A program made the translations under genes and the position numbers. From Octopus vulgaris (lineage: Eukaryota): a stretch of DNA of 64,000 bases. This document shows positions 1 to 64,000 of this stretch, piece by piece. Below the pieces are notes generated by a model that did no database searches, was not told the origin of the DNA, and was given only the letters and a program-made list of their open reading frames with translations. Location of the stretch: positions 29,326,001 through 29,390,000 of the forward strand of contig OX597829.1 in assembly GCA_951406725.2 (NCBI GenBank), written 5' to 3'. Position 1 is the stretch's first letter; each line of letters starts with the position of its first letter.

Positions 1-140
1 AACTTCTTACCACACAGCTATGCCTATGCCTCATATATATATATATATATATGTATGCATGTATGTATATATATAGTATAAAGCTTGTCCACCCTCAAAA
101 TTACTCAATGCTATCCGGTAGCATTATTATATACCTCCTA

Positions 141-360
141 AGGCAGGGAACTGGCAGAATTGTTAGCACGCCATGCAAAATGCTTAGTGGCATTTCGTCT
201 GCCATTACGTTCTGAGTTCAAATTCTGCTGAGGTCGACTTTGCCTTCCATCTTTTTGAGAGTGATGAAATAAGTACCAGTCATGCACTGGAGTCAATGTA
301 ATTGACTCATTCCCATCCCACAGAAATTTTCAAGGCCTTGAGCCTAGAGTTGAAATAATT
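141..360 (+). mobile_element. tRNA-derived SINE with Nin/Deu-like central domain (family B)
   Basis: A-box-like TGGCAGAATTG, B-box GAGTTCAAATTC, then GCCTTCCATC..GATGAAATAAGTACC central block; related copies at 2957, 10898 and 46145. Confidence 0.7.
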
Positions 361-716
361 TTAGCTGAAACTGGAAAATCAAAAATCAAAATCAAATATA
401 CAAAGTAAGATAGGGGTTGTGAGGGTAACCCACTATGGGATAGTGTGAACATTTATACTTGGTACCTTGCTTCATGAATTTTGTTACGTTGTTTAGTATT
501 ACCGTTAAAACAACATTACTGTTGGTTTTGTTAAAAATGGTAATATATTACATTAGAATGCACTTACTGATCTATATGAAGCATGATAATCCAAAGTAAT
601 GTGATATACTGTTCAATGTTGTTCTTCATGTTTTTTGCACATGTGATTAATATGTACGATTTGCCTATATGTATATATGTATGTATATTTGTATATTTTA
701 TATGTATATATGTGGT

Positions 717-766
<50 letters not shown>

Positions 767-769
767 TGT

Positions 770-1072
770 ATCATCATCATCATCATCATCGTTTAACGTC
801 CGTTCTCCATGGGTTGGACGGTTCGACCGGGGATCTGGGAAGCCAGAAGGCTGCACCAGGCTCCAGTCTTATCTGGCAATGTTTCTACAGCTGGATGCCC
901 TTCCTGACGCCAACCACTCCGTGAGTGTAATGGGTGCTTTTTACGTGCCACCTGCACAGGTGCCAAGCGAGGCTGGCAACGGCCATGGTCAGATTGGTGT
1001 ATTTTATGTGTCACTGGCATGGAAGCCAGTCGAGGCGGCACTGGCATCGGCCACGATTTGGATAGTGCTTTT
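770..1072 (-). mobile_element. 5'-truncated 3' end of the RTE LINE family, with (GAT)n tail
   Basis: Reverse complement matches the 3'UTR at 27990-28155; (CAT)n at 770-790. Confidence 0.75.
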
Positions 1073-1229
1073 ATATGTATATATTTTATATGTATATATT
1101 TTATATGTATATATGTGGTTATATTTTGAGTATCTCTTTCACCATTTATTTTCTTGTACTTATTGGATAATATGGGAAGCATGTTTTTTATATATCAATA
1201 TTATTATTATAACTTTTTAGTTATGTATA

Positions 1230-1361
1230 TCCTCTGACGAGGCCTTTGGTTATTTAAACAGACAAATATAATCTTTAATGTCTAAGACTATACTACAATG
1301 GCATATATGAGCAATTTAAGGTGGATTGCCTCTTGACCATAGGCTGAAACAGCTGTAAGGA
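1230..1361 (+). ncRNA. Type I hammerhead ribozyme motif with long loop II (Penelope-like pLTR remnant)
   Basis: TCCT-CTGACGA-GGCCTTTGGTTA...TGACCATAGGCT-GAAAC-AGCT-GTA-AGGA: stem I TCCT/AGGA, intact core, stem II about 11 bp, palindromic stem III ACAGCTGT, GUA cleavage triplet; (TA)n begins about 130 nt downstream. Confidence 0.75.
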
Positions 1362-1486
1362 GCAGTTTATTTGTATTATTTAAATTTTATTATTAATTTG
1401 CTTTTTGATGTATATTGTTTTGTTCGATTTTCATGTTCCTCTTTGTATAATTAATAAATAATATGAAATTGTAATATCCGTAAGTT

Positions 1487-1522
<36 letters not shown>

Positions 1523-2149
1523 TACATATATATCATAGACATATATCATCAACATGATTATTATCATGTTAATGTTCATTTTTCCATACTTGCATGGGTT
1601 TAATGGAATTTGTTGACACAGATTTTCTATGGCTGGATACCCTTCTTGTTTCCAAGTAAGGTATGCCCCCTAATCAGATAAGTTTACAAATAATTATTGG
1701 AAACAAAACACCACTTGCACGACAGGGACACTTGTTTACAATTATCACAGAAGGCAGGAAGACAGTAACACACACACATGCATACACGACAGGCTTCTTT
1801 TAGTTTCTGTCTTCTAGATTCACTCATAATGCTTTGGTTGGTATGAAGCTATAGTACAAGACACTTACCCAAGGTGCCACACAGTGAGAATGAACCCAGA
1901 ATCCTGTGTATGTGCTGCATGCACACACACACACACATTATTGCAATGAAATGTGCCTTCAACCATTCAACCATTTCAGGAACTTCAAGACTAGCAACAG
2001 AGTAAGGGAGATTAAACTAGGATTTGAGAGGTACTACTATTTCTTTCTTTGATCTCTGATCTCTGTAAGTCTAAGTCAATGAATGGATGGCTATATATAT
2101 GGTAGGTAGTCCATCGGTGTCTGATGATGACAAAATCTGTTCTCAGTGA

Positions 2150-2956
2150 TGAGAAAGTATATGACCCCACAGTCCAAAGCTGGAAGCACACAGGTGCTCA
2201 CAGATGTTACTAAGGCAGATGCTGCGCTCTGATGTCTTGCAGCATTGAGATGCTGTCATTGGTCGTCTTTGAAGGCAGCTACTGTTTGTGAGGTGAGAGA
2301 TCTTCACATTGATCTGTCTGTGGAAGAGGCTTTGAGTTCACGTGGGCTAATGCTGCTTCCTTTGAAGTTACTTTTCAGAGTGTTTTAGTACCTCAGTTTA
2401 GGTCTTCCTTGATTGCGTGAGCTTGCTGTACAATAGCTGTTTGGGTAAATTGTTGTCAGCCATTTTGATGACATGGCCAGTCCAGCATAACTGAGCCTTC
2501 AGCAACATTGATGCAATGCTTGTTGAATAAGCTCTGTCCAGTACTTCTTTGTTTGTCACACTGTCCTGCCAGCAAATGCCCATGATCCTGTACAGTGAAA
2601 TTGTTCCAGCTTTTTGATGTACCAACAGTATGGGAGTCTATATTTAAACATCCTTAGTGTAGTTAGAAATGGCTACAGCCCTGTAGATCTTGAGCTTTGT
2701 CAATTGTCTTATGCCTTTCTGCTGGAGGATTTTCACTTCCAGTCTTCCAACTGCTTGGCTGCCCCCGTGGATTCTGGATATTTCACTGTCTAATGATCCA
2801 TTGGCTGAGATTGTGCTGCCAAGGTACCTGAAACTTTCCACACACTTAAGCTGGACTTCTTCAGTGGTGATGTTGGAGGTGAATCGTGTTTGGGGCTGCT
2901 TGGACTAGGATCACTGTTTTCTTGAGGCTGATGGTCAGTCCTAAGAGCCTTGATGC
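2150..2956 (-). mobile_element. Decayed RTE-clade LINE fragment (RT thumb and C-terminus)
   Basis: ORF pieces ESFRYLGSTISANGSLDSEISRI..KLKIYRAV and LLKAQLCWTGHVIKM..LPKQLLYS, broken by stops and frameshifts. Confidence 0.75.
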
Positions 2957-3138
2957 TAAATGCTTAGTGGTATTTCGTCTGCCGCTACATTCTGAGTTCA
3001 AATTCCACCGAGGTTGACTTTGCCTTTCATCCTTTTGGGGTCGTTAAATAAGTACCAGTTACGCACTAGGGTTGATATCATCGACTTAATCCGTTTGTCC
3101 TCTCTGTATTTAGCCCCTTGTGGGTAGTAAAGAAATAG
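2957..3138 (+). mobile_element. SINE family B with Tx1-like 3' tail
   Basis: B-box, Nin/Deu-like block GCCTTTCATCC..GGTCG..AAATAAGTACC, tail GCCCCTTGTGGGTAGTAAAGAAA. Confidence 0.75.
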
Positions 3139-3190
3139 CTTTGCAGGTGATTTTCCTTATATATAAATGTGTGTGTGTGTATGTATATAC

Positions 3191-3223
<33 letters not shown>

Positions 3224-3240
3224 CACACGCATACAGACAT

Positions 3241-3272
<32 letters not shown>

Positions 3273-4556
3273 GTAAATAGAATTGCATCACCATGTGTTA
3301 ATTTTCAGGTTGAATTTCTATTGGAAAACAACTTTTCTCTGCACCCTCTAACAAACAGTGGTCTTATGGAAGGAAAGATTCAGTAAGGAAATAACACATC
3401 AAGATATTTACTTATTCTCATACCAGAGGTGTATTTCAAATGCTTGCAATATTGTGGATTTAGCAAAAGGATCTCAAAAAGCCAGATGCTGGTTGTTAAA
3501 TTGAGCAACAGATTAGGTTATTCATATTCTTTCATGCTGCTCTCTGTATATGATTCATTGACTTCTTGTTTGTCTGAAAACAAGGGTTTTCTAAATGATA
3601 TTAAAATTATGTTATTTAGTTCCTCAAGTTATTCAAACTATCAAGGACAGAGAGATATATTACTAATATTGTTTTTTATCCATCAACAACCCATATGTTG
3701 AAACAGAATGTTAACCGCACTCTAAATTCTGCAGATTAATAAGTCTATCCTAAAATTGCCCTGGAGACAACTTCTCCCCATCAAAATAAATAGGAAAAAA
3801 CTCAGTTCATTTGAGATGTTGAGATATAAGTCTTGTCTAAAAGGATAAGGGCAAAAATTGGACAAATGCACATATTTTTTATTATCAACAAAATTATTTT
3901 TAACATTTATAATTTCTTAAGGCATTTGTTTTTACGTAATATATTTTATCTACAAGAAGCTTTTTTTCTATATGAATGATTTAAAGCATCTTTTGTATGC
4001 ATTAAAATTAACAAAGCAGAAATATTTCAAACTATGACGAAAATAGTTTTAAATTATTTGATTTTGTAAGTGTATTCATGTTAATGAAAATATATTAAAT
4101 TAGACGCAAGAGGTATCTAAATGTGAGTGACCCTTATTATAAATGTCTTTTTTTTTTGTTTCAACGATGACGTAAATATGGATATGATATTTCAAGGAAT
4201 AAATTACATTTCTAATTTCATTTGTTTTGTACCTAACCTGTTGGCTTTGGTGATTCTATCTCCTTCACACCCGCTACTTTCATCCTTATCATTAATATTG
4301 CTGTCATTTGCTTCTTTAGCATGTGAATTAAACGAAATATTTATTCATTTTTAATCAATAAATAGTTTGTTGATCTTTTGTTTTATAACAGATCCAAATA
4401 TTCTAAATATTTATCTAAAACAGATATCAAGTATTAAGAAGGAATTCAATAATTCAATATAAATGAAAAAATAAATAAAAGACCATTAATCTGTTTTCTT
4501 TAAATCCATTTCGAAAACACCGTATACATATATATGTGTATAAGTATATCTATACA

Positions 4557-4605
<49 letters not shown>

Positions 4606-4627
4606 GTGTGTTAAATATATATTATAT

Positions 4628-4680
<53 letters not shown>

Positions 4681-5841
4681 TGGATGGATATTATACACAC
4701 ACATATTTGTCCTGAAAACTGAAGTTGGTTCACTCACTTCAAGGCTGACTGCGAGGAAAATTATTTATATAAGTATCTTTTATTTAGGTCATGACAAATG
4801 GTTTCTTTTCGATAACTATAGTATTCCGTAGAAGACGTTGGGCGCGCAAAGTGAAGCGCAAAATTTACTTGAAAATATCTACATTGCAAGTGCTAGTTCA
4901 ACATCTACCGTGACTCAGCAAATTATTTTGTTCAATTTATACATCATATACACTCACACATCCTCCTCGGTTTTCTCTTTATTACAAACTAGAAACGGTT
5001 ATTATTATGAAACAGTTTCTCTTTACTTTCTTGGTTCAAATCCCGCGGGGGTCGATGAAATAAAGTATCATATCATTCAAGTGTCAGGATCGATGCAATC
5101 GACTGGGTCCATCCCTTGAAAACTACTGGTTCTTTAATTAAAATAGAAACTAATTATTCTAATTATTCTCCTTCCCAATTTTTCTGATTGAAACGTGTTA
5201 TGTTACGTAAGTGTGTGCTAGTTTCGCATTTCCAACAACATTTCTTGTCTCTCAATTGTTAAGAATGTCGATTATTAGGCACATGTTATCCTCAGCAATG
5301 CCACGCAGGCTTTCCTTCTTCTGCACGCACCATTCTTTCAAGTCTGTTCACGTAGAATGTCGAGTTTCCACGCCTTAAACATTGAGTTGACTCAGTAAAA
5401 GTTTAAATAAACACAGCAAAATAAAATACAGAAGGCTGGATTTAGTAATGCAGAGATAGAAATTTTTAATGTTATTTAATATACTTATTCGGGTATTTAA
5501 ATATTTGCGACTACAATAGTTAGATGTTGATTGATGATGGCAAAAGTTAATGTGTATATTGGAATTTATTGCATATAAAGTAGGCAGGGCCGAACATGGA
5601 TATTTCCAGCTAGCTTAGGATATAGATTTCTCGTCAGTGTTAAAAGTTCTTGGTCCCAGGATGATAAACGGTAAGGTAGGATGTTTACTACTTTAGTAGG
5701 TCAACACAAGTCGTTTATTTATCTATTAATAAGCAGCGTGTATATACATAAAATGTATATTTCATATTTTACTTTATATATCTCTCTCTTTACACACACA
5801 TAAATTTACCAGCATAACTACCAATATGTATACATTCCTAT

Positions 5842-5878
<37 letters not shown>

Positions 5879-6438
5879 GACACGACTGTTTGTGTTTTGA
5901 TAATTAGACCTAATTAATGAGAATCTCCTTCGTCTTTTTTTTTTTCGGTTTCACAAATTTGAAATCATTGAATCACGTTGCTTTCTTCAATTTTGCTCTA
6001 AACACTATCTCTCTTTCCCCATCCCTATCTTTTATGAATGTTTCGCTTCCTTTCTTTTTGTCTTCCTAAAATGATAAAAAATCAATTGAAAATAACTAAC
6101 CACTAAATAGCAATGAAAATCAATAACATACACAGAATGTGGAGGAAGACAGACATGAAATAGAAGTGAGGGAGTTGTTTTAACAACTGTAGCTGTTGAA
6201 ATATTCCTGAAATTATTGATCTCTCTTTCTCTTTCTTTTCGGTGGAAGGTGCTCTGATAAATATATGAGGCTGAATCATCTTGAATGTTCGTTCCAGTGT
6301 CTGACTGGGTCGGTGACATTAATAAGCATAAAACAACACAAGTGCTTTATTTAGACATAAAGTGAAAAAGTTATTGATTCAAACAGTTTATGTGTGTTTA
6401 TATTTTCGTTTCAAATCTTAGGAAATTAATAAAATATA

Positions 6439-6858
6439 TTGGCGATCTTTCGTCTCTAGTAGACCTTTCCGTCGATTTCCGTAAAAAATTTTTTTTTTTT
6501 ACATATGGGCTTGCGGGAACTTTTGAAGTAATATACATACATATACACATACACAGAGTAAAATATTTCAGTTATCTCTTTCTTTCACACATTACTTTGT
6601 CTCTTCACACACACTAACAGAAGCACTTCACTTACACAACATACTGTCTGTCTCCCACACCCCATCAAACACACACACATGTACATCAATGCTGCCATGC
6701 ACGGTAACTTCAAAAGAACTTCCCTCGTCATACAATCGCTTTCTCTTAGTCTCTTTCGCTCTCATTACTTCAAAAGTTCCCGCAAGCCCATATGTAAAAA
6801 AAAAAAAAATTTTTACGGAAATCGACGGAAAGGTCTACTAGAGACGAAAGATTGCCAA
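6439..6858. mobile_element. MITE with ~95-bp TIRs and TA TSD (Tc1/mariner-type)
   Basis: 6439-6532 is a near-perfect reverse complement of 6764-6858; TA on both flanks. Confidence 0.85.
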
Positions 6859-7627
6859 TATTAATTTAACACGATTAAGAGAGAGAAAATAATAGGTTAA
6901 GATAAATGAAATATCCGAGGAAACAAGCGTTGAAGTTTGTTGATGTATCCAACCAGTCAGTGCTCCATGACATCATGTCTACTGTTGTAAAAGAAATATA
7001 AGAAAATCAAAACAACCAGGGAACGAAGGGAAAATAAGACTGAAAGTTAGAATATTTATTGTAAATAACAGTATTATCGTGTAAAAGTAAATCTAATTCA
7101 GGTACTTTTCGTTACCAGTTAATTACGTTGAGTGTAAACAATGAATGATAATAATAATAATAAAACATCGTTGTTTCACTGTGGGCACTCATATTTCAAT
7201 TATTCAACTGCCAAGACACTTCCACCCACTTGTTTAAATACAACGAACCAGCGTGAGAAGCCTTTCTATGATCAGTCGAACAAAATAACCTTCCATTTAT
7301 CTCCTCTACTGTTGTCTTTTTCTCAAAATGAGCAAAGAGTGTGTGTGTGTGTGTGGGGGGGGAACACACATATAATCGTGTATAAGATAAACGAAATAGA
7401 AAAACGTGACTGTCGTGACTGGAGCGCCTTTGATTTACAGGGATGGCCTAGAGCTGAACACCACTTACTTAATGGCTAAATTTATTTATTTATTGCCTGT
7501 TTTTGGCAAGTGAAGATGTGTCAAATTTTTTTAATTATTTCGTCCCCTTCATTTGTTTTGCTATAAAACATTTAGATATATTTATTTTGTATGGACACGT
7601 TATATACATACATCTATATATATATAT

Positions 7628-7758
7628 ATTTATTATATAGAAGGAGCTTCTACAGGACTAGAACTGTTTCATTCAAGAGAAATCTTCAGGAAGCTCCTGA
7701 AGATTTCTCTTGAATGAAACAGTTCTAGTCCTGTAGAAGCTCCTTCTATATAATAAAT
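7628..7758. repeat. Perfect palindrome (64-bp arms, 3-nt loop) containing a hammerhead motif
   Basis: 7628-7691 is the reverse complement of 7695-7758; flanked by (TA)n. Confidence 0.95.
7643..7697 (-). ncRNA. Type I hammerhead ribozyme motif
   Basis: Minus strand GGAGCTTC-CTGAAGA-TTTCTCTTGAAT-GAAACAG-TTCTAGTC-CTGTA-GAAGCTCC: 8-bp stem I, core, 3-bp stem II, stem III ACAG/CTGT, GUA site. Confidence 0.8.
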
Positions 7759-7824
7759 TAATTTTACTCTGCTATGTATTGAGTACCTTATTTACTGTGG
7801 TTAACCCCGAATCAACCCGGGACC

Positions 7825-7885
<61 letters not shown>

Positions 7886-8728
7886 ATGTGTGTGTGTTAA
7901 TATCGAGGAAAATATTTTAGTTTAATCGTCACAGATGGACGTCGAAACATCATCCGTACTGGTACAAAAGTGGGAAAGACACTTGAAACAATTTATAACC
8001 TTCTCGAAGCTGCCCATGTCTCCTCCTCTTCCATATAACAGCTGACAGAACAATCATGGCTGCTTTCTCGCTCCTACATGATTTTAAACTAGTTTCGAAT
8101 CATCGAAGATATTTCATCTCTTTTTTTTTTTTTCACTTGCAACTCTTGTGAATTTTTTATTTATAAATCTTCGTCATCTTTCAATTCGGCCAATTCTTCA
8201 ATCAACATCTAAATAAATATTTATACACGCTTTACACAGCCTGATAGTCATTTCCACGCCCACAAGAGTATAATCGCCACCTCCACCATATTTATACCAT
8301 CGGTCCCAAAACAACATTTTCACTCTCACATTCCACTTATCTTTATAATTATTTTAGTAAACTAACTCCACTAAAAGATCCAAGCCATGTCTTTTTTTGT
8401 AATTAGACTGAGCAGCGTGTCTCGTTTGTATATTATAGCACAAAAAAAAAGTAAAGAAAGAAAGAAAAAATAAAGTGACAGTCTCTTTCCGTAGTGAAAC
8501 ATTTATTTACCATTCCACAAAATGAATCACGTGCTAATTTCCCCTTCAATGTTTGCAAACATTCCGAGAGAAAAATAATCTGATAAACCTGATATGTTTT
8601 CCAACCATCTGTTAAAATATTTCCACTAGTTTCTGATAAGGAGAAATGTTTCTGCTCTCTCTCTCTCCTCTCTTTACACGTGTTTTCAATACTCCTTATC
8701 CTAAATCTCTTTCTTGGCATGCGACAGC

Positions 8729-8767
<39 letters not shown>

Positions 8768-10897
8768 TGTAATAGTGGAAGTTGCTTCTAATAACGGATA
8801 GTGCTATCAAAACCGGTTATTGTTATAAAAACAAAAGAATACTGAATTCTGTATTTGCTAAATGTTATCGTCGTTTATTATTGTCAAAAAGGATTCGCCT
8901 CGACTAAGTAGCTGTATATATATATATATACATTCATATGATTTTTAATCTGCTGAATGTACAAATTGACTCCAAGGACCTGCACGAAAATCTCGGCCCT
9001 TGAGTCACTTTGGAACTTCTGCTGATTAAAAAAAAAATGTCTATACACATGCTTTGAGTTGTACTTATCCCATTATGTAATTATTCTAACATCTACTTGT
9101 AACGTGGATGTCGTCTATGATACGATGTGTTATAAATTCTCCCGATTTTGTCCTCGTATTCTTCAACGAAGCTCGAGCATATCTTAGACATGACTTCACC
9201 ACTTTTCTTGTTTTCCTCTGCATCTTGCTACTGATATTTTGCACTGCCAAAAGCATACTTAGGTACTCTATAGACATAGCATCACATTTGCTTCGTTTAA
9301 TTAATAACATCTTATTAAAATTAGAGTGGCGGTGGTTGTCAGTGAAATGAAGATGATATTTATTGGTTTTGTAAATTTTGGGAAAAATCATGTATTCCAC
9401 GACAGAATACGTTTCAGAACAGTTGTCTTAGGGTTTTCATAATAAGTGAAAACATAATAGGACGGGATACCATGCAAATGTGTGTTTATAATAGGAAAAC
9501 ATTGTTCGAAAAGTGATAGAATGTTTATATATCTCAATCACGAAATGTGGACTAAATCTTTGAGTTGGTTTTGAATTTTGGCTTAGTCACCTACATCCTA
9601 CTAATTCTTTGTTTTCATTTCTATTATTAATAAGTGCCTTTAGGTGACGGTTCTCAGACTATTTTGCTATGGAACCTTTAGATTTTTCCCCCCCAACTCA
9701 TACTGATAATTCACCCCACCAGTCTAATTTTATTAAAACTAGGTGAAACAGAAAAATGTTCCAAAAAGAGAATTCATACACTGTAATATTTTTAAAATGG
9801 TGAATGATATCTTTTAACAATCAATATTTTTTATTAGATTTTATTAAAAGTTAAAAGGCGTCTTTTCTCACAGAACCTCAAGAATTTTTCAAGAAACCCA
9901 GTTTAAAAGACAGTCCCAAGGAAAGGTATGAATGTCAAAATTTCTATTTTGAACAATTTTCAAAAATACAATTGAATATCATTCATTAAACAAATACCAC
10001 ATATATAAAATGTAAGTCTGTTGTGATTTTCTTATTTTTATCGCTTGGTCTGGAGAAGGGGAAGTGTCCTGATATGATACTAAAGGCTTTAGATATAAAA
10101 TATGAAACAGCTACAAATGGTGTATGTATATTGGTGGCATATCTTGTATGTATGTATGCATTTTCTATATTTTCTCTTTCTCTTGTACAAATATATGAAG
10201 CCCAATATACCTATCATGACTATCTGTCTAATAAGAGACTTGTGTGTGTGTGTTCGTGTTCTCTTTCTATTTTTAATTTTAGAGTAAATTTTGACCAGTC
10301 ACCTACTTGGTAGCAAGATTGTGAAGGAAAGCATCTTGTTTTAAACCATCGTCCTTTAAATCTTAAGAACATCTTACAAATTTTTACAGTTCCAGATATT
10401 GTGATCATTTGCATTGCATGAATTAAGGATTTGCATTCTCTCTCCAAGATCCCAAGTTTGGTCCTACTTTGCTCCAGACAGGTTGGTATGTATCCTGTTG
10501 CTTCAATAATACTAAGTATGAACCTGAAAGTGTGTCTTGGTTACTGGATTTGCAAACTCCTTATCAATACTCCATAGATATCCTTTCTCTCTTGTATTTT
10601 TCTAACCACATTGGTGTCCAGAGGGCAGCTGATTTCCACAACAGAATATATCTTTTCTTTGTCTTCCCACATAACAATATTTTAAGTCCCACCAACATTC
10701 TTTTGACTCATTGGTCTCAATATGGTCGATTTTGTCTGTTGGTGTTTTCTTTTTTGTTATCCTGTATGCATGCATGCATATATGTGCCATCATCATCATC
10801 ATCATTTAATGTCTGTCTACCATGTTGGACAGTTTGACTGGAGCTTGTAAGCCAGAAGACTACACCAAGCTCTACTGCCTGCTTTGGTGTGGTTTCT

Positions 10898-11065
10898 TAT
10901 TTCTTTATTGCCCAGAAGGGGCTAAACATAGAGGAGACAGACAAGACCCCAAAAGGATGAAAGGCAAAGTCAACCTCAGTGGAATTTGAACTTAGAACAT
11001 AACAGCAGACGAAATACCGCTAAGCATTTTGCCCAATGTCCTAACGTTTCTGCCAGCTTGCCGCC
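10898..11065 (-). mobile_element. SINE family B (internally deleted) with ~13-bp TSD
   Basis: Head GGCGGCAAGCTGGCAGAAACG, tail GCCCCTTCTGGGCAATAAAGAAATA; TTTGGTGTGGTTT at 10883-10895 and 11066-11078. Confidence 0.75.
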
Positions 11066-12291
11066 TTTGGTGTGGTTTTTATGGCTGGATGACCTTCCTA
11101 ATGCCGACCATTTTACAGAGTGGACTAGGTACTTTTTATGTGGCACCAGGATTGGCGAGGACTTTGGCATTATTTTTATGGCTGGATGCCCTAAAAACAC
11201 CAACTACTTTACAGAATGAACTGGATGTTTTTTTTTTACCTGACACCAGCACCAGGAACGTCACCAACTAACTTGCAAGACAAAGATCCTTTGAGAAAGG
11301 GTGGTAATGAAGGAAGTGGATTTACACTTGGTAATGAGAGGTCAGAGTAAAACGGTGGGACAGAAACAGGTGTCTTGCTGTAAAGGAGTTACATGGTTAC
11401 CCCAGTCAGAGGGGGAAAGGAAGAGAGATAGATAGAGAGGGAAATGGTGGCAATGTGCCAGGGAATATTCTCCAGGTATGAGGATGTAAATATAAATGGG
11501 GTGGTAGAGGATTCCACAGGATACATAAGTAGGGAGTTAACATGAATGCAAAAGGGGGTGGGGAGATGCAAGTGACTGGTGAAACTTGGGTATATAAGGG
11601 TATGACAAGATAGGAGTGATACAGTTAGCAGGGCAGGGAGAGATGATAAAGAAGAGGAGATGTAGTTTAGTCTATTAGGGTAGGATGTGTGAAAAATTTA
11701 ATGTTACATGTTGGTGGAACACACAGTGTTTCCAAAACTCAGTTTCACTGAGGTGGGTGGGTCTTCACAAGAGCCTCATTTCATCTCAGTCCCTTGTCAT
11801 CTCCTCAATGAAGCTGTTCACCTCATTCACTTACAAGGCTTTAATTGACTTCTTGCCACACAACCTTACCTTATCCATCTCTGCAGTGGGGTAGCATGGG
11901 GTCTGTTTAGCATTGAGAGTGGTCACTTTATATGTATGTATTTGGGGTAGTCAAAGGTGTTATGTTACCACACAGAGTGGCCAAACCCCAAAACCCATAC
12001 TATGCCATTGCATCTCTGCACCTTGCCTCATCATGATTCTTCCATTCTTGAACCTATTAGGTTTAGTAATCATGTTACTGTTAGCTCAATCTGAGCCTTA
12101 ACTTTGATCCTGCTGGATACCCATATTCTATGCATAAACATTAAGGACCGTTTAGGGAACAGATACTTTTTTTAGTTATTAATCAGATTAAGTTGTAAGT
12201 GAACAGACCTGTGATCAAAGGCTTCCATGCTATGGCAAGTTTTTTTTTTTTACTTTTAGGCATTGCTTGTTTAGGACTACATTATCTAAGG

Positions 12292-13066
12292 CAGGGCTTC
12301 CCAACCTGGTCCATAGGAAAATTCAGATGGTCTGTGAAAAATTTTCTGTGGTCCACCCGAAGAATTTAAATTTTTCCGTACACATACATCATGCAAATGA
12401 AATATGCCTCATTGCATATGCATGAGCACATATGAGTGCACTCATTGCCTATTGGGTGATTAGCTATCCAATCATACATGGACGCGTACCAGACAGGTAC
12501 AGGTGTGTACAATTGGATTCACGTTTGCGAGCATTAAAAACACACAGCGTTTGAACCTCAATAACAATGCTGATTTCAGAATTCGCTTGAGCCAAGGATT
12601 TCTCAGCTTGTTGATTAAAAAGCAAGCCTAAGGATCTCACTGAAGGTTTCTTGACATTTTTCTTGACGACTTGTCACTGACATTTTAAAATTAATTCAAT
12701 TTGTTATATTCCCTCAAACGTTTACACAACCTTTTGTACAGATCCTCATATTTTTTTAATTTACCCTTCACATTGTTATATTTTAACTGTACAGCTTTTT
12801 TCTGAATAAAAGTGGGTGTTTTCCATGACTCAGTGACCTTTTCTATTCAATTCTATCAAATAAAGCTTTCTTGAGAATCATGTGCATTTGCAAATTGGTT
12901 TTGTTATTGGTGTTCTCAGTTATTTGTTCTCTGTGATGTCCCTTACAAGAACAAAAAAGGAACTTTCATTGCAAAGTGAAAATTATACTAATATTTATAA
13001 GTAGCAGTTCTTGGAAAAAATTACTTATTTTGGTGGTCCACAGCAAAAAAAGTTTGGGAACCCCTG
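12292..13066 (+). mobile_element. Non-autonomous hAT (Charlie-like) DNA transposon
   Basis: TIRs CAGGGCTTCCCAACCT / AGTTTGGGAACCCCTG; perfect 8-bp TSD ATCTAAGG (12284-12291, 13067-13074); internal remnant KKQA*GSH* resembles a Charlie transposase C-terminus. Confidence 0.9.
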
Positions 13067-13159
13067 ATCTAAGGTGTTCCTCTCTTCTCAGTAAGGGTAT
13101 AAACAGAGCAATACTGGTTCATTTTTTTTTTTAGATTGGGGAAAGGAATTTGATCTAAT

Positions 13160-13530
13160 ACTCTTTTACTTGTTTCAGTCATTTGACTGTGGCCATGCTG
13201 GAGCACTGCTTTTAGTCGAGCAAATCAACCCCAGGACTTATTTTTTGTAAGCCTAGTACTTATTCTATTGGACTCTTTTGCTGAACCGCTAAGTTACGGG
13301 GATGTAAACACACCAGCATCGGTTGTGAAACGATGTTGTGGGGACAAACACATACACACATTTATATGACAGGCTTCTTTCAGTTTCCGTCTACCAGATC
13401 CACTCACAAGGCTTTGGTTGGCACGAGGCTATAGTAGAAGACACTTGCCCAAAGTGCCACGCAGTGGGACTGAACCTGGAACCATGTTGTTTGTAAGCAA
13501 GCTACTTACCACACAGCCACTCCTGCGCCT
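13160..13530 (-). mobile_element. tRNA-derived SINE family A
   Basis: Reverse complement of the 14010-14405 type. Confidence 0.8.
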
Positions 13531-14009
13531 TATGATACTTAAACTCTTTTATTACCATATTTCTATTGAAATATATTGCCTATGTTTAAATCAATTTTGA
13601 AAATAATGAAGAATTTTGTATATTTTGTAACTATTAAGCTGGTGTTTTGGAAGGTTTTAATATAGCACATTTTAATTAGAAAATGCTTTCAAAGAGAGAT
13701 GGGAGGACATCATACTGCAGGTTTTAATTTAATTCCTTTATGTTTTGATTCTAAGATCTGTTGGTGTCAACTTAACCTTCAAAATATCTAGGATTATCAA
13801 GTATATTTTTTGGTTCAGTTAATTTTTTAATGAAGCAGTAAATTATCAGATTATGTTGTCTTGGACCAGTTATTTCACAAGAATGTGCATGGTATAGTAG
13901 TCAGGCTTTTAATCACTATAATATCCAATTTAGACATAAGGTCATCAATTTTGAAGAGAGACTAACATTGAATAACATTTAGTTGGCACTTTATTTTATC
14001 AACCCATAG

Positions 14010-14170
14010 TGTAGGAGTGGCTGTGTGGTAAGTAGCTTGCTTATGAACCATATGGTTCTGAGTTCAGTCCCACTGCGTGGTAGCTTGGGCAAGTGTCTTC
14101 TACTATAGCCTCGGGCCAACCAAAGCCTTGTGAGTGGATTTGGTAGATGGAAACTGAAAGAAGCCCGTCG

Positions 14171-14201
<31 letters not shown>

Positions 14202-14405
14202 CTGTGTTTGTCCCCCCAACATCACTTGACAACCAATGCTGGTGTGTTTACATCACCATAACTTAGCGGTTGGGCAAAAGAGACCAATAGAATAAGTACT
14301 AGGCTTACAGAGAATAAGTCATGGGGTCGATTTGCTCAACTAAAGGCAGTGCTCCAGCATGGCCACAGTCAAATGACTGAAACAAGTAAAAGAGTAAAGT
14401 AAAGA
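14010..14405 (+). mobile_element. tRNA-derived SINE family A
   Basis: A-box TGGCTGTGTGG, B-box GAGTTCAGTCCC, CORE-like CTTGGGCAAGTGTCTT, internal (TA)/(TG) tract, tail GAAACAAGTAAAAGAGT. Confidence 0.8.
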
Positions 14406-14636
14406 GCTAGAAGAAATATTGCAGAGCATTTTTACTGTTACTTTAACAGTTCTGCCAACTTGCTAGTCATAATGCTGTGGATTTGATTCTTGGCCTGAGA
14501 TGTATAATATATCCTTCGGCAAGACCCTCTGCTTCACATTGCTTTAGTCTACTTAGCTGGCAAAAATTGGAAATTAAAACTGACAGATTGCCCTGTTACT
14601 GACAAGTCAGCATGATAGTATTAAGGTAAGGAGATG

Positions 14637-14731
14637 AATGTTACTACTAGTTACTGGCGAATTCTCTGCAAGCTGTGCACTGAAAACCAGCTGGCAGAGA
14701 TTCTGCCTGGGGTTAAACTAGTAGTAACATT
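14637..14731. repeat. Small foldback / mini-MITE
   Basis: 16-bp inverted repeat AATGTTACTACTAGTT / AACTAGTAGTAACATT plus inner complementarity TCTCTGC..AGCTG / CAGCT..GCAGAGA. Confidence 0.6.
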
Positions 14732-14939
14732 AATCTGTCACTTTGATGTGGTTACTCGCTTTACTGTTTAGTACACGTTACTATTCTATCTCTTCTTGAG
14801 ATTTTATACATACACACGCACACACATACACACACACACATATATATACATATACATATATACACATATATATACACACATGTATATACATATATATATA
14901 TATATACATATATATACACATATGTACATATATATATCG

Positions 14940-15385
14940 GCCGTTGCCAGTACCACCAAACTGGCACGTAAAAACACCGACTGCACTCTCGAAGTGGTTG
15001 GCGTTAGGAAGGGCATCTAGCTGTAGAAACTCTGCCAGATCAGATTGGAGTTTGGTTCGCCAGACCTCAGTCAAATCGTCCAACCCATGCTAGCATGGAA
15101 AGCGGACGTTAAATGATGATGATGATGATCGTCATCATTTAACGTCTGTTTTCCATGCTAACATGGGTCGGAAGGTTTGACTAGGGACTCGGAAGCCAAG
15201 AGGCTGCACCAGGCTCCAGTCTGATTTGGCAGTGTTTCTACAGCTTGATGCCATTCCTAATGCCAACCACTCCATGAGTGTAGTGGGTGTTTTTTACGTG
15301 CCACCGGCACAGGTGCCAGGCGAGGCTGGTGACGGCCACGATCGGTTGGTGCTTTTTATGTGCCACCGGCATGGAAGCCAGTCAA
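14940..15385. mobile_element. Two RTE 3'-end copies joined tail-to-tail
   Basis: Plus copy ends in (GAT)n at ~15128, directly followed by (CAT)n and a minus copy. Confidence 0.8.
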
Positions 15386-16332
15386 CGCTTTCATGTAAAC
15401 TGTTTAAACAAAGAGCCCCACTTAACATATTCTTATCATTATCAAAGACTGTCTAACTGTATTTTAATACAACTATGATAACCATTTTTTAACAAAATAA
15501 AGCTTATATAAAGCTTTACATTTTACTTTTGATAATCTTTTTTTTAAAAATGTGAAACCAGTCAAGTCAATAAACATCTTTAAAAGACCTCTGCATTTTC
15601 AAATCCTCTTTCCTATATATACTAGCATTAAAGACCCGTCGTTGCCGGGTCATAGTGCTAGTGCATGTATATATGTGTACATATTACATGTACATCTATA
15701 TATATACATCTACACATAAAATACAAAATAAAAAGTTATATCTTGATATTGCTAGTGATAACAATACTCAAAATATATAACAGACTGGAATTGTTAGCCC
15801 GTCTCTTGTAATTTTGATCAATTGTATCTTGTTCTCCCTCTTGTATAGAAGTGTGGCTACAATCCAGCCTACCTCTACTTCGGAGGGGGATTTAAAATTT
15901 TTTTCCGTGACTTCCCATATATAAAGGTAAAAATAAAATATTTCCACTTTGCAAGTTCGAGTCAAGTACTCCCTTGCACGCTCTGTTGACTCGAATCTTG
16001 CTTCTATTGTCGCAAATTTACCGTCTCTGATTAGATATCTTTCATAGTTGCACCAAGACACTTTTCGAAGGTGCTTTCCTCCATGTTGTTTTATTATTAC
16101 CCACAAGGGGCGAACACAGATGGGACAATACAATCTGATGATGGGGTCAGACAAACGAATGGGTTTTTACAATAAATCGGGTTTAAAAATGTTCATGAAT
16201 AACAATAAATGGACAGAAATCGAGTGATAGGACAGACCGGAAGACATTACGGGTGGAGTGGGTGCGGGTTTAGCTCGGACCCCACGAGCCCCGCCTCCCC
16301 ACTGATACTTTTGGTTGCACTTGGTATTACAT

Positions 16333-19300
16333 TTATGTTGTAACTTTCATTCGCAACTTCCGTGCTACATCCTTCCATCGTTCTTCATACGCTCTCCTAG
16401 TCAGGCATATTCTCTCCAGCCCTATCTTCCTTTTCAGGTGAAAGATGAAATAATTCATCAAACCAGGGCCGGAGATGAACTTGCCTGACTGTAAACCTTT
16501 CATTCTCGTCTTCCATATCACCTCTTTCGCGATTGCTACTACAACGAGAAAACGAAACTTACCTTCATTCACGAGGAAATCCGGTGGGTCAATTTTTGTA
16601 ATCGACTCAGTCGACAGCTGTACTCTTCGTGTACCTGACAACAGGTGTTCGGCATAAACCCACACCTCAGACACGTCCGGACAATGAACAATCGCGTGCG
16701 GGACGGTTTCCCTATCCCGCCCGCATCTTGGACATATCGGACTGTCTTGGCCACCGTGCCTTGCGAGTTTATCCCGAACAGGTAGAGCTCCTCTGTAGCA
16801 TTGCCATGCCAGAGACTTCTGGAAGTTGTCCAGTGTCCTTGGCTCGAACGTACGTCGGAACAGACTGGCCAGCTGATTATCGTCGAGACCTAGGGTTTCC
16901 CCCAAGGTATCTTCACATTCCGCCTCTACCAACCCTCTATAGAAGAAAGTGGTGGAACCCCCACCGCAGGCGTTGCCCGAGCGACGGAATAGCAGGAGAG
17001 CCTTGCGACACTCCGTGTACCAAGTACCAAGTTTCGATCTACGATTCAGCCAGGTTTCCCATCCACCGAAACTAGTGAACTTGGGAAACATCAGTTTTGC
17101 TAGCGAAGACCACACCCGTTCACCATCCAGGTAGAGCCACAGATGTCTTAACCTCAGCGCATGTCTGCGCATCATCAGCCAAGGCATCCCTAGCCCACCC
17201 TTTAACGGTTGTTGACAGCAAGTAGAGCGTTTCACAAGTGGTTTCCCGCCCTTCCACAAGAAGTAGAAGAGCTGTCTTTCCAACTTGATCAACCACGAAT
17301 CAGGGCAAGGAACGACGGAAAGGCGGTAGGTGATAACCGATGCGATAAACACATTGGCCACCTCCGCCCTCCCTTTCAGGGATAGCCACCGCCAAGACCA
17401 GGTCTTGGCTACTGCAGCCACCTTGCTCGTTACCTCGCCCCAATTCTTCTCTATTTGGAGGTCTGGACCGAACCAGACCCCTAGCAGTTTAATCGGACCC
17501 TCCGTCCAACGTCCCACGACGTTGTCAGGAGGCATCGACTTGCCTCTCCAGGTGCCGAGTTGCAAGCCGACTGACTTTTCGCGATTAACTTTTGCTCCTG
17601 TCACCGTCTCGTACACCTCTATGGCCTTGCCTACTTTACATAGGTGGTCCATTTCGGTTACGATGATGGTGATGTCATCCGCGTACGCTGACACTGATTT
17701 TCCATTACCTGGCTGTCTCGGGATGCCGCTCAGTTTTCGCAGTAATGGCTCAAGAGCCATCACGTACAAAAGCGGGGAGAGCGGACACCCTTGACGAACC
17801 GAGCGTTTGATTTTGAACGGCTTCGACAAGAAGCCGTTCACCCGAACTACCGAGTCAATGTTATCATAAATTTCGATAATCCACCTGAGGAATCCAAGGC
17901 TCAGCCCGAACTGTGCCAGGGCAGATACCAGGTAACGATGGTCGACCCTATCAAAAGCTTTAGATTGGTCTAAATGGACCAGTGCCCCACCCTTGCCAGA
18001 ATCACTATTAAACCCCTCTATAGTGTACCGCATTAGATGGAGATTATCCTGAATGGATCTGCCCGGAACGGCACATGTCTGTGCCCCTCCGATCAGACCA
18101 TCCGCGACACGCGCCAATCTTTTCGATAACACTTTGGCCAAAATCTTCAACTCTGTGTTTAGCAGAGTGATGGGCCTGAAATTATCAATGCACTCCCCTT
18201 GCTCGGGTCCTTTCTGACGAGAGTCACTACTCCCCGGCGCACAGATCTGGGTATAAGCCCGTTCTGCTGCCAGTTCGCGTAGACCTCCGCCAGTAGGTGC
18301 CCGAACAAGTCTGGCATACTCTTATATAACTCATAGGGTAGACCATCCAAACCCGGCGCCTTGCCCGCGCCGCAGTCCGCCATTGCCTCAACCACCTCCT
18401 CAGGCGTGATTGGCCCTTCACAGCCCTCCGCATCTCGCCCCGATAAGCGCGGCAGACCGTCGAGTAGGTCCGTAAAGGCCCTCCTCCTATCCAGTCCGCC
18501 GCACTCACCGAAAAGCTGAGCGAAGTGCTCCTGAAAGGCCTCACACATCTCCTCGGGTTCGTTTATCAACTCACCTTGTTGGTTCGTCAAAGATCGAATC
18601 GTGGCATCGTTACCATGCTGAGCTTCCACCACTCGGGCCCATCTCACGGCGTTGATTCCTTCACATCCCATATGACGGATTCTAGCCCTGACAATGCAGC
18701 CCATGTGTTTGGCCTCGAGGTGCTGGTTTAACACCAGTCTCTTGGCCGCCACCTGAGCCGCAGAGCCAGTTTCCATGGCTTCCTCTAATTCCTTAACTAG
18801 AGTAGTTTCCCTTCTAGCCTCTCTAGCCACTACTCCTATGCTATATCTAATAGACTCAAACTTGATGGCTCGTTTGAGGGCGTACCACCATTTGTTATTA
18901 ATGATGGTACCAGATAGTGCCCTCTGAATTATATTCCTAATCCGGTCTTTGTACTCCTTAATCGCCAAAAGGGACGTATTAAGTTTCCAGTAACCGGATC
19001 CTCTATTTTTAACCTTATCTATGTCAAGCTTACAAGTGACCATTTTATGATCACTGTAGCTGATCGGGTAAAACTGTGGACACTTAGCTATTTTACTGTC
19101 TACTTTTCTAATTAGTATTCTATCTAGATACGACCTGGAAGATCCGTCGCTGTTTGACCATGTCCACAATGGAGCGTTCGGAAATTCCAGCCTATAAGGA
19201 TCTGCTAGCTCAAAGCGGCTTAGCAGTTCCATGAAGCCACTGTTGCCTTTTCTATCTGGACACGAGCCAACATAATCTACATCCGCTTTGCAAATTGTGT

Positions 19301-19727
19301 TAAAGTCTCCTAGCACCACTAATGAATGCGAAGTACCAAGAAAGTTTTCTAGTTCACGAAAATAATCACTTTGCCCTGTATGGTTGGGTGCGTAAATTGC
19401 AACCAGTCTGATAACTTTACCATTACTGAACGTCAAATCCATGACGACCAGCCTACCTTCTGGATCTGCAAAAATTAACTTTTTCTCAGAAACCGGGTTT
19501 CTTTTTAATAGGACCAACACCCCACTCCCGCCTGTAGGACTGCCAGGAGAGAAAAAACTCTCGTAGCCGTCAAACAGCGGGAGTAGACCTCTTGGCCCCT
19601 CTAGCCGGGTTTCTGTAGCAACAATAACATCTAAATTACGCGACCTGATATCATGCAGGAAGCGACCTTGCTTCCAGCCTGCTCCCAGGCCGCGCACATT
19701 TAAACAACCAACATAAATGTAATCCAT
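16333..19727 (-). CDS. LINE ORF2 (APE endonuclease, reverse transcriptase, C-terminal Cys/His finger) with one frameshift at ~18195-18198
   Basis: APE motifs LNVRG, TET, AIYAP, GDFN, YLDRI, SDH; RT motifs KAPGLDG, DQSKAFDRV, RQGCPLSP, YADD; CPRC..HAIVHC. Adding one G restores KGECIDNFRPITLLNTELKIL and a 1131-aa ORF. Confidence 0.92.
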
Positions 19728-19736
19728 TACTTACCT

Positions 19737-21113
19737 TTATATCAGTGGTTCGGTTTTTTCTTCTTCTTCCTTCTCTTTTTCTGGGCCTCGTGGGGGAGTC
19801 TGACGTAGGCCCTCGAATATATGTGGAGATGTTACATCCAACCTAAGTGGGCCTACGTCATGGAAGAATTCTGACTTTATCCGCCCGTAATCCTTCCGGT
19901 CTATTTTGTAAATTACAAAGTCATTTTTTTTCTCTACTCTCTTCACATTGGCCATGGCTGCCAACACGTTTCCGAGTCTGCTATTTGATGCTTTTACGGC
20001 CATATATGAGTTCATTGACTCTTTTTTCTTTTTTAAAATTACTCTGGGAGGGGTGGTTTCCGTTTTTCTTTTTTTTTTTCCGATAATTTTTGCCCACCCC
20101 TCCTCATTTATCTTTTCCTCGCTCTTTTTTTTCTCCGCCGCTGGTTCTGCTGTTACCATCACCTCCACACCTTCAGTCTTCCCTTCTGGGCCGTCTGACG
20201 CTGCTTCTGGTGACACATTGTCTTTTTCTTTTGGCTTAGGTGCTTCCTGCGGTTTGGGTTGGGGCTGGCATTCCGCCCTTACATGCCCCTTCTTACCGCA
20301 GCCGAAGCACCTCGGCTTTCTGCCCTCTACGAAGACTGTGACTCTTTCATCTTCGCTTATCCTTAGAGTCTCTGGGATCTCTTCCAGGGTTTGTACTTCT
20401 GCTTGTATGGCTATTATTATCTTTTGCCCTTTCCAGAATTCTTCTTCTTCTACGGTGGCCTGGAGGATGTTTATTTTTTCCTCCAGGCCTACCATAACTG
20501 CTGCCACTAGGACTTCGGCATCCGCTTCTGGCGGAATGTTGTTCATTGTGATCTTGGAAGTTCTCTTGCCTTTATACAGGGGTAGGAGAACAATATCCTC
20601 CGCTTTTATGGGTTCCATGGATAGCTTCTTCGCTACCTCCTCTGACGTGAATCTCACCTCCACTGTGCCGTATTTCTTCCCTCGATTGATATACGTAATT
20701 TTATCCATTATTGGCTTTAAGCAGTTTTCAATCTTTTTCTCCTCTATTTTTTGGATTGCTCTGTTTGTTATACTGAATGTCTTATAGATTATTCTCCTAT
20801 TCGAAATATCCTCCTGTATTTGGGCGTTTGAAGCCACGGTTACTTCCGTGCCCTCTTTTGACACACAGTCTGCATGTTTTCCCAGGTTGTCCACGTTAAT
20901 TTTTTTAATTTTCTTCCCAGCCACTTCAGCGAATTTTTTTGCTGGAGTTGATGCTGGTACTGGTTTTACCATTTTCTTGGGCGACGCCGCCTCTTTTTTC
21001 TTCGGCGACAGCGCCTCTTTTTTTCTTGGCGACAACGCCTCTTTTTTACTTGGCGACAACGCCGGGTATTCATCCTCGCTCGTCACGGGCGAATAAGTGA
21101 TGGGGGACTCCAT
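19737..21113 (-). CDS. LINE ORF1 (458 aa from the first ATG) with CCHC zinc knuckle
   Basis: Uninterrupted ORF; CFGCGKKGHVRAEC knuckle; basic C-terminal region; sits upstream of ORF2. Confidence 0.88.
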   Translation of the reverse strand: MESPITYSPVTSEDEYPALSPSKKEALSPRKKEALSPKKKEAASPKKMVKPVPASTPAKKFAEVAGKKIKKINVDNLGKHADCVSKEGTEVTVASNAQIQEDISNRRIIYKTFSITNRAIQKIEEKKIENCLKPIMDKITYINRGKKYGTVEVRFTSEEVAKKLSMEPIKAEDIVLLPLYKGKRTSKITMNNIPPEADAEVLVAAVMVGLEEKINILQATVEEEEFWKGQKIIIAIQAEVQTLEEIPETLRISEDERVTVFVEGRKPRCFGCGKKGHVRAECQPQPKPQEAPKPKEKDNVSPEAASDGPEGKTEGVEVMVTAEPAAEKKKSEEKINEEGWAKIIGKKKRKTETTPPRVILKKKKESMNSYMAVKASNSRLGNVLAAMANVKRVEKKNDFVIYKIDRKDYGRIKSEFFHDVGPLRLDVTSPHIFEGLRQTPPRGPEKEKEEEEKTEPLI

Positions 21114-21999
21114 CTTGAACAAATGGCTTTAACAAGCCTTTGGTAATCTAAACTGATTGTAGTTTTCCCCCACTGAGGGGGGAACACCAACGCGAAGTCT
21201 TCGCGCGAAGGTTGACTTCGTCCGTTAGACAACAATGGACAAAAAAAGGTAGACCAACAGTATATAATAACAGAGATAAGTAGTATGAGAGCAAAAATAT
21301 ATATCAACTTACTAATAACGCAATAAATTGATTTCCTCCATGTGTTCAAATCTTTTTTCTCTACATTGTATACTTTATAGACAATAGTCTTTTCTTTAAT
21401 TTAATTTTTTATTATCCATCTGGACTATTCCATTTCTGCACGCTAATTTTATTTTTAATTTATTCCCATTCATGTGAAACCACTTATTCAAGTTCAAATC
21501 ATTGAAGCAATTTTATACCAATTGCTATTTTTACTTTTGTTATGTTACGATTATATTATACTTTAGTTTGATTTTAATTATTACTTACTACATATAATTC
21601 AATTTTTATTGTTAAAGTGAAAGTATCTGACCTAAAATAGAGAAATGTTTTTGTTTCATTTTTAACACGTAATACTGAAATAGTGGAGAAGATATGATAT
21701 TGCTATGGGCTCGCTCTAGGCAAGAAGTTGAACATTTTTTTTGCCCATGAAACTACATAGACCCTAAGTAAGGCATGTGTAAAATTTGAATGAAATTGGT
21801 TGCGTAGTTTTAGGGAAACACACAGACAGACAGACAGACACATTCTCAGTTTTATATATATATAAAGATAGATATATAAATACACACATACACACACACA
21901 CACACATATATATATACACAACAAGAAATAATGTCTCTTTTAATATATGAATATATATATATACATACACACACACATATATACACATATATACATACT

Positions 22000-22165
22000 A
22001 CACTCACGGAGTGGTTGGCATTAGGAAGGGCATCCAGCTGTAGAAACATTGCCAGATAAGACTGGAGCCTGGTGCAGCCTTCTGGCTTCCCAGATCCCCG
22101 GTCGAACCGTCCAACCCATGCTAGCATGGAGAACGGACGTTAAACGATGATGATGATGATGATGA
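22000..22165 (+). mobile_element. RTE 3'-end fragment with (GAT)n tail
   Basis: Near-identical to 770-930 and 27995-28155. Confidence 0.8.
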
Positions 22166-22166
22166 T

Positions 22167-22207
<41 letters not shown>

Positions 22208-22330
22208 TATATACACACACACACACACACATTTAAGAGTGTGTGTATATGTATATATACACACACACACACACACATTTAAGAGTGTGTGTATATGTAT
22301 ATATACACACACACACACAAACACGTATAT

Positions 22331-24590
22331 AAAAGTGAAAGGGGTACAGTGAACTTGCTGTGAGGAGTGGAGTATCCAACGTTTCAGATTCAATCCTTTG
22401 TCAGAAGACAGAGAAAAAGAGAAGAAAAAAAAAAGAAAAGTGTCAGAGTTTACATCCTCTCAGCTTGAAAAACTGGCTGCAACTGATAATGGACGCAGAA
22501 TAACACGGGTTGCTAACATGAAACAGAAGTTACAGGAGAGAGCATGCAGAAAGGAGAAGGAAAAGGATGATGGTGAGAGTAGAAGTAAGTAAATACAGGA
22601 ATGTTGCAGAGAGAAGGTGGAAAGAGGATTAAAAAGGGTTAAAAAGAATTAAGAAGTGAAAGGATGAAAGGCAAAACGTTCATTCATATCTGTTGGGGAC
22701 ATAGTGCCAAGATCAAATATGAGACATTGCTCCTTTCGTTTCCTAGAGAAGGGGGATCCATGGTGCAAGGTCATACCACACACTGATAAATCTGCAGTAG
22801 AATGATACACAGTGTTGAATTGGGTGGTGACAGGTTGGCCTGGCATATGTAGCATTATGCTTTTGATGTGTTCACAAAAGCAATCCCTAAGGTATCGCCC
22901 TGTTTCTCCAATGTAAAGAGCACTTCAGAGTTTGCATATGATGCAATATCTGAGATTCTTTTATCTTTCTACCTTGACAAACTGTTATCCTCTCTCGTTA
23001 CTGCTCTACCTTTGCTTATAAAAGACATTAATCATGAAGTACACCTCTTCAACACATTCTCTTTTCTACCTGGTGAATCCAAACTTCTTTCCATCAAGGA
23101 CATTAAATGTTTGTACACAGTCATCCCTCACAATGATGGTCTACTAGCACTTAAACACTTCTTAGACTATTGTTCTGTACCTGAACCCAGCACTAATACA
23201 CTCCTCCGCCTAGCTGAGCTCATCTTAGCACTCACTTGTTTTTCCTTCTCTGGTAAATTCTATAAGCAGTTTGGTGGGCCCCAATTATGCCAACTTCTTT
23301 GTGGGTTATGTAGAGGAGCAAATCTTTGCTCACTTCCCTGGACCCATCACACTGACGACCGCATTAGCACCACAAGTCTTAACAGACAACAGGTCAACGA
23401 TTTTATTTCTTTTGTTAACACCTTTCACCCAGCCTTGGAATTCACTCACACCATATCTGATACTTCTGTTTGCTTTCTGGACATCTCCATGAAAATACAC
23501 AATACCTATCTCTCCACCTCTGTCTACAATAAACCTTCTGAACTCCCACTAATCTTCCTCCAACCCCAAACACATTAAATCTGCCAATCTCTCAATTTCT
23601 TTGCAGCATTGATTCAGATTTCAAATCCCATTGCAAAACAGTGCGATAGTTTTTTCTAAATCAAGGGTATCCTCCATCAGTTGTTGACCTGGCACTCCAC
23701 TGAGCCCAAGCCATCTTCAAGCCCTTCCACCGACCGTATTCCACTCACTCTCACCTACCACCTGTCCATCCTCCCTCTAAAACACAGACTCACCCACAAC
23801 TTTTACATTCTTCTTTCTGACCCAACAATTGCTCTTATCTTTTCCACACCACCTCTCCTGTCTTTTAAAAAAGATAGGAGTCTTATAAATTTCTTTGTTA
23901 GAAGCTTCACAGCTCCCAGGTCTGCACAACCAAGAACCTTTAAATATTCTCACCAACGATGTAACACACGCCCCTACATCAACAATATTGCTACCATCAT
24001 GGGACCCAAGAAACAATAACACATAACACACCACTTCTGTTGCACTTCGGTGAATCTCATATATTGCATCATATGCAAACTCTGCAGGGCTCTTTACATT
24101 AGAGAAACAGGACGACACCTTGGGGATCGCTTTCGCAAACACATCAGAAGCATAATGGACTTCACCTTCTCTAGGAAACGAAAGGAGCAATGTCTCCTAT
24201 TTGTTATTGGCACTATGTTCCCAACAGGTATGAATGAACGTTTTTCCTTTCATCCTTTCACCTCCTCTTAATTCTCTTTTGCCCTTTTTAATCCCCCTTC
24301 TACCCTCTCTCTGCTACATTCCCATATTTACTTATGTCTACTCTAATTCTTACCTCTCCTATAATTTATATTTCATGTTAGCAGCCCTTGTTATTCTGCA
24401 TCCATTTTCAGTTGCAGCCAGTTTTTCAAACTGAGAGGATGTAAACTCTGACTTTTTTCTCTGCCCCCAGTCGAAAGATTGAATCCAAAACACTGGATAT
24501 TCCACTCCTCACAGCAATTTCACTGTACCCCTTTCACTTTTTCTATATTTTCTCAAATTATGCCAACACAGAGCTACTAGATTATTGCCA
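22331..24590 (+). mobile_element. Decayed Penelope-like element (RT + GIY-YIG) with inverted duplication of its 3' end
   Basis: RT motifs DIKCLYTVIPH, GPNYANFFVGYVE, FLDI, SVYNKP; GIY-YIG NLIYCIICKLCRALYIRETGRHLGDRFRKH; 22331-22958 is a diverged reverse complement of ~24050-24541. Confidence 0.88.
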
Positions 24591-24808
24591 TATATATATA
24601 TACATATATAGATATACATGAGGAATATTTGAAGGATGTATATCTATATATATATATATATAATAAATATTAGGGAATAAATCCAATTTTATAGTAAAAT
24701 ATTATATAATATTAATTAGAGACAAAACCACTATTATGCAAATCAAACAAAGAAAGACTTAATCCAATACATAAAAAATTTTATATAAATTAAATAATAT
24801 TAAATTCG

Positions 24809-24854
24809 CCACTACAATTGTTTCGTGTCTCTTCTAAGGACATTCATCAGGTGG
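24809..24854 (-). ncRNA. Type I hammerhead ribozyme motif (mirror copy)
   Basis: Exact reverse complement of 24916-24961. Confidence 0.82.
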
Positions 24855-24915
24855 TATTCAGATCTTCTATTCAATTTTAACTTCATAACTTAAAATTGAA
24901 TAGAAGATCTGAATA

Positions 24916-24961
24916 CCACCTGATGAATGTCCTTAGAAGAGACACGAAACAATTGTAGTGG
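24916..24961 (+). ncRNA. Minimal type I hammerhead ribozyme motif
   Basis: CCAC-CTGATGA-ATGTC-CTTAGAAGA-GACAC-GAAAC-AATT-GTA-GTGG: stem I CCAC/GTGG, canonical core, stem II TGTC/GACA, palindromic stem III ACAATTGT, GUA site. Confidence 0.82.
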
Positions 24962-25080
24962 CGAATTTAATATTATTTAATTTATATAAAATTTTTTATG
25001 TATTGGATTAAGTCTTTCTTTGTTTGATTTGCATAATAGTGGTTTTGTCTCTAATTAATATTATATATATATATATATAT

Positions 25081-26214
25081 GCAGCATTCAACTCTGCCAA
25101 TCATGACACCCTCTTGAAGGTCATGCAGGCAGATGGTATCCCACCTAAACTTCTCAATCTTATCAAAGCTTATTACTGCTCAACAAGATCCCGTGTATGG
25201 TGAAGTATCGGAACCCTTTGAAATATGGTCTGGCGTTCAGCAGAGATGTGTTCTTTCGCCAACTCTTTTCAATTATGCCATCGACTGGTTCACCACAAAT
25301 GCATTAAGGGAGTTCCCCGGCATCACTGTTGGTCACAACTTTTCCGACAAGGATCTAGACTACGCAGATGACATTGCGATACTTGGTGAAACATTTGCTG
25401 ACATCCAGTTTGCTATTAATGAGCTCCAGCATGTTGCATCGCAGATTGGTATAAAAGTCAAGGCCTTGAAGACCAAAATCCTCACAGCCGGCTTTGCCCC
25501 ACCAGACAAAATACCCATTGTCCTCAATGGTGATATTCTCGAAGAGGTTGAGAGTTTCAAATACCTTGGTGCCATCATTATATCTACAGATCAAGGTGAG
25601 GCTGACATTAAAATACGAATTGACCTCGCTTGCCAAACCTTCAACCGACTCAATGCATGACTCTGGTCAAGATCTGAGATCTGACGCACCACCAAAGTAT
25701 GGATCTACCAAGCACTAGTGCGAATGATTCTCCTTTATGGCAGCAAGTCATGGCCAATGAGGGTGGAACATATTAAGTGACTAGAATCCTTTGATCACCT
25801 CTGTCTATGCCACATCCTTCGTGTCCAATGGCATCACTTTGTCTCCAACAATTCGGTGTGACACCAGTGCAGAATCACCTTCCTCTGACAAGTCATCCTA
25901 ACGAGACGTCTGCATTGGCTGTGTCATGCCCTCCGTCATCAACCAGGAGAATTCATCTACGAAGCAATTGCCCCAGCTCCCCTTCAGGGTTGGCAAAAGT
26001 GATGTGGTGGACAACGAAAAACCTGGCTGATGATAGTCAAGGCTGATCTGGAATCCAACCTAGGCTCCCACTGGAATAAGGAGTGGTTGGAGATCACGCG
26101 GTCATTAGCCTCAAATCGCCAGGCCTGGTCGGCGTTTGTGAGAGATGCAGCATTGAGGATGAATGAAGCCAGCTCAACCCACCCCAGGTGAATGCTGTTT
26201 CAAGTCAAGTCAAG

Positions 26215-26217
<3 letters not shown>
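25081..26217 (+). mobile_element. 5'-truncated RTE-clade LINE with (CAAGT)n tail
   Basis: GVQQRCVLSPTLFN, DLDYADDI, VESFKYLG; several stops; tail CAAGTCAAGTCAAGTCA; (TA)n on both sides. Confidence 0.85.
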
Positions 26218-26247
<30 letters not shown>

Positions 26248-26248
<1 letters not shown>

Positions 26249-26622
26249 TAGCAGTATTGCCCGGCATTGCTCAGGCTTGCTTCGACCCTCTAGAATTGGA
26301 ATTTTTGAAAAGTAAAAATTTTGCATTATGTAGCTTGTTATTCTTTTTAAGTGAACATTTTTCTGGTTGAAACACACCAAAAAATGGCGACACGGCAGTA
26401 AAAAAATCATAAAAAATAGGGATTTTCATAGAAAAAAAGCACCTTTTTGATGTAAATAATTTTTGGTCTTAACATGGTCCAATTTGAATCTTTTCTTCTA
26501 CGGAATGAAGAGCAAGCCTTCGTCTATCATACTCTCAATTTTGGTCAACTTGTGCTGCAGGGTCTCGGGGAAGATAGTGTTAGTTGAAGGCTACGAAACC
26601 TGCCACACACAGACAACTTCAG

Positions 26623-26640
<18 letters not shown>
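26248..26640 (-). mobile_element. Non-autonomous Helitron
   Basis: 3' end CCTGAGCAATGCCGGGCAATACTGCTAG|T; 5' end TATATAAAGCTGAAGTTGTCTG merges into (TA)n; termini similar to 51871-52273. Confidence 0.7.
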
Positions 26641-26660
<20 letters not shown>

Positions 26661-26665
<5 letters not shown>

Positions 26666-28155
26666 CCTGTTCGATCTGTAGAAAAGGTGTAGGTAGAAAC
26701 TCTATAAGATGTACCCAGTGTAAGCTATGGACACATAAGAGGTGCAGCAATGTCAAAGGTAGGCTAACTGGGAAGATAGTTTTTGTATGTGGCAGATGCT
26801 CGGGAGCATTGACCTCCGAAAATCTGCAGAAAACAACTTCCGTCACTTTCCAGGGGGAAAAACTAGAAGTAGTTGATAGCTTCCGTTATCTAGGTGACCA
26901 AGTCAGTAGTGGGGGTGGGTGTGCTGAAAGTGTAACTGCTAGAATAAGAATAGCCTGGGCAAAGTTTAGGGAGCTCTTACCTCTGCTGGTGACTAAAGGC
27001 CTCTCGCTCAGAGTAAAAGGCAGACTGTATGATGCATGTGTACGAACTGCCATGCTACATGGCAGTGAAACATGGGCTGTGACTGCTGAGGACATGCGTA
27101 AGCTCATGAGGAATGAAGCCAGTATGCTCCGATGGATGTGTAATGTCAGTGTACTTACTCGACAGAGCGTTAGTACCTTGAGAGAAATGTTGTACCTAAG
27201 AAGCATCAGTTGTGGTGTGCAAGAGAGACGATTGCACTGGTATGGTCATGTGGCGAGAATGGATGAAGATAGGTGTGTGAGAAAGTGCCAATCCCTAGCA
27301 GTTGAGGGAACCCGTGGAAGAGGTAGACCCAGGAAAACCTGGGACAAGGTGGTGAAGCACGACCTTCGAACTTTAGGTCTCACCATGGAAATGACTAGAG
27401 ACCGAGACCTATGGAAGTATGCTGTGCGTGAGAAGACCCGGCAAGACTAGTGAAGCCATAACCCGTGGCCCCTACCTGGGACGTAGTCAGTCCACCTGTG
27501 CATACCTTCCTTCTTGTGACACTTGTGAAGACCTGTTGAGGCAAGTGAAAATCAAATCAAACCAAATCAAAATAGATGAACATCAATGGAATTTGTATCT
27601 TTGTGGTACCAGTGCTGGTGGCACATAAGAAAACCATCCGAACATGGCCGTAGCCAGTACCGCATTGACTGGCCTCTGTGCTGTGGGCACGTAACAAACA
27701 CCATCCGATCGTGGCCGTTCACCAGCCTTGTCTGGCACCTGTGTCGGTGGCACATAAAAAACACCATCCGAGCGTGGCTGTCTGCCAACCTTGTCTGGCA
27801 CCTGTGTCGGTGACACATAAAAAACACCATCCAAGCGTGGCCGTCTGCTACCTGTGTCGGTGGCACATAAAAAACACCATCCGAGCGTGGCCGTCTGCTA
27901 CCTGTGTCGGTGGCACATAAAAAACACCATCCAAGCGTGGCCGTTCGCCAGCCTTGTCTGGCACCTGTGTCGGTGGCACATAAAATCACCCACTACACTC
28001 TCGGAGTGGTTGGCGTTAGGAAGGGCATCCAGCTGTAGAAACACTGCCAGATCTGACTGGCCTGGTGCAGCCTTCAGGCTCCCCAGATCCCAGTTGAACC
28101 GTCCAACCCATGCTAGCATGGAAAGCGGACGTTAAACGATGATGATGATGATGAT
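26661..28155 (+). mobile_element. 5'-truncated RTE LINE copy 1 (open C-terminal ORF to 27450, repeat-containing 3'UTR, (GAT)n tail)
   Basis: C4HC3 finger, VDSFRYLG, RLHWYGHV, RGRGRPRKTW; CCATGCTAGCATGG hairpin before the tail. Confidence 0.9.
27618..27985 (+). repeat. Minisatellite (~7 units of 50-66 bp) in the LINE 3'UTR
   Basis: Recurrent GTGGCACATAAAAAACACCATCCGAGCGTGGCCG...CCTGTGTCG. Confidence 0.85.
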
Positions 28156-28159
28156 GGTG

Positions 28160-29986
28160 ATGTCAGGGAAAATCACCACTGATGCTATATTTCTGGTAAG
28201 ACAGTTGCAGGAGAAATATCTAGCCAAAGATAAACCTCTGTACCTGGCTTTCGTTGACATGGAGAAAGCCTTTGACAGGGTTCCCCGATCCCTTATTTGG
28301 TGGTCAATGAGGAAACTAGGGATTAATGAATGGTTAGTGAGAGCTGTGCAAGCCATGTACAGGGACGCTGTCAGTAAGGTGAGGGTTGGCAACAAGTACA
28401 GTGAAGAATTCAGAGTAGAGGTAGGGGTCCACCAAGGTTCAGTCCTCAGCCCCCCCCTCCTATTTATCATAGTCCTCCAGGCAATAACGGAGGAATTCAA
28501 GACAGGATGTCCCTGGGAACCTTTCTATGCTGATGACTTTGCTCTAATTGCTGAGTCACTATCAAAACTAGAGGAAAAGTTGCAGGTGTGGAAACAAGGA
28601 TTAGAATTGAAGAGCCTTAGAGTCAACCTAGCTAAAACCAAAGTTCTAATAAGTAAGAAGGAAGACAAACCACAAATCCCTTCAGGTAGATGGCCTTGCT
28701 CGATCTGTAGAAAAGGCGTAGGTAGAAACTCTATAAGATGCACCAAGTGTAAGCTATGGACACATAAGAGGTGCAGCAATATTAAAGGAAGGCTAACTAG
28801 GAAGATAGTTTTTGTATGTGGCAGATGCTCAGCAGCTATAAACACTGAAAATGTGCAGAGAACAACTTCCGCCACATTCCAGGCAGAAAAACTAGAAGTA
28901 GTTGATAGCTTCCATTACCTAGGTGACCAAGTCAGTAGTGGGGGAGGGTGCACTGAAAGTGTAGCTGCAAGAATAAGAATAACCTGGGCTAAGTTCAGAG
29001 AGCTCTTACCTCTGTTAGTGACAAAGGGCCTCTCGCTCAGAGTAAAAGGTAGACTGTATGATGCATGTGTATGAACAGCCATCTACATGGCAGTGAAACA
29101 TGGGCCATGACTGCTGAGTATATGCATAAGCTTTCAAGGAATGAAGCCAGTATGGACCTAAGAAGCATCAGATGTAGTGTGCAAGAGAGACAACTGCGCT
29201 GGTATGGTCATGTGGTGAGAATGGATGAGGATAGCTGTGTGAAAAAGTGCCACACCCTAGTGGTTGAGGGAACCTGTGGAAGAAGTAGACCCAGGAAGAC
29301 CTGGAATGAAGTGGTGAAGCATGACCTTTGAACTTTAGGCCACACTGAGGCAATGACTAGTGACGGAGACCTTTGGAAATATGCAGTGTGTGAGAAGACC
29401 CACAAGCCAAGTGAGACCATGACCCATGAACTATGCCAGGGGTGTAACCAGCCCACTTATGCTTACCTTTCCTTCAGTGGTCACTAAACTCTGCTTGCAG
29501 AGATCTGTTGAGGCAAGTGAAATTGAAATCAAATCAAATTTACAAAGTCAACGACTGGCACCTGTGCCAGTTGAGCGCCAAGATCATCATCCGAGCGTGA
29601 TCGCTGCCAGAGCAGCTGACTGGTTTCTATGCTGGTGGCATGTAAAAAGCACCATTCAAACATGATCGTTACCAGCATCACCTTACTAGCACAAGAAACA
29701 TTCGAGTGAGGTCGTTGCCTGTGCTGCTGGACTGGCTCCTGTGCAGGTGGCATGTAAAAAACACAACTTGAGCGTGTCCATTGCCTGTACCACCTGAACG
29801 GCTCTCGTGTCGGTGGCACAAAAAAGCACCCACTACATGCTCGGAGTGGTTGGCGTTAGAAAGGGCATCTAGCTATAGAAACTGCCATACCAGATTGGAG
29901 CCTGGTGCAGCCATCTGGTTCACCAGTTCTCTGTCAAATTGTTCAACCCATGCTAGCATGGAAAACGGACGTTAAACGATGATGAT
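28160..29986 (+). mobile_element. 5'-truncated RTE LINE copy 2, head-to-tail with copy 1
   Basis: TTDAIFLVRQLQEK, FVDMEKAFDRV, GVHQGSVLSP, YADD, PHD-like insert; stop at 29072-29074, internal deletion, (GAT)n tail. Confidence 0.9.
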
Positions 29987-30000
29987 ATATATATATATAA

Positions 30001-30480
30001 TCTATTATATAAAATCTGCTCTGTCTGTCTGTGTGTGTGTCATCTAAGATCTTGGGCGTCCTCCATCTGATTGCGCTCAAATTTGATATGTAGATACCGA
30101 CGGTATCAGGGCGTGTATAAGTCTTGAAAAAATGAGAAAAATCGATTTCAGGTGAGAATGTGATCGATAAAGCCGTGGGATCTTGCATTTGTACGCGCAA
30201 GTACATCAGCTGTTGTGATCGATACTATGTGTGCTCGAGAAAAATGCACGTGCAGCTTGCGCAAAAAAAGCCGGCTGGCTTGAAATAATGCCACAAAATG
30301 CAGTATATTTAAGAGACCACAAAAGTAAGATGCAAAAGAGATATTTTCTTCAAACTTGGCATGAAGGAAGGAAAAACTATTTGGTTTCTCAAGAAGTCTT
30401 TTTTTTTTTTGCCTTAACTTTGTTTAACAAAACCAAAAATTTTATTGAAATAAAGGCATGCTTAATTATTTTCTAATGAC
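30001..30480 (+). mobile_element. Probable Helitron 5' portion
   Basis: A|TCTATTATATAAAA followed by (CTGT)n, like the other Helitron 5' ends; no 3' hairpin-CTAG seen. Confidence 0.45.
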
Positions 30481-30783
30481 AAGAAAACACATTTCTTTCC
30501 TGCCAAGCTTACTGTTTAAACCATGTTTGTGTTCTCCCAGTCAACAGCCTTATCATTACTGGTACTTTAAACTCTTCAGTTGCATATTTGTGTGAATAAA
30601 ATCGTTTTTCTTTGGAATAGAAAAAAAGTCTATCTTTATTTCTTTTGCTGGTGTCTCAAATTTAGGTTAAATCAGTGTTTCTCAAAGGGGAGGCCTATGG
30701 GACGGTCGGACAAGTTGCTTTGAGAAAATTTGGTTTAAATGTTTGACAACTCAGCACCGTCCATTGCATGGGGAGGGGAGGTG

Positions 30784-30825
<42 letters not shown>

Positions 30826-30846
30826 TACATATATATATATACACAC

Positions 30847-30877
<31 letters not shown>

Positions 30878-30910
30878 TACATATATATATGTTATTTATT
30901 CTGTAAATAA

Positions 30911-31299
30911 TAATAATAGTATTTTATAAGCTTAAAGCTTATAGTTACCGCGCAATAACTAAAGAAAATAGTCTAATAATGGGGCATAGAAGCCCTCAAC
31001 AGAAAAAAGTAGGTTTTTCCCTATGCATGAGAATTGCAGTAAAAGCACATAAAAGTTTGTTTACAAAAACGACTACAAACTAATTATAGTTCTTAAATCT
31101 GACAGAAAAAAAAGCAGGTAGGTTCGCTGGTGTTAATTGGTAGCATAGTTTGTTGTGTAAACAAAGAGGTTTGGGTTCGAGTTTCACGCATACAGGAAAG
31201 CCTACTTTTCTGTTGAGGGCTTATATGCCCCATTATTAGTCTATTTTCTTTAGTCACTGCATTGTGAGATTGCTATAAGCTTATAAAATACTATTATTA
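30911..31299. mobile_element. Foldback/MITE with ~120-bp imperfect TIRs
   Basis: TAATAATAGTATTTTATAAGCTTA..AATAATGGGGCATA..GCCCTCAACAGAAAA mirrored at 31180-31299. Confidence 0.8.
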
Positions 31300-32241
31300 A
31301 CATATATTTATATACACAAGGGATCAATGTTACTATAGAGTAGTAAAGTCATTGGATTTACATATAGAATCATTAGAATACTGAGCAAAATGCCTCGAGA
31401 TATTTAGTTCACAGTTCAAATCCTGCTGAGACATCTTTGCTTTGATATTGTAGGTAAGTGTCAGACAAAATAGTTTGTAGCATTTAGTTATGGCCCTTTA
31501 CCTTCTGATTTCAAATCCCTCCAAGGTAAATTTTTGCCTTTCATCCTTCTGGGAGTGGTGGAAATAAAACAAAGTGCAAATGAAATCAACATAAATTGAC
31601 TGCTCTGAGGCACTATGCTTTTGTACATTCATTTAACATGCAAGCCACCATATAAAAAGTGCCCAGTACACTCTGTAAAGTGGTTGGCATTAGGAAGGGG
31701 ATCCAGCCAGAGAAACCTTGCCAAAATAGATGACTGGAGCCTGGTGCAACATACCAACAATGTTTCCTTACTACTTTCTAATGGTATCACAAAGAGACTC
31801 TTGCTAAGCTTAAGATTTCTTCAACAATATACTTCCCAACCACTTTATTCCAGGTGAAGTCTCATTGGGTGAACCTTAGGCGAGTGTCTTCTACTAAAGC
31901 CTCAGACTGATAAAGCCATGTGGGTGGACGTGGTAAGATGAAAACAAAAAGGAGCCTGTTATATATGTATGTGTGTGTGTGTCCTGCACCACTGCTTGAC
32001 AACTGATGTTGGTATGTTTAAGTCCTCGTAACCAAAAATTCTTCAGGGTGGTGCCTCAGTCTAGTAACTGAAACAAGTAAAAGATATACAGGAATTCTAA
32101 TAGCAAAATAACAATGTTTATTTGCCCAGTACAACAGTGATGTTTTTTTCATAATAGCTAATTTATTGATGGCTGTGTGGTTAAGAAATTTGCTTTCCAG
32201 CTACATGGTTTTGGGTTCTGCTCCATGCTGTGGTACCTAAG

Positions 32242-33672
32242 CACATTGTGCCCAGAGTGGGAATTTATTATTATTTGGAAGTTTTCCCCAGATGTTTAAA
32301 ATGTACATTTCCTGGTTCTCTAAACTCAAGAGATTACAAAGCAAAAATACTTGAATTTAAAATAATGTATGGTCCAATTTTTATAGCACTTTAAAGTCAG
32401 CCAATTTAATGAAATTCACTTTTAAAAAAAAAAAAAAAATTTTTTTTAGTATTATAAGATTGAACATATTTTCTTTCACAAAAAAGCTTTTTACCCATGA
32501 ATTTATTTAGAAGCATTTTTTTTTATTGTCTTTCAGTCAAGCTACAGCTTAGAGCACATAGGCCAACATAAATTTGAGAAAGTAGGGCATGCATGAAAAA
32601 TATACAAATTTTTGGTAAAACCCCCTGAAACTTGATAATTTTATTTTAAATGACGAATTTTGACATATTAAGGGCTAACATATTTGACATCTTCAACATT
32701 TTATGTAAACTGTGGGAAAAAAAAAATCAGTTCAAAGGGGTTAAAAGGCCAAACAGAAAGTATAATTCCAATTTGGGTGCCAAACATTAAAACCAACCAA
32801 AATTGGATAAAATCGGTAGTTATATACCCCCAACGTAATTAAACAGGTATAAAAAAAGGAAGAATAAAATGGACTCAAAACCTAATAAATTTCTTGAAAT
32901 AATTGATCTTAAATGCACTATTTTTGGTATTTAGCCTATTTTATGGGGTAAAAATCTGATTAGGTAGGTTAGATTCTGGCTTGGAGGATTTTGCCTTGCT
33001 TACACTGAAATTGAAGAAGGGCCAAAACACAAGATAACAAAAGGAAAATATTCCCAACAAATCCTTGGATTGAAACGTTACCATTGTCTACCCCACCCAA
33101 GAAGAAAAATACAATGATCCCCACCCATGATTCACAAAGAAAATCAGAATCATTTGCACTAAATTGTGAAAACTGACCACTTATTCACAATGCCAAACAA
33201 TAAATATGCGTAACAAGGACCAGTCAGTAATATAAGTAATTTGATTCTTAATTGTTCTCTCAAAGCAGACACCTTTTGGTGTTTTGAAGAATGAGCTGTG
33301 TGACCAACTTCACCACAAACAGAACAACTTGGGCTAGGACGTTTCAAAGCAATTGTTGTATGCAACATGATGGACATTCTTCTGAAGATGTCTTGGATGT
33401 TATCCTTGATTTCAATCAAGGATAACATCCATGACATCTTATCTTGCAGATAATCATTTTTAACTGCAATACACCAAAAAAACAGCAATTTTGGTCAATA
33501 TGCCCTGATTTAGTTATTTGAACCTAGACCCCCATAAAAAAGAAACAAATAATTTTGGTTCTCTCTGATAGCCCTTAAAATTGTGGTTCAAACAAACCCT
33601 CAACCACTACCACGTGATTATTTTAACTTGAGATATGATTTTCCCTGAATTAGCCAATCTGGGCACAATGTG
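32242..33672 (-). mobile_element. Non-autonomous Transib/RAG1-like DNA transposon inserted in a SINE
   Basis: TIR CACATTGTGCCCAGA (15/15; 18/19 extended); 5-bp TSD CTAAG/CTTAG; host SINE resumes on both sides; transposase-like C-terminal remnant inside. Confidence 0.7.
33279..33410 (-). pseudogene. Transposase C-terminal remnant (Transib/RAG1L-like terminal helix plus CxxCxxxGH tail)
   Basis: IKDNIQDIFRRMSIMLHTTIALKRPSPSCSVCGEVGHTAHSSKH. Confidence 0.55.
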
Positions 33673-34831
33673 CTTAGGCAAGTGTCTTCTGTTATAGCCC
33701 TGTGCAGACCAAGGGCTTGTTAATGGATTTGGTAGATGGAGACTCAGACAAGCATGTCAAATGCGTGTGTCTCCCTCCTTGTCTTGACATTCTATTTTAA
33801 CTGTAAACAAGCAGTGTTATTCATCCTGTGAAACATGTCTGGTCATGAGGAGATAGTATTTTGCTTGGAAACAAGATGAGCATCTGGATGCAGAAAAACT
33901 GTCTTGATTAACTTAGTCTAACCCATGCAAGCATGGAAAAGTGGACATAATATAAGGGTGATGACAAGCTCTTTCTTTTGGACCTCAAATCCTGATGGAT
34001 TTGTCAAGGCATTATCTATTATGGCATATGGTATGCCTAAGGCATTTTAGACCTGGAGGACTCCATCTTTCACAAGGTTTGAACAGAAGTTGGTTTTATT
34101 TAGAGAGAGATAGAGAAAAAAAAAAGTTGGCTGTAGCAGGATTTGAACTTAAGTGCAGAGAACTGGAAAGAATCTTGCAAGGCATGCATACTATGGAGAC
34201 TAACAACTTGCTGCTACATAGTAATATCTGGCTGGTAATTCGCAAAACTCATTGTGACCAATACATTAAAAAAAATTGAAGACATATATACAAAGAAATA
34301 ATTAAAAGGCAAATACAATACAGAATTATATATTTCATTTTATTGGCTTAATAAATAATCAAAACAGATGGGAAAGATAAAAAATAACATTTTTCAAAAG
34401 AAAAGGAAAAACAAAACAACAACCATACATTAGAGAAACAAAAATGATTAAAATTTGTTGATGTATATCATGAAGTCTATCTTGTAAAATATCTATTTAA
34501 AATTAAAATTATTTTTAATGCTGTTGTGTCACACTCAAAGCCAATTTCACAAAAACCATCTGCTAATATTTACAAGTGTGTGTATGTCTGTATGCGCATG
34601 TGTGAAACTAAAGAGAAAGAAAAAGAGAGTTATTTAGAAAAATTGAAAATAAACAAAAAATTTAAAGGACAAGATACTACCCAAACCCAAACTAAACAGT
34701 CCAAATGCAACTAAAAACAGTATTAGTTAACTACAAAACAGATAGACACTCATACATTTGGCTTTGAAAGAAAAAAATTAAAAAATGCTAAAGTTTTAAT
34801 ATACTTGCAGACTATTTATAAATTTGATGCC

Positions 34832-34883
<52 letters not shown>

Positions 34884-34884
34884 A

Positions 34885-34941
<57 letters not shown>

Positions 34942-35128
34942 CACACATGTAGATGTGTGTGTATATATACACACATACACACACACCTATATAAATATAT
35001 ATGCCTACACACACCAACATAAATGCATTAAATGATCAACTTCATTCATACACACATACATGTACACTGGAAGAGCCAATAAATTCTGGTTTAGTATACA
35101 AACACTAATGTTTTATATGCTGTGCTAA

Positions 35129-35175
<47 letters not shown>

Positions 35176-35434
35176 TGTTCTCTCATGTAGAAAACACTAG
35201 ACTGCACAATAAATTTTTACCTTTTAAGATTTCAGAATAATGCTGAATCTGACATATAATAAATTTTCTTTAAAAAAAAAAGAAGAAATCAAAAAACATA
35301 TCTAAATAAATAAAAGTTAGGAAGAATCCAATTTTAAATGTTTTTTTATTTTCATATTTTTTTAATACAAACTGATCAATTTTACTGGACCAAGAACATT
35401 TATTGAGCCAAATATAAAAAAGGCTCTTTGAATA

Positions 35435-35438
<4 letters not shown>

Positions 35439-35521
<83 letters not shown>
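35439..35521. repeat. (AG)n microsatellite, ~41 units
   Basis: Directly visible. Confidence 0.95.
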
Positions 35522-35524
<3 letters not shown>

Positions 35525-37359
35525 CATAATATCTTTGAATGTTTGATCTTAAAAAGATTTCAATCATGATGATTTTTCACATCGGCACAAGGACACAAAT
35601 TTGTAGGCAAGGGATATAGCCAACAGAATTATGTTATATATATATACATACATACATACATATATATACACACATATGTATATACATATACATATATATA
35701 TATAAACATATATGTATATACATATACATATATATATATATATACATATAAACATATATATATAAAAACATATACATATATATATAAACACACACACATA
35801 TATATATATATGTTTATATATATTTATATATCTCAATGACTGATACTTTATTTGGTCAACCCCAGAAGATTCAAACTCAGAATGTGAAGGAATGAAGCTA
35901 AATACTTTAACAAATTTAGTTTGATACTCTACCATTTTTGCCATTCCACTGTTCTATAAACAACCACCACCACCACCACCACAACAATTTCTTACATTGG
36001 CACAATGCTACAATTTTCTAGGTAAATATTTAGTAATAGTTTTAATACTAGTGGTAATAATAACAATAATCATTGATATTTAACAACATATGCTAATTAC
36101 TACCAATAAATATAATTTTATTTGCCAGAAGGATAGCAAAAGAAAATGTTTGAAAAGAAAAATACAAAAGAAGAAAAAGAAAGAAAAAATTGATGGCATA
36201 ATGTCAGAATGGGTACACAGATAAGCAGTTTCCATATACAGAAATGATTTGTTATTAATAACTGGTCTGCCTATAGATTTAATTTTTTTAAATTTTATAC
36301 ATTGTTATCAAAAAAACACAAAACTGTATAACACATTACTCAAGAGAATAAACTCACCAAAAACAGAAGACAACAGCAAAAGCAAAAGGTATTAACCAAA
36401 AGAAGGTGGAAGGGTGGGATGGGGGTGGGGGAATGTAAGTAATTTGAAAAAGCCATAGTAAAACATTAGTCAGGTAAACCAACTAAACCAGGTAAAAACC
36501 ATAATCATTTCTACCAAGCACCCAAGTTGCACAATCATATTAAAGAATAATTGGTGGGCAAAGAGTGATAATTGATAGCTATTCAAGGTTTTCATCACGC
36601 AAACAAAATATCTAAACATGATTTGCAAAGTGCAAGTTGTAGTTTATCCAGGCTTACATATTCAATCAATGTTGGATGTTCAACAAGTGTTAAATGTTTT
36701 GTTATGCTGTTAGTAATTGTAAACTGGTCCTTAATAACAAGTAAACAACATAACATTTTTGAATTGAAAACAAAAGCAAAAAAAAAAAAAAAAAAAGTGA
36801 TGTCATTTAAGGAAAAAAAAAAAGAATGTAATTAATTTACTCAAAAAATGATTAATTGGTATATGCAAAAACACACACATCCTGACAGAGAAAAAAATCT
36901 ATTTAAATATCATAATTTTATTTTTCATTTGATAAAATTATGAAATTTGATATTTGGCAATATAAAAAAAAAAATAAGAGAGAAAGAAAGAAAACTAAAT
37001 AAATAATAAACAGCACTTCACAAGGTAGTCATAAGACAACAACTCCACATACTGACATAAAATTTGTTTAAAAATAAATAAATAAAATTTGTTGAAAAAA
37101 AAGTTTGTCAGCAGTGTTTTCTGAAGAACATAAGGATTGAGGAAGGAGAAAGAAAGAGGCATATAGAGAATAAAAAGAGAGTTGGGAGGGAAGAAAACTT
37201 TAAACAATTGTTAAATCTAACCAATTTGTAGAATCACAACACACCACTATGCAAAGCCATTCCAGACATTCTGGCCACTATCCATGCTATATAGTAGGAA
37301 TATATATTCAATATATTGGAACTTTTCTGGGTTTGTGTTGAAATTGTTCTTACTGCAGC

Positions 37360-37562
37360 TCAGTCATTTTTCTTTTCCTTATCTGATTTCAAAGCGCTGT
37401 CTTCTGCTCCTTCATCAGGACTTGTAGAATCAGTTTCACCATCTCTTAAAGCCACAGTTCCATTAGGCTCAAGCATTTCTTGGCTGGTTCCAAATTCATT
37501 CAGACGCTGGGGATCCACTCGATAGATGTAACGTTGGTAGAGGTAAATGAAGAATACTATAT
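37360..37562 (-). CDS. CLPTM1: CLPTM1 last coding exon
   Basis: ttcag|(D)IVFFIYLYQRYIYRVDPQRLNEFGTSQ...KEKKND*; 203 nt. Confidence 0.93.
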
Positions 37563-37605
37563 CTGAAATTAGAAGAAAATTGAAAATTTAAGTTAAATAT
37601 CACAA

Positions 37606-37767
37606 GGCATAGGAGTGGCTGCGTGGTAAGTAGCTTGTTTACCAACCACATGGTTCTGGGTTCAGTCCCACTGCGTGGCATCTTGGGCAAGTGTCTTCTA
37701 CTATAGCCTTGGGTCAACTAAAGCCTTATTAGTGGATTTGGTAGACGGAAACTGAAAGAAGCCCGTA

Positions 37768-37843
<76 letters not shown>

Positions 37844-38040
37844 ATATGTTTGTCCCCCCAACATCGATTGACAACCGATGCTGGTGTGTTTATGTCACTG
37901 TAACTTAGCAGTTTGGTAAAAGAGACCGATAGAATAAGTACTAGGCTTACAAAGAATAAATTCTGGGGTCAATTTGCTCGACTAAAGGTGGGTGCTCCAG
38001 CATGGCCACAGTCAAATGACTGAAACAAGTAAAAGAGTAA
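37606..38040 (+). mobile_element. SINE family A (intronic)
   Basis: Same structure as 14010-14405; further copies at ~38085-38470(+), 38515-38870(-), 42520-42880(-), 45425-45745(-), 56570-56850(-). Confidence 0.8.
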
Positions 38041-39373
38041 ACTAAATACTACTTTGTATAAAATAATGTTTAGGTTTGACGAACATGTGGCTGTGTGGAA
38101 ATAAGTTTGCTTCCCAGTTGTATGGTTCTTGGTTCAGTCCTATTGCATAGCATCTTGGGAAAGTGTCCTCCACTATAACTGTGGGCTGACAAAAGCTTTA
38201 CAAGTGGATTTGATAGATGGAAACGGAAAGAATACTATACTAGATAATGTGTGTGTGTGTAAGTCTCTTTGTGTTTGTGCTTGAACCCTACCACAGCTTG
38301 ACAACTGGTGATTGTTTGTTGTTTATATCCCTGTAGCTTAGCAGTTTGAAAAAAAGAAAAAAAAAAAAAAAAGGAAAGAAACCCAAAGGAAATAAGTACT
38401 GGGCTTAATTCGTTTGACCCCCAGCATAGCTGCAGTCCAATGACTTAAACAAGTAAAGGATAAAAGATAAGTTAAGCTAAGAGTGTGTGTGTGTTCTTGC
38501 ATGTTTTATCTTTTAATCTTTCACTTGTTTCAGTCATTAGACTGTGGCCATGCTGGGGTATCTGCCTTGAAGAATTTATAGTTGAATAAATTGACCCTAG
38601 TACTGATATTTTTTTTAAAGATTAGTACTAAACACCTCAACACCAGTAGTCAAGTGGTGCTGGGGAGACATACACTAAGACACACACACACATATATATA
38701 TACATTATATATGATGGGCTTCTTTCAGTTCCTGTTTACCAAATCCACTCAGAAAACTTTGGTTGACCTAAGGCACTTACCCTACTTGCTCAAATTGCCA
38801 TGCGGTGGGCCTGAACCTGGAACCATGTTGTTGGGTAGCAAGCTTCTTACCATGCAGCCACACCTGCACCTATGTTATAAAATTTCTCTGAATACATTGA
38901 CTAGGATTATCGACAAACTTCATGTTGTTAAACTCACCAATGCTGGAATAACTTCAGATTTATTCACCTCAAAATGATTTTCTTTGCTGGCCATTTAAAT
39001 CCCATGAATAGTTCTAATCAAGCAGGCCCCATGGCCAAATAGCTATGACCATTCCATCTTTTTCTAGGAACAGTGTTCCCCACTGTACATTCCTTAATGT
39101 GTTTTCCATTTTATTGGTTCAAGGGTGATTTGGGTGCTATTTCCAGTAATTTGAGCAATTAGTGTGAAGGTTTTTTTTTCTCCCCTAAAACTAATAGTAG
39201 CATCACAAAAAGTAACAATTATTCGAGACAGCTAATACCTCTCACTTGCAATGTCTTCATATCCAATTGGGGGTTGGAGAGAATAAAAAATAAAAAAAAC
39301 TCGCCTCTAAATAGCTACAACTTTAGCACTACAGTAAATGTCCACTAAGAACACTGTGTTACATGATTTTTGT

Positions 39374-39801
39374 TCTTGGGTAGCAACTGCTATTTCCTAT
39401 TTGCTTACCGCTTAGAAAGTATGAAAAATTGCTAACATTTCCTTCACACTTTGCTTTTGTTACATTTATTCAAACCCTAAAGAATCCGTCTCTACACATT
39501 GATACGATGCTCTCCCACTACTCCTGCTCATGATCAGAAATGCACATATTGTCAGCCACTAAGCAACATGCTCATGTGGTTAAGGTCAAGTAACTGACAG
39601 GTAAATCTGTGTTAAGCAGAATATTTGTTATAATATTTCTGCTTTAACAACTTAGTGCTGAATCTCTGAAATATAACAGAAAATAGGCCCATCTCAAAAC
39701 ATTGACATCCAGGTAACAAAAGCAAAGTTTGAAGGGAATAGTAATCATTTCCTTTGATATCTAAATAGAAGCAAATAGGAAATAACATTTACTTACCAAA
39801 G
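39374..39801. mobile_element. Old MITE/foldback with imperfect TIRs
   Basis: TATTTCCTATTTGCTT..CCTTCACACTTTGCTTTTGTTAC mirrored by GTAACAAAAGCAAAGTTTGAAGG..AAGCAAATAGGAAATA. Confidence 0.65.
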
Positions 39802-40541
39802 GCAAACGAAAAAAAAAGTTACATTGTGTAATTACTGCCAGAAATATGACACCAAAACTAAAGGCTTAAACAAAGCAACCACACTAATGGTTTTTAAATT
39901 GGCACAAGGGCACCTATTCATAAGAGAAGGGCACTAAATCAATGACTCAGTACCTGTTTTATTGAACTTGGAGAAATGAAAAACAGGACTGATCTTTGTG
40001 GTATTGGTACTCAGAATGCAAAGGGAAAGGTGAAATACTCAGAAAAACAATGAAGGATCCATGTGGTTACTTGACTTGTTAAAAATAGCAGCCAAATCTT
40101 CCTAAATTCACATCCTCTGCCTTATGTGTGCGTGTATATACACAAGTATGAAGGAGCTTCTACATAACTGTTTGACCTGCTAGAAATAAGTCATCTTTCT
40201 CTTTCTCAAATCACATCTACTGTCTTAATAAAAGATGTGATGGTCATGGCTGGAATACTTCTGGTCACAGACCAGTTTAATTTAAGCTGACCTGGAGATT
40301 TTAACAACTGGCTATTACGGTATTTAGTGCATTATGGGCAAGTTTGTTGAAACATTTGATTCATCACAGTTCAACATCCATCTTGTTATTGGTGATGTGG
40401 TTTAATCTCAATGTGTCACTGATATTCTCTTACCCTAAATAACCAAGTGGAATAGGTTTAAGAAATGTAAGAAACAAGTTGAAGATAAGACTACTGAAAC
40501 ATTTTGCATGTAAGTAGAACCTCTTGATCCAATTGCGACAT

Positions 40542-40666
40542 TAGACATTAAATGGTGACGATGATGATGATAACGACGATGCAAAGACACTCACCAAATC
40601 ATATTGTTTAGTCGCTGATTTATATGTTGATTTTTCTTTAAATATTGGCCTGGGAATGAAACCCAA
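40542..40666 (-). pseudogene. Duplicated partial CLPTM1 exon with donor site, in the last intron
   Basis: 125 bp with 3 mismatches to 47878-48002. Confidence 0.9.
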
Positions 40667-41181
40667 CAGTCTAGATTCCAACAATCTATCTAGAATCACA
40701 TTATTCAGTGCGCCTTCCCTTTTTTTTTTAACAGTAGAGAGAGATTTAAGGGAGACTTGGAAGCTATTTTTAACACCTTTGGCGAGCATGCTGAATCTTT
40801 TATTCCTTGTTAGATTGTGTAGTTTGCTGTTTTTCAGCCATGAAGCTGGAACTGTTCAATGACATGATTCCATTTTGAATCATATCATTGAACAGCATAC
40901 CTCGCTGACTGACACTACTTACTGAGTCTGTCCACTATTTATTAGTAGTGGACCAGCCCACTTCTTACCTGAGGGCATCCACCACAACACTTTTGAATTC
41001 TACATTTATGTGACGGGAAAAAAACTCCCCAATCATATAATTTAATGTTAAACCTAACTTCAGTTAAATGGAGGGGAATTCATAAATATTGTCAGGAATG
41101 TAGTAAAAAGTGGATCCAAAGACAGTCTTCAATAACGTGACAGTTATATAATATATATATATTTACATACACACACACATA

Positions 41182-41387
41182 CAGGGGGGTGGGTGTTGAA
41201 AAGTCCCTGGCTTTATGAGCATCACAAAAGGCCTAACCTTCTAAGTTCTTTTACAGAACTCAGAAAAACTGAAGGACCACTGCAATAAGTTTGTGAATCT
41301 GAGAAGGGGAATATGTTGAATAAAATCGTAACTGATCCCCCTGTATTTTCTTCTACCCAAAGCAAGGACCTTTTCAACACCCCCTCA
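41182..41387 (+). mobile_element. Mariner-derived MITE
   Basis: TIR GGGTGTTGAAAAGTCCCTGGCTTT / AAAGCAAGGACCTTTTCAACACCC, TA flanks; internal GGGGAATATGTTGAATAA (GEYVE*) typical of a mariner transposase end. Confidence 0.75.
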
Positions 41388-44130
41388 TATATACAATATA
41401 AAGGCTTCCATGACAGCATGGACTGAATAGTCTATCATGGTTTGTGTCAGATGTTATTCAGAGTCATTGTCTTCTGAGATGAGACAGGAAAGCACATCTT
41501 GCTTGAACATCTCAGTTTTGGCATAGTTTCTATGATTGGATGCTTTTCTTAACATCAATCACTTTACTGAGTGTATATTATTGTGTGGCATCAGCCATCA
41601 CTGGTGAGGTTCACCTTGTAATATTCACAAGACTAACGAGCTTCACAACTCAGGGGATGATAATGTAAGCTGAGTTTAAATTGATGTGTCGAGAGAAATA
41701 TGATGGGAGGACCGATTTATTGTTGTGTGAAGATAGAGGAGTGATGACTAAAGAGACAACACTGGTGGGGAGTAACAGAAAGGAAACAGCAGTATCAGAG
41801 GTTAGAAGGGAACAAAGTCCCTGGAGGAGAATTAATGGATGTTATTACCAGAATGTGGTGTAAGTGGATCTAAACGGTGCAAGAATATTATCAAAAAATT
41901 TTTTCCCTGAAGTATGTTAATTTCAAGAATAGCTGTCAGTGGAGGCATAATGAAATCTTTGATTGCAACAAAGAGATCCGACAGGTAAGATACGATCTAG
42001 TTTTAGAAGTGAGTGAGTATACAATTAGATCTAGTTCTAGAGGTGAGTGAGTATACAATTCAGGAGTTCAAATCCATTAGTCATTATTGTATCTTTGTGA
42101 AAGACAAATCCCAATTTATTCTACACACCACAAGTTACCTAACTATTGAGAATACTCCCAAGAACTACAAACAAAGTTTCTTGCAATAGGCAAAGATTTG
42201 GCCTTAGTGTTGCAGCAAAGCATCAGCCCAATGGTTTTTCAAAGGATTCATTTTAATTTGACCTCTTATCTTAGAACATAAGCAGTTTTAATTTTGGCAA
42301 TTTAAGACAGGAAATAGGATTTAAATTATGATTGGATTTAGTTCACCAATTCTATATAACCTGTGTTCATTGCTTGTCAATAAACAAGCAGTTGTGCAGG
42401 AATTATCTCCTGGAAAACTGACAATGCACAACAAACAGCTCCATGTCAAACTGTCCAACCCATGCCAGCATGGAAAATGGATGTTAAATGATGATGATGA
42501 TGATGTGTGTATGTATATATATTCTTTTATTTGTCATTTGAGTGTGGCCATGCTGGAGCATTGCCTTGAAGGATTTCAGTTGAACAAATTGACCCCAGGA
42601 CATTTTTAAAGCCTAGTACTTATTCTACTGGTCTCTTTTGCGAAATTGCCAAGTTACAGGGATGTAAACACACCAACACCAATTGTCAAGTGGTGATGGT
42701 GGGGGTGGGGGGACAAATACACGCACACATGATGGGCTTCTTTCAGTTTCTGCCTACAAGATCCACTCAAAGATTTGGTCAGTCCGAGGCTATAGTAGAA
42801 GATACTTGCCCAAGGTGCCATGCAGTGGGACTGAACCTGGAATCATGTGGTTGGGAAGCAAGCTTCTTACCACACAGCCACACTTCAAAAATTAATTAGA
42901 AACATGACACATCAAATGGAAAATACACACAGAAAATATAGACATACTTATTCCTCATGAGATATCATCCAAAAAATCCTTACAATGTCATTTGTATGTA
43001 AATATATATAAGGGAAACAATTTGTAGTAGCAAGCAGAAAGGAATGGAGTCAGACAAATGAAATAATGCCCCACTCTGCTGCCAAATTCAAATTTTATTT
43101 GTGATGATTTAATAATTTATACACTAATTCCATAAGGCAAAGAACCATTACTACAACTTAGCTATACAGGTGCGAGGTGCTAAAATGTTGTTGCAGTTCC
43201 CACAAAATATTTTTTCAACAATGTTGTATTTTACTACATTGAAAATTCCCCTGGTTTATCAATATTTGGTTGTGGGATTTCATTTCTTAATGAAAATTGA
43301 ATTGTAGTTCAATTTTGAACCTCATGACTCATTCAATGTAGCCACTACTAAGAGTAAGATGAGATCTTGTAAACAATAAACTATTAAGGAAACACTACAT
43401 AAAAGCTGTTCCCAACCTTCTACATACAGTGAAGCTATGCCCCACCATTCTGTCTTTGTCTACCTTTACAACCATAATCCTGCCTTCTGAACTTACATCA
43501 TCTACACTGTGCATAATACATTTCATTTACAAATTCCACTCAAAACAGTTTTGAATTCTTCCTCCCCAGACTAGTACTTTTGTACTCTGTATCTATAAAG
43601 GTATCAAATTTTGGCACAAGGCCAGCAATATTTTTGGGGGGTGTGTGTGTGTCAAATATATCAACCCCAATACTCAACTGGTACTTATATCGATCCTGAA
43701 AGGATGAAACACAGGTCAAACTTGACAGAATTTGAACTTAGAACATAAGACTCTCTGCATTCATATTTAAGATTAATTGTTCCAATAATTATATAACCTA
43801 AGTGGTTCATAGACAGTTATACATATAGCTTTCAATATTCTGTTACCAGTAAAGGGTCTTATTTGAGATACCTATACCACCAGTGGTGTACCTGATTTCA
43901 TAATCCCTTGCCATATAATAATTAACAGCTTCTTATACTATGAAAAATGTCAAAACTCATCTAACGAAAACAACCTTTTAATAAAATTCAGTTGAAATAT
44001 GTAAAACACAAACAGAATGCAACTCAATCAAAATGAAGTGTACTTTTAAAAAGAAACTGTGCTGAAAAATAAGTAGACTGGCTCTTAAGATGCAACAACA
44101 TAAAATCAAGAATTAGGTAAATCTACATAC

Positions 44131-44298
44131 CGTCCCTGAAACAGCCCAACCGGTACAGTGTTGGCATTTTGATAACAAATGCAAATATGTCATCAATAAA
44201 TGTATTTAATGCTTTGTAAGTTAGCATACGCCATGGAAGATGTGCAACTGATTTCATCTTATAGTTGATGAACAACTGCGGTGTCATCATAATGAACC
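44131..44298 (-). CDS. CLPTM1: CLPTM1 exon
   Basis: (G)FIMMTPQLFINYKMKSVAHLPWRMLTYKALNTFIDDIFAFVIKMPTLYRLGCFRD; AG/GT; 168 nt. Confidence 0.96.
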
Positions 44299-46389
44299 CT
44301 GAAAAATGAAAAACAAAAATAAATAAAGTAACAACTTTACAATAGAAGAGAATTGCTATTTTGTAACATTAATTCATTTGAAAAAGGAAAACAGACAAAA
44401 AAAACCTTCAATATTAAAATGGGAATAACTGTATGGAAACTTACTTTAAAAAAATATATTAATATAAGAGAATATAAAATATAAATTAATAGGTTCAAAT
44501 GGATGAAAAAAAAAAGAAAAAGAAAAAAGAGGGAGATTTTAAAAGATGGCAGTAGTGAAAAAACATTTTGTACAAGATTTCAAAAATATAGGTTACAGAG
44601 ACCTAATTTTATTTTGTAAAAGTGTAAACAAACTAGAACCTCTGATTGGTTACTGATAGTGTTATTAACAATGCATATTTAAATTCTCATTGGTTTTCAT
44701 AATGATGTCAACAGGTTCAGCTAAATGATTGGTGACTCTTACACTTTAGTGTAGTTATTTGTTCAGGCTCAAGATTCTTTTTAAACACTACAGATAGATC
44801 TAAGATGTTCAACCTAGGATGTAGTAAATGTTAAATTAACAATTACAGAAATTTGTAGGTCACATGAAAAAAACTATTGTACATTTATTAATGCTCAATA
44901 CTACTTAATAACCACCAGCACACCTAGAAGTAGAGGAAATGAATGATCATCTATAGACTTGTTAGAAAGAAAAACCAAATTGTCCTTAATCCTTTAGCAT
45001 TTAAACAGCCATATCAGGCCAATATATTCTACCTATCTTATACTCAAACTGACCAGTTCCATCCTTTCACACCTACTGTACAATATCATTCTAATACTAT
45101 ACAATCACATCATAAAAATCTCAAAAGCTACAAGATAATGAATGATTAATTCTAAACAATGTGAATGAAAAGCATTACATTTAACAGAATAATTTGAATT
45201 CTAATGGGTTAAATTACAATCTGCTTACATATAGGACAATGTAATGGATGGGATAGCCATGGTTGAGGTACCTTTGATCTACTCAGTCAAGATTGACTTA
45301 TGTTAAACAACAATAGCACTACCATCTGGAACCACTGACACAACCATGAAGTTGGCAACCATTACATGTTAAGTACACCTTTCAATTTTACTCTCCAGTA
45401 ATAGGGCTTTTATTAAATCTTTTACATTTTACTGCTTTCAATCAATAGCCATGCTGGGGCACCACCTTGAAGAATTTTAGTTAAATGAATTGACTCAAGA
45501 ACTAATAATTTTCTTTTGTAAAACCTGGTAGCTATTCTATTGCTCTCTTTTGCAGAACCACTAAGTTGTGGAATGTAACTCACGAACAACTGGTTGTCAA
45601 TCAAGGGTGGGGGACAGGGCTTCTTTCAGTTTCTGTCTACCAAACCCATTCACAAGGCTTTGGTTGGCTTGCCCAATGTTCCACACAGTGGAATTGAATC
45701 CGGTTGGGAAGCAAGCTTCTTCTCACACACTCCATGCCTGTGCCTATGATATAAATTGTTGAAGTAAGTATTTATACTGATGGTCATGACTAGACTAGTC
45801 TAGAAGCCATAGATGGGGCTAACAACAACCCAGAACTCTATTACTAACTACCACCACCCAGAAATTATTATGTCTTTCACTCAGTACAGACAAATATAAA
45901 TACATACAAACAAACCACATTAACAAAATCAATACATTAATTCATCTCAATCAATGTGTTAGGACTTAGATGTACACCACTAACAAAGATTAAATGCAGA
46001 GGAACAGTTTAATGTCAGAACTCAAAAACTGCCAACAAGGTTTGAGACCATGTGCACATATTTAGTCATCAAGTATCTTTAAATTTATAGCCACATTAAG
46101 ACAAAGTAATTTAAAAAGTTATCTGCAGATAATAACAACAATCCTTTCTACTATAGGCACAAAGCCTGGATGGTCAATCACATTGACCCTAGTACTTCTT
46201 GACTGATACTTATTTTATCAACTCCAAAAAGATGAAAGGCAAAAATCAACCTCAGCTGAATTTGAACTCAGAATGTGAAGACAGACGAAATACTGCTATG
46301 CATTTTGCCTGGTGTGCTAATGATTCTGCCAGCTTCACGCAATATTTATTATGACAACAACAACAACAATAATAAAAAAAAATACTCAC

Positions 46390-46525
46390 CAAATGTTAGC
46401 AAAAATCCATACAACATACTTAATGAGAATGAATACCATCCCTTATGTTCATTATATACTAATGAGTAGATAGAATACATTACTAACAAAGGAAACAAAC
46501 ACCATGATAAATACTTGAAAGCCAC
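46390..46525 (-). CDS. CLPTM1: CLPTM1 exon
   Basis: VAFKYLSWCLFPLLVMYSIYSLVYNEHKGWYSFSLSMLYGFLLTF; 136 nt. Confidence 0.95.
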
Positions 46526-46708
46526 CTGGAATTAGAGAAAAAAAAGTTTATTACATTTTTTGATAAAAAGAAAAATGTTTACTATGTTACTATAGAATAA
46601 TTATTTAGAAGGAGGAACAACAAGAGATCTTTAAGGATCTTTATTTATTAGCATCATAGATGCAAACACGATGGTTAAGAAGTTGGTGGCAGGTCAATGG
46701 TGTTATAA

Positions 46709-46793
<85 letters not shown>

Positions 46794-46872
46794 TAAATAT
46801 ATAGAGATAGATAGATAAATTTACATAGAGCATATATAATACAGAATACTAATGAAAGAATGTGTAGTTTAA

Positions 46873-47019
46873 CTCGACAACTGTTTCTAGAAGTTCAGAA
46901 TTAGGTAATAATCACAATATTCATAATTAGTAGAAGGAATGTGCAAAAAGTCATACATAAGCAACCAGTAAATGGTTGCATAAAGAAATTACCATAATAT
47001 GTGCTTCCTTCATCAGGAA
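46873..47019 (-). ncRNA. Hammerhead-like motif with long loop II, sense to CLPTM1 pre-mRNA
   Basis: TTC-CTGATGA-AGGAAG...CTTCTA-GAAAC-AGTT-GTC-GAG: core intact, 5-bp stem II, near-palindromic stem III, weak 3-bp stem I; (TA)n at its 3' side. Confidence 0.55.
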
Positions 47020-47930
47020 AAAGAATTGGTAATAGCGATTCACATAGTAGTGCAAGAGATTTAAATGTAGAGGGGGAGAAGAGGAAGAAAGGAATAAAAG
47101 GCAGGGAGAGGAGATGTGTCTTATGGAAGGGCCCCCATTCCTTGCCTGCTGGTATAGTCATAAAAAATGCATATGGATGAGGACAGCTGTGTAAAGAAGT
47201 GTCAGATGCTAAATCGGTTTAGAAGCTGAAAGAGGAAACCCCACGTAACCAAAGGATGAAGTGGTGAAAAATAACCTTCAGATGTTGACAAAGGACTGAG
47301 ATGATTGGCAGTTTCCTGTGCTTGAGAAGATCTGTCTCTCTAAGGCATGTTGCTTATGCCTATGCCCCTGATGAATCTCTGCTCATCAACTCTTCCTAAC
47401 ACCCATGTTCACCTCTTACTGCATTCCCCTCCCCTCTCCCACTCTCCTTTTGCACTGTCATGAACTTATCTGCACACAACCTGTCCTTGAACCATGACAC
47501 CCTCATCCATGTTCACTCCTTTCTCCTTTTGCAAACTTACCTATTCACTCACCCTATCCAATTCTTTATACTACTCCATACACACACACACCTCTTATTA
47601 ACTTGAGGGTATGACTGACATCTTCACCAACTTCACTCACCTCTCGCTTTTCCCAAGTGGAGTTAGCCATGTATCTCATCTACAACACACCTGTTTCTGT
47701 TCCTCTATTCATACACTAGCCTCTCATTACCTAGCACAAAGCCACCTCCCTGAATACAACACATCACTCAGGTGAGCAGTCATGTCTTGCAAGTCACTTG
47801 GTATCTAACCCTGTTAGTGTTGGTAAAAAGTACCCAATACACTATTCAAAGTGGTTGCAATCCAACTCATGTCAACATAGACATTAAATGGTGACGATGT
47901 TGATGATAATGACGATGCAAAGACACTCAC

Positions 47931-48023
47931 CAAATCATATTGTTTAGTCGCTGATTTATATGTTGATTTTTCTTTAAATATTGGTCTGGGAATGAAACCC
48001 AAGATTTTGTTTTCACGGTCAAG
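47931..48023 (-). CDS. CLPTM1: CLPTM1 exon
   Basis: LDRENKILGFIPRPIFKEKSTYKSATKQYDL; ttccag / gtgagt; 93 nt. Confidence 0.93.
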
Positions 48024-48634
48024 CTGGAAATAAATGGAACAAAGAATATTATTGTTTATTTCACATTTAAACAGAAACAAAAATATAAATTTACATCAGT
48101 TTTTTTTTTCCCTTCCTCACCAACCATTTAAACCCGTTTATCTATTTTTCTCAAGCTTGAATGATATGGCTTTCTTTTGCAAACATGGGCATTTACTTCT
48201 TTTGATGACATCTCATCTGGGATTGTCTCTAGATCTATGATAGAAACTTTATGTTTTAGAGTTATCTACAGTAAAACAGTCCTTCAAAATTTCATGTCAA
48301 TTTATGTTAAAAAAAAATTATTTTTTAATGTGACAAAGCTATTTTACTAAATTCTTCATAATTTTCGAACTCAGTTGGAACATAGGCTGTGAATATTGAT
48401 AGAAATATGGTACCAAACAGGTTAAGCATTAATAGAACTGCTTTTACAGCTTGATAATTTATCTTTCAAGGCAGTAAGCATTATATATATATATTACTAC
48501 TTTGATGTTCAAAAATATTAAGAATGTTTGAACATTTGTAAGTCTTAATTAAAATTTGAAGTTTTCATGTTGCAACAACTCTCCGCCACTACAAATAAAA
48601 GTTTCAATTTCTAGAAAACTGTGAGATTACTTAC

Positions 48635-48825
48635 CGATATATCAAGAACTTTTTGAATTTTCCATATTTCTATTGCTAGTCCAATAATGACACTTATTTT
48701 CACTATTGGGTTAGTTTCATTGTCTAACACATAGAGCACCACAACTACGGACTGGAACACATTGAAGAAAACCGATCGAACCGAAAGTCCTTCTAAAGAT
48801 TTTCTACTTTTCCAAAACTGAATAT
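48635..48825 (-). CDS. CLPTM1: CLPTM1 exon
   Basis: (D)IQFWKSRKSLEGLSVRSVFFNVFQSVVVVLYVLDNETN...IEIWKIQKVLDIS; 191 nt. Confidence 0.96.
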
Positions 48826-50048
48826 CTGAAAAAGTAAATAGATATACCGTAAAAATCCATGTAATTTACGCACTTTTTTCGCAAAATCAAACTAAAACAA
48901 TTTTAGGGGCTGTGTAAATTACATGAGTAGATTGTTTCCAGAACTGTTTTAGAAATTTTTTTTGTTGAAAAATGACATACGGGAAGTTGACTCATTTAAT
49001 GTCAATAGATTTTTACAGAAAAAATATAACGAAGCTGAATGGTATAACGCCTACTTTTTCCGTATAAATTTACTAAAACCATTAAATGGTTAACTACTTT
49101 TTGAAGTTTGACGTTCATGCTGGTAATTATGGTCTGGGCCATATTTTACATTGCTTGGAGCTTTACCTATCGCAATGGAGCCCAGCAATTTCCTTAAATA
49201 GATCAGTTTTTCTCTGCTTAGGGAGTCTAGCTTGCATTTGCATCAGGAAGCTATTTGTTTGCTTTCTCCACATTACGACACAATGAAATTCTAGTTTCAT
49301 TAACCCTATAAGTGCAGGTGCAACTGCGCAGTTAAGAAGCTCACTTCCCAGCCATATGGTTGTAGGTTCAGTCTGCATCTTGGGGCAAATGTCTTCTTTT
49401 ATGGCTCTGGGCTGACCAGAGCTTTGAGTGGATTTAGTAGACCAAAACTGAAAGAAACTTGTTAAGTATGTATATTGGTCTTTTGTGTGTTTATGTGTGT
49501 GTCTCCTTTCTTGACATGGGATAGATATAAACAAGTGCCACTATTATACTTGGAAACAGGTGAGGGTTAGTGACATCTAGCTGTAAAAAAACAAAAACAC
49601 CTTCAAAGATAGGATTTGTCAAGGCAGATTTTATACAGCCAGGTGCTCTTCCTACCATCAACCCTCACATTACCAAGTGAGGTAATATTCCCCATGATTA
49701 GACTTGTTTGCACAGAAGATTGGAAACAAGGGACAATGCTTACATGAAAATGTCATGCGTGTATGTGTGTGCAGATATAACATGGTACTAGTCTCCAGAG
49801 CCTCAATCAATGCTTTGAGTTCTACCATGCAGTAGGACTTGTTATCAATGTCTCTAAGTGCATCTGGCTCTCATAAAAGGTTGGGGAAAATCCTTTCTCA
49901 CACACACATATTTATTCATAAACTAATTTCAAAAGTTAAGAAACACACATCTATACATAATGATGCTTCTCAACTATTATATATAGTTTTATTTTTCTCT
50001 CAGAAGTTTTTAGCTAAGATCATATTTAAAATCTTTTTGCATACTTAC

Positions 50049-50142
50049 CATTCTTAAATGCCAAGAATTCAAATACACTATGTACAATTGATACGATAAC
50101 AGTAATAGCCAGTAAGTATGGATTAGTTTCCAAGAAAGCAAT
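50049..50142 (-). CDS. CLPTM1: CLPTM1 exon
   Basis: IAFLETNPYLLAITVIVSIVHSVFEFLAFKN; 94 nt. Confidence 0.96.
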
Positions 50143-51682
50143 CTGCAAGGAGAGAAAATAGCAACAATAAGAAAGACAATTTCTTACATAGGTAAAAATC
50201 TACAAATTTATAACAGAAGAATATAATTGATTAAAATAACCTCAATATTAGTCTGGTACTTTGGGGTGAGGCAGGGATTCAAAATGCTGAGTTAAGTTTA
50301 GCGGAATTTGAACCCAGAACACACATTTTTATATTTTAGTTTCTTTAGAGAAGAAACTAAAATATAATTACATACAAATTAATTAAATCTCAGATTAAGA
50401 ATGAGGTAATAAGAATTGTAGAAATGGCCAGTAAAATAAAGGACAGTGGCACCATTTATATTAATAACTGCAATAATGGGAGAATATGAATATTTAACTT
50501 GGTCCCCTGAAATTACTGAATCAAATATGTAAATGTTTCAAAGCAGATAAATCATGCTTGTATATCAGTATTTTACTTTTTTTTCAAAACAGTTTTTGCA
50601 TTTCTGTTATGAAAATTGGAGACTACAAATGAGGAAAAAAAATCCCACTTTACTTGCAACTTATATAATGCTCATATTGTAAAAAGAAATTTTATTTTAC
50701 AATTTACACAAAATATATATATATTTGTAAACTATACTCCAAGTTTATTTAATCTTAATATTTTTACATCAGCTAGGACCAATGCCCATGACCTTTATAG
50801 GCCTACTGAAACCAGGACAGAAAAATTATAACAGTAATGAGTATAGCAGCAGTAAAAAAAGGCAGAAAGAAAAGACAGGATATCTATATTGGCCAGAGAA
50901 TGGAGCATGCCTGTGAGTGATTTTATACTAATTGCTTTTCTGAAGGCTGCCAAGGATATTGATATGTAGCAGCACTTTCAAATGTGGGAGCAGTACCTTC
51001 ATTGAGAATCTCATCTAAATTTTGTAGAGGCTTTATAGCTGTTGGGGGCTGAAATATCTGGATCTAACAAGAAAGACTAGTCCTTGAGATATGTTAAAAG
51101 AGAAATCTTCAATGATAACATTTCAAGCAATCACAAGGGTTCTAATTGCATGCTGCTCATGTTTAAGTGTGTTGAGATGCAATGATATTTATTTGGTACA
51201 TGCACCATTTCCTCTAAACATTGAAAATACACATCACATTATGAGAATGCTGATTGATGTGAGCCTGATATTTCATTCAAGAGGAAGATTTACACTTTAC
51301 CTGTCTAATGTCAAGAAACAAGAGCTAAATACTCATTACTTTGGTGAAATATATATTATCCACATATAGTACTAAGATTTGAACGCCTGTGTGTGTGTGT
51401 ATGCTAGAGAGAGTGAATAATAATTGAACACATCAACTATCCTCTGTTATTACACATTTCTGGATATCTAAATAGAGAATTATTTTAATGTACACTAATG
51501 AGATTATATATTTTGGCAAAAATGAACACAGTACACGGGCAAGGCTGTGTGTTTATGTGTTTGCTCCCACTGACAACCAGTATTGATTTGCTTGATTGCA
51601 GTCCTATGACTGAAATAAGTAAAAGAGCAGTGTAAATAGAAAGTGAAAAATAAGAGAATTTTTGAAACAATAAAATACAAAC

Positions 51683-51827
51683 CTTGACAGAATCCTGCTC
51701 TTCTTCTCCTTCCTCAACAAAATTTGATCCCAATACATTGTACCACTTATTACGCATATTTTGTGCTGCATACAATTGCCAACGGAACAGAGAAATTGGT
51801 TTATAAGTGAGAGTTAGGTTCACAACC
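51683..51827 (-). CDS. CLPTM1: CLPTM1 exon
   Basis: VVNLTLTYKPISLFRWQLYAAQNMRNKWYNVLGSNFVEEGEEEQDSVK; 145 nt. Confidence 0.94.
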
Positions 51828-51870
51828 CTAAGATAATGAGAATGAAGAAATAAAATATTAGCATACAAAA

Positions 51871-52273
51871 TCGTTATATATAAAAGTGAAGTTGTGTGTC
51901 TGTCTCCTACGATTTAGATTTCTAACTACTCCCACATTTTGCGGTGCAGTTTAACCAAAACCGGGTATCTTATAGTCGTGATTCATATCGAGCTCTTCTG
52001 GGTATTAGCGCGCGTCTACGATGAGTCTACGATTTAAAAAAAAAATTTGCGATAATTTTTTTCCATTTTAATGCATTCTTTTCGCTATTACATAAGGGAA
52101 GTAACTCTCTAAAAATGTCTACGATGAATCAACGATTTAAAAAAAAAATTTACCATCATTTTCCCCCCCATTTTTAATGCATTTTTTTTGCTATTTTTTG
52201 GCTATAACTCTCTAAAAATGCTTATACAGTTATTACCCTTACAAACCCGAGCAACGCCGGGCGATACTGCTAG
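51871..52273 (+). mobile_element. Complete non-autonomous Helitron (403 bp)
   Basis: A|TC start, 3' hairpin CCCG-AGCAACGC-CGGG, CTAG|T end, no TSD, CpGs retained. Confidence 0.85.
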
Positions 52274-53143
52274 TAGTTTATAAGAAAAAAAAAAAGTCTT
52301 ACATAAATGTTGAGTACAGGTCTACACATGCTTGGTGGATGAGTGAGAAAGCTACTTTCCCTATTTTCTCATCATGGCAGGAGTTGGACAGTTTGGATAC
52401 AAATCAACAAGCCTGAGGGCAACATTGTGTTCCAATGTCTGCTTTGGAATGGTTTCTATGGCTGGATGCTCTTCCTAACACTTAAAAATATTTGTAACAC
52501 TGGATACGTCGTCACAAATTCTGCGGAATAAGCACAGATCATTGAATCATTCCCATTATTTACCTGATGCTTGTTTCATAGACATTAGTTAGTTTGGAAC
52601 AGACAACACAAAATATTGCAAGATATTTTGCCTGACAACCTTCAACACCACATCCTTTATGAAGTTCAGAGCCCTTTTTTTAAATGCAAAATTAGCACAA
52701 GTCTAAAGTAGTTTGCAGTGAAATAAAGTAGGTTTCCAAGAAGCACCTAAATTACAAGAATGGTGTTAATATTAGACAAAATGCCTTGCGATACTTCTAG
52801 ATCTTTACCACATGAGTTCAAATCCTGCTGAGGTCAACTTAGCTTTTCATCTCAGGTAAGTGTGTATATGGGGCAGAGAAAGAGAGAGAGGTTTGTTTCA
52901 ATAAAGTATAGTACCATCCAGATACTGGGGTCAATTCAAGTGATTTCACTTCACCAAATTACTAGTCTCGTGTCTAAATTATGAATTAATTCTAGCATGG
53001 AAGACTGTCCCAACAATGAAAAGATGCTATATTCATAAAAAATATTTCTAGGTAACAGAGATCTTTTTGAGGAGCTAATATGATATAGTGATGTGCTATG
53101 TAATTTTATTGAAATGACAGAAGATCAATAAATTCATATTTAC

Positions 53144-53246
53144 TTTGTAGAGTAATTAATTGGCACATAATCACTGTTGAGGTTCCAATAGTCATTGAAG
53201 AAGATCACCGGGAAGTACTTGTTGGATCCAAGTTGAAAAACAACAT
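53144..53246 (-). CDS. CLPTM1: CLPTM1 exon
   Basis: (Y)VVFQLGSNKYFPVIFFNDYWNLNSDYVPINYST; 103 nt. Confidence 0.94.
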
Positions 53247-53424
53247 CTGATAATAGTGTAGAAGAAAAAAAATCACAAAAAACAATATATTATTCCATAA
53301 GGAAATCAGTTAAAAATAAAGTGAACATTACAACATTGTTTCAAACAGAAACCCTTTACTGATGAAGAAATTTGATTAAGAAATGTTTGAAATAGGCATA
53401 ATAATTAAAATAAAGACGACTTAC

Positions 53425-53542
53425 ATTCATCCAAGGGTGGAGGAACCTGCCCTTTAACCCAAGGAAAATCATCATCAAGAAGATTAATAGTTAGGTTCGG
53501 ATGCCAGTGAGATATAATTTCAAATGATGAAGAATTTTCTTT
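53425..53542 (-). CDS. CLPTM1: CLPTM1 exon (most 5' exon found)
   Basis: KENSSSFEIISHWHPNLTINLLDDDFPWVKGQVPPPLDE; SHWHPN and YRVDP motifs favour CLPTM1 over CLPTM1L; 118 nt. Confidence 0.94.
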
Positions 53543-55274
53543 CTGTAAAAAAAATACATGAACAATATATAAATATATAATACAAGGATGTATAAACTGA
53601 TAATGTTGCCACTACTGACACCAGTTTCTTAAGTTAGAGAATTAAGTGAGATTGCAAACAATTGATAAGTGTCTTGCTATTTCATTTAACTGAACAATAA
53701 GTTTACTTTATTTGGTTACTACAATTACTCAGTCAGTGGACTATGTCCATGCCAAGGCATCATCTTGAAGGGTATTTGTTTATATTGTGTCCTGTACTTA
53801 TATCCCTTGTGGTATTTTGCATTCTCTACACTCTGGGACCAAATGTCCCTGTGGTTGAATTTGTTTGAGACCTTATGCTAGTAAAATACTGATTGTATTT
53901 ATGTTAGAAATTATCATTATTATATCTGCAGAGGATATGCAAAAGCTTGAAAGAAATAAAACCAGCATACTCTGCTGGGTGGTTAATGTCCGTGAGCATG
54001 AGAAAAATTGGTACAAGAGACATCATATATAGTGTGCAAGACACTGTTAGTATGATCATGAGATGCATATGGACAAGGACAGCAGCATAAAGTGCTGATC
54101 TTTTAATTATGGAGGGAACTTGTGGAAGGGGCAGGTCGAGGAAGACTAGGAACAAAGTGGTGAGAAATGATCTGATGTTAAGCCTCACAGAGATGACAAG
54201 TGACTGAGGCCTCTGATGATTTGCTGAGCTAAAATGAATGTCCATCTATACATACAGGCATGTCCTTTATGACCATGACCCTGCCTCACACACAATGTGT
54301 CCTGTCAAAATACCCCTACAATCCATCTTTCCAACACCCTCATTCTATTACCCAGGATCACCACCCACTGCAGGCCCCTTCACCCTCCCTCAGAAGCCTG
54401 TCTACACATTTTCCATGCCTCCTCCCTGTCACTATTTTCTCTCACTATCACTTGCTACAATCATGTCTTCCTATCTCTATACACATCCCCCTCACACTCT
54501 AATGAAACATCCTCCTTTACCCCCTCCTGTTCTACTTATAACCCCTCCCTTTATACATCTCCAACACCATCTATTTTCTCCTATTCACTGACCTAATGGG
54601 ACAGCCAAGTCTCTCCTCAACTCCAAACCCAGAAGGAAACTTGCAACCTTGATGAATGGCACCCACCACAAAAATACTTTAATAAATTATAAGTAATTAA
54701 ACTGCACTGGTTGTTGATTGGAACCTTAGCTGCAACATAAATAACATTTATGTTAATACTTGTGAATACTCTTGTGAAACAGATCATATTAAATAAATTG
54801 TAGACAATCAAATGTGAGGCTGTAGTGTGATATGTTTAAAATTCATCTCCTTTTCACCCACCAAAAAACTGTTTGGTGCTTAACTCAGCCAGACAGCCTC
54901 AGCAGACCACTAAGAGCAGATGGTCACAGCAGACTATTAAGAACAGACAGCCTGAGGCATTCCAACTTTGGACACTCTAACATGATGTACTATAGCAAGC
55001 CTACTACAAAATACAGCACGGTTTTCTCTTCCCAGTCAGTGGTTATATTATCAGCATTATTCTTGTGTAGATGGCCAACACAGTAAATCACATCCAGCAA
55101 TAATAAATATGTTAAAATTTGAAAGTTCATGAGTTGTTACATGCAGCCAGTTAGACCACATGACAACGGTCTTCAATAATACAAGACACCAACAAGCAAC
55201 CACCACGACAAAGCTGGTTAATCATCCTTCCAACAATCTAATCAATAAGTGCAGTTTCTTTGCATTTAACTTAT

Positions 55275-55535
55275 CATTATCATCATCATCATTTAGCATC
55301 CGTTTTCCATGCTAGCATGGGTTGGGCAGTTCAACTGGGGTTTGTGAAGCTGGAAGGCTTCATCAGGCCCAGTCAGATCTGGCAGTGTTTCTACGGCTGG
55401 ATGCCCTTCCTAACGCCAACCACTCCGTGAGTGTAGTGGGTGCTTTTTACATGCCACCCGCACAGGTGCCAGACAGAGCTGGCAAACAGCCACGAATGGA
55501 TGGTGCTTTTACGTTTCACCGGCACGGGGGCCAGG
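55275..55535 (-). mobile_element. RTE 3'-end fragment
   Basis: Same family as 770-1072. Confidence 0.75.
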
Positions 55536-57297
55536 CATTTAACTTATATTTTAAAAAAAATATTCTTGTGGTAAGTGCCACTTATCAAAGAGTAGGAAGG
55601 TCATAGATTTGGCAGCACTTATGTCATTATTACTAACAATAACTATTACACAGCTACTGTTGAATGAAAAGATAAGGATGGATATGTTTACAAGGTGTCC
55701 AACATGAATATATCTTTTATTTGTTTCAGTCAGACACCACTTACACTTGCCCAAGGTGTCACACTATGGGGCTGAACCCAGGACTATGTGGTTTGGAAGC
55801 AAGCTTCTTATCACATAGCCATATCTGAACCTATATTTATTGTATCACCATCATCATCCAACATCTGTTGTCCATGCTGGCATGGGTTGGACAGTGACCA
55901 GGGCTGGTAAGCTGAAGAGCTGCACCAGACTCCACTCTGGTTAGGCATGGTTTCTATGGCTGGATGCCCTACGATTGTTGATAAGATCCATGAAAATTAA
56001 AAGGTTAAGTATCAAAGAATATTAATAAGGAGTAAAAAAAAAACACATTTAGCTGTAACCATGACCACTTCTGTACATAATTGAGGTTACTGAGGTTGAT
56101 GTTTAGCTTCAATTTCTTTACATCAAATACAAGAGCGAGAATATTTCCAGTAATTTGCAGCAGTTTTGGAGAAAATGGAAATATACCAATCGTAGGAGAA
56201 AGTGAAACTGCAAATGGGTAATGAGAACTGGTGTGGGTGGTATGCTTGGAGTGGAACTAGTATGTTCTCAAGCCCTTATCGACAGTAATACTATATCACA
56301 TTACCACCATATAATACATGTTAAGTTTAGAATTAAATAACAAATAAATATATTACTGAAACTACAATAATAAGAATTTATTGGAAGGAAAAAAAAAAAA
56401 AAAAATGGCAAGCTTTAGATCAATCGAGCTGGCAGAATTGTGAGCACATAGCAGCATTTTCTCCTACCAAAATTTGAAACCAATTAAGGTGAAAATTTAC
56501 CTTTACATAATAAATAGGTCACTGTAACATATTTTCGAATATGCACAGTAAATATATTTTATATTGGTATTCTTTTATTTGTTTCAGCCATGCTGGAACA
56601 CCACCTTTAGTTGAACAAATCGACCCCAGGACATTCTTTGTAAGCCTAGTACTTATTCTATTGGTCTCTTTGGCCTAACCGCTAAGTTATGGGGACGTGA
56701 ACACACTAACATCGGTTGTCAAGTGATGGTGGTGGTGGTGGGAACAAATACAGACACACACATATACGATGGGCTTCTTTCAGTTTCTGTCTATCAGATC
56801 CACTCACATGGCTTTGGTCAGCCTGAAACTATAGTAAAAGACACTTGGTCCTTGTGTGATTCTAACTCAAATTGTAAAAGGCTTGAAACTCAATAGTACA
56901 AAACATTTAACCTGGTTGTATACTGGACCAAAGACCACTAGACAATTTCCTTTGTTTCAAGAGAATAATTTTTGAAAAGAGGATTAAATTATTTTATTCC
57001 ACAGAACCTAGAGCAGTGGAAGACCATATGTGGAGGCATTGGAACTGAGAACAGTAATTATATTTCTTTGTAAAGTTTCATTGTTTTCTTCTTTTTTTTT
57101 TTGCAATAGTGTGGTTTATTCCAAATTGCACAACCTAATAGGTAACATTATGTAAATTCATTGCATTACAGAGTGAAGGGGAGATAGGAATGCAATCACA
57201 CAGCAATAAGTTTAGTGTTTTTCTTTTACTATTAGTCAGTTAGTGGATTGTGCAGGGAGCATTGTCTTCAAGAGTATTTGATTATATATTGTATTTG

Positions 57298-57786
57298 CGT
57301 ATGGATGAGGATAGCTGTGTGAAAGAGTGTCACACCTTAACAGTGGAGGGAACCTGTGGAAGAGGTAGACCCAGAAAGACATGGGATAAGGTGGTGAAGC
57401 ATGATCATCGAACATTGCGCCTCACAGAGGCAATGACAAACGACCAACACCTTTGGAGATATGCTGTGCTTGAGAAGACCCGGCAAGCCAAGTGGAATTG
57501 TAGCTGTGGCCAATGCCAGTGTCGCATAACTAGCCTGTTTAAAAGTACCCTCCAGTTGTTGGACAATATGCTGTGCATGAGAAAACCAGTTGAGTCAAGT
57601 GAAATCGTAGTCGTGACTGATGCCAGTGCTGCCTGACTGGCACCTGTGCCGGTGACATGTAGAAAGCTGGTGTTAGGAAGAGCATCCAGCTGTAGAAACC
57701 TTGCCTGATCAGATTGGAGCCTGGAGCAGCCTCAACTGTTCAACCTATACCAGCATGGAAAGCAGATGTTATACGATGATGATGAT
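57298..57786 (+). mobile_element. RTE 3' fragment (ORF end, UTR, (GAT)n)
   Basis: RMDEDSCVKECHTLTVEGTCGRGRPRKTW matches 27256-27450. Confidence 0.8.
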
Positions 57787-59109
57787 ATTGTGTCTATAAT
57801 TAATTTTACTGGCCTGGAAGGATGAAAGAAAACTGAATTCGTTTGAGATTTGAAAACAGAATTACAAGAACATACACTCTACTGATTCTGCCATTTGTTC
57901 ACCAAGCTTGCTAATATAAATATGTGACAACTACAGAATGAATGAGCATACAATGGAAGAATTAGCAACACTGCAATTAAGAATAAAGTTGACCAAAGCT
58001 ATAGTGCAGTCTTGCTTGCTACAAGAATCTTATTCTATGGAGGCAAACTGTATAATGTCATAACATTGGTTTTTTTTATGGATGAAGAGTGACTTTACAA
58101 AGAACAAGTAGGAATTTTACTAGGAATACATTTCAAAAGTTTACCACATATTCTATAAGCAGTAAACAGCATAGCCAGAGTGTGTGCTGCCCCTGAATCC
58201 CACAAGAATCACATATTGCCTACAGCAATAGCCTACAACAGGATGAAAGTGCCTCCTGAGATGGACCGCCCCACCTCCCAGCTACGCTAGTGCCTATAAG
58301 ACAAAGGTTACACGTTTTCATGTCAATTTAAACTCCAAAGGAAAGTTATCTAAGCTAAATTCACCATGAAAATTGTAAGTTTAGTTTAGATAGTAGAACT
58401 ATAAGCGATCAAAGGATTTAGATATATATATAGCTAACACATGGCAAAACATTTTGGTAAAGAATGCTGGAAGCACTTCAACTTTGTTTATACCCCCTCC
58501 CTCCCTCAATAAGTTTTCAAAGCAAAATAAGACAGCATGTTCATGTTTTGAATGTCATTGATGCCTGGAAATGTGCACATGTAATTCTTGGGCCAATTTA
58601 GTATGAAACAATATGTGACAAGGCTGGCTTATTGCAACAGGCCAACTCATTTCCCTTTACAAGGCTTGCGTCATATCTGATGCTATGGTAAAAAGATACT
58701 CATAATGCCAGGCAGTGGGATTGAACCCAGGGTCTTCTGACACGAAGCAATCACCTTAACATCATTTTGGCATGCCTGCATCTATACAATCACATAAACA
58801 TGCACACAAAGTAATTCAAGATTACCTTTAGCATTTTTATACTTAAAATTGTTACTACTACTACTACTACACTACTTCTTTCAGTCACTGATCTGCATTC
58901 ATGCTGAAGCACTGCCTTGAAAGGTTTTAGTCAAACAAATTGTCCCCTTTGAAATACCACATTCACTCACAAAGCAAATGCAGGCCTAGAATTATAGAAG
59001 ACACACGTCCAAGCATCATTCAGTAGGAATATAATCCCAAATCACATGGTTGTAAAAAGAGCTTCTTAACCACACAGCCATGCCTGTAACTACACACATA
59101 TAATTTAAT

Positions 59110-60150
59110 ATGTTTTCTCTGGCTGGATGCTCTCCCTGGGTCTCCCCTTCTATAGGTTCCATCCACATTTAGCGATTAGCACTTCTTTATGCAGTTGTCC
59201 TCATCACATGACTATACCAGTGCAGTTTTCTCTCTTGCACACATTTGATGTTTCTTATGCTCAATTTTTCTTTCAATATATTTGCCCTTTGTAGCACAAG
59301 TACAATGATGTTTCACATCCACGAGCCTTCACATGCCCTCTGCATTTGTAGCCCATGCTTCAGTACCAGGTAGCATTGCTGTTCATACACAGGCATCATA
59401 CAATCAGCCTATCATTCTGAGAGAAAGGCCCTTTATTACCAAGAGGTAACAGCTCCTGAACTTTATCCAGCCAGTTCTAACTTGTTCACTATAATTTTAG
59501 AGTAATCATCTCCCCTGCTAATTACATCTAGGTAACAAGCTACTTACTACCGTTAGTAAACCAATTGGGCATTTAGAGAATCTATTTCTGGTGTGCTCAT
59601 AGTATGTATTGCTTAAATGCATTTATTACACATGAAGAATACTTTCACAGTTAGTCTGCCTTACTCCTTTTCTGCATAACAAACAAGACCATTTCTCTAA
59701 AAGTATCAGGATCCTGTTTTCTTTCTTACTTACTAAAACCTTAAAGGAGCACTGAGTTGGTTATGATGACAAGGGTCCCAGCTGATACGATCAATGGAAC
59801 AGCTTGCTTGTGAAATTAATGTGCAAGTGACTGAGCAATCCACAGAGTGTGACAAGGCTAGCCCTTTAAAATACAGGCACAACTCATTTTTGCCAGCTGA
59901 GTGGACTGGAGCAACATGAAAATAAAGTGTCTTGCTCAAGGACACAACGCGTCACCAGGAATTAAACTCACGACCTTACAATTGCGAGCCGAATGCCCTA
60001 ACCACTAAGCCACGTGCCTTTACACTAAAACCTTAGTCTTTGCTAAATTAACCTTAAAATTTCTTGATTCTAGGTTTAGCTTCCATACTCAGAATTTCTG
60101 AATTCCACTAGAGATTTAGCTATGAAAACTAAATCAGCAGTATGCCAGGG
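59110..60150 (-). mobile_element. Old decayed RTE fragment interrupted by a SINE
   Basis: Degenerate similarity to 28500-29300 (TATGATGCCTGTGTATGAACAGCAATGCTAC; GTTAATTTAGCAAAGACTAAGGTTTTAG). Confidence 0.6.
59744..60023 (-). mobile_element. tRNA-derived CORE-like SINE (third family) with 12-bp TSD
   Basis: TSD ACTAAAACCTTA (59732-59743, 60024-60035); A-box TGGCTTAGTGG, B-box GAGTTTAATTCC, GTGTCCTTGAGCAAGACACTT. Confidence 0.85.
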
Positions 60151-61529
60151 ATCTCACATCTACCCTACAATGTTATTCTGAAAATATACTATCATATCAA
60201 TGAAATCTCAAAGCTACAAGATAATGTATGATAAATTCACAATGATGTGAATAAATAAGCATTACATTTAATAGAGTAATCTCAATGCTTAAGGGTTAAA
60301 GTCTTCCGTGCTGGCCTATAAGATAATAAATAAGAGGGAAGTGAGCTTTGATGGACTCCTATCTTTACACTAAGTTCATACCTATTGTATTTTTGTATAG
60401 CTTGTAAAACCTTCATTAGCCATTTGTCTACACCTAATTTCTTTAGAAACAACCAAATTCATGGGCATGGTTCTCTATCAAATGACTTCTCCAAGCCAAT
60501 GAATGCCAGGAATAGTTACTTACTTTTAGCAAAGTATTTTTCCTTCATGTTGTCTTATTACGAAGAGTGGTACCTTTTCAAGAGATATGGCATCTCAACT
60601 ATGTTTTGTGTCATGGACCAATTGTGCTACGACACTCTCCATAACCTTTGATAACCTCCTCTAAAGTTTTCTGTTTATAAGGCATTTCCTTTGCCTTTGT
60701 AGCAGTTTATGATGGCACCACTACACCAGTCACCTCCTTACATAACTTGATCAATTATCCACGCTGTAATCATGCAACCTATCTCAAGAGACATTTTGAG
60801 CATTTTTGCAACTATCATTGATAGACCTGCAGCTTTCTCTTTTTTTATGCCCTTGTCTGCTTTACCTACTCTGCTGGTGTCACCTTGAACTGTCGATCAC
60901 TTTGAGGTCAGCATGCAGTACCCACTCTTTAGATAATGTATTCTTTATGTTCAACAGCATCTCATGAATGTGCTTCCATGCCATTTTCTTGTCTTTCATA
61001 CTTATGGTGAACATGCCTTCATTGTTCCAAATACATTTCTTATTAATGATATCTTGCTCTCTCCCAAATACTGTCTCATAATATGGAACGCTTCAAAATT
61101 TTGATGCTAATGTAGCAGCATAAAAGATGCATAAGTATATTAAATGTATCCCAATATCGGCAGTGCATAGTCAGAAATAAAATGTCTTTTAAGTGCATGC
61201 ACTCTAGGACCAACTTTGCATATAGGACCCAAGACAAGGCTGTGAAGCCACGAATTTCACCACCCATCCACCGATGTGGATTTGGGTTGAGCACATTGTG
61301 TGATACCACAAGCAAGTGTCTCTTACAATAGCCCTGGGCCAATGCAAAGCTTGTTAATGGATTTGTTAGATGGAAACAGGCAAGGCTGCATATGGCATCT
61401 TGAAGAAAGTGTTTTCCACAATAGCTCTGAGGTCAACCGAAGTGTTCTAAGATTTTGTAAATGGAAACTGAAAACCACATTTATATACTTTATTTATACC
61501 TATTATCTGTGTTTGTGTGTACATTATAT

Positions 61530-62527
61530 ATATAGGTAGTATTTCAGATCAGGACACCCACATAAGTTGGATTCTGTTTTGACAAGGTGTTTTCCAATTT
61601 CTATCACAGCCTTCAAAATGATTGGGGGATGGGGGAAGAGGAGAAACATTCTATGAAAGAAAATTTCGAAAAATTTATGATTTCTTTTTCAACTCCTCCC
61701 CCCCCATCACAACCCACATTTGGGCCAATTTTTTTTTGCATTATGTACTTAAAAACCACATGAAAAGTCTTTTTGGTAGGGGGAAAAAAAATTATTTGCA
61801 GATGAAAAGGTGTGTGATTTAAGGGAGATCTGGCAGTTGTTTCTAGCATGTCCCACAGCCACCTTCCTCATTTTTTTCTTACTGTCACATGTATTGATGT
61901 CTTAATATTTTTCTCCCCATGAACACATTTATGCTATTACAAATTTTTATTGAAAATAAATGATTTTTTTAATCTCCACCCCAATTGTTTCTGTTTATAA
62001 TTTAAAACTATCAGAGAACCTGTGAAGTTCATTGCTGGGATTTACCCACAGTGATTTTTAAAATGTAAAAGATAATTTATTTTATTAGCATATTTTTCTG
62101 TTAATAAATACGTTTTTTTTTAACACAAACATGGCCTTGCTTGGTTTGGTGGTGGGAGGGAGTGTGTATGTGTGTGTGTGTTAAAAAACTGAACTTATAA
62201 ATTTTTTTGTTGTTTTTTAAATCCCAGCAATGGATCACTCTTGTTACTTCTGCATCCTTATTCCCTAAAATGTGTTTATGGGGAGAAAAATATTGAAAAA
62301 CACCAATACATGTCAGAGTGACAAAGAAACAAGGAAGGTGGTCATGGGATGTGCTAGAAACAACAGTCAAATCCCTCATAAATCATACCTTTCCATCTGA
62401 AAATATTTTACAATTTTCTTTTTGTTTTTATTACTGAAAAGGCTTTAAAAAAAGAGAAAAAAAAAATTCCTGTCAAAACAGAAAATCCAACTTATATGAT
62501 CATCCTGGTCTGAAATTCCACTTATAT
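61530..62527. mobile_element. ~1-kb foldback element with long imperfect inverted arms
   Basis: Three nested inverted blocks: ~61530-61590/62470-62527, ~61795-61930/62267-62405, ~62010-62045/62217-62250. Confidence 0.75.
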
Positions 62528-64000
62528 GTACATACACACATGCATACATCTACTTATCTATATATCACCATAATTTAGTATACATTGTCCATGCTGGAAA
62601 AGGTTGGACAGTTTGACCAGGGCTGGTAAACTGAAGGGCTGCACCAGACCCTAGCTTGATTTGGCATGGTTTCTATGGCTGGATGCCCTTCCTAATACCA
62701 ACCACCCAAGAGTGTAATGGGTGCTTTTATGTGCAGACTATCTATCTCTTTATAAATATATAGACACATATAATAAATACATACATATACATTTGTATCA
62801 TCATCATTTAACAGCCACTTTCCATGCTGGCATGGGTTAGACAGTTTGACAGGATCCAGTGTTTTCTATAGTTGGATGCTCTTCCTAACGCTAATCATTT
62901 TACACAGGTATGTGTTTTTTTTTTTTTTAATATTTTTGTGCCAGTGGCACTAGTGAGATTGCCAGGTAATTGCAAGACAGAAGAGCAGAGAGGAAAAGGG
63001 AAAAGCACCCACTACTAAATGGAGAGTATTAGAGATGGCTTTATGCTGGATGTTGGAAGGTTTAAGTAAGATAAAAACACAAACACAGGTGTCTAGTTAT
63101 AAAAAGGAGACATGGTCAAACCCTATCATATATTAGAGGTGAGTGGGTGCAGTTGAGAAAAGAAATAAGGAAGGTAGTGATTGAGTGCCAGAGTAAGCTC
63201 TCAAGATACAAGAAGGTGAGTATAAGAGAGGATGTGGACAGTGGATCACGTGAGAGGAGGGAAGAGTGGATGCTTTCATAGAATGTAAGTGTGGAGGAGT
63301 GGATGGTGAGAAATGGAGGTGGAGGTGAATGTTGTGAGTGACGAATAAGGGTGGAAGTGCAGTTGAGTGAAGTACCAGAATAGAGAGATGTAAGGCGAGA
63401 GATATAGGAGTGGCTCAAGGAAACGGATAAGTCAGAGAGTAGCAGAATGATGTGCATGGTATAGGAGTGGTGGAGAGGGAGATATAGAGGTATATAAGGG
63501 AGCTGTATAAAATGGGACAGGATGGTAGATATAAGCAATGTTAAGAATGGAGTATAGTAGAAGGGAGGAGATGTAATATGTGCCAATTCAGCTCTTAGGC
63601 TATTGCAGCAGCTGAGAAGTATCATAGACAGAGTAGAGGTAGATGTTAGAAGAGGAGAACAGGAGGAAATGCTTGATGGAACAGAGAGTATGTTGCAGTC
63701 CTTGTATCCATCTGATCCTGTCAAACTGTCCAACCCATGCCAGCATGGGATGTTGATGATGGTGGTGGTGGTGTGTGTGTGTGTGTGCGCATGCATATAG
63801 AATGAGCTTTTTTATTCAATGGAAGTATAATTGCAATTCTAGCAAATATACATTCAGAACATCATCCACCACAGCTAATTTAGTTACCTAGGTTAAAAAA
63901 AAAAAACTATGTACAATCTTGAGGGAGCCTCCTGGGCATTATATTTGGCTTAGGATGAAGCAGAGAGGAAGAAATTTTCATGCATCTTGCAACATGAGGA

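Follow-up and report, generated by a model that had tools for sequence, protein, structure and literature searches.

Remains of a probable non-autonomous, internally deleted Transib/RAG1-superfamily transposon in the genome of Octopus vulgaris

Analysis of a 64,000-nucleotide stretch of the Octopus vulgaris genome (contig OX597829.1, positions 29,326,001 to 29,390,000; hereafter the window) revealed a 1.4-kb element at 32242-33672, the features of which are collected in Table 1. As an initial annotation made from the letters alone had noted, the element is bounded by terminal inverted repeats (TIRs) that start with CACATTG, and it encloses a short peptide. The two arms are alike at 18 of 19 bases, and the peptide lies on the minus strand. 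The same annotation had proposed that the insertion splits a SINE and that the transposon was active after this SINE family spread. Removal of the element together with 5 bp restored an unbroken high-copy repeat, presumably a SINE, the junction of which could be aligned in 12 of 12 other copies at 74-82% identity, and a 27-mer of the interrupted repeat has 34,710 exact matches in the genome. The element was inserted after this host repeat copy was in place, so that this part of the timing stands, but the insertion does not date the repeat family as a whole. An inverted duplication within the remnant has arms matched at 26 of 27 positions and takes the place of about 14 nt of family sequence; since it is missing from the other 14 aligned copies and thus private to this one, it was rejected as a feature of the transposon, and we infer that it formed after insertion by a template-switch-like event. 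The window copy is an ordinary fossil with no likely host function. Elsewhere in the window, the minus strand carries at 16333-21128 a near-complete non-LTR retrotransposon, which we take to be L1/Tx1-like, in which a 463-aa ORF containing a zinc knuckle is followed by two overlapping ORFs in different frames, one of 523 aa for the endonuclease and one of 662 aa for the reverse transcriptase; several more pieces of LINE reverse transcriptases, from other families, lie at 22853-29074 and 57244-57636.

Table 1. The element, its parts and its insertion site, in positions of the window
Feature	Position	Strand	Remarks
Left part of split SINE-like repeat	32170..32241	+	Ends in left TSD; junction aligns gaplessly
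Left target site duplication (TSD), CTAAG	32237..32241		From sequence; 5-bp length set by the family
3' TIR, 19 bp	32242..32260	+	Downstream of transposase gene; without clear nonamer
3' non-coding region, about 1 kb	32261..33223		Also in parent; longest open frame at most 91 codons in parent/family majority
Transposase remnant, last ~70 codons	33224..33450	-	Decayed; last core helix, CxxCxxxGH tail, terminal helix
27-bp inverted duplication, 2-nt loop	33385..33440		Private to window copy
5' subterminal region	33451..33653		Abuts coding remnant via the family's common ~2.0-kb internal deletion
Decayed Transib-type nonamer, spacer 23	33634..33642	-	6/9 here, 9/9 in family majority
5' TIR, 19 bp	33654..33672	-	
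Right TSD, CTTAG	33673..33677		From sequence and family comparison
Right part of split SINE-like repeat	33673..33771	+	From alignment across empty site

The flanks CTAAG and CTTAG form a near-palindrome that fits a TSD of 1, 3 or 5 bp equally well, so that the window alone cannot discriminate a 5-bp TSD from a 3-bp or 1-bp TSD with a longer TIR. Searched at the DNA level, the genome (2.8 Gb in 227 contigs) returned 56 matches at about 35 places, which is a lower bound, and an exact 15-mer of the TIR occurs 19 times, as against 0 occurrences of its reversed control; two isolated 15-mer matches, on C7 and C8, had no element body and were set aside. Examination of 39 loci yielded 12 distinct copies with both ends. 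A 5-bp TSD is perfect in five of these and has at most one mismatch in seven, while the remaining five depart from it at 2-4 positions, which means that not all surviving copies obey the rule. Cross-paired flanks, serving as a control, gave no perfect TSD, and none of the 12 two-ended copies has a perfect TSD of 2, 3, 4 or 6-10 bp; the 5-bp length read from the ambiguous flanks of the window copy was thereby fixed by the family. All seven good target sites have an initial C and lean toward C-A-T-A-G, and this C-W-W-W-G bias is close to the targets CAWTG/CASTG reported for non-autonomous Transibs in the available part of PMC1131882. A single internal junction is common to 13 of 15 aligned copies, and ten copies compared with the majority sequence gave K2P distances of 0.059-0.101 (mean 0.072). 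The insertion junction is bridged by contigs in organisms B, C and G (in a fourth run, element sequence was too scarce for it to be counted), and as the flanks in G differ by 5-7% from the window, the insertion would predate that split. A 2.8-kb two-ended copy on C5 (L095 552-3339; G000:C5:128378051-128380838) was considered as a two-gene candidate and rejected, because in place of its interior stands a piece of a LINE reverse transcriptase, into which a further short repeat is nested. Other repeats sit inside the transposon copies L102 (about 651-876) and L014 (about 1123-1498), so that nesting goes in both directions.

The 69-aa remnant of a sister copy matched the C-termini of 14 longer outside proteins of up to 723 aa, with 53-78% identity over the remnant; searched alone against Pfam and PDB, the remnant gave only zinc-knuckle matches below the cut-off. 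With one of these proteins, P0005, as query, a single place in the genome was found to hold the enzyme core (C24:17835804-17839211). This longer parent copy is 3.4 kb long and has one gene of about 715 codons, in the order 5' TIR, gene, about 1 kb, 3' TIR. The parent locus (L074) matches the family majority at 1-1199 and 1201-1357, whereas its positions 2718-4763 (about 2.0 kb) are missing from the derivative; a single deletion of about 2 kb spared only the ends and the gene's final ~70 codons, and the derivative spread to more than 12 sites. The parent has suffered 7 stops, at least 4 frame changes, truncation of its 5' end and loss of approximately residues 178-287, with which the first catalytic Asp is gone, and its interior has no other match in the genome. 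The expectation that autonomous copies may exist was not borne out, since the only copy found with an enzyme core is broken; the long-query genome searches, including this protein search, used a stricter first look, and a further parent copy may exist. The intact relatives measure 703-723 aa, and D253, D367, C382, C385, H450, H604, H609 and E631 (P0005 numbering) are each kept in 83-95 of the 95 aligned rows, the exceptions being almost always gaps, with E631 assigned as the catalytic E by alignment. Searches of GTDB genomes and of viral contigs turned up no relatives, and the family therefore gives no input for the 'bacterial Transib' idea.

Against PDB, P0005 found HzTransib as its sole significant match (E 9e-17) and no RAG1 chain, and a profile of 88 family members gave 284 bits for HzTransib, 199 for BbeRAG1L and 144-153 for RAG1. 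An AF2 model of an intact relative (pLDDT 91.8, pTM 0.79; a model from only 14 sequences reached pLDDT 48 and was set aside) superposed on HzTransib 6pqx with Z 31.7 and rmsd 2.8 over 469 aligned residues and on RAG1 with Z 30.7 and rmsd 2.8 over 485, a difference within one Z unit by which structure scores do not separate the two, and the next superfamily, P element, followed at Z 12.2. HzTransib, BbeRAG1L and RAG1 were the only solved members that the PDB searches returned, and in an atlas search, which we treat as a lead only, eukaryotic clusters partly annotated with RAG1_RNase_H ranked above vertebrate RAG1. Together with the 5-bp TSD and the CAC ends, the HzTransib/RAG1 fold bears out the assignment to the Transib/RAG superfamily that had been made from the window. 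On sequence grounds, the enzyme is nearer to HzTransib, and it retains a RAG1-type alpha11-alpha12 insert and a CxxCxxxGH tail.

The terminal sequences were described initially as holding only a weak nonamer match, in an A-rich block that begins 23 nt past the heptamer at the right end. The block is indeed there, scoring 4/9 against the RSS nonamer in the window copy and 7/9 in the majority, but the match is better than had been thought: the majority 5' end agrees at 9/9 positions with the published Transib nonamer AAAAAAATC at spacer 23 (background 5e-5 per position), and among 18 copies the best nonamer match at this end is 6-9/9 at spacers of 22-27, a variation that stems from slippage in the A-run. 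At the 3' end, the match to the Transib nonamer is 1/9 at spacer 23 and 5/9 at spacer 12, where the RSS nonamer is matched at 3/9 with T,T at the essential positions 5-6. The sequences thus indicate a nonamer at spacer 23 on the 5' end only and no 12/23-spaced RSS pair. The two ends diverge after 19 bp; their best common block, at offset 11 with 9/16 matches, is weak, with p 0.25 when every offset is allowed and p 0.02 when only offsets 10-12, picked afterwards, are considered, and a candidate subterminal motif at both ends (14/16) was dropped as not significant (p 0.06). In ctenophore Subgroup I elements, the spaced second TIR element that is weak in the octopus family is clear, two of them having a 10-nt TIR offset of the same polarity according to the accessible part of the Tao 2022 supplement (PMC9435367). 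The 3' TIR of an outside relative (L075, on a metagenome contig) starts with CACAGTG, and its first 164 bp, the non-coding terminal bases 1634-1797, are 71% identical to the family 3' end, which may reflect a binding-site constraint or recent horizontal spread.

Subgroup I Transibs are defined by the alpha11-alpha12 region, a CTT1 tail, asymmetric TIRs and the lack of a pre-RNase H loop, and were proposed as an intermediate between Transib and RAG1L, in which that loop is a gain (PMC9435367); the available part of Martin et al. 2020 (PMC7204232) tells Transib from RAG1L by low identity and a missing N-terminal region. The alpha11-alpha12 region is present in the parent and its relatives. From the CxxC to the next conserved His, the parent and its close relatives have 65 aa; the corresponding counts, taken from profile alignments, are 31 in HzTransib, 61 in BbeRAG1L and 65 in zebrafish RAG1; across aligning rows this ZnC2-to-His distance is 62-129, the exceptions being the Subgroup II-like P0126 (33) and one frameshifted row. 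The pre-RNase H beta1-beta3 loop, by which RAG1 exceeds the family profile by 20 aa and BbeRAG1L by about 40 aa, is absent, while the Transib-type GGNTNTG loop is present. The N-terminal 90-100 aa before the GRP are helical in the model and contain 0-2 Cys in five of five proteins, too few for a RING. The C-termini of P0119, P0145 and P0176 resemble that of MleTransib_3931 by eye. A FastTree tree of 63 proteins and the parent over 409 columns (rows of >90% identity or with <330 core residues were left out) had one Subgroup II-like long-branch outgroup and neither RAG1L nor named Subgroup I sequences, and it therefore cannot place the family against RAG1L; the diagnostic features and the by-eye likeness to MleTransib_3931 make the link to Subgroup I likely. 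The genome also contains three far more decayed Transib-like coding relics (L128, G000:C7:91195070-91195372; L129, C2:76129020-76129268; L130, C8:88452461-88452874), which are nearer to P0119, P0125 and P0092 than to P0005, have no DNA match to the window family and probably stem from an earlier Subgroup I-type invasion; a Subgroup II-like protein query of the genome found nothing under the stricter first look.

The tail had been taken as a link to invertebrate RAG1-like proteins. Its CxxCxxxGH motif is present, but it is no sign of RAG1L proper, since such a tail also occurs in Subgroup I Transibs (PMC9435367). The 66 tails found among 179 proteins (cluster duplicates counted) comprise 28 of the form Cx2Cx3GHx4C, 28 with a His at x6 instead and 10 that differ otherwise. 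In the parent clade, Cx2Cx3GH lacks the fourth Cys of the CTT1 motif (Cx2Cx3GHx4C), which the sister clades carry in full, and a conserved His lies two residues beyond the lost Cys; within the parent's 22-tip clade (support 0.95), the His stands at x6 in 18 members and at x7 in two, the tail is missing in two, and the last Cys is found in no member. Confidence of the model drops in this part, with pLDDT 66-79 at residues 681-700. In P0120, P0128, P0158 and P0194, which form a separate clade, the last tail Cys was exchanged for His at x4, an independent switch. The proteins nearest the parent combine a GRP that is followed by S or N with the altered tail; since the GRPR/K NBD and the CCGHC tail are argued to be redundant and loss-prone in the accessible part of Martin et al. 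2023 (bioRxiv 2023.08.20.553239), the family is a possible test case for this redundancy.

The best explanation, to which we assign a probability of roughly 0.87, is that the element is an internally deleted and non-autonomous member of a family founded by a cut-and-paste transposon of the Transib/RAG1 superfamily with one gene, likely of Subgroup I, that was likely mobilised in trans and is extinct in this genome. In HzTransib and RAG1, a dimer binds both ends, cleaves by nick and then hairpin at its DDE site, and acts with a 5-bp stagger. By analogy, the derivative would likely have been mobilised by the transposase of the parent, a dimer of which would hold both ends and cut them in the nick-then-hairpin manner by D253, D367 and E631, with insertion at a 5-bp stagger. 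In this process, the CxxCxxxGH tail may act as a clamp on the bases next to the heptamer on its inner side, and the A-rich nonamer that stands at spacer 23 of the 5' end may be recognised by the NBD with its GRP. The mean divergence of 7% from the majority sequence suggests one old burst of activity, and the family, we tentatively propose, probably entered the genome by horizontal arrival.

An alternative is that the element belongs to the RAGL transposons of ProtoRAG type and that the copies recovered here are ones from which RAG2L has disappeared by loss or deletion. The alpha11-alpha12 region and the tail are as in RAG1L, the profile aligns continuously to BbeRAG1L over 115-567, and RAGL is known in molluscs, as the available part of PMC7204232 records; however, the profile score is lower for BbeRAG1L than for HzTransib, and the family has neither the RAG1L pre-RNase H loop nor the Cys-rich N-terminal region. 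The convergent RAG2L/kelch gene that had been envisaged has neither room nor an ORF in the parent, where 1004 bp between stop and 3' TIR contain a longest open frame of 91 codons, and likewise in the outside relative L075, where the 914 bp from stop to TIR contain no frame of 60 codons; moreover, the contigs that carry many of the full-length relatives measure 2.6-3.7 kb, a length that suits an element with one gene. Genome searches with Pfam RAG1 and RAG2 gave no match, but the controls were silent too, so these searches carry no weight. We regard this reading as largely refuted and very improbable, and the element gives no grounds to suppose that the host has RAG-like recombination or a RAG1-RAG2 pair.

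It is also improbable, in our estimate, that the family is a separate, nameable Transib/RAG1 branch, marked by a histidine-ended tail and a one-sided nonamer, and not simply Subgroup I. In the tree, the parent and its relatives do group together on a long stem (0.7, with a clade support of 1.0), set off from the ctenophore-like proteins, with the 22-tip clade lacking the last tail Cys nested inside, yet Cys-tailed members fall within the same larger clade, all other Subgroup I marks are seemingly shared, and the one long-branch outgroup is the only one that the tree has. Membership in another CAC-ended superfamily (Chapaev, EnSpm/CACTA), or in PIF/Harbinger with a 3-bp TWA target, has a probability close to nil. 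The flanks of the window copy can equally be read as a TAA/TTA duplication of 3 bp next to a TIR that starts with G, but Chapaev, CACTA and Harbinger produce TSDs of 2-4 bp, and the refutation comes from the family, where none of the 12 two-ended copies has a perfect TSD at lengths of 2-4 or 6-10 bp, and from the Transib/RAG1 fold and sequence of the enzyme.

The preferred reading, a deletion derivative of a single-gene Transib, can be compared with known systems. Subgroup I Transibs (MleTransib_3931, PbaTransib_0868; PMC9435367) share with it the single gene, alpha11-alpha12, the GRP in the NBD, the CAC TIRs and a CxxCxxxGH tail followed by a short acidic-hydrophobic end, and their 5' end seems to be the one with the longer spacer; the octopus clade differs in that its fourth tail position is not Cys, a His standing two residues on, and in that all genomic copies found in octopus are dead. 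HzTransib (Subgroup II; 6pqn, 6pqx), the best match in sequence and structure, has the same DDE and zinc ligands, a 5-bp TSD and no RAG2 partner, but its tail is of another kind, and it has no counterpart of the alpha11-alpha12 insert of ~34 aa. ProtoRAG/RAGL (BbeRAG1L, 6b40) and vertebrate RAG1 share the fold including the NBD (model residues 90-680 align to RAG1 385-1007), alpha11-alpha12, heptamer-like ends and the 5-bp TSD, the tail motif being common with invertebrate RAG1L, whereas the octopus family is without RAG2L, a RING/N-terminal zinc region, the pre-RNase H loop and a 12-spaced nonamer. TransibN1_AG and N2_AG, as presented in the available part of Kapitonov and Jurka 2005 (PMC1131882), are likewise trans-amplified deletion derivatives with a 5-bp TSD and the AAAAAAATC nonamer at spacer 23; they belong to another host group and transposase subgroup, and the octopus derivative differs by retaining a coding remnant that links it to its parent. 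No description of the family was found in the literature on Transib in octopus, cephalopods and molluscs, although it may be catalogued in Repbase or Dfam; the word 'octopus' has no match in the accessible text of the Tao 2022 supplement and occurs in that of PMC9885083 only as a web address.

A mollusc survey counts, in its accessible part, 1 Transib among 14,275 DDE elements (PMC10294476), and with the present family the range of Subgroup I-type Transibs widens to a host group in which, by that count, they are seemingly rare. The window copy is also a pointer to intact 700-aa relatives of the branch that has been proposed as intermediate between Transib and RAG1L (Tao 2022, PMC9435367). We consider it possible, though doubtful, that these relatives represent an undescribed RAG2-free clade, intact in other hosts, in which the RAG2-binding alpha11-alpha12 helices and a GRP NBD are combined with a 23-spaced nonamer at one end and a change from Cys to His at the fourth zinc ligand of the tail. 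If this is true, an enzyme of this kind would serve as a living proxy for the Transib from which the RAG transposon arose, and it would permit a direct test of the trade-off between tail- and nonamer-based end recognition on the way toward the 12/23 rule.
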